From Clostridia bacterium (GTDB lineage: Bacteria; Bacillota; Sulfobacillia; RBS10-35; JAJYVM01): 41,411 nucleotides of DNA. Below the pieces are notes generated by a model. It was not told where the DNA came from. It worked only from the letters and a program-made list of their open reading frames with translations, and did not search any database. Of this stretch, positions 1 to 41,411 are shown piece after piece (within the stretch, counting starts at the first letter, position 1; each line of letters begins with the position of its first letter). The stretch lies in the NCBI GenBank assembly GCA_027314765.1, contig DAHVAF010000260.1:1-41411 (forward strand), read 5' to 3'. Position numbers and translations under genes: made by a program.

Positions 1-11
1 CCCGCCGCGGC

Positions 12-158
12 GGAAGTAGGCCAGCCCGGCGCGGCTCCACGGGGAACGGCGGCGCGACCACGCGGAGCCCGCCATGCGCCATCAGCACTCACACTGCGCG
101 TCGCCGGAGGATGCCGCGTCCGCGGCGGTGGAAGTAGGCCAGCCCGGCGCGGGTCCAC
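12..158. repeat. Direct repeat, two copies about 29 bp long and 118 bp apart
   Basis: GGAAGTAGGCCAGCCCGGCGCGG at 12-34 and 130-152, each followed by (C/G)TCCAC. Confidence 0.75.
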
Positions 159-274
159 GAGCGGCGGGGAGGCGGAGATCCCTACCATTGCCGCTCGCAT
201 GCGCGCGGGGCAGACCCGCGCGCACCATCCCGGGGGAAGGAGGCCCCGGCCGCCTGCGCGAAGGCTCCACTGCC

Positions 275-1142
275 ATGCACGGGCAACCATTCCCCAAGTT
301 GGGCTCGCAGGGCGCCATTGGCGCCATTGGCGCCTTGCGCCTGAGCAGCCGCATCCTGATGGGGAGCATGCACCTGGGCCGCGAGGGCCCCGGGGCCCTC
401 GCGGCTCCCCTCAGCCGGTTCTACGAGGAGCGGGTCCACGGCGGAGCCGCGATGATCATCACGGGTGGCGTCGCGGTTTCCCGCGAGGGCGGCGGCGACC
501 ACTACTTCGTCATCACGGCGGCGGAGCAGCGCCGGATCCTGGGTGGAGTTGTCGCGTCGGTCCACGCCGCCGGCGGCAGGATCGCCATGCAGCTCTTCCA
601 TGCCGGCCGCTACACGCGCGCGTCCGAGACCGGGCTCCAGCCTGTCTCGGCGTCTGCCGTGCCTTCCCCGATCTTTCCGGATGCGCCACGGGCCCTCAGC
701 GCCGATGAGGTGGCAGCAGTCGTCCAAGCGTTCGCCCAGGCGGGCCGCTGGGCGGCCGAGCTCGGCTTCGACGCCGTGGAGGTGATGGGAATGGCGTGAC
801 GTGGCGCCGCCGGCGCGGCGCCCCGTCACCCTTCTCCGGAGAGGCGCCCGCGTCGGCGAGCGCCTGGGCCGCACCACGTGCTGGGCCCTGATGGCGGCGC
901 TGCGGCGGCGGGGCGTGGCCATGCGTACGGGGGTGGCCTGCGTGGCGATCGAGCCGGAGGGGGTGCGCCTCGCCGGCGGCGAGCTGATCCCGGCCGACAC
1001 CGTCGTCTTGGCCTGCGGCCAGGAGCCCGTGGCCCCGTACGACGGGCACCTCATCGGCGGCGCGCGCACGCCTGTCGAGCTCGACGCGCGTCGGGCCATC
1101 GAGGAGGGCGCCCGCCTCGGCGGCTCCCTCTGTGGGGGGTGA
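275..1142 (+). pseudogene. fadH: 2,4-dienoyl-CoA reductase (FadH-like), internally deleted and frameshifted
   Basis: 275-799 encodes the OYE-barrel N-terminus (RILMGSMH, QLFHAGRY, GFDAVEVMG) and stops where SEGYL is expected. A second frame from ~789-1142 encodes the FadH C-terminus (LGRTTCW, DTVVLACGQEP, HLIGG, ELDARRAI). The middle several hundred residues are absent. Confidence 0.8.
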
Positions 1143-2148
1143 TCCGGTTGAGGTCAGCAGCCCCGCGGGCGGCGTCGGCATCCTGGGACTGGGGGCCGTT
1201 CTGCCGGAGCATGCCGTCAGCCACGACGAGCTGGCCCAGCGCCTGGACACCAGCGACGAGTGGATCCGGACGCGGACCGGGATCGCCGAGCGGCGGTACG
1301 CGGCCGCTGAGGTGGCCACGTCCGATCTGGCGGTGGCCGCGGCACGCGCCGCTCTGGCCGACGCGGGCCTGACGGCCGGCCAGCTCGACTGGGTCATCTG
1401 CGCCACGACATCGCCCGACAACCCCTTCCCCGCCACGGCATCGCGCGTGCAGGCCGCGCTCGGGGCACGGCATGCCGCCGCCTTCGACCTGATGGCCTGC
1501 TGCTCCGGGTGGCTACATGGCGTGGCCCTGCTGCAGGGGCTGATCCGCGCGGGCTCCTGCCACCACGGCCTCATCGTCGGCGCCGAGGTGCTGAGCCGCA
1601 TCATCAACTGGCAGGACCGCTCGACGGCCGTCCTGGTCGGGGACGGGGCCGGGGCGGCGGTTCTCGGGCCCGTCGCGGAAGGCGCCGGCATCCTGTCCGT
1701 TCTGGCCGGATCCGACGGCGACGGCTACGAGCACATCATCATGCCGGCGGGCGGCAGCCGCATGCCCGCGACCGCCGAGACCGCGCAGGCGGGGCTCAAC
1801 GCCTTCCATATGAATGGCCGCGACGTGTTCAAGTGGGCGGTGCGCCAGGTGCCGGAGGCCGCGGAGCGGGCCCTGGAGCTGGCCGGACTCAGGGTGGGGG
1901 ACATCGATCTCTTCGTCCCCCACCAGGCCAACCTGCGCATCATCGACGCCGCCGTGGAGCGGCTGGGCATCCCGGCGGGGCGGACCTGGGTCAACATCCA
2001 GCGATACGGCAACATTTCTGCCGCGTGCATCCCGGTCGGCCTCTGCGAGGCCCGGGCGGAGGGGCGCCTGAAGGCCGGCGACCGGCTGCTGACCGTTGCG
2101 TTCGGCGGTGGCCTCACCTGGGCGGCCGCCGTGATGCACTGGATCTGA
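1132..2148 (+). CDS. fabH: 3-oxoacyl-ACP synthase III; start uncertain and possibly frameshifted near 1172
   Basis: DTSDEWIRTRTGI, AFDLMACCSG (catalytic Cys), VPHQAN (His), YGNISAA (Asn), FGGGLTW. Confidence 0.93.
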   Translation: MGGDPVEVSSPAGGVGILGLGAVLPEHAVSHDELAQRLDTSDEWIRTRTGIAERRYAAAEVATSDLAVAAARAALADAGLTAGQLDWVICATTSPDNPFPATASRVQAALGARHAAAFDLMACCSGWLHGVALLQGLIRAGSCHHGLIVGAEVLSRIINWQDRSTAVLVGDGAGAAVLGPVAEGAGILSVLAGSDGDGYEHIIMPAGGSRMPATAETAQAGLNAFHMNGRDVFKWAVRQVPEAAERALELAGLRVGDIDLFVPHQANLRIIDAAVERLGIPAGRTWVNIQRYGNISAACIPVGLCEARAEGRLKAGDRLLTVAFGGGLTWAAAVMHWI

Positions 2149-2172
2149 GATGCTCGTCTCCCGTGGTTTGCG

Positions 2173-2201
2173 TTGGCAATGACCGAGGCTTCGGCTAGAA
2201 T
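2173..2201 (+). promoter_or_regulatory. Sigma-A-type promoter for the HMGR-like/diiron operon
   Basis: TTGGCA-N17-TAGAAT, with RBS GGAGGTG at 2221-2227 before GTG 2233. Confidence 0.65.
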
Positions 2202-2232
2202 CAGTTGATGGTCCACCGGCGGAGGTGAACGC

Positions 2233-3597
2233 GTGGCGGTGGGACGCACCTGGCCCCATAAGAACGGTCCGGCCGACGTGCGGGCGCGGCGGGATACGCT
2301 CCGTAGCTTGCCCGGCTGGTCCGCCGCCGATGACTTTATCTTCGACTGGCCGGTGGAGCCGGCGCCGTTTCTGGCCATGCAGGAGTGCACGGTCGGGTAT
2401 GTGGCGCTGCCGGTGGCGGTCGTCGGCCCCATGCCGCTGGAAATGGGCCGTTACGAGACGGAGCCGGACGGCGAGCTGCGCGAGGTGGGCCGCACGGCGG
2501 ACCAGGTCTACGTGCCGCTCGCCCACACCGAGGGCAGCCTATCCATGTCGGTTCTGCGCGGCGTCAACGCCACCAGGCCGCGGGGGATCCGGACGTATGT
2601 CCTCGCCGACGGAATCACCCGCGACTGCTGCTTCGTATTTGGCGACAGCGCGCAGGCGCTGTCGCTCGCAAACTGGCTGCGCGGGCGCGAAGCCGAGATG
2701 CAGGCGTGGCTTGACCACCCCGATAACGGCTTCGGGCGGCCGTCCGGGGCCGTGGCGCCCATCAGCCGGCACGCGCGGCTGCGCCGGCTCGGGACGTTCG
2801 TCGTCGGCGCCATGTGCCACGTGCTGCTGCGGTTCACGACCGGCGACGCCTGCGGACCGAACATGATCACGCGCAACGCCTTTGCGCTCGCCCACGGGTT
2901 CATCGTGGAGCGCTTCTGCGCGCAGACCGGCATCCGGCCCCAGCGCTTCGCCCTCGAGGCGAACATGGGCGGCGACAAGAAGCCGAGCTTTCAGTACTTC
3001 CATGAGGGCCACGGCAAGACGGTGCTCGCCGAGGCCGTCATCGACGCGCCGACGCTGCGGCGGGTGCTGCGCGTGCGGCCGCACGACCTCATGGAGCTCC
3101 AGACGCTTGGGCTGCACGGCAGCCACGCGAGCGGCATGCAGTCCTTCGCGTTCACGCCCGCCTCGGCCGTGGCGGCCGTGTTCGCGGCCACCGGCCAGGA
3201 CCTCGGCATGGTGGGCACCAGCAGCATGGCGCACGGCACCGTGCAGGCCGTCGAGGTGGACGGGGTGCCGGCCGTCCATTTCAGCCTGCGGCTCTCGGGT
3301 CTGGAGGTCGGCACGATCGGGGGCGGCACGCACCTGCCGCACGTGCGGGCCTATCTGCGGATGCTGGGCTGCGACGGCGCGGGCCGGGTGCATCGCTTCG
3401 CGCAGATCATCGTGGCCACGGCGCTCTGCCTGGAGATCTCGGCCGGAGCGGCCATGGCCACAGACGATAGCCGCAACTTTTACGAGGCCCATCTCGAGCG
3501 AGGAGGATTGCGCCTGGAACAGGCGGAATCAGCCCTTTCGGGCAATGGCGGCCCCATGGCTGCACGAGCGCCGCGGGAGAGGAGGGCGAAGGTTTGA
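2233..3597 (+). CDS. Divergent class I HMG-CoA reductase-fold acyl-CoA reductase
   Basis: YVPLAHTEG (cf. PLATTEG), DGITR, TTGDACGPNM (cf. DAMGMNM), NMGGDKKPS (cis-loop), ATGQD, VGTIGGGT and a C-terminal His. Confidence 0.85.
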   Translation: MAVGRTWPHKNGPADVRARRDTLRSLPGWSAADDFIFDWPVEPAPFLAMQECTVGYVALPVAVVGPMPLEMGRYETEPDGELREVGRTADQVYVPLAHTEGSLSMSVLRGVNATRPRGIRTYVLADGITRDCCFVFGDSAQALSLANWLRGREAEMQAWLDHPDNGFGRPSGAVAPISRHARLRRLGTFVVGAMCHVLLRFTTGDACGPNMITRNAFALAHGFIVERFCAQTGIRPQRFALEANMGGDKKPSFQYFHEGHGKTVLAEAVIDAPTLRRVLRVRPHDLMELQTLGLHGSHASGMQSFAFTPASAVAAVFAATGQDLGMVGTSSMAHGTVQAVEVDGVPAVHFSLRLSGLEVGTIGGGTHLPHVRAYLRMLGCDGAGRVHRFAQIIVATALCLEISAGAAMATDDSRNFYEAHLERGGLRLEQAESALSGNGGPMAARAPRERRAKV

Positions 3598-4619
3598 TTC
3601 AGATCATGCCGAAGGTGGACCGGCAGGACCTCTTCATCCGGCTGTTTCACAAGGCGGTCGGCAGCCAGTGGTCGTCAGACGACGTCGACTGGGAGGCGCC
3701 GCTCGGGCTGGAGCCGCGCCAGGCCGTCGCCCTGACCCGCGTGCTGACGCCAGTGTACCTCGGTGAGCAGACGGCGATGCTGGGTGCATCGGCCGCGCTG
3801 CCCCAGCTGGCGGCCGCCGGGCAGACCTCGGCCCAGCTTTACCTAGCGACCTTTCTGATGGACGAGGCGCGCCATTTCGAGGCGCTGACGCAGCTGTACC
3901 AGCGGCTGAACCACAACCCCGTCTCCATCCGCGAGGTCCCGGAGATGCTGCGCTACCACCACCGGCTGCGCCAGGGTGACCGCATCGACTGGCTCTGGGG
4001 CATCCTGATCTCCGACCTTTTCGCGCGCCAGTTCTACTTCGGCTTCGCCAAGGTCCAGCCGGCGGCGCTGTTCGGACAGATGTCGGCGAGGATCCTGGTC
4101 GACGAGTCGCGCCATCAGGCGTTTGCCCACACGTACCTGAAGCAGGCGATGCCGAGCCTGCCGCCCGAGCGGCGGCAGGGGCTGCGCGACATGCAGTCCG
4201 AGTTGCTGCGCACCATGGAGGCCATCAACCAGCGGCTGCACGACGACACCGAGGCCCTCGGCCTGGACGGCCACGCCTTCATCGGTGAGCTCATCGCCCA
4301 GATTGAGGCGCACAGCAAGAGCATCGGCCTGTATGACGACGACGCCGAGGGCGGGGGGACCGGGTCGGGCAACCATGCCGCCTGGGCCCGCCTGATCGAG
4401 CGCAAGCGCGCGATCTCGCTGCGGTCCGGGGGCCTTGTGTGGCCGCGCACCGACGCGGTGGCCCTTGACCCGGAGGAGCGGGAGGATCTCGCGCGGGGCA
4501 AGGCGTCGCGGCGGCGCTACCATTACTTCGATCTGCACGGGCTGGCGCGGGACTGCGGGCAGTGCGTGATCGCGCTGCTCTGCCGCAGCCGCGCCGTGCA
4601 GGCCGGCTGCACGATCTAG
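3594..4619 (+). CDS. Ferritin-like diiron enzyme (AurF/R2/decarbonylase-like) with C-terminal Cys-cluster extension
   Basis: QW..DDVDW, GEQTA, DEARH, ISD and DESRH carboxylate/His pattern; tail CGQCVIALLC-x8-C; TTGA overlap with the upstream gene and RBS GGAGAGGAGGG. Confidence 0.8.
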   Translation: MIQIMPKVDRQDLFIRLFHKAVGSQWSSDDVDWEAPLGLEPRQAVALTRVLTPVYLGEQTAMLGASAALPQLAAAGQTSAQLYLATFLMDEARHFEALTQLYQRLNHNPVSIREVPEMLRYHHRLRQGDRIDWLWGILISDLFARQFYFGFAKVQPAALFGQMSARILVDESRHQAFAHTYLKQAMPSLPPERRQGLRDMQSELLRTMEAINQRLHDDTEALGLDGHAFIGELIAQIEAHSKSIGLYDDDAEGGGTGSGNHAAWARLIERKRAISLRSGGLVWPRTDAVALDPEEREDLARGKASRRRYHYFDLHGLARDCGQCVIALLCRSRAVQAGCTI

Positions 4620-4637
4620 TCGCTGGGACTTGGACCC

Positions 4638-4678
4638 GACGCCAAGGGCCGCCCGCCATCGGGCGGCCCTTGGTGTTT
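4638..4678 (+). terminator. Long hairpin, probable intrinsic terminator
   Basis: GACGCCAAGGGCCGCCCG / CGGGCGGCCCTTGGTGTT with a 4-nt loop and only a short T run. Confidence 0.65.
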
Positions 4679-4934
4679 CGGCCACGGGCCGGCGCGTGCC
4701 GGCGGCGGCACCGTCCGGCCGCACGGGAGCCATGGGCTCGTGACCAAACGTCGCCATGCGGGTGGCGACCGGCGCAGGGCAGCCGCTGAGGCAATATACC
4801 TGGGCGGTGGGCGCGGCCAGGGAAGCCGTGCGCCGGCCCGGACAGGCCGCGCGCGCCCGAAGGAAATAGGGTGGGGGCATCAGAGGCCCTGCCCACGGAA
4901 GACGATACCGTGCAAGGGCGCGCGGAGGCGCCGG

Positions 4935-4943
4935 TGTTATACT
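4935..4943 (+). promoter_or_regulatory. Extended -10 promoter element for topA
   Basis: TGTTATACT (TGn-TATACT) with no clear -35. Confidence 0.5.
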
Positions 4944-4968
4944 GGCCGGCAGTGAGGTAGGGATCGTT

Positions 4969-7800
4969 CTGAGCAGAGGTTTGCTGATCGTCGAGTCGCC
5001 CGCCAAGGCCAAGACGATTGAGAAGTTTCTCGGGCGCCGCTACGCGGTGGCGGCGTCGATGGGGCATGTGCGCGACCTGCCGCGCAGCCAGCTCGGCGTC
5101 GACGCGGAGCAGGGCTTTGAGCCCCGCTACATCACCATCCGGGGCAAGGGGCCCGTGCTGGCCGAGCTGCGCGAGCGCGTGAAGAAGGCCGACCGCGTGC
5201 TGCTTGCGACCGACCCCGACCGCGAGGGCGAGGCGATCTCCTGGCATCTGTGCCAGGCGCTCGGGCTGCCGGAGGCCGGGGCGGTGCGCATCACCTTCCA
5301 CGAGATCACCAAGGAGGCCGTGCAGCGGGCGCTGGCCGCCCCGCGGCCCATCGACCACCAGCTGGTGCTGGCGCAGCAGGCGCGCCGGGTGCTGGACCGC
5401 CTCGTCGGCTACAAGCTCAGCCCGCTGCTCTGGAAGAAGGTGCGCGGCGGGCTGTCGGCCGGGCGCGTGCAGTCGGTCGCGGTGCGGCTGATCGTCGACC
5501 GCGAGCAGGAGCGGCAGGCCTTTCAGCCCGAGGAGTACTGGTCGCTGACGGCGCGGCTCAGCCCGGACGGCGACCGGCCGGCCGTGTTTCCCGCCCGCTA
5601 CCACGGGGTCGGCGGCCAGCGCGTCGAGCTGAAGAGCAAGGCACAGGTCGACGGCATCATGGCCGAGGTGGAGCGTGGAGGCCGGGTGCTGCGCGTGGCG
5701 CGCGTGGCGCGTCGTGAGCGGCGCCGCAATCCGGCGCCGCCCTTTACGACCGCCTCCCTTCAGCAGGAAGCCTCGCGGAAGCTGGGCTTCGGGGTCGCAC
5801 GCACCATGCGGGTGGCGCAGCAGCTCTACGAGGGGCTCGCGGTCGGCGGCCAGCACGTCGGCCTGGTGTCGTACATCCGCACGGACTCCGTCCGGGTGGC
5901 GGAGCAGGCGCAGGGCGAGGCGGCCGAGTACGTCAAGGGGCGGTGGGGCGAGGCGTTCGCGTTTCCGCGCCAGGGAAGCGCGCGGGCGGGGGCGCAGGAC
6001 GCGCACGAGGCCATCCGGCCGACGTCCGTCATGCGGACGCCCGAGTCGCTGGGCAGCGCGCTGTCGCGCGACCAGGCCCGGCTCTACCGGCTGATCTGGG
6101 AGCGCTTCTTGGCCAGCCAGATGGCGGCGGCGGTGTACGACACCGTGACGGCGGACGTGGTGGCGGGCGGCGCCGATGCGCCGGCGGGGGCGGTGGCGGA
6201 CGACGCCCATGTCTTCCGGGCCACGGGTTCGACCATCAAGTTCGCCGGGTTCATGACCGTGTACGTCGAGGGCCGCGACGAGCGGCCGGCGGCGGGTACG
6301 GCGGAGGCCGCGGAGGCGGAGGAAGAGGAGGAGCACGTGCTGCCGGAGCTGGTGCCGGGACAGGCCGTGCGCCTGCTGGACCTGGAGCCGCAGCAGCACT
6401 TCACCGAGCCGCCGCCGCGCTACACCGAGGCCATGCTGGTGCGGGCGCTGGAGGAGAAGGGGATCGGGCGGCCGAGCACCTACGCGCCCATCATCGAGAC
6501 CATCCAGCAGCGCGGCTACGTGGGCAAGGAGGACCGGCGGCTGATGCCGACGGAGCTCGGCGTCGTCGTCACCGAGCTTTTGAAGGAGTACTTCCCAAGC
6601 GTCGTGGACGTGGCGTTCACGGCGGAGATGGAGAGCGAGCTCGACTCCGTGGAGTCCGGGGAGCGGAACTGGCAGCGGGTCGTGGGCGACTTCTACGAGC
6701 CGTTCGCCGGTATGCTGGCGCGGGCCGAGGAGGGGATCGGCAAGGTCGAGCTGGCCGAGGACCAGGTCACCGACGAGGTCTGCGAGGTGTGCGGGCGGCC
6801 GATGGCCGTGCGCCACGGGCGGTTTGGGCCGTTCCTGGCCTGCACCGGCTATCCCGAGTGCAACCACACCAAGCCCATCCTGCAGAAGACGGGTGTGCAG
6901 TGTCCGCGCTGCGGCGGCGACCTGGTCGCGCGGCGCAGCCGGCGGGGGCGGACCTTTTACGGGTGCTCCCGGTACCCCGAGTGCGACTTCGTGGCGTGGC
7001 AGCGGCCGGTTGGCCTCTGCCCGGTCTGCGGCGACCTGATGGTGGAGCGCCGCGGGCGCGAGGGCACGCGCTGGGCGCAGTGCCTGAACGCCGCCTGCGA
7101 CCATCGCGAGGGCATCGACGGCGAATCGGTGGTCGTCCCCGTGGGCGCCACCGGCACCCACGGGGACGAGTCGGCCGGGGCGGCTGGCGCGAACGGCGCC
7201 AGCGGCGTCCGGGCAGCCGCGGGCAGCGATGGCGGGAGCCATGGCACGCGCGGGACGGCGGGGTCCAGGGGAACGACGGCAGGGACGGGGCGCAGGCCAG
7301 GTGGCGCCGGGCGGGCGAGGGCCGCGGGCGGGGCAGGGCGGTCGGCTGCAGGCGTAGCGCCTCGGCGGTCTGGCAGTGGACGGCCGGCAGGCGGGCCCGG
7401 GGCGCGCAAAGCCGGTGGCGCGGCGGCCCGGAGCGCGGGAAATGGCACCGCGAGTGGCGGGCGGGCTGGGAGGGTGGCAGCAAAGCCGGGGGCACCTGCG
7501 GCGCAACCGTCGGCCAACGGGGCGGCCAGCGGCGGAGGCGCGAGCCAGAAGCGGGCCACGGGCACTGGAGCCACCTCCGGCGGTGCGACGGCGCGGCGTA
7601 CGGCCAAGACGGGGGCCACCGGCGGGCGCGCGCGGACCGGGGCGCGGGCGGCCGCGGCCGGTTCCGGCACCAGGGGCAAGGCCGTGCGCAAGCCCGCGGC
7701 ACGGAGCCGGAGCACCAGGGCGGGAACGCGCTCGGCGATGCGGCCGGGCAGCTCCACAGGCCGGCGCCGGGCCAAGCCGGGCGACGCCCCGCAGGCATGA
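4969..7800 (+). CDS. topA: DNA topoisomerase I with Zn ribbons and a long basic low-complexity tail; start CTG 4969 or TTG 4981
   Basis: IVESPAKAKTI, ATDPDREGEAI, SAGRVQS, SYIRTDS (catalytic Tyr), GIGRPSTY and three Cys4 ribbons. Confidence 0.97.
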   Translation: MSRGLLIVESPAKAKTIEKFLGRRYAVAASMGHVRDLPRSQLGVDAEQGFEPRYITIRGKGPVLAELRERVKKADRVLLATDPDREGEAISWHLCQALGLPEAGAVRITFHEITKEAVQRALAAPRPIDHQLVLAQQARRVLDRLVGYKLSPLLWKKVRGGLSAGRVQSVAVRLIVDREQERQAFQPEEYWSLTARLSPDGDRPAVFPARYHGVGGQRVELKSKAQVDGIMAEVERGGRVLRVARVARRERRRNPAPPFTTASLQQEASRKLGFGVARTMRVAQQLYEGLAVGGQHVGLVSYIRTDSVRVAEQAQGEAAEYVKGRWGEAFAFPRQGSARAGAQDAHEAIRPTSVMRTPESLGSALSRDQARLYRLIWERFLASQMAAAVYDTVTADVVAGGADAPAGAVADDAHVFRATGSTIKFAGFMTVYVEGRDERPAAGTAEAAEAEEEEEHVLPELVPGQAVRLLDLEPQQHFTEPPPRYTEAMLVRALEEKGIGRPSTYAPIIETIQQRGYVGKEDRRLMPTELGVVVTELLKEYFPSVVDVAFTAEMESELDSVESGERNWQRVVGDFYEPFAGMLARAEEGIGKVELAEDQVTDEVCEVCGRPMAVRHGRFGPFLACTGYPECNHTKPILQKTGVQCPRCGGDLVARRSRRGRTFYGCSRYPECDFVAWQRPVGLCPVCGDLMVERRGREGTRWAQCLNAACDHREGIDGESVVVPVGATGTHGDESAGAAGANGASGVRAAAGSDGGSHGTRGTAGSRGTTAGTGRRPGGAGRARAAGGAGRSAAGVAPRRSGSGRPAGGPGARKAGGAAARSAGNGTASGGRAGRVAAKPGAPAAQPSANGAASGGGASQKRATGTGATSGGATARRTAKTGATGGRARTGARAAAAGSGTRGKAVRKPAARSRSTRAGTRSAMRPGSSTGRRRAKPGDAPQA

Positions 7801-8873
7801 GCGGGCGGCCGGGCCGACCGCGACCGCCGGCGAAGGCGTCAGGGGCTGAGCCGCCGAGCGCACGTGGCGGCGGAGACCCGGCTGCGCGGCCCGGAAGGCT
7901 TGCGCCGGGGGCGACCCCCGCCGCGCGCAGGCCGCCATCCGCGGCACACGAAGGGGCTCGGGCTGCTCCGACAGGGGCCGAGCAGCCCGAGCCCCTGGTC
8001 GAAGGCTTCCTCGACTACCTGCGTGCCCAGCGCGGGGCATCCGAGCACACCATCGCGGCATACGCGGCCGACCTGCGGCAGTTCCGCCGCATCTGTCCGC
8101 GCTGGGCGAGCGGCGAGGTCCCGGCCCTGCGCCGCTATCTCGCGCAGCTGCAGGCGGCCGGCTATCAGCGGCGCTCGGTGGCCCGCAAGTTGGCGGCCGT
8201 GCGGTCCTTTTACGCCCACCTCGTTCGCGAGGGGCAGCTTGCCCACAGCCCGGGCGCCATCGTCCACACCCCGAAGCTGCCGCGGCCGCTGCCGCGCACC
8301 CTGTCGCAGCGGCAGGCGGCCGCGCGGGTGGCGGCGCCCGTCGCCGGGACCCCGGCCGGGCTCCGCGACCGGGCCATCCTCGAGATGATGTACGGGGCCG
8401 GGCTGCGGGTCGGCGAGCTCTGCGGGCTGGACATCGCCGACGTCGACGCCGCGGCCAGGATGGTCCACGTCCTTGGCAAGGGCGGCAACGAGCGCATCGC
8501 GCCCTTTGGCGCCAAGGCGGAGCAGGCCCTGGCCGCCTACCTGCGCGTCGGGCGGCCGCGCCTGGTGGGCGCCGAGCCCACGCCCGCGCTGTGGCTGAAC
8601 GGTCAGGGGCGGCGCCTGACCGACCGAAGCGTCCGCGCGCTGGTCAACCGCTCGGCGGCCGCGGCCGGCGTGCCCCACGCCTCGCCGCACACCCTGCGGC
8701 ACTCGTATGCCACCCACATGCTCGACCGCGGCGCCGACCTGCGCGCCGTCCAGGACCTGCTCGGCCACGCGAGCCTGTCCACCACGCAGATCTACACGCA
8801 CGTCACCCGCGAGCGGCTGAAGCAGGTGTACCTGCAGGCCCACCCGCGGGCGCGGATGCCAGGGCCGGAGTAG
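7797..8873 (+). CDS. xerC: Tyrosine recombinase XerC/CodV; N-terminal ~65 aa low-complexity, start uncertain
   Basis: RDRAILEMMYGAGLRVGEL, GKG, HTLRHSYATH, LLGHASLSTTQIY; ATGA overlap with topA; position topA-xerC-hslVU. Confidence 0.9.
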   Translation: MSGRPGRPRPPAKASGAEPPSARGGGDPAARPGRLAPGATPAARRPPSAAHEGARAAPTGAEQPEPLVEGFLDYLRAQRGASEHTIAAYAADLRQFRRICPRWASGEVPALRRYLAQLQAAGYQRRSVARKLAAVRSFYAHLVREGQLAHSPGAIVHTPKLPRPLPRTLSQRQAAARVAAPVAGTPAGLRDRAILEMMYGAGLRVGELCGLDIADVDAAARMVHVLGKGGNERIAPFGAKAEQALAAYLRVGRPRLVGAEPTPALWLNGQGRRLTDRSVRALVNRSAAAAGVPHASPHTLRHSYATHMLDRGADLRAVQDLLGHASLSTTQIYTHVTRERLKQVYLQAHPRARMPGPE

Positions 8874-9056
8874 GCGGCGACGGGCGCGCGCGCCGGGGGC
8901 GACCCTGATGGTCGCGGGCCAGGTCCCCGGCCGCCAGGGAGGGCGGCCACGCGCGCCGCCGGGGACTCGCGGTGCCGCGCCAGCGGCACGGGCGTCGCGG
9001 CGACCCCGCAGGCCGCCAGGCCGAGGAGGCGCCGCAGCCCGAGCGGGTGGCGGCGA

Positions 9057-9075
9057 GGCCCCCGGGACGGGGGCC
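9057..9075. terminator. GC-rich hairpin between convergent xerC and CoA-transferase genes
   Basis: GGCCCCCG-GGA-CGGGGGCC with no T tract. Confidence 0.3.
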
Positions 9076-9100
9076 GGGCGCGCCCACTTGGTCCAGCCGC

Positions 9101-10495
9101 TCACCGTGGCAGCCAGGCCGGCGCATGCGCCCCCTGGCGGGCGGGCGGCAGCTCCCACCGCGGGGCGGTCTCCGCCATCCACAGGGCCGGGGTCAGGTAT
9201 TCGATCCGGCCGAAATCCGCCGTGTCCATCTCGGCGAGGAACGGCGCCACGTCGCCGGGGTCCGCCGCGGCCGGGTCGAGGTCGTCGCCCAGGCGCTGGT
9301 ACCACATGCAGGTCTGGCACAGGGAGACCTGAACGTGCCAGGAGCCGCCCTCCGTGGCCCGCCGGGCCAGGGCGGCCATGGCGCCGTAGGCCGCCAGGAA
9401 GCCCGTGCTGTAGTCGTTCACGGCGGCGGGGGCCAGCCGAGGGGTGCCACCGGGGGCCGACAGCCCCTCGCGGAAGGACATGCCCGTCGCCGCCTGGCCG
9501 AGCTGCTCCCAGCCGGGCCGCTCGGCCCAGGGGCCCACAGGACCGTAGCAGTTCTCGGAGACATAGACGATGCCGGGCCGCAGCGCCGCGACCTCCCGCG
9601 GGCCGAAGCCGCGCCGGGCCAGGGCTCCCAGGCGGTAACCCTGCGAGAACACGTCGGCCGCGCGGATCAGCTCGCGCAGGCGTGCAGCCTCCTCCGGCTC
9701 GCGCAGGTCCAGGACGGCCTGGCGCTTGCCGATGCCGGTCTCCAGCTCGAACGGGCCGCTGCCCTCCAGGTGCGGGGCGCTGATATGGAGGACGTCCGCG
9801 CCGTGCTCGGCCAGGGTTTTGGCGCAGGTCGGGCCCGCCAGGACGCGCGTGAGGTCGAGGACCCGCAGGCCGCCCGTGGGCCGGCCGGCCTCCGGCAGGG
9901 GCTGGGGCGGCGCGTCGCCGATGCGCGTCAGGGCCACGGCCGGCAGGCCGGCGATGGCCTGGCCCTGCGGATGCGCGGCCCACTCGGCCTTCGAGCGCAC
10001 GGCGCCGCCGCAGATCCGGCGCCGGATGAACGCTGCCTCCAGCTCGAAGGCGTCGCGCGCGGCCACCGCGGCGTCGATCTCGGCGGCCACGGCACCCTCG
10101 TCCAGCCCGAGCTCCGCCAGGACCTGCGGGGTGTCGTGAAAGGAGCCGTGCAGCTGCACGTGGCGGCCGTCGCGGGCGGCCACGATGCGGGTGATGCCCT
10201 GGCGGCGGCGCGCCAGCCCCGGCGCGTCCCCGCCGAGCGGCCGCGCGTGCTGGTAGGAGCGCAGGCTGAAGGCGGCGTGGCGCGCCTCCACGCGGACGGC
10301 TTGGCGGCGGCCCGTGCGCAGGCGCCACAGCTCGCTCGCGCCGAGGCCCGTCAGCAGGCGGGCCACGGCCGCCCCCTCGCCGAGATGGTGCGGCGAGGGC
10401 AGGATCGGATCTTCACCCGTGATCTCGCAGTCGATGGCCGCGGGCAGGGGTATGCCCGCCAGCCGCATGGCTCGCAGAACCGCGTCGCGCTCCAT
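9101..10495 (-). CDS. CoA-transferase family III (CaiB/BaiF), long two-domain form
   Basis: [55 protein letters not shown]; RBS GGGAGGGAG before ATG 10495. Confidence 0.9.
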
Positions 10496-10671
10496 CCCGC
10501 TTCTCCCTCCCTCGCCATGGAGGTTCGCCGCGCCACACCCGGCGACCCGCTCGGCGGAACCGTGCGCCGCCACCCCCGCGCGGCCCGGGCGAAGATCGGC
10601 TATCGTGGAGTGGCGCGGTGGATTTTCTGCCGCTTCCGGGCAACCTTCCCAGGGGGGCGGAGGCACGGCCT

Positions 10672-11208
10672 ATGGAGTTTCACGGGACGACCATCCTGGC
10701 GGTCCAGCGCGGCGGCAAGCTGGCCATGGCCGGCGACGGTCAGGTCACGATCTCGCCCGCCAACATCGTGCTGAAGCACCACGCGCAGAAGGTGCGCCGC
10801 CTCAGCAGCGGTAAGGTGCTGGCGGGTTTCGCCGGGTCGCTGGCCGACTCCATCTCGCTCTACGACAGGTTCGAGGCGAAGATGGAGGAGTTCCGCGGCA
10901 ACCTGCAGCGCGCGGCGGTCGAGCTGGCCCGGGATTGGCGCTCGGACAGGGTGCTGCGCCGCCTGGAGGCGCAGATGCTGGTGGCCGACGTCGGGCACGT
11001 GCTGCTGCTGAGCGGCAGCGGTGAGGTCATCGAGCCCGACGAGCCGATCCTGGCCATCGGCTCGGGCGGGCCCTACGCGCTCTCGGCGGCGCAGGCACTG
11101 GCCCGCCACACCGACATGGCGGTCGGCGACATCGTGCGGGCGGCCATGCGGATCGCCGCCGACATCTGCGTATACACGAACACGAACTTCATCGTCGAGG
11201 AGCTTTGA
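10672..11208 (+). CDS. hslV: ATP-dependent protease peptidase subunit HslV/ClpQ
   Basis: MEFHG|TTILAV propeptide and Thr nucleophile, [21 protein letters not shown]. Confidence 0.97.
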
Positions 11209-11285
11209 GCCGAGGGGCCTTGAGCCGAGGGGCTTTGAGCCGAGGAGCTTTGAGCCGAGAGGCCCCGAGTAGACGGGCTTTGTGC
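11196..11285 (+). repeat. 15-bp tandem repeat, about 6 copies, overlapping the hslV stop
   Basis: CGAGGAGCTTTGAGC, CGAGGGGCCTTGAGC, CGAGGGGCTTTGAGC, CGAGGAGCTTTGAGC, then two degenerate copies. Confidence 0.9.
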
Positions 11286-11317
11286 GACCCACTTCTTCCC
11301 GGAGGAGCTGGAGCGGC

Positions 11318-12724
11318 GTGGACGAGCTGACGCCCCGCCAGATCGTGGCCGAGCTCGATAAGTACGTGGTGGGCCAGGCGGGCGCCAAGCGCTCGGTTGC
11401 GGTGGCCCTGCGCAACCGGTACCGCCGCAACCGCCTGCCGCCCGAGCTGAAGGACGAGGTCGTCCCGAAGAACATCCTGATGATCGGCCCCACGGGCGTT
11501 GGCAAGACGGAGATCGCCCGCCGCATCGCCCGCATGGTCAAGGCGCCCTTCATCAAGGTCGAGGCCACCAAGTTCACCGAGGTCGGCTACGTGGGCCGCG
11601 ACGTCGACTCCATGGTGCGCGACCTGGTGGAGACCTCCCTGCGCATGGTCCGCTCCGAGAAGCTGGCGGATGTGCAGGAGCGGGCGCAGGAGCTGGCCGA
11701 GGAGCGGCTCCTGGACATCCTGGCCCCCCTCCCCAAGCGCGAGCAGGCCTTCCGCAACCCCCTGGAGGCCCTCTTCGGCTCCATGCGCGGCCCCCAGGCC
11801 GAGACCGACGACGACCAGGAGATGGAGGACCGCCGGCGCACGGCCCGCGAGGCGCGCGCCCAGTACCGGCGGCGCCTGGCGACGGGCGGGATGGAGGGCG
11901 ACACGGTCGAGGTCGAGGTCGACGACACCACGCCGCCCATGGTCGATGTCCTCTCGGGCGCCGGCGTGGAGGAGATGGCCATCAACTTCCAGGACCTGCT
12001 GGGCGGCATGCTGCCCAAGCGCCGCAAGAAGCGCAAGGTCACCATCGCCGAGGCGCGCCGGCTCCTGGCCCAGGAGGAGGCCGCCAAACTGATCGACCAG
12101 GACCAGGCCACGGCCGAGGCCGTCCGCCGCGCCGAACAGTCCGGCATCATCTTCGTCGACGAGATCGACAAGATCGCCGGCCGCGACGCCGGCACCGGCC
12201 CCGACGTCTCCCGCGAGGGCGTGCAGCGCGACATCCTGCCCATCGTCGAGGGCAGCACGGTCATGACCAAATACGGGCCGGTGAAGACCGACCACATGCT
12301 CTTCATCGCCGCGGGCGCCTTCCACACCAGCAAGCCGACGGACCTGATCCCGGAGCTGCAGGGCCGCTTCCCCATCCGGGTGGAGCTGGAGCCCCTCGGC
12401 GCCGAGGACCTGCGCCGCATCCTCGTGGAGCCGGAGAACGCCCTGACCAAGCAGTACGCCGCGCTCCTGGAGACCGAGGGCGTGACCGTGACCTTCACGC
12501 AGGACGGCATCGATGAGCTCGCCGCCACGGCCCAGCGCGTGAACGAGCAGACGGAGAACATCGGCGCCCGCCGCCTGCACACGATCATGGAGAAGCTGCT
12601 GGAGGAAGTCTCCTTCGACGCGCCGGAGGGCGACGAGAAGACGGTCAACGTGGACGCGGCCTATGTGAAGGCCCGCCTGTCCGGCATCGCGCAGGACCGC
12701 GACCTCAGCCGGTTCATCCTCTAG
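11318..12724 (+). CDS. hslU: ATP-dependent protease ATPase subunit HslU/ClpY
   Basis: [29 protein letters not shown] pore loop, DEIDKI, DLSRFIL C-terminus. Confidence 0.98.
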
Positions 12725-12777
12725 CGGCACTTCAGGCGTTCGGTAGTACCTGAGGCGGTGCCACTCGACGACCGGAG

Positions 12778-12807
12778 GTGGGGCATGGTGTGAAAGCCGT
12801 GCCCCAC
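12778..12807. other. 12-bp hairpin (terminator- or REP-like) downstream of hslU
   Basis: GTGGGGCATGGT-GTGAAA-GCCGTGCCCCAC, flanked by two weaker hairpins. Confidence 0.5.
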
Positions 12808-12962
12808 GTGTATTTGCGACGAGAGACCGCGCGCGGGTCGTCTCCCGGAGCACTCCCGTTGCGCAGTATCCAATTGCGTTGAACAAGCAAGATGGAGCCA
12901 GATCGACGTCTGGCGAAGCTCGCCGTCGCCATGTAGCACCTGCCGGTTTCGGGGTGGCCGGT

Positions 12963-13373
12963 ATGGCGCGGCTCATGCGCAAGACTGTCCGCGGTCACAC
13001 CCACGGGTACGCCGTCGAGTCCAAGCGCGTCGACGGCAAGCCCCACATCGTCTGGCAACGCTATCTCGGCAAGATGGAGGACATCATCGCCCGCTGCACC
13101 CAGGGCCCCTCCGCCTTCGAGCCCGTCGTGGAGGAGTTCGGTGCCGTCGCCGCCCTGATGGCCATCGCCCAGCGTTTGGACTTGGAAGCCATCGTGGCCC
13201 GCCACCTGCCGCAGGGCCGCCTGCAGGTCCCCGTCGGCCGCTACCTGCTGTTGGCCAGCGTTAACCGTGTGCTGGCGCCCTGCAGCAAGGTGCAGATCGG
13301 AGATGGGTACGAGCGCACCCTGCTGCGCCGGCTCTGGAGCCTGCCGGCCGCCCACTTCAGCAGCCAGCGCTTC
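12963..13373 (+). mobile_element. Truncated IS1634-family-like transposase, N-terminal fragment only
   Basis: RKTVRGHTHGYAVESKRVDGKP..QRYLG, EFGAVAAL, NRVLAPCSK, SQRF; resemblance ends at ~13373; no DDE domain. Confidence 0.7.
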
Positions 13374-13417
13374 CCTGTGCCGAGGCAGTCCGCCACCCTT
13401 CACAGTCGACCCCATTC

Positions 13418-13454
13418 TGTCGAATAACCTTAAAGATACAGTGAATTTGTCGAA
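13418..13454 (+). promoter_or_regulatory. Two Spo0A (0A) boxes upstream of the flagellar operon
   Basis: TGTCGAA at 13418-13424 and 13448-13454 in a locally AT-rich segment. Confidence 0.55.
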
Positions 13455-13522
13455 CGATAGTTGTCACATTTGGTGGGTGGTAGCAGGAGGATGAAACCGG
13501 ACCGCGAAACCTGAGCCTTGAC

Positions 13523-13549
13523 CAGAACTGAAAAGAGTTCCCAGTTCTG
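13523..13549. promoter_or_regulatory. Inverted repeat, putative operator
   Basis: CAGAACTG-N11-CAGTTCTG, adjacent to TTGACC at 13518-13523. Confidence 0.45.
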
Positions 13550-13568
13550 ATCTGGAAATTGAATCGAG

Positions 13569-13664
13569 CTCTTTTCCGAACGGGCAAACCCGTCGAGAGG
13601 CGGGGACGCAAAGCCACGGGCCCTCGTGTGAGGCGAGGGTAGCCGGGTTACCGAAGAAAAGGGG
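13569..13664 (+). ncRNA. c-di-GMP-I (GEMM) riboswitch
   Basis: GGGCAAACC-CGTC-GAGA-GGCG-GGGACGCAAAGCCACGGGCCCT...GGTAGCCGGGTTACCGA, immediately upstream of flgB. Confidence 0.93.
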
Positions 13665-13676
13665 AGGCATGGCACA

Positions 13677-13719
13677 CAAAGCCCCCTTTTCCGAGGGATC
13701 GGAATCGGGGGCTTTTTGT
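13677..13719 (+). terminator. Riboswitch expression-platform terminator
   Basis: AAAGCCCCC..TTCCGA-GGGA-TCGGAA..GGGGGCTTTTTGT. Confidence 0.85.
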
Positions 13720-13778
13720 CGTCCCGGTGAGGGGTCGGAGATTCCGGATCCAAGCGGGTCCAGGCGGAGGTGGGCGAT

Positions 13779-14168
13779 GTGGGCGGGCTGTTCTCGGCAC
13801 CGGGCCTGCAGGCACTGATGGCCAACGTCGAGGTCCTGACGGCGCGCCAGCGCGCGATCGCGCAGAACGTGGCCAACGTGGACACGCCCGGCTACCAGGC
13901 GGTCGACGTGAACTTCCCGCTGGCGATGAGCCGGGCGCTGGCCGAGCAGGCGGCGCCACAGGGGACCGGGATCGCCAACCCGGCGAGCATGCCGCTGGTG
14001 GCCAACCCGGGGGTCATGCAGGTGGACGGCAACGGGGTCAACGTGGACAAGCAGATGATCGAGATCGCGCAGACGCAGACGTGGTACGCGGCCACCGAGC
14101 AGGACCTGCAGCTTCAGCTGCAGGTGGTCAAGCTGGCGGTCAGCGACGGAGGGGCGGTGCAGCCTTGA
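13779..14168 (+). CDS. flgB: Flagellar basal-body rod protein FlgB
   Basis: RQRAIAQNVANVDTPGY, DGNGVNVDKQM; GGAGGTG RBS before GTG 13779. Confidence 0.93.
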   Translation: MGGLFSAPGLQALMANVEVLTARQRAIAQNVANVDTPGYQAVDVNFPLAMSRALAEQAAPQGTGIANPASMPLVANPGVMQVDGNGVNVDKQMIEIAQTQTWYAATEQDLQLQLQVVKLAVSDGGAVQP

Positions 14169-14560
14169 CGATCTGGGGCGGGATGGACGCGAGCGCATCG
14201 GGGCTCCTGGCCGAGCGGCTGCGGCTGGACGTGGTCGCGAACAACATCGCCAACGTCGATACCACCACCACGCCGCAGGGTGGGCCCTACCGGCGCGAGG
14301 TCGTGTTCTTCGCGCAGGCGCCGGGCGAGCGGGGCGTGGTCGTGAGCGGCATCGGGACGGACCCGTCGCCCCTGCCGCTCGTGTACGACCCCGGCAGCCC
14401 CCAGGCCAACGCGCAGGGCTTCGTGCAGATGCCCAACGTGAACATCACCTCGGAGATGGTCGACATGCTGGAGGCCGCGCGCGCCTACGGGGCCAACGTC
14501 ACGGCCTTCAACGACGGCAAGATGATGGCCACCGACGCGCTGAAGCTGGGGCAGGTGTAG
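14165..14560 (+). CDS. flgC: Flagellar basal-body rod protein FlgC
   Basis: SASGLLAERLRLDVVANNIAN, GPYRR, YDPGSPQA, MPNVNITSEMVDM; TTGA overlap with flgB. Confidence 0.95.
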   Translation: MTIWGGMDASASGLLAERLRLDVVANNIANVDTTTTPQGGPYRREVVFFAQAPGERGVVVSGIGTDPSPLPLVYDPGSPQANAQGFVQMPNVNITSEMVDMLEAARAYGANVTAFNDGKMMATDALKLGQV

Positions 14561-14566
14561 CGGGGC

Positions 14567-14911
14567 ATGACCATTCCTCCCGGCGGGTTTCAGCCGCTCT
14601 CGCTGCCCAGCCTGCGGGCGCCGACCCCGCCCGCGCCGCCGGCCGCGCCGACGGCGCCGGGCAGCGGCACCCAGGGCAGCCAGGGCGTGGCGGCCGGCGG
14701 GTTCGGCGGGGCGCTGAACTCGGCGCTCGACGCGCTGAACAGCTCGCAGGTCCAGGCCGACCAGGCGGCCCAGACCCTGGCCGGCGGCAACGGCGACATC
14801 GCCGGCGCCATGATCGCGACCGAGAAGGCGAGCCTGCAGATGCAGTTCGCCTTCGCGATCCGCAACAAGGCGATCAGCGCCTACCAGCAGATCATGGCGA
14901 TGCAGGTCTAG
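14567..14911 (+). CDS. fliE: Hook-basal body protein FliE
   Basis: MIATEKASLQMQFAFAIRNKAISAYQQIMAMQV. Confidence 0.93.
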   Translation: MTIPPGGFQPLSLPSLRAPTPPAPPAAPTAPGSGTQGSQGVAAGGFGGALNSALDALNSSQVQADQAAQTLAGGNGDIAGAMIATEKASLQMQFAFAIRNKAISAYQQIMAMQV

Positions 14912-15001
14912 CGGCCGCGGTCCCGTCCCGCGCAGCCGGGCGAAGGAGCGCCCGGCCGGCCCCAATGCCACAGGGAGGTGGGTCCGAGGGGGGTGTGAGC
15001 C

Positions 15002-16648
15002 GTGCCGACTCTGGCGGAGGCGATGGGCGGTGTCTCCCGGTTCTGGCAGGGCATGAACCCGCGCCGCCGGCGCGGCGTGCTCACCGCCGGGGTCGTGGCC
15101 CTGCTCGCCCTGGGGATCTGGGGCGCCATCGCCGCGCGCGGGCCCGCCATGGCGCCGCTCTTCACCCAGCTGCAGCCGAGCGACGCGGCCGCCATCGTCA
15201 GCCAGCTCCAGTCCCAGCACGTGCCCTACCAGCTGGCGGACAACGGGGCGACCATCATGGTCCCCAAGTCGCAGGTCTACCAGCTGCGCCTGGACATGGC
15301 GGGCAAGGGGCTGCCGAACGCGGGCGTGGTCGGCTTCTCCCTGTTCAACAACCCCAGCATCACGCAGACGCAGTTCGACCAGCAGGTCAACTTCCTGCGG
15401 GCGCTGGAGGGCGAGCTGACCACCACCATCCTCTATATCAACGGGGTGCAGGCCGCCCGGGTCGCGCTGACGCTCCCCAACCAGAGCACCAACTTCCTCA
15501 GCAGCAACAGCACGCCGCCCACGGCCTCCGTGCTGCTGCGCCTGGCGCCCGGCGCCTCGCTCTCCCCGGCTCAGGTGCAGGGCATCATGCACCTGGTCGC
15601 CGCCAGCGTGCAGGGGATGAAGCCCTCGGACGTGACGGTGCTGGACAGCCAGGGCAACATGCTCAGCGCCTTGGTCAATGAGGGCGGCACCGCGGCCGTG
15701 ACCTCGGGCAGCCAGGCCCAGCAGCAGATCGATCTGACGAACCAGTTCGACCAGCAGCTGCAGAACAACCTCCAGGGCCTGTTGTCACAGGTGCTGGGGC
15801 CGGGCAACGTGATCGCGCGCGTGCAGGCGACCCTGAACTTCAACCAGGAGACGCAGACCAGCCAGCTGTTCCAGCCCGTCAAGGGGCAGCCGAACGGCGT
15901 GCTGCAGAGCGTCAACAACCTTAAGGAGACCTTCTCCGGCACCGGCACGCCGCCGGCGCCGGCCGGGACCTCCAGCAACACCCCGAGCTACACCTTCGGC
16001 ACGGCCGGGAGCGGCAAGAACAGCTACACGCAGACGCAGTCGCAGGCCCAGTACGCGGTCAGCCAGACGACCGACCGCACGGTGGTGGCGCCGGGCGCCG
16101 TCACCCGCCTGTCCGTGGCCGTGGCCGTGAACCGCACCCTGACGACAGCCCAGCAGGCGGCCATCACGCAGATGGTCAACGCGGCCATCGGCGCCGACCC
16201 CGCCCGCAAGGACCAGATCACGGTGGTCGGCATGCCCTTCGCGGCCACGGCCACCGGTCTCGTCACCCTGCCGAAGACCGCCGCCAAGCCCTCGCCGGTG
16301 CTGCCACTGGCCCTGGCGGCCGTGGCCGCGGTGGCCGTGATCACGGCCCTGATCCTGACGGTCCTCGGCGGCCGCGGCAACGCCGCCGAGGAGGTGTCCG
16401 CGCAGGCGGAGCGCCGCCTCGCCGAGCAGCTGGTCGGCCGCACCGCGTTCCCGGACCAGAGCGAGGATGGCGACGGCCTCGGCCCCGACGCCGATCTCCT
16501 GGACGGCGACAGCGACCCCAACGCCCTCCGCCGCGCCGCGCGGGCCGAGACCGAGCAGCGCCGGCGCGAGATCGTCTCGGTCGTCCAGCGCCGGCCTGAG
16601 GATGTGGCCAACGTGCTCCGCAGCTGGCTGACGGAGGAGCAGTCCTGA
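15002..16648 (+). CDS. fliF: MS-ring protein FliF
   Basis: Two TM segments, RALEGEL, PTASVLL, RLSVAV, LRSWL C-terminus. Confidence 0.95.
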   Translation: MPTLAEAMGGVSRFWQGMNPRRRRGVLTAGVVALLALGIWGAIAARGPAMAPLFTQLQPSDAAAIVSQLQSQHVPYQLADNGATIMVPKSQVYQLRLDMAGKGLPNAGVVGFSLFNNPSITQTQFDQQVNFLRALEGELTTTILYINGVQAARVALTLPNQSTNFLSSNSTPPTASVLLRLAPGASLSPAQVQGIMHLVAASVQGMKPSDVTVLDSQGNMLSALVNEGGTAAVTSGSQAQQQIDLTNQFDQQLQNNLQGLLSQVLGPGNVIARVQATLNFNQETQTSQLFQPVKGQPNGVLQSVNNLKETFSGTGTPPAPAGTSSNTPSYTFGTAGSGKNSYTQTQSQAQYAVSQTTDRTVVAPGAVTRLSVAVAVNRTLTTAQQAAITQMVNAAIGADPARKDQITVVGMPFAATATGLVTLPKTAAKPSPVLPLALAAVAAVAVITALILTVLGGRGNAAEEVSAQAERRLAEQLVGRTAFPDQSEDGDGLGPDADLLDGDSDPNALRRAARAETEQRRREIVSVVQRRPEDVANVLRSWLTEEQS

Positions 16649-17679
16649 TGCCCACCCCCACGCAGACCGTCGTTCAGCAGCATGCGCTCGCCGGGCGGCA
16701 GAAGGCCGCCGCGCTCATGGTGACGCTAGGGCCGGAGTTCGCCGCCCAGGTCTTCCGCCACCTGAAGCAGGACGAGATCGAGCAGCTGACGCTGGAGATG
16801 GCCGCCATGCGCCGCGTCGACCCCGAGGTCAAGGACGACGTGCTGCGCGAGTGCCGCGACCTGATCATGGCCAAGGACTACATCCAGTCCGGCGGCCTGG
16901 ATTACGCGCGCGAGGTGCTGGAGCGCGTGTTCGGCAGCGGCCGCGCCGGCGAGATCATCGACCGGCTGACCGCCACCCTGCAGGTGCGCCCCTTCGAGTT
17001 CGCGCGCCAGTCCGACCCCTCGCAGGTGCTGAACTTCATCCAGCACGAGCACCCGCAGACCATCGCCCTGATCCTGGCCTACCTCAACCCGCAACAGGCC
17101 TCGACCATCCTCTCGGCCCTGGAGCCGGAGCAGCAGGTCGATGTGGCCCGGCGGGTCGCCAGTATGAACAACACCTCGCCCGAGGTGGTCAAGGAGGTCG
17201 AGCGGGTGCTGGAGCGCAAGTTCGCCTCGCTCGTCACCGAGGGCATGGCCCGCGCAGGCGGCGTCGACACGGTGGTCGCCGTGCTCAACCACGCCGACCG
17301 CGCCACGGAGAAGCGCATCCTCACCACCCTGGAGACCGAGGACCCGGAGCTGGCGCAGTCCATCCGCAAGCGGATGTTCGTCTTCGACGACCTGACCCTG
17401 CTGGATGACCGTTCGCTGCAGCGGGCCATGCGCGAGGTCGACCTCAACGGCGACATGCCGCTTGCCCTGAAGGTCGCCGGCGATGAGGTCAAGACCAAGA
17501 TCATGAAAAACCTCAGCAAGCGCGCCGGCGAGATGCTGGCCGAGGCCATCGAGTTGCTCGGCCCCGTGCGCCTGCGCGAGGTCGAGGACGCGCAGCAGCG
17601 GATCGTGGCGGTCATCCGCCACCTGGAGGACGAGGGCGAGATCGTCATCTCCCGCGGGAAGGATGAGATCATTGTCTAA
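16648..17679 (+). CDS. fliG: Motor switch protein FliG
   Basis: QKAAALM, EHPQTIALIL, MFVFDDL, GPVRLREVEDAQ. Confidence 0.97.
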   Translation: MPTPTQTVVQQHALAGRQKAAALMVTLGPEFAAQVFRHLKQDEIEQLTLEMAAMRRVDPEVKDDVLRECRDLIMAKDYIQSGGLDYAREVLERVFGSGRAGEIIDRLTATLQVRPFEFARQSDPSQVLNFIQHEHPQTIALILAYLNPQQASTILSALEPEQQVDVARRVASMNNTSPEVVKEVERVLERKFASLVTEGMARAGGVDTVVAVLNHADRATEKRILTTLETEDPELAQSIRKRMFVFDDLTLLDDRSLQRAMREVDLNGDMPLALKVAGDEVKTKIMKNLSKRAGEMLAEAIELLGPVRLREVEDAQQRIVAVIRHLEDEGEIVISRGKDEIIV

Positions 17680-18391
17680 GGTCCTCGTCCCACCCCAAAT
17701 CGTGCCGGCGGCTGCGCCGCAGCCGCCGGTCCGAGCACCCCACCAGCCGCAGCCCCGCACCCCGCGGGATACGCAGCCCGATCCGCGGCGGGCCAAGGCG
17801 GCGCCCGCCCTGTGGCAGAACCTGGCGCCGAGGGCGCCGGGCTCCCCCGCGCCCAAGCCGCTCGATCCGGTCGAAACGGCGCGCGCCGAGGCGGATGCGA
17901 TCGTGGACCAGGCTCGCGCAGAAGCGGACCGGGTCCGCGTGCGGGCCCAGGCCCAAGCCGTGGCCGACGGCCGCCAGAAGGCCCGCGCCCAAGCTCGCCT
18001 CGACGTGCGGCGGCTGACACGGCAGGCCCGGTCGCTGGTCCGGGAGGCGCGCGCGCTGCGCGAGCAGGCCCTGGCCCAGCTCAGCGACGACGTGGTGGAG
18101 ACCGCGGTGACCCTGGCCAAGGCGGTGCTCGCGCGCAAGGCGGAGCAGGGCTGTGAGGACCTGCGGCAGCTGGCGCTGCAGCTGATCGCGGAGGCACGCC
18201 AGCCCCGGCGGCTGCAGGCGCATCCCGCCGACGCGCCTTCCCTGGAAGGGGTCGGCGTGCCCGTGGAGGCCAGCGCGGCCATCGCCCGGGGCGGCCTGCT
18301 GCTGCAGGCGGCGGACGGGGAGCGCGACGCGCGCCTGGAGGCGCGGATCGCCCGCCTGGAGGCCGTCCTCAAGGCAGGTGAGCCGCGGTGA
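17672..18391 (+). CDS. fliH: Flagellar export protein FliH, divergent
   Basis: Lies between fliG and fliI; MSKVL start, coiled-coil region, HPAD and GG..DARLEAR C-terminus. Confidence 0.75.
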   Translation: MSKVLVPPQIVPAAAPQPPVRAPHQPQPRTPRDTQPDPRRAKAAPALWQNLAPRAPGSPAPKPLDPVETARAEADAIVDQARAEADRVRVRAQAQAVADGRQKARAQARLDVRRLTRQARSLVREARALREQALAQLSDDVVETAVTLAKAVLARKAEQGCEDLRQLALQLIAEARQPRRLQAHPADAPSLEGVGVPVEASAAIARGGLLLQAADGERDARLEARIARLEAVLKAGEPR

Positions 18392-19722
18392 CGGTCGAGG
18401 AGACGGTGCTCGCCACGCGGGAGCGCCTCGCGCAGATGCGGCGCGCGGCCGAGGGCCTGCGGCCCGTGGTCCGGGCGGGGCGCGTGACGCAGGTCGTTGG
18501 GCTCCTGATCGAGTCGGAGGGTCCCGATCTCGAGATCGGCGACCTCTGCGAGCTCGGTGGCTCGGTCCTGGCGCAGTGCGTCGGCTTCCGCGAGGACCGG
18601 GTGTTGCTGATGCCGCTGCACGAGGTGGCTGGGCTCTCTGCCGGCGCCCGCGCCGTCGCCCTCGGGCGCAGGCTCCGCGCCCCCTGCGGCCCATCGATGC
18701 TGGGGCGCGTGATCGACGGCCTGGGGCGGCCCCTGGATGGCGGGCCAGTGCCTGACCCTGAGGAATGGCGGCCGACGGAGGCCGAGGCGCTCGCGCCACT
18801 GGCGCGAGCTCCCATCGAAGCGGCTTTGCCGGTCGGGGTCCGCGCCGTCGACGGCTGCCTGACGTGCGGGCGCGGCCAGCGGCTCGGGCTCTTCGCCGGC
18901 AGCGGCGTGGGCAAGAGCACCCTCCTCGGCATGCTGGCCCGCGGCACGGCGGCGGACGTGAACGTCATCGCGCTGGTCGGCGAGCGTGGCCGCGAGGTCG
19001 GGGAGTTTTTGCGCGACGACCTCGGGCCGGAGGGGCTGCGGCGGTCGGTCGTGGTCGTCGCCACCTCGGAGCGGCCGGCCCTGGCCCGCATCCAGGCCGC
19101 CCTGGCCGCCACGACCATCGCCGAGGCCTTCCGGGATGCCGGCAAGCAGGTGCTGCTGCTGATGGACTCCCTGACGCGCTACGCGATGGCGCTGCGCGAG
19201 GTGGGGCTGGCCAGCGGCGAGCCGCCGACGAGCCGCGGCTACACGCCGTCGGTGTTCGCGGCGCTGCCGCGGCTGCTGGAGCGGTGCGGCTCGTCGGCCG
19301 CGGGCGGCATCACCGGCTTTTACACCGTGCTCGTCGAGGGCGATGACATGAACGAGCCGATCGCGGATGCGGCCCGCAGCATCCTCGACGGCCACATCGT
19401 GCTGAGCCGGGCGCTGGGGGAGGCCGGGCACTTCCCGGCGATCGATGTGCTGCAGAGCGTCAGCCGGCTGATGCCGCGGCTCTGCGACCCCGAGCACCTG
19501 GCGGCGGCGCGGCGGGTGCGGCAGGTGCTGGCCACCTACCGCCAGGCCGAGGACCTGATCGACGTCGGGGCCTACAAGCCCGGGGCCAACGCGGACATCG
19601 ACCGCGCCGTGGCCCTGATCGGCCCCGTGCGCGCCTTCCTGCGCCAGGACGTGCAGGACAGGAGCGCCTGGTCGGACACGCGGGCCGCCCTGATGGCGGC
19701 CGTGCGGGAGGGGAGCGCATGA
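18388..19722 (+). CDS. fliI: Flagellar export ATPase FliI
   Basis: GLFAGSGVGKST, GERGREV, LLMDSLTR, GEPP..RGY, ILDGHIVL. Confidence 0.97.
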   Translation: MTVEETVLATRERLAQMRRAAEGLRPVVRAGRVTQVVGLLIESEGPDLEIGDLCELGGSVLAQCVGFREDRVLLMPLHEVAGLSAGARAVALGRRLRAPCGPSMLGRVIDGLGRPLDGGPVPDPEEWRPTEAEALAPLARAPIEAALPVGVRAVDGCLTCGRGQRLGLFAGSGVGKSTLLGMLARGTAADVNVIALVGERGREVGEFLRDDLGPEGLRRSVVVVATSERPALARIQAALAATTIAEAFRDAGKQVLLLMDSLTRYAMALREVGLASGEPPTSRGYTPSVFAALPRLLERCGSSAAGGITGFYTVLVEGDDMNEPIADAARSILDGHIVLSRALGEAGHFPAIDVLQSVSRLMPRLCDPEHLAAARRVRQVLATYRQAEDLIDVGAYKPGANADIDRAVALIGPVRAFLRQDVQDRSAWSDTRAALMAAVREGSA

Positions 19723-20171
19723 CGGCCTTCCGGTTCCGGTTGCAGCGCCTGCTGGAGGTGGCCGCCGCCCTGCGCCTGGCGCGGGAGGCGGAGCTGGCCC
19801 AGGCCCAGGCGGTGCGGCGCGCCGCCGAGGCCGAGGTCGCAGCGGCCGCGGCCGGGGTGGCGGCCGAGGAGCGCCGCCACGAGGAGGCGGGCGCATCTGT
19901 CCTCAGCGCGGCGGAGTTCGCGTGGAGCCAGATGGCCGTCGCGGCGGCAGGCCGCGTGCTGGCCGAGCGGGTCGCGGCGGCGCTGGCCGCCGACCGGCTC
20001 GTGCAGGACCGCCACGACGCGTGGCTCGCGGCACGGCAGCAGGAGCAGCGCTACCTGCGCCTCCGTGCTCGGGCCCACGCGCGCTGGCGGCAGATGGAGA
20101 GCGCGGCCGCCCAGGCCGAGCTCGACGACCTCGTCAGCTCCAGACACCGGAGAGGAGGTGAAACAGCCTGA
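19719..20171 (+). CDS. fliJ: Flagellar export protein FliJ
   Basis: FRFRLQRLL N-terminus, coiled coil, QAELDD; position after fliI. Confidence 0.85.
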   Translation: MTAFRFRLQRLLEVAAALRLAREAELAQAQAVRRAAEAEVAAAAAGVAAEERRHEEAGASVLSAAEFAWSQMAVAAAGRVLAERVAAALAADRLVQDRHDAWLAARQQEQRYLRLRARAHARWRQMESAAAQAELDDLVSSRHRRGGETA

Positions 20172-21667
20172 TCGCGACAGCTCCAGCCCCAGTCCCGGCT
20201 CCCGTCCCAGGCTCCGTGGCGGGCGCGCCGGCCGGCGGCGGCAGCGGTAACGCCCATGGCAAGGCCAAGGACCCCATGGCCACGTCCTTTGCTGCCGTCA
20301 TGACGGCCGCGGCGGCGACGAAGCCGCAGCAGGCTCCGGTGCCGCACGCCAAGGGCGGCGGCAAGCCCGGCGCCGCTCCGGCGGCAGGCAGGGTTCCCGT
20401 GTCCGGATCGGGGTCCGCTCCGGCGGGCGCGCCCAATGTGCGGCTTCAGTTCGTTGTGGCCGTCGCGGCCACTCCGGCGGCGGGGCGGCCCGGCGGGAAT
20501 CACGCCGTGCCGGCGCCCGCTGGCGGGTCTTCCGGCGGCTCCGCGGTCACGGTCCCGCTCCAGGCCCGTGGCGCCGCCTCCCTCGGGGCGGCGACGGCGG
20601 CCCCCGGCGCACGGTCCGTGTCCGATCCCGCGGCCGGTCCCGGATCCGGTCCCACGGCCGGCACGGGCAGGGCCCCGGCGCAGGCCGCCAGCACGCCGCA
20701 GGGTCCGGCCCTGCTCCAGGGTGCGGCTCTTTCGCAAGGCGAGCCCTCACCGCGAGGCGCGGCCCCGGGCGCGCCATCCGTCCAAGGCACCGGGTCGGCC
20801 CAGGGGGCCGGGCAGTCTCAGGGTCGGGTCCCCGTGCAGGGCATGGCCCCGGCGGCGGGCACGGCCCTGGCGGCAGGTACCGCACGGACTCAGGGTGCGG
20901 CACCCACGCCGCCGGCGCAGGGCACGACGCCTGCCCAGGGCGCGGCACCGGCCAACGTCCCCGTCCCGATCCAGGGGCCGGCCCTCCTCCGTGCCTCCGA
21001 GTCCGCGCAGAAGGCGCCGCAGCCGGCGGCGCCGTCGCCGCTTCAGCCGCTGGCGGGCGCGCCCGCCGGGCAGGTCGCGCCAACGGGGCACCTCGCCCCG
21101 GTCCAGGTGGCCGCAACCCGTGTACAGGCCCCCAGCCCGAGCCGGACGGCCAGCCCGGGCACAGCGGTCCAGGGCATGCCCCCGGCCGCCGTGGCCTCGG
21201 CCCTCGCGGCGCCCGGCCGCTCCGCCCCGCAGGTCCAGTCCGTCAGGGCACCGCAGCCGCCGGCCATGCCGGCTCCCGCGCCGGCGCCGCAGCCGGTGTT
21301 CTCGGTTCCCAGGAACTCGGGCTCCTGGCAGCTCCAGGTGGCCCCGCCCGGCCTCGGCCCCGTACACATCCAGCTGGATCTCCGGGGCGGGTCCCTTGAC
21401 ACGAGCTTTCTTGTCGGCGACGCCGGGGCCAAGTCGGCCCTGGAGTCCGGCCTGGGTGCCCTCCGGGTCAACCTGGCCGGCCAGGGTGTCAACGTCGGCA
21501 GCCTCAACGTGGGGCTCTCACACGGCGGCGGCGGCCAGGGGGAGGCCCACGGGTCGCCCTACAACCGCGGCGGCCGGCAGGCGCCGCAGCAGCTCCACGC
21601 CGCGTCCCTGAGCCCGGGGCGGTCACCGCCGGCCGGGCGCCGATCCGCCCTCAACCTGCTTGGGTAA
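20168..21667 (+). CDS. fliK: Hook-length control protein FliK; start CTG 20168 or GTG 20216
   Basis: Long Ala/Pro/Gln-rich region, C-terminal LQVAPPGLGPVHIQL..LRVNLAGQG T3S4 domain; position before flgD. Confidence 0.82.
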   Translation: MIATAPAPVPAPVPGSVAGAPAGGGSGNAHGKAKDPMATSFAAVMTAAAATKPQQAPVPHAKGGGKPGAAPAAGRVPVSGSGSAPAGAPNVRLQFVVAVAATPAAGRPGGNHAVPAPAGGSSGGSAVTVPLQARGAASLGAATAAPGARSVSDPAAGPGSGPTAGTGRAPAQAASTPQGPALLQGAALSQGEPSPRGAAPGAPSVQGTGSAQGAGQSQGRVPVQGMAPAAGTALAAGTARTQGAAPTPPAQGTTPAQGAAPANVPVPIQGPALLRASESAQKAPQPAAPSPLQPLAGAPAGQVAPTGHLAPVQVAATRVQAPSPSRTASPGTAVQGMPPAAVASALAAPGRSAPQVQSVRAPQPPAMPAPAPAPQPVFSVPRNSGSWQLQVAPPGLGPVHIQLDLRGGSLDTSFLVGDAGAKSALESGLGALRVNLAGQGVNVGSLNVGLSHGGGGQGEAHGSPYNRGGRQAPQQLHAASLSPGRSPPAGRRSALNLLG

Positions 21668-21688
21668 CGAAGAAAGGGGGGAGCCAGG

Positions 21689-21976
21689 GTGAGCACGCCC
21701 GTGTCGGGCGCAACCGGCGCGCAGAGCGGCGCCAGCGGCAGCAGCAACGGCTTCAACGTCACGGGGCAGCAGTTTCTGCAGCTGCTCGTGGCGCAGCTGA
21801 AGTACCAGAACCCGCTGCAGCCGATGGACAGCACCCAGTTCCTCAGCCAGTTGGCCACCCTGGAGCAGGTGCAGCTCCTGGAGGGGATCCAGACCGACCT
21901 CAACCAGCTGGTCAAGGGGCAGCAGGCGACCGCCTCCGGCACCCAGGGCCAGGGTAGCGGGGGGTCGGGCGGATGA
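21689..21976 (+). CDS. flgD: Hook capping protein FlgD, short form
   Basis: FLQLLVAQLKYQNPLQPMDSTQFLSQLA. Confidence 0.92.
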   Translation: MSTPVSGATGAQSGASGSSNGFNVTGQQFLQLLVAQLKYQNPLQPMDSTQFLSQLATLEQVQLLEGIQTDLNQLVKGQQATASGTQGQGSGGSGG

Positions 21977-22440
21977 GCGGCATCCGGCCGGTCGGGCCGG
22001 CCGCTGGCCTGGGAGCGCCGCCCGCTCAGGGAGCCGGCCGCGACGCCGCCTTCGGCGCCGCGTTCCAGCAGGCCCTGACGGCGCCGCTCCACCTGTCGGC
22101 CCATGCCGCCGAGCGCCTGCGCCAGGCCGGGCTCAGCCTGGGCCCGGAGGATCTGCGCAGCGCCGAGGCGGCCGTGGCGGCGGCGGGGGCCAAGGGCGGC
22201 CAAACCGCGCTGGTGCTCCTCGGATCGCTGGCCCTGGTGGTCAGCGTGCCGAACCGGACCGTGGTGACCGCGATCGACGGCGCCCGGATGGGCCAGGGGG
22301 TCTTCACCGGGATCGATTCCGCCGTGATCGCCAGGGGGCCGGTCCCCGAGCGGGGGGCCCCGGGGCCGCTGAACGACCGAGGCGGCCCGAGCAACGCCCG
22401 GCCAGAAGGGCCGGGCGTCAGGGAGGACACACACGCATGA
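21973..22440 (+). CDS. Flagellar operon protein (TIGR02530-like)
   Basis: LHLSAHAAERL, KGG..ALVL, VSVPNRTVVTAID, VFTGIDSAVI. Confidence 0.85.
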   Translation: MSGIRPVGPAAGLGAPPAQGAGRDAAFGAAFQQALTAPLHLSAHAAERLRQAGLSLGPEDLRSAEAAVAAAGAKGGQTALVLLGSLALVVSVPNRTVVTAIDGARMGQGVFTGIDSAVIARGPVPERGAPGPLNDRGGPSNARPEGPGVREDTHA

Positions 22441-23663
22441 TGCAGTCCATGCAGGCCGCGGTTTCCGGCCTGCAGATGCACGAGATGGCGATGAACGCGA
22501 TCGGCAACAACATCGCGAACGTGGACACGCCCGGCTTCAAGTCGAGCACGGTCGACTTCGCCGAGCTGTTCAGCCAGACGCTGCAGGGCGCCACGGCGCC
22601 CACAGCGACAAGCGGCGGCATCGCGCCGTCCCAGATCGGGCTCGGCGTCACCCTTGGCGGCATCTCCGTCGACACGAGCCAGGGGACGCTGCAGGTCACC
22701 GGCAACAACAACGACCTGGCCATCCAGGGCGCCGGCTACTTTGTGCTCCAGGGCGGGTCGGGCCAGCAGGTGTACAGCCGCGTCGGCAGCTTCGAGACGG
22801 ATGCGAGCGGCCACCTTGTGCAGCAGGGCACGGGGGCCCTGGTGCTGGGCTGGTCCGCCAACAACGGCACGATCACCTCCACCAGCAGCCCGCCGGCGTC
22901 TCTGACGATCCCGCTCGACACGACCATCCAGCCGACGGCGACGACGTCGATCACGTTCGCCGGCAACCTCGACGCGCTCGCCACGCTGGGCACGACGGTG
23001 CCTGTGGGCGAGACCGTCTACGATTCGCTCGGCAACACGCAGACCATCGACGTCAGCTTCACCGCCACGGCCACGCCCGGCACGTGGACCTGGGGCGCCG
23101 GGGCGACGCCGACCTTCACGGGCGGCGGCACCATCACCTTCACCAACACGGGCGCCTTCAACACCGTCAGCGGGACGACGGTGACCAGCGCCGCCACACT
23201 GACCGACGGTGCGGCGCAGATGGTCGTCAACCTGAGCTTCGCCGGCATGACGGACTACGCCCAGTCCAGCTCGGCGGCGGCGCCCGACCAGAACGGCAGC
23301 ACCGCGGGCGGACTCGAGTCCTGGACGGTGGACAAGGCCGGCAACATCACAGGCTCGTTCACCAACGGCCGGACGGAGCTGCTGGGGCAGGTCGCCCTGG
23401 CCAACTTCGCCAACCCGGCCGCCCTGACCCAACTGGCGGATGGCTCGCTGCAGGTGAGCAACGACTCGGGTACGGCGCAGATCGCCACGGCCAACACGAA
23501 CGGCCTCGGCGCGATCCAGGCCGGAAGCCTGGAGCAGAGCAACGTCGACCTGAGCAACGAGTTCTCCAACATGATCCAGATCGAGGCGGGCTACCAGGCC
23601 AACGCCAAGGTGATCACCACGGCGAACACGATGCTCCAGTCCCTGATCCAGATGGTGCAGTAG
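22437..23663 (+). CDS. flgE: Flagellar hook protein FlgE
   Basis: IGNNIANVDTPGFK, DLAIQGAGYF, LEQSNVDLSNEF, YQANAKVITT. Confidence 0.95.
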   Translation: MMQSMQAAVSGLQMHEMAMNAIGNNIANVDTPGFKSSTVDFAELFSQTLQGATAPTATSGGIAPSQIGLGVTLGGISVDTSQGTLQVTGNNNDLAIQGAGYFVLQGGSGQQVYSRVGSFETDASGHLVQQGTGALVLGWSANNGTITSTSSPPASLTIPLDTTIQPTATTSITFAGNLDALATLGTTVPVGETVYDSLGNTQTIDVSFTATATPGTWTWGAGATPTFTGGGTITFTNTGAFNTVSGTTVTSAATLTDGAAQMVVNLSFAGMTDYAQSSSAAAPDQNGSTAGGLESWTVDKAGNITGSFTNGRTELLGQVALANFANPAALTQLADGSLQVSNDSGTAQIATANTNGLGAIQAGSLEQSNVDLSNEFSNMIQIEAGYQANAKVITTANTMLQSLIQMVQ

Positions 23664-23674
23664 GCGGATCGGAA

Positions 23675-23700
23675 GGGGAGGGGCCGCATGGCCCCTCCCC
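23675..23700 (+). other. Perfect 11-bp intra-operon hairpin after flgE
   Basis: GGGGAGGGGCC-GCAT-GGCCCCTCCCC with no T tract. Confidence 0.7.
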
Positions 23701-23721
23701 ACCGGAGGAGGAGCAAAGCGC

Positions 23722-24141
23722 GTGCGGATGCTGCGGTTCGTGATCGCGGGGCTGATCGTGGTCGGGGGCGGGTTTGCGGCCTTCCACTTCCTGCAGAAGC
23801 CGGGAGCGGCCAGGGCCGCCGCACCCAAGCCGCCCACAGTGAGCACCGTGGTCCTCGCGCCCCTCACCACCAACCTGGCCGATACCGGGCAGGTCCGGCT
23901 GGTGCAGGTCGGCCTGACGGCCACGCTGGTCGGCGACCAGGCCCAATCGGCCTGGAACACCCACCTGGCGGCCATCCAGGATGCGACCATCGGCGCGCTG
24001 CGGGCGCGGACGGCGGCCCAGCTCAACGGCGCGCAGGCCATGGGCCAGCTGGCCGCCGACCTGGAGGCTGCCTACGACAAGATCCTCGGCGACGCGGGCA
24101 AGGTCCGGGCCATCTACTTCACCCAGTTCGTCGTGCAGTGA
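23722..24141 (+). CDS. fliL: Flagellar protein FliL
   Basis: N-terminal TM segment, TTNLAD, IYFTQFVVQ C-terminus. Confidence 0.9.
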   Translation: MRMLRFVIAGLIVVGGGFAAFHFLQKPGAARAAAPKPPTVSTVVLAPLTTNLADTGQVRLVQVGLTATLVGDQAQSAWNTHLAAIQDATIGALRARTAAQLNGAQAMGQLAADLEAAYDKILGDAGKVRAIYFTQFVVQ

Positions 24142-24152
24142 GGGGTGAGCGC

Positions 24153-25130
24153 GTGAGCGAGGCGCTGAGCCATGAGGAGATCGCGGCGCTGCAGCAGGCC
24201 CTGAAGGCCGGCCGCATCCAAGCGGGGGCGGCCGCGGCGGCCACGCCCAGGGGGCGGGTGCGCCAGTACGACTTCTCGGTGCCGGACAAGTTCAGCAAGG
24301 ATGCGCTGCGCGCGCTGCAGCACCTGCACGACGGGCTCGCGCGCTCGCTGACGACCAGCCTGTCCGCGCATGTGCGCGGCATGATGCAGGTCGATTCGCC
24401 CGTGGTGACCCAGCAGACCTACCAGCAGTTCATCGCCGAGGTCGCGGAGCCGTCGGTGCTGGCGGCGTTCTCGGCGGAGCCGCTGCCGGGCACGGGCGTG
24501 TGGGAGATCGAGGCGCGCATCGCCTTCCCCATCATCGACCGGCTGCTCGGCGGGCCGGGGCATGGGATCGAGGTGCTGCGCTCGCTCACCGAGATCGAGA
24601 TGACCGTCATCCAGCGCGTGGTGAACGTCATCCTCGACCAGTGGCGCGAGGGCTGGGGGCACACGGCTGAGCTGCACCCGAAGCTGCTCAGCCTGGAGAC
24701 AAACCCCCTGTTCCTGCAGATCGCGGGGCCGAACGAGATCGTGCTGGCGGTGGCCTTCGCGGTCCACCTCGGCCCGGACGAGGGTCAGATGCGCCTCTGC
24801 CTGCCCTTCCCCTGCCTGGAGCCGATTCTGTCGCGCCTGGCCATGCGGGCGTGGTCGCAGGGACCGGCGGCCCCGCGGCCGGGCCAGGAGGCCGAGGTCG
24901 CACGGGCCCTGCAGGGGGCGCGCGTGCCCGTGCACGTGGAGCTGGGCCGTGCGCGGCTGCCGCTCTCGACGGTCGTTGCCCTGCAGGCCGGAGATCTGGT
25001 GCCGCTGCCCGTCCCGCTCACGGCGCCCGCGACCGTGTTCGTCGGCGACAGGCCCCGGTTCCACTGCCGGATCGGACGGGTTGGGCGCCGGCTGGCCGTC
25101 GAGATCACGGGCCACGGGGAGGAGGTCTAG
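24153..25130 (+). CDS. fliM: Motor switch protein FliM
   Basis: [34 protein letters not shown] and a C-terminal SpoA domain. Confidence 0.93.
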
Positions 25131-25132
25131 CC

Positions 25133-25876
25133 GTGGAGCAGACGCACCCGGGGGCCGCTTGGGGGCCGATCCTGGCCGCGGCGGCGGCGGAAGCGGGCGC
25201 GCAGGCCCTGGAGTATGCCGGACCCGCCGGCGCGTTGACGGGTGCCGCCGGCGGGGTCGAAGTCGGGGAGGGTATCGCGGCCTCCGGGGCCGAGGGCGGC
25301 GCCATCCAGCTGCCGACGGTCTGCTTCGGGGCTGGCGGCGGGCCCGTCCTTTGGGCGGCGACGGACGATTCCGCCTTCGCGGACGAGCTCTCGCCCTGGC
25401 TCGCGGGCTGCGCGGCCGCCCTTGGCCTGCCGGCGGGCGGGGCGATGGACATGACGCCGCCGCCACAGGACGCCGTGGTCCTGACGTTCCGCACTGAGGG
25501 CGGCGCCACCGCGACCCTGTGGCTCGCCCCGGCGGTCCTCGGCGCCACCGACCCGGTGCCGGCTGATTTCCCGCAGCTGGGCGGCTCGGGCGGCGCGGCC
25601 GCCCCGAGCGCGGGCATCGACCTGCTGCTGGAGGTGCCGATGGTGCTCACGGTCGAGCTCGGGCGCACGGAGCGCCGGATCCGCGACGTGCTGGCGCTGC
25701 AGCGGGGCAGCATCGTGGAGCTCGACCGCCTGGCCGGCGAGCCCGTCGACCTGATGGTCAACGGCCACCTGATCGCCCACGCCGAGGTCGTGGTCGTGGA
25801 CGAGAACTTCGGGGTCCGGATCACGGACATCGTCAGCGCCACGGAGCGGATCAGCCAGATGCAGGGCGGTACGTAG
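25133..25876 (+). CDS. fliN: Motor switch protein FliN, possibly a reduced FliY
   Basis: [46 protein letters not shown]; degenerate ~160 aa N-terminus. Confidence 0.88.
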
Positions 25877-25992
25877 CGGACCGGCGGCCGACCGGCCCGG
25901 CCGGGCTCCGAGACGGCGAATCGGCACGCGCCAAGGACGCGCGTGCGGCCCCCGGCGCAGGACGCGCGGAGGATCCTGAGAGGACGAGCGCG

Positions 25993-26349
25993 TTGCTGGC
26001 AGCCATCTGGGGAATCGTTCGCTTCCTGCTCGCCTTCGCCGTCGTCATCTTCCTGGCGGCGGCAGCCAGCCGCATGTTCGCGGCGCGGGCCCAGGGCGGC
26101 CGCACCGCGCAGCTGCGCCTGCTCGGGGCGCTGCAGCTGGGCGGTGGCCGCGCGGTGGCCGCCGTGGGGGTCGGTCAGCGGGTCCTGCTGGTGGGCGTGG
26201 GCGACAAGCAGGTTTCGCTGCTGATGGCCCTGGACGACGCGAGCGAGCTGCAGCCGCCGGCCGGGGCGCAGAACCCGCCCCTGCTCGGCGCGCTGGATCC
26301 CCGCAGCTTCGCGGCCATGCTGCGGCGGGGGGTGGACCGCCGTGCCTAG
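25993..26349 (+). CDS. fliO: FliO/FliZ
   Basis: N-terminal TM segment, LGGGRAVAAVGVGQRVLLVGV; position before fliP. Confidence 0.85.
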   Translation: MLAAIWGIVRFLLAFAVVIFLAAAASRMFAARAQGGRTAQLRLLGALQLGGGRAVAAVGVGQRVLLVGVGDKQVSLLMALDDASELQPPAGAQNPPLLGALDPRSFAAMLRRGVDRRA

Positions 26350-27010
26350 TGTGCAGGTGACGCTGGGCCAGGCCGGCAACCCCGCCCAGGTCGCCTCGAC
26401 CGTGCAGGTGCTGCTGCTTCTGACCGTGCTGGCGATCGCGCCCGCGGTCCTGATCCTGATGACCTCTTTCACCCGCATCGTCGTGGTCCTCTCGTTCGTG
26501 CGCAGCGCCCTCGCGACGGGCACGATGCCGCCGAACCAGGTGCTGGTCGGGCTGGCCCTGTTCCTGACGCTGTTCGTCATGAATAAGCCCCTCGGCCAGG
26601 TCTACAACCAGGCATGGGTGCCCTACCAGGCCGGGCAGATCTCGCTGCAGACCGCGGTGGATAAGGCCGAGGTCCCCCTGCGCGGCTTCATGCTGGCGCA
26701 GACGCGGCCGTCGGACCTGGCCCTGTTCGTGAAGATGCAGGGAAGCCATCCGGCCACCCCTCAGGACGTGAGCTTCACGGCCCTGGTCCCCGCCTTCACC
26801 ATCAGCGAGCTGAAGACCGCCTTCGAGATGGGCTTTGTGATCTTCATCCCGTTCGTGGTGATCGACATGGTGGTGGCCAGCACGCTGATGTCCATGGGCA
26901 TGATGCTGCTTCCGCCGGTGATGATCTCGCTGCCGTTCAAGGTGCTCCTGTTCGTCCTGGTGGACGGCTGGCACCTGACGATGCAGTCGCTGCTCCTCAG
27001 CTTCCACTGA
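26342..27010 (+). CDS. fliP: Export gate protein FliP
   Basis: MTSFTRIVVVL, PPNQVL, PAFTISELKTAF, MGMMLLPP, LFVLVDGW. Confidence 0.97.
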   Translation: MPSVQVTLGQAGNPAQVASTVQVLLLLTVLAIAPAVLILMTSFTRIVVVLSFVRSALATGTMPPNQVLVGLALFLTLFVMNKPLGQVYNQAWVPYQAGQISLQTAVDKAEVPLRGFMLAQTRPSDLALFVKMQGSHPATPQDVSFTALVPAFTISELKTAFEMGFVIFIPFVVIDMVVASTLMSMGMMLLPPVMISLPFKVLLFVLVDGWHLTMQSLLLSFH

Positions 27011-27035
27011 ACGGGCCCATGGGGGAGGACAGGGC

Positions 27036-27305
27036 GTGAACGTCGGCACGGTGATCCAGATCTCGCAGCAGGCGATCTGGACGGTGGCCCTGATCGCGGG
27101 CCCGCTCCTGCTGGTCGGACTGGTGGTGGGCCTTGTGGTGTCGATCCTGCAGGCCAGCACGCAGATCAATGAGCAGACGCTGACCTTCCTCCCGAAGATG
27201 GCGGCCGTCCTCGTGGCCGGCGCGGTCTTCGGGCCCTGGATGCTCAGCCAGCTCATCGACTTCACGCGCGGCCTGATCATCAGCATGCCGGGGTGGGTGC
27301 GCTGA
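27036..27305 (+). CDS. fliQ: Export gate protein FliQ
   Basis: QASTQINEQTLTFLPK, GPWML. Confidence 0.96.
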   Translation: MNVGTVIQISQQAIWTVALIAGPLLLVGLVVGLVVSILQASTQINEQTLTFLPKMAAVLVAGAVFGPWMLSQLIDFTRGLIISMPGWVR

Positions 27306-28099
27306 TGAGCTGGCTCGCCGGCGCGCAGCGCGACTTCGCCATCTACTGGCTGCTGGTGGCCCGGGTCGGGGGCTTCTGGTCGGCCGCGCCGGTGCTGGGC
27401 TCGCAGATCGTGCCCACGGCCGTAAAGGCCCCGGCGGTGGCCGTGCTGGCGCTGGCCATGCTGCCGGTCGTCAGCGGGGGCGCGGGGGGAGCCGCCGCGG
27501 CGGCCGCTGCCGTGCCGACCGCCATCCTGCCCTATGCCGCGCTGATCGTGCGCGAACTGGCCCTCGGGCTGGCCCTCGGCTTTCTGGCCCAGGTGGTGCT
27601 GGTGGCGGTCCAGGTGGGCGGCCAGCTGATCGACGTGCAGATGGGCTTCTCCGTCGTCAACGTCATCGATCCCACCTTCGGCCAGGCGGTGCCCCTGATG
27701 GGCGAGTTCCTGCTGACCGCCGGCCTGGTCATCTTCCTGCTGGTCGGAGGCGACCACCTGCTGATCTCGGCCCTGGCCCTGAGCTACCGCGCCGTGCCAC
27801 TGGGGGGCCCCTCCCCGCTTCTGGCGGTGGGCGGCCAGGCCTTCACGGCGCTGGCCTGGGCCTTCGAGGCCGCCATCGGCGTGGCCGTGCCCATCCTCGG
27901 TGTCGGCATCATCGTCAACCTCGGCCTCGGGCTCCTTGGCCGGGCCGCGCCGCAGCTCAACATCCTGGCCACAGGCCTGCCGGCCCAGATCCTGTTCGGC
28001 ATCGCGACCCTGATGGTGGCCCTGCCCGGGATCGTCGCCGTACTGGCCCAGATCGCGCCCCAGAGCTACCAGCAGATGGCGCAGCTGCTCGGCCGGTAG
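27305..28099 (+). CDS. fliR: Export gate protein FliR
   Basis: GQLIDVQMGFS..DP, RAAPQLNI; hydrophobic; TGATG overlap with fliQ. Confidence 0.93.
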   Translation: MSWLAGAQRDFAIYWLLVARVGGFWSAAPVLGSQIVPTAVKAPAVAVLALAMLPVVSGGAGGAAAAAAAVPTAILPYAALIVRELALGLALGFLAQVVLVAVQVGGQLIDVQMGFSVVNVIDPTFGQAVPLMGEFLLTAGLVIFLLVGGDHLLISALALSYRAVPLGGPSPLLAVGGQAFTALAWAFEAAIGVAVPILGVGIIVNLGLGLLGRAAPQLNILATGLPAQILFGIATLMVALPGIVAVLAQIAPQSYQQMAQLLGR

Positions 28100-28122
28100 C
28101 GACAGCGGCCGAAAGGGGAGAG

Positions 28123-28381
28123 GACCGGAGACGGACTGAACAGCCGACCGGAGACGGACCGGTGAACAGACCGGAGACGGACCGGAGAGCGGAGAGCGAA
28201 CCGACGACGGACCGGAGACGGACCGGAGAACGGACCGGAGAGCCGACCGGAGAACGGACCGGAGACGGACTGAAAAGCCGACCGAAGACGGACCGGAGAG
28301 CCAACCGGAGACGGACCGACGACGGACCGGAGACGGACTGAAGAGCGGACCGACGACAGACCGGAGACAGACCGGAGAGCT
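28123..28381 (+). repeat. Tandem array of ~23 units of 11-12 bp (consensus GACCGGAGACG) between fliR and flhB
   Basis: Units parsed by eye; purine-rich with only 5 T in 259 nt; runs directly into the flhB RBS. Confidence 0.95.
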
Positions 28382-28401
28382 GACGGGAAAGGAGGGATCG
28401 C

Positions 28402-29454
28402 ATGTCCCAGCGCACACTGCCCGCAACCCCACGACGGCGCCAGAAGGCGCGCGAGAAGGGCCAGGTGGCCCACAGCGCCGAGCTGGGGCCGGCGTTCGCC
28501 CTCCTGATCGCCGGCTGGAGTCTGAACGCCGTCGGCCGCATGGTGGCCCCGGCCTTCCTCGCCTGGGCGACATCGGTGTGGTCGCAGCCCGCGGGCGAGC
28601 TGAGCATGGCGGCCGTCGACACCCTCCTGCAGCGGGCCCTGCTGATCGGCGGCCTGGCGGTGGTTCCCCTGGGGGCCGCCATCATGTTCACGGCGGTCCT
28701 GGCCGGCGGCGCGCAGACCGGGTTCGCGTTCTCCACGGCCGCCCTGGCGCCGCGCCTGGACACCCTCAACCCCGTCACCGGCGTGCAGCGCATGTTCTCG
28801 GCCCGGGCGGTGGCGGACCTGCTGCGCTCGCTCCTAAAGTTCGCGGCCGTGGCGGCCGCCATCTACGGCCCGACCCAGAGCCTGATCGTGGCCCTGCCCG
28901 CCATGGCCGGCCAGATTGAAGGTCCCGTGATGATCGTCTGGCAGACGCTGACGAGCGTTCTGGTCCGGGTGGGGCTTGCCTCCCTGGCCATCGCCGGGGC
29001 AGACATCTTCTACCAGCGCTGGGAGATGGACCGGAGCCTGCGCATGACCCGCGAGGAGATGAAGGAGGAGCTGCGCGAGACGGAGGGCGATCCCACGTTC
29101 CGCGCCCTGCGCCGCCGCCGCCAGCGCGAGCTGGCCCGCCGGCGCATGATGGCCGATGTCCGCCGGGCGGACGTCGTCATCACCAACCCGACGCACTACG
29201 CGGTGGCGCTGCGCTACGACCCGGCCCACATGCGCGCGCCCCTGGTGGTGGCCAAGGGCCGCGGCTGGCTGGCCGAGCGCATCAAGGCAGTTGCCGCGGC
29301 GGCCGAGGTCGTCATCACGGAGAACCCGCCCCTGGCGCGCGAGCTGTACCGCGCGGTCGCCATCGGGCGCCCGATCCCGCCCGCCCTGTACCAGGCCGTC
29401 GCTGAGGTCCTCGCCTTCGTGTGGCGCATCAAGCGGAGGGGGATCGAGCAATGA
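28402..29454 (+). CDS. flhB: Export switch protein FlhB
   Basis: ATPRRRQKAREKGQV, ETEGDP, NPTH autocleavage motif, VVAKG. Confidence 0.96.
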   Translation: MSQRTLPATPRRRQKAREKGQVAHSAELGPAFALLIAGWSLNAVGRMVAPAFLAWATSVWSQPAGELSMAAVDTLLQRALLIGGLAVVPLGAAIMFTAVLAGGAQTGFAFSTAALAPRLDTLNPVTGVQRMFSARAVADLLRSLLKFAAVAAAIYGPTQSLIVALPAMAGQIEGPVMIVWQTLTSVLVRVGLASLAIAGADIFYQRWEMDRSLRMTREEMKEELRETEGDPTFRALRRRRQRELARRRMMADVRRADVVITNPTHYAVALRYDPAHMRAPLVVAKGRGWLAERIKAVAAAAEVVITENPPLARELYRAVAIGRPIPPALYQAVAEVLAFVWRIKRRGIEQ

Positions 29455-31514
29455 GGCAGCAGCGGGGTGTCGGCAAGGGTCTCGGCAGCGAGGCGATCCT
29501 GGGCGGCGCCGTCGTCCTCATGGTCATCATGCTCGTGGTGCCCCTGCCCTCGACCCTGCTCAGCCTGCTGCTGATCCTGAACCTGGGCATCGCCCTGCTG
29601 ACGCTGCTCGTCACGATGTCGACGACGGAGCCGCTCGACTTCGCCGTCTTCCCGTCACTGCTTCTGCTGACGACCCTCTTCCGGCTGGCGCTGAACGTGT
29701 CGACCTCCCGTCTCATCCTGCTGAACGGCTACGCCGGCCAGGTCATCCAGGCATATGGCCAGTTCGTGGTCGGCGGCAACCCCCTGGTGGGCTTCATCGT
29801 CTTTCTCATCCTGGTCGTGATCCAGTTCGTCGTGATCACCCGCGGCGCCGAGCGCGTCGCCGAGGTGGCCGCCCGCTTCACCTTGGACGCCATGCCCGGC
29901 AAGCAGATGTCGATCGACGCCGACCTCAACGCCGGCCTGATCGACGACAAGGAGGCGCGGCGCCGCCGCCGCGACATCGAACGCGAGGCCGATTTCTACG
30001 GGGCCATGGACGGTGCCAGCAAGTTCGTCAAGGGCGACGCCATGGCCGGTCTGCTGATCGTGGCCATCAACATCCTGGGCGGGTTCGTCATCGGCATGGT
30101 GCAGCGCGGCATGAGCTTCTCCGCCGCCCTGAGCCAGTACACGATCCTGACGATCGGCGACGGCCTCTCGGCCCAGATCCCGGCCCTGCTGATCTCGACG
30201 GCCACCGGCATCATCGTGACCCGGGCCGCGGCCCAGAACAGCCTCGGCAACGAGGTGGCGCAGCAGGTGCTGGCCGAGCCGCGCCTGCTGATGGTCGCCG
30301 GCGGCGCCCTGGCGGCCATCGGCCTGGTGCCGGGCCTGCCGAAGCTGCCCTTCCTCGCCGTCGGCATCGGCCTCTTCTGGCTTGGACGCGTGGCCGCCCG
30401 CCGCAAGGCCGCGCCCGCGCCGGAGGCGGCGGCCGGCAAGCCGGGTCCGGGCGCCCAGGCCGCGGCCGGCGAGTCCTCCACGCCCGCGGAGAGCGGTGCC
30501 GACCTGCTGGAGCTGGACCCCCTGGAGATCGAGCTGGGCTATGGCCTGCTGAAGCTGGCGGAGGGCCCGACGGGCGGCGAGCTGATGCGCCGGGTCGGTC
30601 TGATCCGCCGCCAGCTGGCGGCCGAGATGGGGCTGCTGCTGCCGCTGGTCCGCGTGCGCGACAACGTCCAGCTTCCGCCCAACACTTACGCCGTCAAGCT
30701 GCGGGGCAGCGAGGTGGCGCGCGGCGAGCTGCGCCCGGGCCAGTACCTGGCCATGAACCCCTCCGGGGAGGCGCTGGATGTGCAGGGCACGCCCACCCGC
30801 GAGCCGGCCTTCGGGCTGCCCGCCATGTGGATCACGGAGGGCGACAAGGTGCGGGCCGAGTTGGCGGGCTGCACCGTGGTCGACCCCGCCACCGTCCTGG
30901 CCACGCACTTCAGCGAGCTGTGCAAGCGCCACGCGCACGAGATCCTCTCGCGCCAGGAGTGCAAGGCCCTGCTGGACGCGATGCGCCAGCGCCAGGCCGC
31001 CCTGGTGGACGAGCTGGTGCCGGCCGTGCTGAGCACCGGCCAGGTGCAGCGGGTGCTGCAGAACCTGCTCCGCGAGGGCGTCTCGATCCGCAACCTGGCC
31101 ACGATCCTGGAGACGCTCAGCGACGCCGGGACCCTGGTCAAGGACCCCGATCTCCTCACGGAGCGCGTGCGGTCCGCGCTGGCCCGCGAGATCACCCGCG
31201 ACCTGCCGGCCGAGCAGGGGCGCCTCGCCGTCTGCACTCTGGATCCCCGCCTGGAGGGCCGGCTGGCGGAGGCGGCCGCCGGCGCCGCCCTTGAGCCCGA
31301 CCTGCTCCATGGGGTGCGGCGGTCCCTGGCCGCGGCGATGGAGCGCTTCGGCGCCCGCGCGCGGCCCCCCGTGGTGCTGACGGCGCCGAACGTGCGCGCC
31401 CCCTTCCGGCGCCTGATCGAGCGGGTGTTCCCGCAGGTGAAGGTGGTCTCGACGGCCGAGCTTGCCGGGGATGTGGAGATCGAGAGCCTTGGCACCATTG
31501 GAGCCGCTTCGTAG
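29451..31514 (+). CDS. flhA: Export protein FlhA
   Basis: RVAEVAARFTLDAMPGKQMSIDADL, FYGAMDGASKFVKGDA, VSIRNL. Confidence 0.97.
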   Translation: MRQQRGVGKGLGSEAILGGAVVLMVIMLVVPLPSTLLSLLLILNLGIALLTLLVTMSTTEPLDFAVFPSLLLLTTLFRLALNVSTSRLILLNGYAGQVIQAYGQFVVGGNPLVGFIVFLILVVIQFVVITRGAERVAEVAARFTLDAMPGKQMSIDADLNAGLIDDKEARRRRRDIEREADFYGAMDGASKFVKGDAMAGLLIVAINILGGFVIGMVQRGMSFSAALSQYTILTIGDGLSAQIPALLISTATGIIVTRAAAQNSLGNEVAQQVLAEPRLLMVAGGALAAIGLVPGLPKLPFLAVGIGLFWLGRVAARRKAAPAPEAAAGKPGPGAQAAAGESSTPAESGADLLELDPLEIELGYGLLKLAEGPTGGELMRRVGLIRRQLAAEMGLLLPLVRVRDNVQLPPNTYAVKLRGSEVARGELRPGQYLAMNPSGEALDVQGTPTREPAFGLPAMWITEGDKVRAELAGCTVVDPATVLATHFSELCKRHAHEILSRQECKALLDAMRQRQAALVDELVPAVLSTGQVQRVLQNLLREGVSIRNLATILETLSDAGTLVKDPDLLTERVRSALAREITRDLPAEQGRLAVCTLDPRLEGRLAEAAAGAALEPDLLHGVRRSLAAAMERFGARARPPVVLTAPNVRAPFRRLIERVFPQVKVVSTAELAGDVEIESLGTIGAAS

Positions 31515-31635
31515 TGCCGCGCGCAACGGAGCCAGGGATGGCGGCAGTCCTGCATGATGCAGTCCGCGCGGTTTGGAACCTGAATGCAGCGCGCCGGCCC
31601 CGGGCGCGCCCGTGGAGATAAGGAGGGCGCCTGAG

Positions 31636-32634
31636 ATGGAGATCAAGCAGTTCACGGCCCCGACGGTCTCCGCCGCCGCCGCAGAGGCGCGCCGCGTGAT
31701 GGGCCCAGACGCGGTCGTCCTGCAGTCGCGTCGGTTGGCCGGAGCCGGGTGGCGGCGGTACCTGCGCCGCTACGACCGGGTCCAGTTGACCATGGCTGCG
31801 GCGGCGGTCCCGCCGGCGCCGCAGCATGGCGTGGCTCCGCCCCAGGCCGCGTCGGCCCAGCCGGCTGCCGGCGTCCGCCCGAGGGCCACAGAGGCCCCCC
31901 GGCTCGTCCTCACCGAGCCCGCCGAGCAGGCGAGCGTGAGGGAGCGGCTGCGGCGCTCGCAGGCGACGGGCGCGGTGGCGCCGCTCGGGCCGCCCCAGCC
32001 GGTGGCGCCCCAGGCGGGCCGGCGCCGCGTCGTGGTGCTGGTCGGGCCGACCGGGGCCGGCAAGACGACGACCACCGCCAAGCTGGCCGCCCTGCTCCAG
32101 CTGCAGCAGGGCTGGCGAGTCGCGCTGGTAACGGCCGATACGTTTCGTGTAGGGGCAGTGGAGCAGCTGGGCGCGTATGCGCGGGTGCTTGGGGCCGGCC
32201 TGGAGGTGGCGGCCACCCCGCGGGCGCTCGAGCGGGTCCTGCCCCGCTGTGCGGAGGCCGATGTCGTTCTGGTCGATACGGCCGGGCGGGGCCACCGCGA
32301 CAAGGCACGCATGGACGACCTGGCCGCCATCCTGGCCGCGGCCCGATCCGTGGAGCCGGACGGCACCGAGGTTCACCTCGTGCTCCCGGCCACGCTTGGG
32401 ACGCGGGAGGCGGACTCGATCGTGGCGGCCTACCGGGAGCTTGGCGCCGGGCGCCTGCTGCCCACCAAGCTGGACGAGTGCGAGGACCCCGCGCGGCTGC
32501 TGGACGTGCTGGCACGCGCGGACATGCCGCTTTCATATTGGACCGCCGGCCAGCACGTGCCGGAGGACATCGCGGTCGCGTGGCCGGACGAGCTGGTCGC
32601 GTGGGCGGAGGATGCAAGGAGGGTTTCGTCGTGA
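31636..32634 (+). CDS. flhF: SRP-family GTPase FlhF
   Basis: MEIKQF..MGPDAVVL, GPTGAGKTTT, DTAG, TKLDE, GQHVPEDI. Confidence 0.9.
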   Translation: MEIKQFTAPTVSAAAAEARRVMGPDAVVLQSRRLAGAGWRRYLRRYDRVQLTMAAAAVPPAPQHGVAPPQAASAQPAAGVRPRATEAPRLVLTEPAEQASVRERLRRSQATGAVAPLGPPQPVAPQAGRRRVVVLVGPTGAGKTTTTAKLAALLQLQQGWRVALVTADTFRVGAVEQLGAYARVLGAGLEVAATPRALERVLPRCAEADVVLVDTAGRGHRDKARMDDLAAILAAARSVEPDGTEVHLVLPATLGTREADSIVAAYRELGAGRLLPTKLDECEDPARLLDVLARADMPLSYWTAGQHVPEDIAVAWPDELVAWAEDARRVSS

Positions 32635-33524
32635 CATCGGGACAGGAGAACGGGCTCCGCACCTGGATCGGCGACCGGCAGCCGCGCCTGCTGGCGGTGA
32701 CCGGCGGCAAGGGCGGCGTGGGCAAGAGCAACTTCAGCCTGAACTTCGCCATCGCCCTGGGCCAGCTCGGCCGCCGCTGCCTGCTGATCGACTGCGACAG
32801 CGGACTCGGCAACATCGACGTGCTGCTCGGCCTATTCGCCCCCCACCACCTCGGCCACGTGCTGACCGGGGAGGCGACGCTGGACCAGGCCATCATGGCC
32901 GGGCCGGGCGACCTGGAGATCCTGCCCGCGGCCTCTGGCGTGCAGGCCCTCGGCAAGGCGACGGCGGCTGAGGCAGGGCGGCTGCTGAAGGCCCTGACCG
33001 CCGTCAGCCAGCGCTACGCGGTGATCATCTTCGACACCAGCGCCGGCCTCGGCCCGCAGGTGCGCTCGCTGCTGAAGGCGGCGCCGGAGACCATCGTCGT
33101 GACCACGCCGGAGCCCACGGCGCTGGCCGACGCCTACGCGACCCTCAAGGTGCTCGCCGGCTTCAAGCACGCCCCCACCGTGCAGGTGGTGGTGAATGCG
33201 GCCGACAGCGGCCGGGAGGCCCAGGCCGTGATCGACAGCATCGCCACGGTGAGCGAGCGGTTCCTGGGCCAGACCCCCGGCTACCTCGGCTTCATCCCCC
33301 GGGACCCGGCCGTTCCGCTGGCCGTCAAGAGCCAGACTCCTTTCCTGGTGGCCTCGCCCGGATGCCCGGCCAGCCGGGCGGTCAAGGGTCTGGCGGCCAC
33401 CTGGGCGGGCGTGGAGCCGCTTGCGCCGGAGCGCACCGACGTCTGGTCGATGTTCCGCTCGCTGTGGGGCAACGCCACCGTCGCACTCCGTCCCGCGGCC
33501 TCCCGAGAGAAGGTGTCGGGCTAG
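32631..33524 (+). CDS. flhG: MinD-like ATPase FlhG/YlxH
   Basis: TGGKGGVGKS, GLGNIDVLLG, VTTPEPTALADAYA. Confidence 0.9.
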   Translation: MTSGQENGLRTWIGDRQPRLLAVTGGKGGVGKSNFSLNFAIALGQLGRRCLLIDCDSGLGNIDVLLGLFAPHHLGHVLTGEATLDQAIMAGPGDLEILPAASGVQALGKATAAEAGRLLKALTAVSQRYAVIIFDTSAGLGPQVRSLLKAAPETIVVTTPEPTALADAYATLKVLAGFKHAPTVQVVVNAADSGREAQAVIDSIATVSERFLGQTPGYLGFIPRDPAVPLAVKSQTPFLVASPGCPASRAVKGLAATWAGVEPLAPERTDVWSMFRSLWGNATVALRPAASREKVSG

Positions 33525-33566
33525 ATGGCAGCGGCGGGCAGCGACGGCGGCAAAGGAGGAGCACCC

Positions 33567-34334
33567 GTGGACACCAGCAAGGGCGCCTGGCGGGCGTACC
33601 GCTCGGCCGGTGGGACCCCGATCCGCGACGAGGACGTGGTCAAGTACCTGCCGCTGGTCAAGCACATCGCGGCGCGGCTGGCCCTGGGCCTGCCCTCGCA
33701 CGTGGATGTCGACGACCTGTACTCATACGGCATCTTCGGCCTGCTGGACGCGCTGGCCAAGTTCGACCCCGCCCGGGGCGTGAAGTTTGAGACGTACGCC
33801 TATACGCGGATCAAGGGCGCCATCGTGGACGGGCTGCGTGCCATGGACTGGGCCCCGGCGTCCCTGCGCCAGCGGGCGCGCCAGGTCGAGGAGGCCTACT
33901 GGCGGGTGGAGTCCCGCGAGGGCCGCCCGGCCAGCGACGACGAGGTCGCCGCCGAGCTGGGCCTGCCGGTGCCGGAGTTCGAGCACATTCTGCAGGACCT
34001 GGAGCGCGCGGCGGTCCTCAGCCTGGATGAGGTATGGTCCGGCGAGGGCGAGGACGGTGAGTTCACGCTGCGCGACGTTGTCTCCGACCCGGCGGCGCCC
34101 GACCCCCTCCAGAACGCGGAGCTGCAGGACCGAAAGCGCCGGCTGGCCGAGGCGATCGAGCGCCTGCCCGAAATGGAGCGCATGGTCGTCAGCCTCTTTT
34201 ACTACGACGGCCTGGCCCCCAAGGAGATCGCCGCCATCATGCGCCTGTCGGTGTCGCGCATCAGCCAGCTGCACAGCAAGGCCGTGCTGCGGCTGCGCGG
34301 CGGCCTGCAGAGCGTGAAGGGCGCGCTCACATAG
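33567..34334 (+). CDS. sigD: Flagellar sigma factor (sigma-28)
   Basis: LPSHVDVDDL, KFETYAYTRIKGAIVDGLR..DW, SRISQLHSKA; RBS AAAGGAGG before GTG 33567. Confidence 0.93.
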   Translation: MDTSKGAWRAYRSAGGTPIRDEDVVKYLPLVKHIAARLALGLPSHVDVDDLYSYGIFGLLDALAKFDPARGVKFETYAYTRIKGAIVDGLRAMDWAPASLRQRARQVEEAYWRVESREGRPASDDEVAAELGLPVPEFEHILQDLERAAVLSLDEVWSGEGEDGEFTLRDVVSDPAAPDPLQNAELQDRKRRLAEAIERLPEMERMVVSLFYYDGLAPKEIAAIMRLSVSRISQLHSKAVLRLRGGLQSVKGALT

Positions 34335-34372
34335 CGGATAGGCCATTCATGGCCGGGGGGAGGTGAGAGCAG

Positions 34373-34711
34373 ATGGCGGTCCGGCCCGTCGACCTGCAGG
34401 CACCCCTGCCGCAGATCGACGAGGTGGCCCGGGTTCAGCGGGTTCCGCAGGCCGCCTCCGAGCGGGAGGCGTCGGCCACGGTCGTCCAGGGACAGCCTGA
34501 GGTGCGCGAGCGCCAGCAGGACGTGCCCCATTCCCCGGACGTGGCCGCCGAGGAGCCAGACAGCGACCGCCGCCGGAGACGCCGCGACGGGCGCGATTCA
34601 CGCCGCGGGTCGAAGGATGCGGCGCGGTCGGGCGCGGCCCCGGAGGGCGAGTCCGCGGAGGACGACTCGCCGCCGGTGAAGGGCACGCACCTGGACGTGC
34701 GCGGGCTGTAG
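34373..34711 (+). CDS. Conserved hypothetical protein of the type found at the end of Firmicute fla/che operons
   Basis: RBS GGAGGTG; MAVRPVDLQ N-terminus and KGTHLDVR C-terminus. Confidence 0.7.
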   Translation: MAVRPVDLQAPLPQIDEVARVQRVPQAASEREASATVVQGQPEVRERQQDVPHSPDVAAEEPDSDRRRRRRDGRDSRRGSKDAARSGAAPEGESAEDDSPPVKGTHLDVRGL

Positions 34712-34809
34712 CCTGCGCGCGGAATCTCCGCTCCCGCCGACAGGGACCGCGCGCCGCCCTTGCGAATGTCTCACGTCGTCACTTCTGTGGCTACGGGGAG
34801 CGTGAGGGC

Positions 34810-35610
34810 TTGGCGGCGAGCGCCCTGTTACAGGAGCTCGGGTTCACCGAGTACGAGGCGAAGGTTTACGAGGCGCTGATCGGTCACCCGTCCTCGACGG
34901 GGTACGAGGTCGCGCGCCACAGCGGCGTGCCGCGCGCGAAGGTCTACGAGGTCCTGGAGGGTCTGCAGGCGCGGGGGATCGTGCTGACCCGGCCCGAGGA
35001 GAACCGCACGCTCTACGAGCCGCTGCCGTACGAGACCCTTCTGCAGCGGTCCCAGGACAACATGCGCCGCGTCTGCACCGAGCTGTCCGGCCAGCTGGCC
35101 GCTGCGGCCGTACGGACCGAGCCCGCCGCCTTTCTGAGCCTCAGCGGCCGCGAGCGCATCCTCACCAGCTGCCGGGACATGATCGTCGGGGCGCGTCGCC
35201 GCCTGTTCTTCTCGGGCTGGCCCACGGAGGCCCAGATCCTCGCCCCCGAGCTGCTGGCCGCCGAGCGCCGCGGGATCGGCGTATTCGCCCTGGTCTACGG
35301 GGGTACATCGCTCCCGCTGCAGCGCTGGTTCACGCACACCGTCACCACCATTCAGCAGCGCGAGGTCGAGCGGGCGGGGCGCTGGCTCGGGCTCGTCGCG
35401 GACCACGACCAGGCCCTGATCGGCCACGTGCTGGACGGCGAGCAGGCCGTCGCCATGTGGACCAAAAACCCCGTGCTGGTGCAGGTGCCCGCCGAGTGGA
35501 TCAAGCACGACATCTACATGCTGGAGTTCGGCCGCGCCCTGCGTGACCGCCTCGGCGGCTTCGTGCCTCCCCAGCGTCTGGCCGAGCTGCAGTCGATGTG
35601 GGAGGGCTGA
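34810..35610 (+). CDS. TrmB-family transcriptional regulator
   Basis: LGFTEYEAKVYEAL..TGYEVARHSGVPRAKVYEVL winged HTH and a C-terminal effector domain. Confidence 0.9.
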   Translation: MAASALLQELGFTEYEAKVYEALIGHPSSTGYEVARHSGVPRAKVYEVLEGLQARGIVLTRPEENRTLYEPLPYETLLQRSQDNMRRVCTELSGQLAAAAVRTEPAAFLSLSGRERILTSCRDMIVGARRRLFFSGWPTEAQILAPELLAAERRGIGVFALVYGGTSLPLQRWFTHTVTTIQQREVERAGRWLGLVADHDQALIGHVLDGEQAVAMWTKNPVLVQVPAEWIKHDIYMLEFGRALRDRLGGFVPPQRLAELQSMWEG

Positions 35611-36803
35611 TGCCTCCCGCAAGGCCTTCGCCAACCACGGCTTCGGGGGCGGCCAGCCCTGCGCTATCTGGCATTCGGGTGCTCGAGCTCGGCCAGCTGA
35701 TCGCCGCCCCCGTCGCCGCCCGCATCCTCGCCGACTTCGGCGCCGACGTGATCAAGGTGGAGCCGCCCGGCTCCGGAGACCCCCTGCGTACCTGGGGGGC
35801 CGGGGACGGGCTGTGGTGGCGGTACCAATCCCGCGGCAAGCGTCTGATCACGGCCGACCTGCGGCAGCAGGCCGGCCGCGACCTTGTCCGGGGACTGGTC
35901 GCCCACTGCGATGTCGTCGTGGAGAACTTCCGCACGGGTCGGCTCACGGCGTGGGGCCTCGGCGACGAGGCGCTGCGCTTGGTGCGACCCGACCTGGTGA
36001 TCGTGCACGTGTCGGGGTACGGCCAGACCGGCCCGTACCGGGACCGGCCGGGTTTCGGTAACATCGCCGAGTCCATGGGAGGGCTGCGCTACATCACGGG
36101 CGACCCCGATGGCCCCCCCATGCGCGTGGGCGTGAGCCTCGGGGACGAGATCGCCGCACTGCACGCCGTGATCGGCGTGCTTTTGGGGCTGCGCGCCCGG
36201 CCCGAAACGGTGGACGTGGCGCTGACCGAGTCCGTCTTCAGCGTCCTCGAGAACACCCTGGCGGAGTACAGGCATCTCGGCATTGTCCGGGAACGGACGG
36301 GCAATACGCTGCTCAACGCCGCGCCGTCCGGAGTGTATGAGACGGCCGACGGCCGCTGGCTGGCCATCGGCGGCAACGGCGACTCCATCTTCAGGCGCCT
36401 CTGCCACGCCATCGGGCGTGATGACCTGGGTAGCGACCCGGGTCTGGCGGACAACCGCGGCCGTATGGCGCGGGTGGATGCGCTGAACCAGGTGCTGTCC
36501 GAGTGGGTGGGTGACCATACCGTCGACGAGGCGATGGCCATACTGGCGGTTGCTGAGGTCCCCGCGGGGCCCGTCTATTCCATCGCCGACATTGCGGCCG
36601 ATCCCCAGTTCCAGGCGCGGGATATGATCGTGGATGTGGATGGCTTTTCGATGCCCGGCATCGTGCCGGCCCTGAGCTCACATCCCGGCGGCATCGGTTG
36701 GGCCGGCGCCGCCCTCGGCGCGCACAATGCGGAAGTTTATGGACAGCTCCTGGGGATCGGCCGGGACGAGCTCGCTGCGCTGGCCCGCAAGGGAGTCATC
36801 TGA
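35610..36803 (+). CDS. CoA-transferase family III (CaiB/BaiF)
   Basis: LSGIRVLELGQLIAAP, FGADVIKVEPP..GDPLR, DVVVENFR, SGYGQTGPY. Confidence 0.93.
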   Translation: MPPARPSPTTASGAASPALSGIRVLELGQLIAAPVAARILADFGADVIKVEPPGSGDPLRTWGAGDGLWWRYQSRGKRLITADLRQQAGRDLVRGLVAHCDVVVENFRTGRLTAWGLGDEALRLVRPDLVIVHVSGYGQTGPYRDRPGFGNIAESMGGLRYITGDPDGPPMRVGVSLGDEIAALHAVIGVLLGLRARPETVDVALTESVFSVLENTLAEYRHLGIVRERTGNTLLNAAPSGVYETADGRWLAIGGNGDSIFRRLCHAIGRDDLGSDPGLADNRGRMARVDALNQVLSEWVGDHTVDEAMAILAVAEVPAGPVYSIADIAADPQFQARDMIVDVDGFSMPGIVPALSSHPGGIGWAGAALGAHNAEVYGQLLGIGRDELAALARKGVI

Positions 36804-36804
36804 C

Positions 36805-37707
36805 GTGGGCATCCAGGTCCAGGAGGTCGGGCCGCGCGACGGCCTGCAGAACGACCCCGCCCGCCTCAGCGCCGCGCAGAAGGTCGCGCTGGTGGAGCGG
36901 CTGGCGGCGGCCGGCCTGCGCCGGATCGAGACCGGCAGCTTCGTGCACCCCAGGGCCGTGCCGGCCATGGCCGACAGCGAGGCCGTGTTCGCAGGCATCC
37001 ACCGGCGTCCAGGGGTCTCCTACTCGGGCCTGGCGCTGAACGGGCGCGGGGTCGAGCGCGCGCTCGCCGCCACGGTGGACGAGGTCCACCTCAGCTTCGG
37101 GATCACGGAGTCGTTCAACCAGAAGAATCAGCGCCAGAGCCCGGAGGACAACTTCCGTGCGTTCTGCGAGCTCCTGCCGAAGGTGAAGGCGGCGGGGATC
37201 CCGTGCACGCTGACCTTCTCCGTGGCGTTCGGGTGCCCGTTCGAGGGCCAGGTGGACCCCGGGCGGGTTATGTCCTTCGTCGAGCGGGCGGCCGAGGCGG
37301 GGTTCGATGAGATCGGGCTCGCCGACACCATCGGTGTCGCCGTGCCAAGCCAGGTCAGCGCGCTCTTCACGCGGGCGCGGGGGACGATCGGCACTCGCGT
37401 GCCGATCGCCGCTCACTTCCACAACACCCGCAGCACGGGCCTGGCCAACGCCTACGCCGCGCTGGAGTCCGGCGCCACCATCTTCGACGCCGCCGTCGGC
37501 GGGACGGGCGGCTGTCCCTTCGCCCCCAACGCCACGGGGAACATCGCCACCGAGGACCTCGTCTACATGCTGGACGGCATGGGCGTCGCGACGGGTATCG
37601 ACCTCGAAGCGCTGATCGAGGTCGCCCGCTGGCTGGAGGGCCAGCTCGGCCACCGCCTGGAGGGCATGGTCATGAAGGCCGGGCCGTTCCGGACCGTGCC
37701 GGCCTGA
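36805..37707 (+). CDS. HMG-CoA lyase family protein
   Basis: EVGPRDGLQN, SFVHPRAVPAMAD, LADTIG, HFHNT, GGCPFAP..TGNIATED. Confidence 0.93.
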   Translation: MGIQVQEVGPRDGLQNDPARLSAAQKVALVERLAAAGLRRIETGSFVHPRAVPAMADSEAVFAGIHRRPGVSYSGLALNGRGVERALAATVDEVHLSFGITESFNQKNQRQSPEDNFRAFCELLPKVKAAGIPCTLTFSVAFGCPFEGQVDPGRVMSFVERAAEAGFDEIGLADTIGVAVPSQVSALFTRARGTIGTRVPIAAHFHNTRSTGLANAYAALESGATIFDAAVGGTGGCPFAPNATGNIATEDLVYMLDGMGVATGIDLEALIEVARWLEGQLGHRLEGMVMKAGPFRTVPA

Positions 37708-37941
37708 CGGCGTCCCGACAAACCGCAGCGCGCCTGTGTGCGGCGGCCCGTTGGGGCCGCCGCTCCGATTCCCGCCAAAGCCAATTGGTGGATGGACCAG
37801 GGAGTCCTGCGCGGCGGCCTGCGTCGGGCCCCATCACCTCGGTACAGGAAGCTCAAGCTTTCTGCAGTGCACTGGGCGCGCTTGGCCTGCCGTGAGTGGC
37901 TGGACTAGCGTGTCAGGGGGGTGATGTTGATTCGTAAGGAC

Positions 37942-38766
37942 ATGAGCCGCTGGCTGACAGTCGCGGTCGGTGCGGTCCTCGTCGCCGCGGCGCCTTTGGG
38001 CGCCCCGGCTGTGGCGGCGGCCGCCACCTCGTCCTTCACCTACACGAGTCCCGTGACGTACGGGGTCCTGAACGGATCCAGCGGAGGGGCCTCGCTGCCG
38101 AGCCAGCTCGGCGGCAGCTCGACCACAACCACGTTCACATCCCAGTCCACGACGTCGAGCTTATCCCAAGGGGTCACGTACTCGACCGGCTCGTTGAGCC
38201 AGAGCTCCGACCTGAGCGAAGTGCTGGCGCTGCTGTACGGTACGCAGGCAACCGGGCCGAACGGCTACGTCTCCACGGGCTCCAGCACGACCTCCACGGG
38301 CAGCGGCTCGATGAGCACGGGCTCGGCCAGCACGGGCTCGGCCAGCACGGGCTCGACGCCGTCGAGCTCGTGCAGCCTGGGGGCCGGGACCACCCAGTAC
38401 GTGCTCTGCATGACCAACGCGCAGCGGGCCCTCGTCGACGCCCAACCCCTTGCGCTGGACCCCACACTGGACTCGATCGCGCAGCAGCGGGCAAACGCGC
38501 TCGCGGCGCAGGGCACCATCGCGCATGACATCCCCGGGCTCGGCTACGCGCTCGCGATGGAACAGGCCGCTGGCGTGACGGGCACCCTGCTCGGGGCGGA
38601 GGACCTGTCCACGGGCTCGACGGTCACGCAGGCGTTCTACATGCTCGTAACCAGCCCCGAGCACGAGGCCAACATTCAGTACGCCCCATACAACAAGATC
38701 GGCATCGCCGTCGCGTCGATGGCCGACGGCACGCTGGTCCTGGACCTGGTCTTCATCGAGCAGTAG
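37942..38766 (+). CDS. Secreted CAP/SCP-domain protein with Ser/Thr-rich linker; start may be 37921 or 37924
   Basis: Signal peptide ending AVAAA; S/T/G-rich region; TNAQRA..LDPTL..AQQRA..H..AEDL..SPEHEANI..IGI. Confidence 0.8.
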   Translation: MSRWLTVAVGAVLVAAAPLGAPAVAAAATSSFTYTSPVTYGVLNGSSGGASLPSQLGGSSTTTTFTSQSTTSSLSQGVTYSTGSLSQSSDLSEVLALLYGTQATGPNGYVSTGSSTTSTGSGSMSTGSASTGSASTGSTPSSSCSLGAGTTQYVLCMTNAQRALVDAQPLALDPTLDSIAQQRANALAAQGTIAHDIPGLGYALAMEQAAGVTGTLLGAEDLSTGSTVTQAFYMLVTSPEHEANIQYAPYNKIGIAVASMADGTLVLDLVFIEQ

Positions 38767-39075
38767 GCCCTGCCCAGGGGGCTCTCTCCAGCGGGCTGGC
38801 GCCCCGGCCGATGCCGGACTGGCGTCCAGCCCGCCTTCACATGGAGGTCAGGACCAACGGCGCAAGGCTGCGTGAAGCGACTGCGCCCTCGGATGCGGCC
38901 GTGCTGCCGAAGGTGCCGTCACCACACCTCGGCGGCAACTGCGTGGTGTTCGTCCCCGGCAGCGTCGAGACGGGCGCACGCCATCCTCGCGACTTTCCCC
39001 GACGCTGGCCCACGTCGCCCCTCCTCAGCCGATCGGAGCCCGAAGCAGCAACACAGCGCTCGAGCGGTCAACGCT

Positions 39076-39103
39076 CACCCCCCGCGACATGACTCCATAC
39101 CAT
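39076..39103 (+). promoter_or_regulatory. Sigma-K-type sporulation promoter
   Basis: CACC-N16-CATACCAT matches mACm-N16-CATAnnnT. Confidence 0.55.
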
Positions 39104-39145
39104 GTCCAGGCGCGGGCTCGACTCGGGCGCCGCAGGTGGAGATTC

Positions 39146-39904
39146 ATGAGCCGCAACGTTCTCGTCAAGGGCGTCATCCTCGCTGGCGGCACGGGGTCGC
39201 GGCTTGACCCTCTGACGCGTGTGACGAACAAGCACCTTCTGCCCGTGGGTGGGTGCCCAATGATCTGCCATCCCGTCGCGAAGCTCGCTCGGGCCGGAAT
39301 CCGCGATCTTCTGGTGGTCACCGGGACCGACCCCGTGGGCGCGGTCGCACGGCTGCTCGGCAGCGGACGTCAGTGGGGCGTCGACGTCACCTTCCGCGTG
39401 CAGGACGCACCGGCAGGAATCGCGGATGCGCTGGCCATGGCGGAGGGTTTTGCCGGCAACAATCCCGTGGCCGTCCTGCTGGGCGACAATATCTTTCAGG
39501 CCGATCTGGCCCCGTACGTGGCGCGCTTCCTCGACGGCGGCAGCGGGGCCCACGTCCTGCTCAAGCAGGTTTCCGACGCTGGCCGGTTTGGCGTGGCGAC
39601 CATCGAGGGCAGCCGCATCGCCCGCATCGACGAGAAGCCTGCGCATCCGCGCACCGATCTGTGCGTCACGGGCATCTACATGTACCGTCCCGATGTGTTC
39701 CAGGTCATCCGCACGGTCCGGCCCTCAACCCGCGGCGAGCTGGAGATCTCCGACGTCAACAACCACTATGCGCACACCAGGGACCTCAGCCACGACGTGC
39801 TTGACGGGTGGTGGATCGACGCCGGCACGGTCCCTGCCCTGCAGGAAGCGGACCGCCTGGCGCTGCACATGCCGGACAACCCGTGCTCCGTGACCCACCG
39901 ATGA
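39146..39904 (+). CDS. rfbA: Glucose-1-phosphate thymidylyltransferase-like, short SpsI-like form
   Basis: KGVILAGGTGSRLDPLT..NKHLLP, GIADAL, LGDNIF, RGELEISDVN, WIDAGT. Confidence 0.9.
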   Translation: MSRNVLVKGVILAGGTGSRLDPLTRVTNKHLLPVGGCPMICHPVAKLARAGIRDLLVVTGTDPVGAVARLLGSGRQWGVDVTFRVQDAPAGIADALAMAEGFAGNNPVAVLLGDNIFQADLAPYVARFLDGGSGAHVLLKQVSDAGRFGVATIEGSRIARIDEKPAHPRTDLCVTGIYMYRPDVFQVIRTVRPSTRGELEISDVNNHYAHTRDLSHDVLDGWWIDAGTVPALQEADRLALHMPDNPCSVTHR

Positions 39905-40893
39905 GAATTCTGGTCACCGGCGGGGCGGGGTTCATCGGCAGCAGCCTCGTGCGGCTTCTGACCGACGAAACGGATGCTGCCGTGACGGTCCTGGATGCGC
40001 TCACATATGCCGGCGACACCATCAACTTGGCAGGTCTCGAGCACCGCATCCGCTTTGTGCGTGGCGATGTGTGCGATCCGACAGCTGTGTCGGAAGCCAT
40101 GGCTCGTGCCGATGCGGTGATTCATCTTGCCGCCGAGAGCCACGTCGACCGGAGCATCGCCTCGCCGCAGGCGTTCGTTCAGACGAACGTGGTTGGCACT
40201 CAGGTCGTCCTGGATGGCGCCCGGGCCGCTGGTGTGGCACGCGTGGTCCACGTCTCGACCGACGAGGTCTACGGGGCGCTGGGGGCGACTGGACGCTTCA
40301 GTGAGCTGAGCCCATTGAGGCCGACAAGTCCCTACGCCGCCAGCAAGGCGGCCGCGGAGATGCTGGTCCGTGCGTGGCATGAAACGTACGGTTTGCCAAC
40401 GCTGGTCAGCCGCTGCGGCAACAACTTCGGCCCGCGCCAGACGCCTGAGAAGCTCATCCCCCTGGTCATCCACCGCGCCCTGCACGACCAGTCGGTGCCC
40501 GTCTATGGGGATGGGCGCAACGTTCGCGAGTGGGTCCATGTCGAGGACCACTGTCGCGCGCTGGTTCGGATCCTGGAGGCCGGCCGCCCAGGCCATGTCT
40601 ACAACGTGGGCTCCGGCCAGGAGTGCAGCAACTTGGTACTCGTGGAGCACGTACTGCGCCTGCTCGGAAAACCCAGATCGCTTATCACCTTCGTCAGCGA
40701 CCGTCCGGCGCACGACTCCCGCTACGCGCTCGACTCCGCCAAGCTGCGGCGTGAGCTGGGCTGGAAGGCCCGCCAGCCGTTCCGCGCGGGACTCGAGGCC
40801 ACGGTCGCCTGGTACGCCGAAAACCCGATCTGGCTCGAGCACATGGAGCGGCGCTTGGGCACTTCCCGGGTCGATCACCTCGCCCCACGCTAG
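39901..40893 (+). CDS. rfbB: dTDP-glucose 4,6-dehydratase
   Basis: VTGGAGFIGS, DALTYAG, AAESHVDRSI, VSTDEVYG, PYAASKA, DRPAHDSRY. Confidence 0.95.
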   Translation: MRILVTGGAGFIGSSLVRLLTDETDAAVTVLDALTYAGDTINLAGLEHRIRFVRGDVCDPTAVSEAMARADAVIHLAAESHVDRSIASPQAFVQTNVVGTQVVLDGARAAGVARVVHVSTDEVYGALGATGRFSELSPLRPTSPYAASKAAAEMLVRAWHETYGLPTLVSRCGNNFGPRQTPEKLIPLVIHRALHDQSVPVYGDGRNVREWVHVEDHCRALVRILEAGRPGHVYNVGSGQECSNLVLVEHVLRLLGKPRSLITFVSDRPAHDSRYALDSAKLRRELGWKARQPFRAGLEATVAWYAENPIWLEHMERRLGTSRVDHLAPR

Positions 40894-41120
40894 CAGCCCT
40901 TTGAGACTTCTTTGCGCCATGGCCCACGGCCGTTGACGCCGCCCCGCGCCACGGCCGCGGGCACTGGCGCTGCACGGCCCGCAAGGAAGCCCAGCATGGC
41001 GTGCCGGCGGCCGTTTGACCTCCTCATCCTCGGCCCTGCGCCCGTCCGGTCCATGAACGACGGTCCGGCCCTTGGGCAGATGCCGCGCGACAAAGGCAAA
41101 AGGTTGTGAACCGCCACGGT

Positions 41121-41148
41121 AACCAACGCGCGGGCAAGGTCATAGGTT
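41121..41148 (+). promoter_or_regulatory. Second sigma-K-type promoter
   Basis: AACC-N16-CATAGGTT. Confidence 0.55.
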
Positions 41149-41307
41149 GGACTGGCAGTGGTGGACAAGGGGCGGCCGCGCCCGTGATCCTCGCAGCCGC
41201 TGCCCAGCGCGAACCGAGCGCGGGGGGGATGGAGCCGAAGCGCGCCCGTCGGCGGGGGACTGAGCGATCATCGCCCCGCAAAGCGGGGCACAGGGAGGAT
41301 GGATGCC

Positions 41308-41411
41308 GTGTCGACCTCGACTCCGGTCATCGAGTGTATCGAGGCCCTGAAGGTCTTCGACAACTGCGCCGACGTCGTCAAGATCTCCGGCGAGTGCGAC
41401 CCCCTGCCTGC
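41308..41411 (+). CDS. 5' end of a probable Cys-rich spore coat/exosporium-type protein, truncated by the window edge
   Basis: RBS GGGAGG then GTG; ECIEALKVFDNC resembles the CIxxxKV(Y/F)DxC motif of clostridial spore proteins. Confidence 0.5.
   Translation, partial: MSTSTPVIECIEALKVFDNCADVVKISGECDPLP

Follow-up and report, generated by a model that had tools for sequence, protein, structure and literature searches.

What do a gene of the HMG-CoA reductase (HMGR) fold and the gene of a ferritin-like dimetal protein that overlaps it make together in the genome of a Clostridia bacterium? The two genes lie in a window of 41,411 nucleotides, which is the whole stretch of DNA that was analyzed, and an earlier note on this window had read them as a self-contained operon of a repurposed HMGR-fold enzyme and a diiron enzyme. 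The evidence gathered here points to an undescribed lipid pathway, not to isoprenoid synthesis.

The locus and its reductase

The features of the locus are listed below.

74-799 and 801-1142: 'fadH' before fabH, a remnant only, in two frames
1132-2148: fabH, directly upstream of the pair (NCBIfam, 396 bits)
2173-2201, + strand: sigma-70-type promoter-like site, TTGGCA-17 nt-TAGAAT (consensus match only, 10/12)
2233-3597, + strand: predicted FcrA-like acyl-CoA reductase of the class-I HMGR fold, 454 aa (P0001; Pfam PF00368)
3594-3597, + strand: TTGA overlap of 4 bases between the TGA stop of the reductase and the TTG start of the oxidase (from the sequence)
3594-4619, + strand: ferritin-like dimetal-carboxylate protein, the oxidase, 341 aa with a C-terminal CxxCx5C tail (P0002; PF11583)
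4638-4677, + strand: 18-bp G+C-rich hairpin after the oxidase gene, followed by GUGUUUC; a likely terminator (from folding)

The promoter-like site at 2173-2201 was the sole such site in 1900-5100, where shuffled sequences had a mean of 0.1. The reductase ORF (2233-3597) opens with a GTG preceded by GGAGGTG, and the oxidase ORF (3594-4619) opens with a TTG preceded by GGAGG, at the same residues as its homologues (MI(R/K)L.P in alignment A1). The GC3 of 0.90 in the reductase gene and 0.93 in the oxidase gene, compared with 0.70 overall, is as expected of real coding frames. The 76-nt stretch holding the hairpin (4615-4690) folded at -48.9 kcal/mol (z = -4.6), and none of 200 shuffles folded as well; the hairpin at 4638-4677 was not called by a strict terminator scan because its U-tract is short. 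Hence the promoter site, the TTGA coupling, and the terminal hairpin on which the earlier note had built its operon are all present. As for the two upstream genes that it named, fabH stands, while fadH is reduced to its remnant. This context is not conserved, as fabH was found upstream only in the window and in its closest relative (locus L008), and a functional link to fabH, holding in only these two loci, was dropped.

The reductase matched the Pfam family HMG-CoA_red (PF00368) over profile positions 2-364 of 368 (242 bits, E 1.1e-71), and scored 169.3 bits against the HMGR equivalog TIGR00533, which has a cut-off of 441.8. In human HMGR numbering, as used in the FcrA paper (PMC11948995), the catalytic Glu559, Lys691, Asp767, and His866 correspond to E51, K249, D323, and H420, which are invariant in alignment A2 and align with the PDB enzymes and the canonical rows. 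The HMG-carboxylate binder Ser684 is replaced by Glu242, with Glu in 181/181 subfamily sequences, and Lys735 is replaced in all subfamily rows, here by Leu292 next to the invariant Gly293 and in relatives by other non-basic residues. Leu862, four positions before the catalytic His, is Phe416, a change shared by 181/181 sequences. Two further replacements are specific to the subfamily, namely His752 to Thr (T308) in 180/181 sequences and Asn755 to Ser (S311) in 181/181. Two canonical rows in the same alignment (P0359 and P0388) carry S, K, H, N, and L at those columns, which validates the column mapping.

FcrA is an HMGR-derived fatty acyl-CoA reductase assayed from Natronomonas pharaonis and 'Ca. 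Promineifilum breve' (ISME J 2025, PMC11948995). Its reported signature consists of Ser684 to Glu (Glu360 in N. pharaonis), the salt-bridge Lys to a non-basic residue, and Leu862 to a bulky aromatic residue (Trp528 in N. pharaonis), and it was reported to convert acyl-CoA of C14 or longer into alcohol in an NADPH-dependent manner, with no activity on HMG-CoA (PMC11948995). When 111 representative relatives were grouped, 89 had Glu or Asp and Phe, Trp, or Tyr at the two sites without the Thr/Ser pair, six belonged to the subfamily, two were canonical, and 14 were other. A quick tree, which was midpoint-rooted and had no named FcrA sequence among its rows, set the 10 rows of the subfamily (support 100) apart from the remaining 101 representatives by a long branch, as a clade of its own outside the main FcrA-signature group. 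P0001 is not a mevalonate-forming HMGR. Its residues suggest a distinct subfamily of FcrA-type reductases, for which FcrA activity would be predicted. The earlier proposal of an acyl-CoA reductase built on an HMGR scaffold thus appears right in kind, as far as the residue signature tells, but this kind was recognized and published only in 2025.

The genome of the window, which is 87.8% complete, contains a single PF00368 gene and two ispH genes over the cut-off. Mevalonate kinase (MVK) and HMG-CoA synthase (HMGS) were not found over their cut-offs in it (best 28.5 bits against 163 and 22.7 bits against 360, respectively), diphosphomevalonate decarboxylase (MVD) gave no match, and no dxs exceeded its cut-off in the 87.8% of the genome that is covered. 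This survey supports the view of the HMGR-fold enzyme as a repurposed orphan. Where genomes of these taxa are annotated with 'HMG-CoA reductase (NADPH)', that name points to the wrong pathway.

Conservation of the pair and its neighboring genes

The earlier note had left the conservation of the adjacency to be checked. In 80 loci sampled from Bacillota, Binatia, Armatimonadota, Chloroflexota, and Actinomycetes, the two genes were paired in 60, and the pairing is conserved across several phyla and in three gene orders: 35 pairs were convergent, 17 had the oxidase before the reductase, and eight had the reductase before the oxidase. The remaining 20 loci included 13 that were unpaired with room on both sides and seven at contig ends. 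The self-contained operon therefore describes the window but not the general form, which is convergent in 35 of the 60 paired loci. Convergent genes imply no co-transcription in those 35 loci.

The distribution across genomes was examined in two samples. Among 121 genomes of one class (that of genome G007), 15 had both genes, always adjacent, 106 had neither, and none had only one. Among 301 genomes from the phylum of the window, three had a close reductase, all beside an oxidase, and one had the oxidase only. A close reductase without the oxidase never occurred among those 422 genomes (121 + 301), while the oxidase occurred without the reductase in three of five genomes tested, an asymmetry that draws on few independent lineages and on incomplete MAGs. 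The genome of the window also encodes an oxidase paralogue at 72%. In two genomes (G001 and G002), the oxidase gene was relocated and both genes were kept. A homologue search for longer proteins found no fused reductase-oxidase proteins, which is weak evidence. Among plasmids, tblastn recovered nothing for the oxidase and, for the reductase, a single distant match from Streptomyces (33% identity). No description of the pair was found in the literature.

The accessory genes of the pair are acyl-lipid genes. A lipid kinase adjoined the pair in only 15 of the 80 loci; in 14 of these 15 loci, which come from three phyla, a relative of this kinase lay just downstream of the reductase, and in locus L069 one precedes the pair. 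The loci with an operonic kinase belonged to Binatia, Armatimonadota, and Chloroflexota, and in the three that were read, a YegS/DAGK lipid kinase gene lay at most 15 nt from the reductase stop or overlapped it. In Binatia, the genes that come after the kinase, a methyltransferase gene and rnhB, are unrelated. Fusions of HMGR domains with kinases were present in more distant relatives, and a wax synthase in only one of five carrier genomes.

In 13 Sulfobacillus-type loci, an MbcS-like acyl-CoA synthetase was encoded directly upstream of the oxidase. It is nearest to short/branched-chain enzymes (496 bits with the MbcS model, against a cut-off of 850) and sits uneasily with a long-chain substrate. 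Two other candidate links were rejected. A link to heme through hemE-hemH-hemY near the oxidase occurred only in three Binatia and six reductase-less Bacillota loci and was judged to be synteny, and the block of lysine decarboxylase, tmk, holB, and rsmI was attributed to Bacillus-type housekeeping synteny.

The oxidase and a candidate pathway

AurF (PF11583) was the sole Pfam family matched by the oxidase, marginally (31.5 bits, gathering threshold 29.6) and over residues 77-208 only. The residues E58, E91xxH94, D141, and E171xxH174, plus C321, C324, and C330, are invariant. With an AF2 model of the protein (pLDDT 84), VIA-align gave Z scores of 23.1 for RNR R2, 22.0 for R2lox (4hr0_A, rmsd 3.1 over 245 residues), 20.4, 18.9, and 18.8 for ADO-active proteins, 15.2 for CmlI, and 14.6 for AurF, and the best Foldseek matches were R2lox. 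In a profile search of the PDB, the N-terminal half matched R2lox (E 2.7e-5), while ADO chains were matched by the C-terminal half only (E 1e-3 to 0.4); phmmer with residues 120-260 gave no match in the PDB. The ADO family PF11266 had no match in P0002 at E <= 0.01. It is carried by two oxidase homologues, and some database records call such homologues 'long-chain fatty aldehyde decarbonylase'. The best score among the NCBIfam R2lox models was 22.6 bits, against cut-offs of 194-315. Judged by the model, the oxidase resembles RNR R2, R2lox, and ADO more closely than AurF. A radical-transfer role like that of RNR R2 was dropped, as the position that we take to be the Tyr site of class Ia R2, four residues after His94, is the invariant Leu98.

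The FcrA-type reductase and the dimetal oxidase probably act in one non-isoprenoid acyl-lipid pathway. The fuller explanation, a conserved lipid-tailoring module unrelated to mevalonate, is the one that we favor, with moderate confidence. The reductase would use 2 NAD(P)H to convert an acyl-CoA thioester into a primary alcohol, with the aldehyde intermediate kept bound. The oxidase would belong to the R2lox/ADO structural neighborhood and activate O2 at a dimetal site (Fe/Fe or Mn/Fe). Since enzymes of that neighborhood bind a long aliphatic ligand with its polar head at the metal site, chemistry would be expected at C1-C3 of the chain. A particular order of steps with hydroxylation is offered only tentatively, and we infer the order, the hydroxylation, the chain length, and the metal identity alike. 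The oxidase would act first, on the part of the acyl chain close to the carboxyl group, where hydroxylation of an acyl-CoA or fatty acid is the likeliest modification; the reductase would then turn the modified acyl-CoA into a hydroxy-alcohol, that is, a long-chain diol; and in Binatia, Armatimonadota, and Chloroflexota, the operonic YegS/DAGK-type kinase may phosphorylate that alcohol. The oxidase-first order and the alcohol product fit better because of the asymmetry in occurrence and the operonic lipid kinase in three phyla.

A bolder extension, and a long shot, is that the pair represents the missing route to long-chain 1,2-diol or hydroxy-alkanol membrane lipids in thermophilic and acidophilic bacteria. 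The dimetal protein would then act as an alpha-hydroxylase of acyl-CoA or fatty acids, a new kind among ferritin-like proteins, and we know of no ferritin-like fatty-acid alpha-hydroxylase. The FcrA subfamily with the Thr/Ser pocket would turn 2-hydroxyacyl-CoA into alkane-1,2-diol, and the operonic YegS/DAGK-type kinase would form a diol phosphate to serve as the lipid backbone in place of glycerol phosphate. The genome paper of Thermomicrobium roseum stated that the route from fatty acids to 1,2-diols 'remains to be clarified' as of then (PMC2615216).

The strongest alternative, though an unlikely one, is a route like AAR/ADO, where the fatty aldehyde would be the end product of the reductase, or would escape from it, and the oxidase would deformylate this aldehyde to a Cn-1 alkane or alkene plus formate. 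The close adjacency mirrors the aar-ado gene pair, and the resemblance extends to the oxidase itself: the C-terminal half of its profile matches cyanobacterial ADO (E 1e-3 to 0.03), its model has Z scores of 18.8-20.4 to ferritin-like proteins deposited with ADO activity, and some homologues carry PF11266 or were named aldehyde decarbonylase by their source. Beside the reaction center, the subfamily has lost Asn755 and His752, which could also alter the second hydride step. However, P0002 itself lacks a PF11266 match at E <= 0.01, and the characterized FcrA was reported to give alcohol and not to use free aldehyde (PMC11948995). An operonic lipid kinase would have no role if the product were a hydrocarbon. 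Moreover, some genomes carry the oxidase with no reductase found, and the close reductase never occurs alone among the 422 genomes; a downstream ADO would predict the opposite.

A catabolic direction appears quite improbable. Here the oxidase would form a primary alcohol by hydroxylating an alkane or an alkyl terminus, and the HMGR-fold enzyme, with CoA and 2 NAD(P)+, would oxidize this alcohol directly to acyl-CoA for beta-oxidation. HMGR chemistry is reversible in principle, as established for the Pseudomonas mevalonii enzyme, and acyl-CoA dehydrogenase genes lie near some loci, but no beta-oxidation genes are consistently adjacent and the kinase linkage is left unexplained. One study described an R2lox as an alkane monooxygenase (PMC10867098), and a haloarchaeal R2lox was induced on hexadecane (PMC9314684); the oxidase, however, falls outside the R2lox family (best score 22.6 bits, cut-off 194), and class-I enzymes and FcrA use NADPH and run reductively (PMC11948995).

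That the genes are neighbors by inherited synteny and serve separate pathways is very improbable and was already disfavored. Although 35 of the 60 pairs are convergent and the Sulfobacillus-type pair lies beside a housekeeping block (lysine decarboxylase, tmk, darA, holB, rsmI, abrB, and metG), adjacency is kept through three gene orders in at least five phyla, co-occurrence is perfect in the 121 genomes of one class, and G001 and G002 retained both genes even as the oxidase gene moved. A true mevalonate-forming HMGR with another downstream route is barely credible, since the Pfam HMG-CoA_red match, the intact catalytic residues, and an HMGL-like lyase gene 31 kb away in the window are set against the replacement of Ser684 in 181/181 sequences and of Lys735 in all subfamily rows, a score of 169 bits for a cut-off of 441.8, MVK, MVD, and HMGS not found in the 87.8% complete genome, and the report that enzymes of the same signature do not reduce HMG-CoA (PMC11948995).

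The lipid-tailoring module is hence the reading that we prefer. To our knowledge, neither a function nor a partner has been known for the R2lox-like ferritin proteins in more than ten years. The R2lox literature suggests partner finding as a way forward (PMC9314684), and many FcrA-type reductases are described as acting outside wax-ester synthesis, in pathways yet to be identified (PMC11948995). A dimetal oxidase locked to a dedicated, putative FcrA subfamily in at least five phyla is a two-gene system open to direct expression and assay. It could yield bacterial fatty alcohols, diols, or hydrocarbons of a new class. Such compounds are relevant to lipid biomarkers, to oleochemical production, and to the way membranes adapt to hot and acidic habitats.

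Comparison with known systems

The reductase shares with class I HMGR (EC 1.1.1.34) the fold, the NADPH motifs DAxGxN and GTxGGGT, and the catalytic tetrad. It differs in the replaced HMG-binding residues, a score below the equivalog cut-off, and a genome without a detected mevalonate pathway.

The oxidase is like AurF and CmlI in its PF11583 match (31.5 against 29.6 bits) and ferritin-like diiron fold, but it is structurally farther from them (Z 14.6-15.2, compared with 22-23 for R2 and R2lox), and the pair has no arylamine or natural-product context. The AAR/ADO system likewise has adjacent genes for an acyl-thioester reductase and a ferritin-like dimetal protein, and the oxidase resembles ADO weakly by profile and clearly by fold. 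In contrast, the fold of P0001 is unrelated to AAR and a four-electron reduction would be expected of it, and the oxidase is about 100 residues longer than ADO, has a Cys-rich tail, and occurs without the reductase.

R2lox (Geobacillus 4HR0) provided the best Foldseek and profile matches, and it shares the FxxDEAxHxE motif and a disordered C-terminal tail with the oxidase. R2lox is reported to bind C16-C18 hydroxy fatty acids, with its function unknown (PMC9314684). Unlike in R2lox, Val72 of the Tyr-Val cross-link, three residues past the first Glu ligand, corresponds to the invariant Ala61 in the oxidase (the Val column was read in the alignment to 5omj, GEEAVTL), and the Glu ligand of the third helix aligns to Arg/Lys, with an invariant Asp one turn earlier.

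The closest counterpart of P0001 is FcrA, with which it shares the class-I HMGR fold with the catalytic Glu, Lys, Asp, and His, the change of Ser684 to Glu, the loss of the HMG salt-bridge Lys, the bulky aromatic residue for Leu862, and an occurrence in genomes without the mevalonate pathway. The main text of the FcrA paper has no occurrence of ferritin or diiron, while its supplementary tree and gene lists may include the subfamily (PMC11948995). The differences are that P0001 has Phe, not Trp, at the Leu862 position and lacks an N-terminal Lad or ACP domain, and that the subfamily has Thr and Ser at 752 and 755 in place of Asn and Asn (or His and Asn), no wax synthase in four of five carrier genomes, and an obligate ferritin-like neighbor.

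Layout of the two-gene locus

The segment from 2173 to 4678 had been described as a self-contained operon of an HMGR-fold reductase gene and a ferritin-like oxidase gene, and all of its described elements were present in the sequence:

2173-2201: promoter-like site TTGGCA-17-TAGAAT, the sole such site in 1900-5100 (shuffle mean 0.1)
2233-3597, forward strand: reductase gene, GTG start, 454 aa
3594-4619, forward strand: oxidase gene, TTG start, 341 aa
4638-4677: 18-bp hairpin 3' of the oxidase gene

The two co-directional genes share the overlap TTGA, and their third-position G+C was 0.90 (reductase) and 0.93 (oxidase) versus 0.70 for the stretch, in a window with a G+C of 72%. The 76-nt stretch enclosing the hairpin folds with z = -4.6; the hairpin itself was not called by a strict terminator scan.

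The pair had also been placed after fabH and fadH. The fabH gene does lie directly 5' of the pair, whereas fadH is represented only by a fadH-like remnant in two frames, 5' of fabH. This remnant (74-1142, forward strand) matches positions 8-173 of 342 of the Oxidored_FMN profile in frame 74-799 and positions 168-240 of 291 of Pyr_redox_2 in a second frame (801-1142), far short of a full 2,4-dienoyl-CoA reductase; gene decay or an error in the assembly may account for it. On the 3' side, the pair is followed by topA, xerC, hslVU, and a long flagellar cluster, a layout that is usual in Bacillota. Farther along, at 35598-37707 (forward strand), a family III CoA-transferase (375 bits) and, after it, an HMGL-like lyase (155 bits), with a TrmB-type regulator in front of them, may form an HMG-CoA- or citramalyl-CoA-type lyase module. 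The transferase and lyase lie 31 kb away from the reductase, and no link between them and the reductase was found.

The FcrA signature and a Thr/Ser subfamily of reductases

The first gene does not encode an HMG-CoA reductase. Its product scored 242 bits against Pfam HMG-CoA_red, but the equivalog model of NCBIfam for NADPH HMG-CoA reductase, with its cut-off of 441.8, gave only 169 bits. The window's genome, 87.8% complete, contained one PF00368 gene, and searches of it found neither mevalonate kinase (best 28.5 bits versus 163) nor HMG-CoA synthase (22.7 bits versus 360), nor any gene for diphosphomevalonate decarboxylase. The proposal of a repurposed HMGR-fold enzyme was thus supported. As for the MEP route, two ispH genes were over the cut-off and no dxs gene was found over it in the same 87.8%-complete genome, so that ispH carries the case for this route by itself.

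A large bacterial and haloarchaeal clade of 'class-I HMGR' proteins was identified through expression and assay as fatty acyl-CoA reductases, FcrA (PMC11948995). FcrA uses NADPH and forms an alcohol, does not accept HMG-CoA as a substrate, and is not inhibited by statin. It retains the catalytic Glu559, Lys691, Asp767, and His866 (human HMGR numbering), while Ser684 is changed to Glu, the HMG salt-bridge Lys to a small residue, and Leu862 to a bulky residue (PMC11948995).

Judged by its aligned residues, the reductase of the window bears this signature. Its E51, K249, D323, and H420 were invariant in 24 relatives, and alignment to the solved human, plant, and archaeal enzymes placed Glu242 on Ser684 and Leu292 on the HMG Lys. 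When 117 representative relatives were aligned, the mapped columns read S, K, H, N, and L in two canonical-pattern rows and E, L, T, S, and F in the window reductase. The earlier suggestion of an acyl-CoA reductase on an HMGR scaffold therefore stands as far as the residue signature is concerned, but not as a new kind of enzyme, which was already published in 2025.

Proteins resembling the window reductase formed a distinct subfamily. All 181 members carried Glu, Phe, and, in place of Asn755, Ser; all but one (180 of 181) carried Thr in place of His752. Most other FcrA-signature proteins carried Asn/Asn at 752/755, which makes the Thr/Ser pair the mark of the subfamily. Position 684 was acidic and position 862 aromatic, without the Thr/Ser pair, in 89 of the 111 tree rows; the remainder comprised six subfamily, two canonical, and 14 other rows. 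In a quick tree, the subfamily formed a clade (support 100) that a long branch separated from the other 101 rows, none of which was a named FcrA.

Conservation of the pair and affinities of the oxidase

Across phyla, the reductase and oxidase genes are inherited together as neighbours. One genome of each species was scanned, which yielded 161 oxidase relatives, and the 80 best loci were then searched by tblastn. The reductase preceded the oxidase on the same strand, as in the window, in 8 of these best 80 loci, the two genes were convergent in 35, and the oxidase came first on the same strand in 17. The conserved adjacency sought by the earlier note was accordingly observed in 60 of the best 80 loci, in three gene orders. 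No reductase was present in 13 loci whose flanks each offered 2 kb or more, and a contig end was too near to tell in seven. According to their records, paired loci belonged to Bacillota (including Sulfobacillus isolates), Candidatus Binatia, 'Deltaproteobacteria' MAGs, Armatimonadota, Chloroflexota, and one Actinomycetes MAG. One locus recorded under a Klebsiella pneumoniae MAG (L080) has an oxidase identical to that of a 'Deltaproteobacteria' MAG (L079) and groups with Binatia; its contig is probably mis-binned or mislabelled.

In a sample of 121 genomes from the class to which one Binatia genome belongs, the same 15 carried both reductase and oxidase, in every case as neighbours, and 106 carried neither. 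Among 301 genomes of the window's phylum, a close reductase (at least 50% identity) was found in three, each time beside the oxidase, and one genome contained an oxidase without a close reductase. A close reductase without the oxidase was never seen in these two samples of 121 and 301 genomes. Five genomes with a reductase-less oxidase locus included two with the reductase elsewhere, at the old syntenic place, and three in which it was not found. The oxidase can thus stand alone, as it occurs in genomes and loci without the reductase. In the oxidase tree, unpaired copies were scattered, with at least seven changes forced by the starred branches. Of the 15 reductase matches in the Binatia class, five (G520, G529, G547, G574, and G622) contained a single in-frame TAA, TAG, or TGA, which may reflect read-through past the gene end or broken copies.

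The oxidase is a dimetal-carboxylate protein of the neighbourhood of R2lox and aldehyde-deformylating oxygenase (ADO). Its sole Pfam family was AurF, at a marginal 31.5 bits versus 29.6, and its match to NCBIfam R2lox was weak (22.6 bits versus 194). Across 17 aligned relatives, E58, E91xxH94, D141, and E171xxH174 were invariant. The AF2 model was good over residues 10-250 (mean pLDDT 84), and R2lox entries ranked at the top in Foldseek. A full VIA-align scan gave Z scores of 23.1 for RNR R2, 22.0 for R2lox, 20.4, 18.9, and 18.8 for proteins deposited with aldehyde-deformylating activity, 15.2 for CmlI, 14.6 for AurF, and 14.0 for acyl-ACP desaturase. Against the PDB, the N-terminal half of the family profile matched R2lox (E 2.7e-5) and the C-terminal half cyanobacterial ADO (E 1e-3). 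The oxidase is nevertheless not R2lox proper, because Ala61 stands at the cross-link Val position and an Arg or Lys takes the place of the third-helix Glu in the alignment, preceded by an invariant Asp at a distance of one turn. In crystal structures of R2lox and ADO, a fatty acid sits head-first at the metals, so that a reaction close to C1-C3 of a long chain may reasonably be expected. C16-C18 fatty acids co-purify with both proteins (PMC9314684).

In the 17 aligned relatives, the C-terminus consisted of a variable linker followed by an invariant CxxCx5C tail. The motif is at residues 321-331 (window 4554-4586; columns 410-430 of oxidase alignment A1), inside an amphipathic-looking helix that comes after a disordered linker. 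This tail was found in Bacillota, Armatimonadota, Chloroflexota, and the Actinomycetes locus, with or without an adjacent reductase, and was missing from Binatia and Sulfoacidibacillus-type oxidases. Metal binding, membrane contact, and partner docking are candidate roles.

The window's genome also contains a second oxidase copy of 72% identity, located 3' of aroA and overlapping a flavin-reductase gene (contig C114, L094 264-3692); it has the same Cys tail and no reductase nearby. The aroA-oxidase arrangement recurs in a sister MAG (L009). Family-2 glycosyltransferases were often near reductase-less oxidases (L016 2285-3247, L018 6481-8810, L041 7586-8563, and L056 7411-8703), and in two loci such an oxidase comes after the trehalose synthesis genes otsA-otsB.

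Accessory genes and the proposed pathway

In three loci read (L083, L062, and L078), a YegS/DAGK-type lipid kinase gene was at most 15 nt from, or overlapped, the reductase stop; the L062 kinase scored 175 bits against TIGR00147 (cut-off 118.65). Kinase relatives were located just 3' of the reductase in 14 of 15 Binatia, Armatimonadota, and Chloroflexota loci, and upstream of the pair in L069. Directly 5' of the oxidase, 13 Sulfobacillus-type loci encoded an acyl-CoA synthetase, whose nearest model was MbcS (496 bits versus a cut-off of 850), and 24 loci encoded a membrane-anchored DUF5666 protein 5' of the oxidase. A wax synthase (TIGR02946) was present in one of five carrier genomes.

More distant FcrA-signature proteins were fused to an EcKL/APH-type kinase domain. 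For example, a 918-aa protein (L098 865-3621 in genome G114; also L099 in G280) combines an HMGR domain bearing the FcrA signature (356 bits) with a C-terminal EcKL/APH/choline-kinase-like phosphotransferase domain. The reductase representatives included numerous proteins about 900 aa long, and many of them probably share this architecture. Such fusions suggest that reduction followed by phosphorylation is a widespread way of making alkyl phosphates.

We infer that the reductase and the oxidase act on one acyl chain, and they probably belong, as an FcrA-type reductase and a dimetal oxidase, to one non-isoprenoid acyl-lipid pathway. A more specific version is offered tentatively, in which the oxidase would act first, on the acyl chain, and the reductase would then convert a modified acyl-CoA, such as a 2-hydroxyacyl-CoA, into a long-chain diol or hydroxy-alcohol. 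Three points favour this order. The oxidase does occur without the specialised reductase, but the reverse was never seen; the kinases that are coupled to such reductases, or fused with them, imply that the end product is an alcohol; and the subfamily's Thr/Ser pair, which lies close to the reaction centre, suggests that the substrate has been modified. The earlier note had suggested that the pair could parallel the alkane pathway of cyanobacteria, where the reductase AAR is paired with ADO; with the resemblance of the oxidase to ADO on its side and the arguments for an oxidase-first order against it, such a hydrocarbon route is a serious rival, albeit an unlikely one. An oxidative alkane-activation route, a lesser rival, appears highly improbable.

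A literature search that included the main text of the FcrA paper found no paper on an obligate pairing of an FcrA-type reductase with a ferritin-like oxidase, nor on the Thr/Ser subfamily. The kind of reductase itself has been in the literature since 2025.
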